From Salpingoeca rosetta (taxonomy: Eukaryota > Protista > Choanoflagellata), in the NCBI GenBank assembly GCA_033442325.1, contig JAWQFM010000013.1:1086885-1150884 (forward strand): a DNA stretch of 64,000 bases, written 5' to 3'. The notes under the pieces were generated by a model, which did no database searches, was not told where the DNA came from, and worked only from the letters and a program-made list of their open reading frames with translations. Numbering within the stretch: position 1 is the stretch's first letter; every line of letters begins with the position of its first letter. Positions 1 through 64,000 of the stretch are shown here, in pieces. Made by a program: the position numbers and the translations under genes.

Positions 1-3195
<3,195 letters not shown>

Positions 3196-3700
3196 GACGA
3201 GATGACCGCTTGTTCGTTCGTGTGTGTCGTGTGTATGTGAGTGAGTGTATCTTTAGTATCTTTGTGAGAGTGTTTGTGTTTGTTTGGTCGCCGTCTTGGT
3301 CGTTGCCGATCAACAGGGTTCAAGGGAGCGGGAAGGAAGAGCACAAGCAAACAAATGAAAGAGGCTCGTCTCTCAAACAAGCAAGCACACACACTCTCTT
3401 TGCCTTTTCCGCAAACACACAGAACAAAGAACAAAGACCACACTCATCGCGTGTGCAAATCGCACAAGCGCACTTCCTTGCCGCGCTTGTTGACATTGTT
3501 GTTTTGCACCCCTCAACACACACACACAACACACGCTGAGCCTACATGGGCAAGGGCCAAAGGTTTGAGGCGACGCGAAGCGGGGCATACCACGCGTTCT
3601 CGGGACGCGCTCGGGACGTTCGATTTCAAGGTTCGCACGAAACGAAAAAACCGCCGGCGTTTTGCATTTCAATCATATGTGGTGTCGTGAGCGGTGGGTG

Positions 3701-3721
3701 TTTTGGCGGGAAACGTTCAAA
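3701..3721. promoter_or_regulatory. Candidate E2F site with adjacent CHR-like element
   Basis: TTTTGGCGGGAAA (reverse complement TTTCCCGCCAAAA, E2F consensus) is followed 2 nt later by TTCAAA (fits the TTYRAA LIN54/CHR-type motif). It lies in the divergent intergenic region just upstream of the M1AP-like gene. Confidence 0.45.
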
Positions 3722-3893
3722 CAGGGTGCTTTGCAGTCGTGGCGCTCTTGCTTCTTGATGGTGGTGCTGTGAGTTGTACACCTCTACACCTTGTACACAC
3801 CTTGTACACACCTTGTACACCTTGTACACCTGTGTCTGCCTTTGCAATGCTCGCTGCTTTCTTGCTTTGCAGCTCAGTTTGTGTTGACATGAG

Positions 3894-4750
3894 ATGGCTT
3901 TCACACGTGTTAAAGCACTTTTAACCTCACCAACAAGATTGCTTGTTGTTCTCGACCTTAATGTGTCATCATCATGGCATCTGCTCGCACAGTTGTGTTT
4001 GTGTCCTCCCCATTGCAGCAGCAGACATCGGCTGCGTGGTTTGTGCAGGCGCTTGCAGAGCTCAAGAACGTCATCAAGCTCCACGCATGGTGGCAGAGCG
4101 CCTGTTTTTGGCAGTTCTCCTCAAACGGCAAAACAAGCACGTGCGTGTGGACAGAGAGGGAGAGAGAGAGTGTGTGTGTGGGCGTGTGTGTGAGAGTGTG
4201 TGCGTGTGTGAGCGTGTGTGCGTGTGTGAGAGTGTGTGAGCGTGTGTGCGTGTGTGAGAGTGTGTGCGTGAGGGTGCGAGAGAGAGAGACAGAGTGTGTG
4301 AGAGTGCGTGCGTGTGTGCGTGTGATGGCTGCTTGCTTGCTTGCGTGGATCATGTGGGCGACGGCGCAGCCGTGCACGTGAGAATGTGTGTTGTGTGTTG
4401 ATTCCAATCAAGGAATGCAGCAAAGATGTGCCTTTCCACCCGCTTTGCTCACCGAGTCAAGCCCTCTCCCCCCTTCTCTTTCCCTGTCGGCCACGTTGCT
4501 GCGCAGCGGTTGGTTGTCATCTGACGAAGCTGTCGATGTGCTGACGCGCATCACAGAACTCGATCACAGCAGCTGGGCACACTTTCCCGCGCTTCACACA
4601 TCGCCAACTCTTGTTCCTGCATCCATCGAGGCGTTTAGCAAGTGCGTGCTCCTATCAGACTTGTGTTGCCATTGCACACCTGTTTGCAAATCCACTCCTG
4701 TTCCCCAGGCATACGCTGCTCTCGGATTCAGCAACAAAAGAATCCCCAGT

Positions 4751-4798
<48 letters not shown>

Positions 4799-5005
4799 GT
4801 ACTTCCGTACTACCCTACCACCTCTTCATTGATAACTTCTTCCGCGACACATTTGCACAGCTTGTACGTGTTTGCAGACACTCTTCAGCAGCATGTACAA
4901 CAAGTTGCTTCGAGTGCGCTAACGGCTCTGGAGTAAGTGCCGACGTGGTGCTCGCCTTCGTCCTGTGCAGTGTCACGAATTGTTCCCATCCCTCATCCCC
5001 CCTAA

Positions 5006-5100
<95 letters not shown>

Positions 5101-7394
5101 GAGCCGGAGCAGAGCGAGCTGGTGCTGCTCCATGCTGAAGGCTCAAACGTGGCTGCGCTGATTGCGGAGGATGCTGGTGGTACTGGTATGGACACGGACG
5201 GAGACTTGACGCTCCCAGAGGACTTTGCGGTCAAGCACGTCGCCGCGTCCAGACACACGCTCAGCATGTTCTTTCGGCAGTGGTGGCAGCCATCGTCGGC
5301 GCTGGCCCACCGCCAGGCCTGTATCACCCTTGCCAACGAGGTTCAGGTCCAATGCGACCTCCAGCCAGTCGTGTTGGATCCGGTCGCCAACATCCCGGGC
5401 CCATATGGCGCCCACTTCCAGGTTTGCCAGTCGTGTATGTGTGTGTGTGTGTGTGTACTCACATGTACATGTGTGTGTGTGTGTACATGTGTACATGTGT
5501 ACATGTGTACATGCGAGTGCAAGCCATGAAGCAAGCATGCAGCACCCCTATTTGCACACCCAGACTCTGCTCACGGTGTGCACGCCTTCACGTGACCCCC
5601 ACACCTCCTGTCACCCCTCTCAAACACGCAAATGCTGCGTGCCAGTTGTCCATGAAACCGCGCCGCATGCGCGCGCACGCGCTCGTGGATGACGCGGCTG
5701 CAAGCGAGCCGGCCGACCTCCAGTTTGTGGCGCGTGCACAGGTCGCCAGCGTCACCTCCGCCTTGGTTGGTGTTGTTGTTGTGGTTGGCTGGACTCCACT
5801 GCTGCTCGTGCTGTCCTCCCCTCTTGCCGTTCTCTCTCGCTGCGTCTTGATGTGCCTACGTGCAAGCCGCACACCATTTCCGTGCCGACTCACATCAACA
5901 CACCGGCCGCAGCTGTTTGGGACCACATTTATCCTGAAGCCCACAACCCTCCCCAGCCTCTCGTGGGTGAAGCTGAAGGAGCACAGCCAGCGCTTTGAGG
6001 CTCTCGCCCGCAGGCTGCAAACAGAAGTGAGTCGGGTGCAAATAGAAGACGCTGGTCGGTGGCGCACGGCGCTTGTCACGCTCTGTCACCATCATCCAAC
6101 GCCATGCAGGCACATTTGCGTCGGCACCCCATCCAAACATGCTCACATTATGCATCCGCCTTTCATCCACTACAGGGCACAAAGCTGGTGTTGGAGAAGC
6201 AGTGCGACTTTGGTCTTGCATCCTACTTTGTCGTGTTCCCTGCCGTCGAACCGTCACACCTGTCGTCATCATCGCAGCCACCCCCGCCGGTGCTCTGGCT
6301 CAAGGTGTCGTGAGCGCTCATGTGTTGTGTGCGTGTGTGTTGTGTGCGAGTGTGTCGTGTGCGTGTGTGTCGTGAGCGCTCATATGTGTGTGTGTGTTGT
6401 GTTGCGTGCGTGTGTGTTGTGTTGTGTGTGTGTGTGCGTGCGTGTATGTTGTGTGTTGTGTATGTTGTGTGTTGTTTGGTGTCTCTCTGCTTGCGTGTGT
6501 TGTGTGCATGCCTGCCCATCCTTGTACTTGCCTGACTTCCTGCCTTCCTGCGTCTCGCCAAACTAATCTCCACCCTCACCCTTTGACCAACTCCCACAAG
6601 GCCGTGGCTAGCCGGGAGCTGATGAACCACGTAGACACGGCATGGGGCATTGATCCAACCGACACACAGCAGCAACAGGACACGGCCATCGCCTCAGCCA
6701 TACACACCGCTCTCACAGAGGTGATGACAGTGGTGTTGGAATCGCGTGTCGGATGTTTTCACACGCAATTCGTAACGCTTTGTATTTCAACACACACACA
6801 CACACACATGGACGTGCAGGTGCCGAGCCTCGGACGGTTCAACCCGCTTGACTTTGAGTCGCACCTGTTTGCGGCGCTGCCGTCTGGTCCGCGGAGGTCG
6901 AGTGGGCACGCAAGCACAGCGAAGCGGCGAAGCGACGATCACGCCAACCACAGCAGCGTCGACCACGACATCTCTGTCAGCGGCAGCACAGACAGCACAA
7001 CCACCACCAGTAGCAGCAAGGGCGGCGGTGGCAGTGGCAGGAGTGGCCACAGCGCCAGCAGTAGCAAGGCCCAGTCATCGTCGTCATCATCACGCGCAGT
7101 ACCGTCCCAGCGCCGCAGCCGCCGCACGCGCAGATCAAAGAGGTTGGAAGTGTGTGCGTGTGTGTGTATGTGTGTGTGAAAATGTGTGAGTGAGTGTGTG
7201 CGTGTGTGTGTGTGTGCGTGTGTGTGTGTGTGTGCGTGTTGTGTGTGCGTGTGTGTGTTGTGAAGTTCCTTTCGCTTGTGTGCTGGTCACTGTGCTTGAC
7301 GCATGCACCTCTCGCCCCCCCCTCATACCCTGCCTCTCTCCACCTCAGTGCCAAGCAGACCATGCTTCCTTTCCTGGACTCAACCGCGCTGTGA
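3894..7394 (+). CDS. M1AP: Meiosis 1 arrest protein (M1AP) homologue, multi-exon; start may be 3758
   Basis: Spliced blocks PTRLLVVLDL, TLSMFFRQWW, VQCDLQPVVLDP, LFGTTFILKPTTLPSLSWVKLKEHSQRFEALARRL, LWLK|AVASRELM and FNPLDFESHLF are collinear with human M1AP blocks as I recall them: PPRLLIVHI, SMEIFFKAWL, LKCDLQERLLCP, YGLPFILRPTSCWQLDWDELETNQQHFHALCHSL, LLVKAVATRELM, YNPLHVQSHLY. The last exon ends QTMLPFLDSTAL* at 7394. Confidence 0.85.
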
Positions 7395-7616
7395 GCAGTG
7401 AGCACGCCGTGTTCATGAAACCCTTTGTTTGCGGGTGTACTTGTTGTAGATTCTGTGTACAAGGGAGTGAACGAAGCCAAGCCTACAGTCGAGCGAAGAA
7501 GAAAGACAAGGGAGAGAAAGGGCGAGATGATAGCGGCAATACGTACTGACAGGAAACAGACAACCAGCCTGCCAGCCAGACAGACGGACAGGTAGATGGG
7601 CAGGTAGAGGGTTGAT

Positions 7617-7718
<102 letters not shown>

Positions 7719-7843
7719 CTCACAGACAGACACACAGACACTGACGCGCCAACACATACACAACTCACAGACAGACAGACACACACACACACACACCAAC
7801 ACACCAACACATACATACACACACACAGAGCGAAAGGCCGTAG

Positions 7844-8958
7844 TTATGACGCGTTGTCGCCAAAGCGACGAAGGCACTGCTTGATGGCAGCGCTGCGGGA
7901 AGCGGAGGCCGACGCCAGCGCGCGCTTGATCTGCGTATCCAAGGGGTCGCCCGTGCTGTACCCAAACTGGTACATGTACGAGTCTGGGTTGACGCGCTCA
8001 GCGTCCTCCTGCGTAAGGCCCACGTCGGTGCCCCACCACCCGCCAGGGAAGAAGTAGAAGGTCGGGAACACCGTCTTGGGCACGCCGCGCAGTGCAGCGG
8101 TGGCAAAGTCTGGCCCCGTCGCCTCCCAGCGGGCCACACCCTGTGTGAAGCGGAGGTCCCGGTACACGCGGCCCAGCGTGCGGACCACGTGCGCCATCGC
8201 GGGGTGGTGCTGTGCGCACCCAATAACACCCACCGCCAGGATGGGCGTGACCGTGCTCGGCGCCGTCATCTTGCCTGGCCGCACCTCCTCACCGAAGAAG
8301 AGCCCTGTCTGTGACGCCTGCTGTAGCAGCGGATCCAGCGACTTGCCGTTGATCCACATGCTGTCTGCGTCGATGAAGACGCCCCCATACCGATATAAGA
8401 TCTCGTAGCGGGCAATGTCTGCCTTGTTTGCCGGGTGCGGCTCCAGTGCGAAGATGTCGCTGTTCTCCAGGTGTAGCGCCTCAATGTCCTCCGTGCGCCA
8501 CAGCCGGTATGTCCACTCCGGGTTGGCTTGAACATAATCGTGCATCCACGCCGCCATCCACTGGCACGGCGCCTGGTTGTTGCCCAGCCAGATCTGGTGG
8601 ATCGTCTTCGGGATCGTCGTGTCTGCAGCGGCGTTGTGTGTGTGTGTGTGTGTGTGTGTGCGCGTGTGTGTGTACGGATGAGGTAAAGGCGAGGGCAACC
8701 GCAGGGATGGAAGAAGGGTGAGTAGCAGATGGAGAGATGAAGCTCGGCAGTGCGGGAAAAGACGGAGGCAGACGCAAGAACAGATCAGTCACGCACACAC
8801 ACACACAGACAGACACAGCAGGAAGAGACACATAGACACACAGACACACACACACACACAGACACACACACACACACAGACACAGACACACACACACACA
8901 CAGACAGACACAGCAGGAAGAGACACATAGACACACAGACACACACACACACACACAG

Positions 8959-9028
<70 letters not shown>

Positions 9029-9347
9029 AGACACAGACAGACACAGACAGACACAGACACACACGCACACACGCACACATCCACACACACACATCCACAC
9101 ACACACNNNNNNNNNNNNNNNNNNNNNNNNNNNNNNNNNNNNNNNNNNNNNNNNNNNNNNNNNNNNNNNNNNNNNNNNNNNNNNNNNNNNNNNNNNNNNN
9201 NNNNNNGTCATCGTTGTTGTTGCTGACGCGAGTTTTTGCGGACGTTGCAAACAGCCAACAACAGCAAGAACCACAGCAAAGCAACAGCGTTGCCACCACA
9301 CGCACACGCACACTGGTGTTGTTGTTCCCCACTTTCCACGTCGTCAT
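7844..9347 (-). CDS. DXD-motif glycosyltransferase (GT32-type, Och1/Sur1/A4GALT-like), type II membrane protein
   Basis: Exon 1 from ATG 9347 carries a hydrophobic anchor ([20 protein letters not shown]) and runs into an N gap. The catalytic exon ~8623-7844 has [42 protein letters not shown] and ATGP. Confidence 0.88.
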
Positions 9348-9443
9348 CTGTCACCTTCTTGCTTGCTCGTTCGGTCTGTCTTTCCGACGACTGGTCAACC
9401 GGACCTCCTTCGTCGTGCAGAGTGCATTCAGCAACAACCAGCG

Positions 9444-12135
<2,692 letters not shown>

Positions 12136-12210
12136 CCGTAACAAGCAGCAACCATAACAAACTATCACCTTCTGTCGTCTGTTGCTGTCTAGTGTCTGTT
12201 GCTGTCTGTC

Positions 12211-12351
<141 letters not shown>

Positions 12352-12634
12352 CGTCGTCGTCGTCCTCATCGTCTCCTTTTGTTCTTTGTCTTGTCTTGTG
12401 GCTTGCGTATGTCTTCGCACACAAAGCAGCGCACAACCCCTTCCCTGCGTTGCTTGTGCCTGCGAGCGAGGGTGCGCCTGTTCTCTCTCTCTCTCTTTTG
12501 TGTTATTGCGTTCCACCGTGTGTGTGCTTGCTCGCTTTCACGTCTTCATTCGTTGTCGATACTCTCCCGTGCTTAATGGCTGTACGAATTCATAGCAGCG
12601 GGGAAGAGGGGGATGGAAGGAAGAAGGCGTGTGC

Positions 12635-12665
<31 letters not shown>

Positions 12666-12858
12666 CATGTGTGTACGCGTGTGCGTGTGTGCGTGTGTGC
12701 GTGTGTGCGTGTGTGCGTGAATGCTGTCCAAACACACACACACAGACACACACACACGCACACACACACACACACAGACACACACACACACACACACACA
12801 AGCTAAATTGTGCGGGAAGTTTAATTTTCCGCACACACACGCGACCACAAGCGTCAAG

Positions 12859-18504
<5,646 letters not shown>

Positions 18505-18525
18505 TTAGTTGCCTTGTGTGTGTGT

Positions 18526-18586
<61 letters not shown>

Positions 18587-19200
18587 GTTGTTGTGTGTGT
18601 GTGCATCACCGCTCGCAACGCCGTCCGCCACCTTGTGTTTACCTGTATAGCCTTAAATCCTGGGGAGAACAATCACAAAAGCCCAGCACTCACTTTACAA
18701 GAACCATCCTGTCTCCCGGGCTTTTGGTTGTCGTTTAGCCCTAGGCAAAGGCCCAAGTGTGTGTGTGTGTGTGTGTGTGTACTTGTGTGTGTGTGTGTGT
18801 GTACTTGTGTGTGTGTGTGTGTACTTGTGTGTGTGTGCGTGTACTTGTGTGTGTGTGTGTGTACTTGTGTGTGTGTTTTTCCACATGTTGTTCTGTGCTT
18901 GCTTGTTTTTGTGTTTGTGCATTTCGTCCGTGTTTGTTGTTTTGCTTCTGTTTGGTGCCTTTAGTTTAGAGAGTGACGGCGTTGCCACGGGTCTTGAGTA
19001 CACCTTCGTCCGCGCATGCAAATGCATTATATGGATGCGATGGAGTGTGCGCCAACCAACCAGTGCACCACAGCCACAGTTCAACTGCTACTGCAGTTTG
19101 TGCTGTTGTTTTATGCTCCAAAACATGTTGAGCTGAAAAATCAGCGGAGCGAAAAGAATGTGGGTTTTCTGCGAAGAATTAGGGGCGAAGACGACGTTTG

Positions 19201-19236
<36 letters not shown>

Positions 19237-19448
19237 TTGTGGGAAGAAACCAAGAGGGCAACAAGGTGCAGCAGCGTGGGGACTGTCTGGGTGGTTGTGC
19301 GATTGGACGGTGCGCGAGTGTGTGTGTGACGTGAAGAGCGTGGCTGGTGGCTGGTGCAGAGGAAGCAACAAGGAGAAGCAAGCAAGCAAGAAAGGAAGAG
19401 CCAAGTGCAGTTGTGAGCGGCAAGCAAGCAAGCGACAAGGAGCGAAAA

Positions 19449-20137
19449 ATGGACTACACAGGCCGATCCCAGGGTGGTGGCTACTATGGCCGTCCCCAGT
19501 ACCAAGGTCCCCCTGGCCATCACCCGCACGCGCACCCTCATGCGCGCCATCAGGTGCCCCACGGCGGCTACCCCAGTAAGTTTTTTTGTTTTTGTTTTTT
19601 GTGACCAACCAACCCAGCCAGCTCATGGCGTGAGATAGGCTGTTGCCGCGCGCGCGCGCGTGTGTGTGTGTGTGCGTGCGTGCTGAGCCAAAGTGCGTGC
19701 ACAGCTTGCTGCACTCAGCCAGCACCACTGAAAAGAGTGTGTTCTTTGTGGCTGGTTGTTGTGGATGGCTGTGTGTGTGTTTTGCTGTATGGGTGTTTGA
19801 TAGATCGGCCTGGGCTGTGTGCAACGACCCCACCCTGCTGTCTTTTTCACATATGGCACACTTTGACCTCCCTTGCCCCTCTCTTCCTCTCCTGCTTGCC
19901 TTGCCTCGCTTTGCCTTGCCTTGCTTGCCTGCCCTGATGTTGTGTGCCACGTGCACCCACGTGCATCCCCACCTTGTGTGTTTGTCTTCCCACCACACCA
20001 CCACACCACACCATGTGATGTTGCGTGGTGATGGGGTGTAGTGCGCCCAAGACGAGGTGGTGGTGATATTTGGAGGGGATGTTGGGGGGTTTGGGCTGGG
20101 ACTGATGTTGTGTGCGGTGTATCGTGTGTGAGATGTA

Positions 20138-20175
<38 letters not shown>

Positions 20176-22092
20176 TGTATCGTGTGTGTGTGTGTGTGCA
20201 GGTGTGTGTGTGCAGGTGTGTGTGTGTGTGTGTGCAGGGTCTGATGTGCACGAGTTTGCGAGATGCTCTTCGCCCAAGATACTGACCCTCTCTTCCATTC
20301 TCTTCCATTCTTTGACCCACCCCCCCCCCTCTCTCTCTCTCTCTCACACCGCGCTCTCCCCCACACTGCCTCACCCAAGTGCCACATGGCGGTCCTCGTC
20401 CCGTGCGCCAGAACCAGCCGTGCGTTGACACCTTTGCTTGCGTACTTTTGTATTGACGTGGAACATGGGCGCCCGCTGTGGTTGGTCAGCGTCAGCGAAC
20501 CGCCTTGCTTACACGTGCTGCTCGTTGATGCATCAGGGGCACGAGCGTGTACGTTGGCAACCTGTCCTGGTCCACGACCTGGCCTCGCCTGAAGGAGTTC
20601 ATGAGCGAGATTGGCCACGTGGCCTTTGCCGATGTCCTGCGTGACATGAACGGCCGCTCCAAGGGCTGCGGCATTGTCGTCTTTGGTGACGTCGAGACTG
20701 CCAACCGCGGTGCGTGTTCATGCATGGCATGCATGCGCTGTGTTGTGTTTTGATGACGGAGGCGGTGGTGTTGGTGACGCTTTTGTCTCTGCTGCTACTG
20801 CGCAGCTGTTACAGTTGTTGCTGTTGTTGCTGTTGTTGTTGCTGTTGATATTGTTGATATTGAACGCTGCGTGTGTCATGGGCGCGTCGGGATTTCGCAA
20901 GGCCCCACACCACAGCATGTCATACTCATGTACATCCCTTGTTGTGCTTGTTTGTGAACATGCGTTGAAACAGCCATTGCCGAGATGTCTGGCCGCGAGC
21001 TTGATGGCCGCCAGATCATGGTCCGCGAGGACCGTGAGGCCCACCGCTTTCCCCGCCGGTCCGTGCGCGCGCGCGCGTGTGTGTGTTTCTGCTGTGTTCA
21101 CGTGATGAGCTTGCGTTGTGTGGTTGTTTGTGTTCATGTGATGAGCTTGCGTTGTGTGCGTGTGTGTGTTCATGTGATGAGCTTGCGTTGTGTGCGCACG
21201 TGCTTTTGTGCTGTATTCACGTGATGTGATTTGCTTGCGTTCCTTTGTATGCTGTGCACGCTGTGTTTGCCTGACGTTATTTGTCTGCTGATCATGTTTG
21301 GCGACGTTGATCCCGTTTGACAATCTCTGCCATGTCCCCTCACCGCCTACTCGGCTCTACTCTGCACTGCTCCGCTGCTCCGCTTCTTCAGGTCTGCCCG
21401 CCCGCCTGCGCCCATGCACCGCCCGTCCACCAACTACACCGCCACCTTTTCTGGAGAGATGTAAGAAGTTCTGGATTTGCGCTGCTGGTGGGGGTGGAAT
21501 CAGAGTCTGCTTCACCATGGCAACTCCCGCCCGCGTCTTTTGTTACATCATTGCTGCTGAATCTCAGAACGACGATGCACCCGCCTTTTCACTGCACTCG
21601 TTCCCCCGACTCCCATGCTGTGTGTGCGAACAAGACACAAGTCATACCCCTGATGTCTCACAACACACCATCACGCAACCGTTGCTCGCGCGTGCAGGGG
21701 TTCGACGGTGTACGTTGGCGGCCTGCCGTACTCCATGACGTGGCAGCACCTCAAGGACCTGATGCGCAAGGCCGGTCCTGTTGAGCACGTTGAGGTCATG
21801 TACGACGGCAACGGCATGTCCAAGGGTTGCGGTCTCGTCCGCTTCGCCACCGCCGAGGACGCCCAGAACGGTTCGTCAGAGAGAGAGATATAGAGTCTGT
21901 GTGTGTGTGTGTGTGTTTGTTTGTTTGTTTGTTTGTGTCGGGGTGTGTTTGTTTGTGTGTTTGTGTGTGTGTGTGTGTCTGTCTGTCTGTCTCTCTGTCT
22001 GCCTGCCTGTCTGTCTGTCTGTCTCTCTATGTCTCTCTGTCTCTATGTCTCTCTGTCTCTCTCTGTCTCTCTGTCTCTGTCTCTGTCTCTCC

Positions 22093-22153
<61 letters not shown>

Positions 22154-23348
22154 GTCTCTCTCTCTCTCTCTGTCTCTCTCTCTCTCTTTTTGTCTCTGTT
22201 TTTTTCTCTAAGTCTCTCTCTCTCTCTGTGAGTGCCCCTTTTGCTTGCTCTCTCTCCCTCCCACCCNNNNNNNNNNNNNNNNNNNNNNNNNNNNNNNNNN
22301 NNNNNNNNNNNNNNNNNNNNNNNNNNNNNNNNNNNNNNNNNNNNNNNNNNNNNNNNNNNNNNNNNNGTCTCTCTCTCTCTCTCTGTCTCTCTCTCTCTCT
22401 CTCTGTCTCTGTCTCTCTCTCTGTCTCTCTCTCTCTCTCTGTGTCTGTCTCTTTTGCTTGCTCTCCCTCCCTCCCTCCCTCCCTCCCCCCCTCTCCCCCT
22501 CCCTGCCTCTCTGCCCTCTCTTTCTTGCCCCCCCCCACACACTCTCTCTTCTCTTTCCTTCTGTACCCGTCTGTCCTTCTCTGTTACAGTTGCATTCTCA
22601 CACCGCCAACCCACTTCGCCTGCCCCTCCCTTGCGCCAACAGCCATCCGCATGTTCAACGAGCAGCCCCTTGACGGCCGCAACCTGCTTGTCCGCGTCGA
22701 TGCCGAGGCCGACAAGTACCGCAGGTGCGTACAAGCTCATACATGTGTGCACACTTCACGTGACACAAACGTCACACGCTATCACACGCACACACTGCCA
22801 CGTTCACCTGTGTACGCGTGGATGCACGTGGATGCGCACGCTACCACACGCACACACACCCACACACTGCCACGTTCACCTGTGTGCATGTGGAAGCGCG
22901 TGTGCACACACAACACATCCTTACACACAAGTCCTCACCCCCTCACACATTCACGCTCTGACCGACCCTCACTGACAGGGGCGTGAGCGTGCACGTTGGC
23001 AACCTCCCGTGGGAGGTGACGTGGAGGGAGCTCAAGGACCTGATGCGCCCTGCCGGCGAGGTGATCCACGCCGAGGTGATGCACGACAACAACGGCCTGT
23101 CCCGCGGCTGGGGCATTGTGCGCTTTGTGTCTGCGGACGGCGCCAACGCGGCGATTGAGCAGTTCAACGAGTTTGAGTGGCTGGGCCGCAGCATCACGGT
23201 GCGCCTGGACCGCCGCGAGGCCGAGCGCAAGAAGAAGGAGGCGACGGCTGGCGACGCTGGCGAGGGCGAGGACGCCGGCGACGATGCTGGTGACGACGCG
23301 ACCAACGCCGATGACGACGACGAGGCCGATGCCGAGGAGGCCGAGTAA
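19449..23348 (+). CDS. Three-RRM RNA-binding protein of the Gbp2/Hrb1/hnRNP M/MYEF2 family
   Basis: RRMs: VYVGNLSWSTTWPRLKEFM...GRSKGCGIVVF, VYVGGLPYSMTWQHLKDLM...SKGCGLVRF, and VHVGNLPWEVTWRELKDLM...SRGWGIVRF. The [ST]WxxLKD signature and LDGRQIMVREDRE are present. Small exons 20380-20419 and 21391-21460 restore the frame. Confidence 0.92.
21093..21242 (+). repeat. 36-bp intronic tandem repeat (3 copies plus 1 degenerate)
   Basis: Unit TGTGTTCAYGTGATGAGCTTGCGTTGTGTG... starts at 21093, 21129 and 21165, with a degenerate copy near 21212. Confidence 0.85.
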
Positions 23349-23533
23349 CCATCTTCACCCACCTGCCGTAGCAGCCATCATGCACCAAGCCTGCGGTTGT
23401 GCATGTGCGTTGAATTTGTTGTTGTTGTTGTTGTCTGGCGTGTTTGTTGGGGAAGGAATAGACGCACCCCCGAAAGCAGTTGCTTGCTTGCGCTTGTGTG
23501 CCTCCTTCCCCTTGTCCTCATTGTGGAGTTGTT

Positions 23534-23575
<42 letters not shown>

Positions 23576-23716
23576 GCTCTTCCATCTTTGACTTTGCCCG
23601 TAAACTTTTTTTCTTCTCAGCAATGATTGATGAGATGGTGACCATTGGACATGCTGTCAATGTGAGCCGGCTGGAGCTTCCGTTGCGTTGCCGGCGGTGT
23701 TTGCGGACCTGAGTTG

Positions 23717-64000: not shown

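What the first reader, a model, noticed from the sequence alone, without database searches (positions are those of the whole stretch)
3894..7394. M1AP (meiosis 1 arrest protein) homologue in an apparent unicellular holozoan
Six collinear motif blocks match mammalian M1AP along its length. M1AP is known from mammalian male meiosis, where it is associated with the SHOC1-TEX11-SPO16 (ZZS) crossover pathway, and it is not part of the usual protist meiotic toolkit lists. An intact orthologue here would mean that M1AP, and possibly a ZZS-M1AP crossover module, predates animals. It would also provide a marker for sex in this organism.
Basis: partly seen in the sequence, partly recalled or inferred. 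Interest (0 to 1): 0.72.

Follow-up and report, generated by a model that had tools for sequence, protein, structure and literature searches.

The report
Choanoflagellate M1AP gene, Ku-like fold
This intact ten-exon gene of the choanoflagellate Salpingoeca rosetta is a true relative of animal M1AP, a Ku-shaped helper of meiotic crossing-over that the literature calls vertebrate-only, so the protein is older than animals, although its meiotic role here is still unproven.

Summary
The window is Salpingoeca rosetta. The gene is the public model PTSG_05644, labelled "hypothetical protein" (515 aa). It maps exactly onto the + strand as 10 exons with GT-AG introns, from 3974 to 7394.

A full HMMER search of 1.84 billion proteins gave only nine hits. 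They are itself, choanoflagellate relatives, unnamed entries, and animal proteins named "meiosis 1 arrest protein-like" that carry Pfam M1AP_N.

- **Profile comparison:** 99.2% probability, E 3e-19, over residues 171-415.
- **Reciprocal search:** the animal profile hits only this locus in the genome.
- **Introns:** two positions and phases are shared exactly with a cnidarian and an annelid gene, and a third lies within one column.
- **Fold:** the core domain folds as a Ku beta-barrel, and its nearest predicted structure is chordate M1AP.

An exact E2F-type 12-mer lies 272 bp upstream of the start. The genome holds 72 copies, and one sits at the DMC1-like promoter. The relative also has E2F-type sites upstream.

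Verdict: a new member of a known family, of moderate interest.

The parts
3702..3713 (+). Exact E2F-type site (TTTGGCGGGAAA), 272 bp upstream of the start codon
   Evidence: 3 matches in the window against 0.07 expected; 72 copies in the genome against 2 for the reversed control, one of them at the DMC1-like promoter. The wild relative has E2F-type sites 170-235 bp upstream of its ATG.
3894..3973 (+).
   Evidence: The wild relative has no ATG here. Its protein starts at the position that matches 3974.
3974..4140 (+). Exon 1 (residues 1-55, phase-2 donor); start of the vWA-like N-domain
   Evidence: Exact mapping of P0001. The relative keeps the start and the same phase-2 intron.
4507..4641 (+). 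Exon 2 (residues 56-100)
4861..4932 (+). Exon 3 (residues 101-124)
5100..5421 (+). Exon 4 (residues 125-232): end of the vWA-like domain and first strands of the Ku-like barrel, with two conserved blocks
   Evidence: 45% identical in the wild relative.
5646..5765 (+). Exon 5 (residues 233-272): basic loop kept among choanoflagellates, at the place of the low-confidence barrel insertion
5913..6026 (+). Exon 6 (residues 273-310): the most conserved M1AP block
   Evidence: It is the only hit of the animal M1AP profile in the whole genome. The intron after it is shared with Hydractinia and Owenia.
6176..6304 (+). Exon 7 (residues 311-353): barrel strands
6601..6720 (+). Exon 8 (residues 354-393): conserved block and helix
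   Evidence: The intron after it is shared with Hydractinia and Owenia.
6820..7142 (+). Exon 9 (residues 394-500): last conserved block (to about 6891), then a Ser/Arg-rich disordered tail
7349..7394 (+). Exon 10 (residues 501-515 and the stop codon)

Best explanation
The locus is the Salpingoeca rosetta orthologue of animal M1AP. It encodes a non-enzymatic, Ku-shaped adaptor with four parts: an N-terminal vWA-like domain, a Ku-type beta-barrel core, a short helical arm, and a disordered Ser/Arg-rich tail. Shown here: gene structure, homology, fold, shared introns, and the promoter site. Inferred: it is switched on through the E2F-type site together with recombination genes such as the DMC1-like gene. 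As in mouse and human, it would then dock on the ZIP4/TEX11 scaffold of the ZZS complex and stabilise recombination intermediates, so that class I crossovers form during the meiosis that follows mating. I put family membership at about 0.9 and the meiotic ZZS-helper role at about 0.45.
For: - Identity with PTSG_05644, and exact 10-exon GT-AG mapping.
- phmmer against 1.84 billion representatives gave nine hits. The named ones are 'meiosis 1 arrest protein-like' from Hydractinia and Corticium. Those two and the Owenia protein carry PF28287 M1AP_N.
- hhalign of choanoflagellates against animals: 99.2%, E 3.1e-19.
- The animal profile hits only exon 6 of this gene in the genome.
- Intron positions at alignment columns 441 and 539 (phase 0) are shared with Hydractinia and Owenia. 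A third is at 347 against 346. By my arithmetic, fewer than 0.1 coincidences are expected.
- The AF2 domain model (core pLDDT 80-92) matches Ku70/80, bacterial Ku and INTS13-INTS14 in the PDB, E about 5e-6. Its best Atlas structural match is chordate M1AP, TM 0.52. The top language-model hits are also chordate M1AP.
- Human M1AP is described as a fourth Ku paralogue (PMC11377751) and binds ZZS proteins (PMC12162868).
- Conservation in S. infusionum (a transcript) and in a Tara Oceans relative.
- The E2F-type site.
Against:
- The S. infusionum homologue comes from an ordinary culture transcriptome, so expression may not be restricted to meiosis.
- No ZZS partner was verified.
- Several residues that are invariant in animals are replaced in the most conserved block.
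- The N-terminal third does not align significantly.
- The E2F-type motif also sits at a non-meiotic Tho1/SARNP-like gene, so it does not mark meiosis.
- No vertebrate sequence was compared directly.
Confidence: 0.6

Rival explanations
1. It is a true M1AP-family protein, but in choanoflagellates it serves general DNA repair or S-phase chromosome work under E2F control. The meiotic, ZZS-linked role would have arisen later, in animals or vertebrates.
For: The E2F-type motif is shared with non-meiotic genes, and earlier notes place it at S-phase genes. The S. infusionum homologue was recovered from a standard culture transcriptome. The Ku-like fold suggests nucleic-acid or repair-complex binding in general (PMC11377751).
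Against: In mammals M1AP is nearly testis-specific and its loss gives meiotic defects only (PMC12162868). The same exact 12-mer sits at the DMC1-like promoter.
Confidence: 0.3
2. It is not M1AP but a fast-evolving copy of another Ku-fold protein (INTS13, INTS14 or a third Ku) that resembles M1AP by shared fold.
For: The Atlas feature search also lists INTS13, INTS14 and Ku clusters at 0.90-0.93. Pfam searches for INTS13 and INTS14 found no other locus in the genome, although the controls did not ring either.
Against: Every named sequence hit is M1AP-like, and none is Ku or Integrator. P0001 has no Pfam hit to Ku, VWA_2, IntS14 or Mat89Bb even at E 10. Two separate Ku loci exist elsewhere. Introns are shared with animal M1AP genes. 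Chordate M1AP outranks Ku by structure.
Confidence: 0.05
3. It is a decaying or silent gene model without function.
For: No RNA evidence was obtained. There is a low-complexity tail and microsatellite-filled introns.
Against: The 515-codon frame across 10 exons is intact, with canonical splice sites. Exons are conserved at 40-45% amino-acid identity in a wild relative whose promoter and introns no longer align. Several probable RNA assemblies hold about the exonic share of its words (a guess by the tool).
Confidence: 0.05

Closest known systems
Animal M1AP (meiosis 1 arrest/associated protein; Pfam PF28287 M1AP_N), partner of SHOC1-TEX11-SPO16
   Same: Length (515 aa against 525-561 aa), collinear conserved blocks over residues 171-415, Ku-like core fold, a disordered C-terminal tail, and two to three shared intron positions.
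   Different: Only 19-22% overall identity. Several residues that are invariant in animals are replaced in the central block. The N-terminal domain was not shown to match M1AP_N. There is a choanoflagellate-specific basic loop in exon 5. Partner binding and meiotic expression are untested.
Ku70/Ku80 and bacterial Ku (Pfam PF02735)
   Same: vWA-like N-domain plus beta-barrel core. Foldseek E about 5e-6 and probability 1.00 to many Ku chains.
   Different: No sequence-level Ku match. Genuine Ku loci lie on other contigs. No evidence of a DNA-encircling dimer: the homodimer prediction gave no verdict.
INTS13-INTS14 Integrator module (PDB 6sn1, 8pk5)
   Same: The same Ku-like two-domain architecture used as a protein scaffold rather than for DNA end binding (PMC7347597).
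   Different: No Pfam match to Mat89Bb or the IntS14 domains. Lower structural rank than Ku and M1AP.

Membership tests
M1AP | Significant sequence similarity to accepted M1AP proteins | tested here: met
   phmmer hits to Hydractinia and Corticium 'meiosis 1 arrest protein-like' and to the Owenia protein, all carrying PF28287. hhalign 99.2%, E 3.1e-19.
M1AP | Match to Pfam PF28287 (M1AP_N) in the N-terminal domain | not testable with these tools
   The model is absent from the local Pfam copy. hhalign did not extend into residues 1-170. That part is vWA-like by Atlas leads only.
M1AP | Reciprocal best hit within the genome | tested here: met
   The profile of six animal M1AP-like proteins gives a single hit in the 55 Mb genome, at window 5913-6047, which is exon 6.
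M1AP | Gene structure shared with animal M1AP genes | tested here: met
   Phase-0 introns at alignment columns 441 and 539 occur in S. rosetta, Hydractinia and Owenia. A further one is at 347 against 346.
M1AP | Ku-like core fold, closest to M1AP models | tested here: met
   The model is of moderate confidence only (mean pLDDT 60, core 80-92).
M1AP | Direct alignment to a vertebrate M1AP sequence | not tested
   No vertebrate sequence was available from any tool. There are only cluster-level matches to chordate M1AP.
M1AP | Binding to TEX11/ZIP4 and the ZZS complex | not testable with these tools
   No verified partner sequence was in hand. The ZIP4-like neighbour of the DMC1-like gene shows only weak TPR hits.
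M1AP | Meiosis- or germline-restricted expression | not tested
Ku (PF02735) | Sequence match to the Ku core profile | tested here: not met
   No Pfam hit at E up to 10. The genome's Ku hits lie on contigs C6 and C22.
Ku (PF02735) | Ring-forming dimer | tested here: inconclusive
   The homodimer prediction of residues 165-417 gave no verdict.

The most novel reading that the evidence does not exclude
M1AP arose as a fourth Ku-type paralogue before choanoflagellates and animals split. It may be much older, because an unnamed plant protein cluster is the next-nearest match by both features and shape. In the common ancestor it already worked with ZIP4/SHOC1/SPO16 as a crossover module, wired to the same E2F-type promoter switch as DMC1 and other meiotic genes.
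Probability: 0.35. Interest if true: 0.68.

Novelty: new member of a known kind. Interest (0 to 1): 0.52.

Why it matters
[quoted passage not shown] Here the family is found in sponge, cnidarian and annelid genomes and in at least three choanoflagellate lineages. That removes the argument that it is younger. S. rosetta has inducible mating, crosses and genome editing. A human infertility gene with an unclear mechanism therefore gains a simple haploid-diploid model. Earlier notes of this scan describe TERB1/2-, SPO11-, DMC1-, ZIP4- and SPO16-like genes in the same genome. Taken with those, this finding suggests that much of the "animal" meiotic prophase machinery predates animals.

Tried and rejected
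The wild relative starts at the ATG that matches 3974, reads straight through, and lacks the upstream ATG.
- **Pfam on single exons and on P0001.** Nothing.
- **PDB sequence searches.** Nothing.
- **Word-index protein searches with P0001 and P0010.** Only self hits.
- **PF28287.** Absent from the local library.
- **Read laying.** Afterwards I sent no reference spanning those places to any search tool. Local scripts read window.fa only to map exons, and the BLAST step used the pieces beside them.
- **Joining exons.** The full-length protein used is the public record P0001.
- **Full-length AF2 model.** Too poor to use (pLDDT 38.6).
- **Homodimer prediction.** No verdict.
- **Genome searches for SPO22, DUF5587, IntS14 and Mat89Bb.** These gave only generic TPR proteins or nothing, and they are not evidence of absence in this intron-rich genome.
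- **Wild relative, after residue 273.** No exons could be found on its contig.
- **Levin and King 2013.** Not held in the library.

Full report
**What is there.** The stretch is eukaryotic. It has about 55% G+C and short exons, separated by introns filled with GT/CA microsatellites. A word-index search with a stop-free frame over exons 5-6 returned one protein, P0001. This is Salpingoeca rosetta PTSG_05644, "hypothetical protein", 515 aa.

A splice-aware exact mapping places P0001 on the + strand as ten exons: 3974-4140, 4507-4641, 4861-4932, 5100-5421, 5646-5765, 5913-6026, 6176-6304, 6601-6720, 6820-7142 and 7349-7394. All nine introns are GT-AG, and the coding sequence is 1548 nt. The window is contig C13:1086885-1150884 of that genome. 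The full-length sequence used throughout is the public record.

**Where the gene starts.** I first built a model that spliced 3894-3962 to 4019. Tara Oceans metagenome contigs from a wild relative (L012, L013) settle the question:
- The relative's protein begins at the position that matches 3974.
- It reads through the stretch that my model treated as an intron.
- It ends its first exon at the same phase-2 position.
- It has no ATG where S. rosetta has 3889/3894.

So 3894 is an upstream ATG in the leader.

**Is it M1AP?** Local Pfam gives nothing for the exons or for P0001. The M1AP_N model PF28287 is not in the local copy. A full HMMER search with residues 1-417 against 1.84 billion representatives gave only nine hits at E below 0.001:
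- P0001 itself.
- A fragment from the wild relative.
- The Salpingoeca infusionum transcript (E 6.6e-12).
- Six further proteins.

Among those six, the cluster look-up names Hydractinia and Corticium "meiosis 1 arrest protein-like" and an Owenia protein. All three carry PF28287 in the collection's precomputed Pfam hits. No Ku, Integrator or other family appears.

Further tests agree:
- BLASTP against the sponge protein gives E 1e-14 over 240 residues.
- A profile of the two choanoflagellates against a profile of six animal proteins gives 99.2% probability, E 3.1e-19, over residues 171-415.
Several residues that are invariant in animals are replaced in S. rosetta.
- In the reverse direction, the animal profile searched over the whole 55 Mb genome hits one place only, window 5913-6047, which is exon 6.

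**Independent evidence from gene structure.** I mapped the Hydractinia and Owenia proteins onto their own loci and projected intron positions onto alignment A1.
- S. rosetta introns fall at columns 94, 144, 183, 347, 403, 441, 499, 539 and 687.
- Hydractinia and Owenia both have phase-0 introns at exactly 441 and 539, and one at 346.
- In the well-aligned part, three of the four Hydractinia introns therefore coincide with S. rosetta introns.
- By my own arithmetic, about 0.03-0.08 exact coincidences are expected by chance.
- The sponge gene could not be mapped by my script.

**Fold.**
- The full-length AlphaFold2 model was unusable (pLDDT 38.6).
- A model of residues 165-417 with a 12-row alignment reached mean pLDDT 60, with 80-92 in the barrel strands.
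- Foldseek against the PDB returned only Ku70/80, bacterial Ku and INTS13-INTS14 in its top 50, with E from 5e-6 and probability 1.00.
- The Atlas shape search ranked a chordate M1AP cluster first (TM 0.52, 159 residues, rmsd 3.7). An unnamed plant cluster came next, then Ku clusters.
- The language-model search of the whole protein gave the same order.
- Residues 1-170 alone look like vWA domains of Ku_N, INTS13 and related proteins. This is a lead, not a test.

This matches the published description of human M1AP as a fourth Ku paralogue with vWA, Ku core and Ku_C parts (PMC11377751). Real Ku genes lie on contigs C6 and C22.

**Regulation.** An exact TTTGGCGGGAAA lies at 3702-3713, 272 bp upstream of the start codon.
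- The genome holds 72 copies, against 2 for the reversed control.
I confirmed the sites and the layout, but not the DMC1 or ZIP4 identities.
- The wild relative has E2F-type sites 170-235 bp upstream of its start, although the promoters otherwise do not align.
- The other exact copy in this window sits at a Tho1/SARNP-like gene. The motif therefore marks a cell-cycle type regulon, not meiosis as such.

**What could not be shown.**
I worked beside those places afterwards. Several assemblies that the tool guesses to be RNA hold 0.34-0.40 of the words, roughly the exonic share, but none is on record as RNA.
- *ZZS partners.* Pfam SPO22 found only generic TPR_12 proteins, and DUF5587 found nothing. 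Earlier scan notes on ZIP4-, SPO16- and SHOC1-like genes remain leads.
- *Dimer.* A homodimer prediction gave no verdict.

[quoted passage not shown] I found no paper that reports M1AP outside vertebrates. The public record calls this gene hypothetical.

**Verdict.** This is a genuine, intact, conserved choanoflagellate member of the M1AP family with a Ku-like core, at about 0.9 probability. The role as a ZZS-associated crossover helper is inferred from mammals and from the shared promoter motif, at about 0.45. The main rival is a more general repair or S-phase role.

Noticed in passing
window 3889-4193: Upstream ATGs at 3889 and 3894 open reading frames in the leader. The 3894 frame runs 99 codons and overlaps the real start at 3974. 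If the transcript starts upstream of them, they could dampen translation. The wild relative lacks them.
   Followed up: partly
window 34438-34449 (- strand), genes about 33897-35082 (-): The second exact E2F-type 12-mer of the window lies at a gene with Tho1/MOS11 C-terminal domains (SARNP-like). This shows that the motif is not confined to meiotic genes.
   Followed up: partly
Atlas clusters; no locus: An unnamed cluster of about 635-aa land-plant proteins is the nearest neighbour after chordate M1AP, ahead of Ku, by both language-model features and shape. It may be a plant M1AP-type Ku paralogue. No sequence id was available to test this.
   Followed up: no
window 5646-5700 (residues 233-250): A basic loop in exon 5 is nearly identical in the Tara relative, and it is basic in S. 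infusionum and in an unnamed metagenome fragment, but not in animals. It lies in the low-confidence insertion of the barrel. It could be a nuclear localisation signal or a nucleic-acid contact.
   Followed up: no
L012, L013 and six further loci (Tara Oceans and other marine metagenomes): A wild marine relative of S. rosetta carries this gene on at least 45 assembly blocks. It is useful for comparing promoters and exons across this genome.
   Followed up: partly
window 7844-8698 (- strand): A single-exon 284-aa reading frame with a DXD sugar-binding glycosyltransferase domain (Gly_transf_sug) lies tail-to-tail with the M1AP-like gene.
   Followed up: partly
window 1900-3195 (- strand): A 431-aa Ser/Asp-rich reading frame with no Pfam match lies head-to-head with the M1AP-like gene, about 780 bp from its start. 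The E2F-type site could serve both genes.
   Followed up: no
window 3646-3662: A near-palindromic GC core flanked by A and T runs lies 40 bp upstream of the E2F-type site. Its meaning is unknown.
   Followed up: no
window about 9100-9200: A reading frame on the - strand translates through a run of X, so the assembly has a gap of N here.
   Followed up: no
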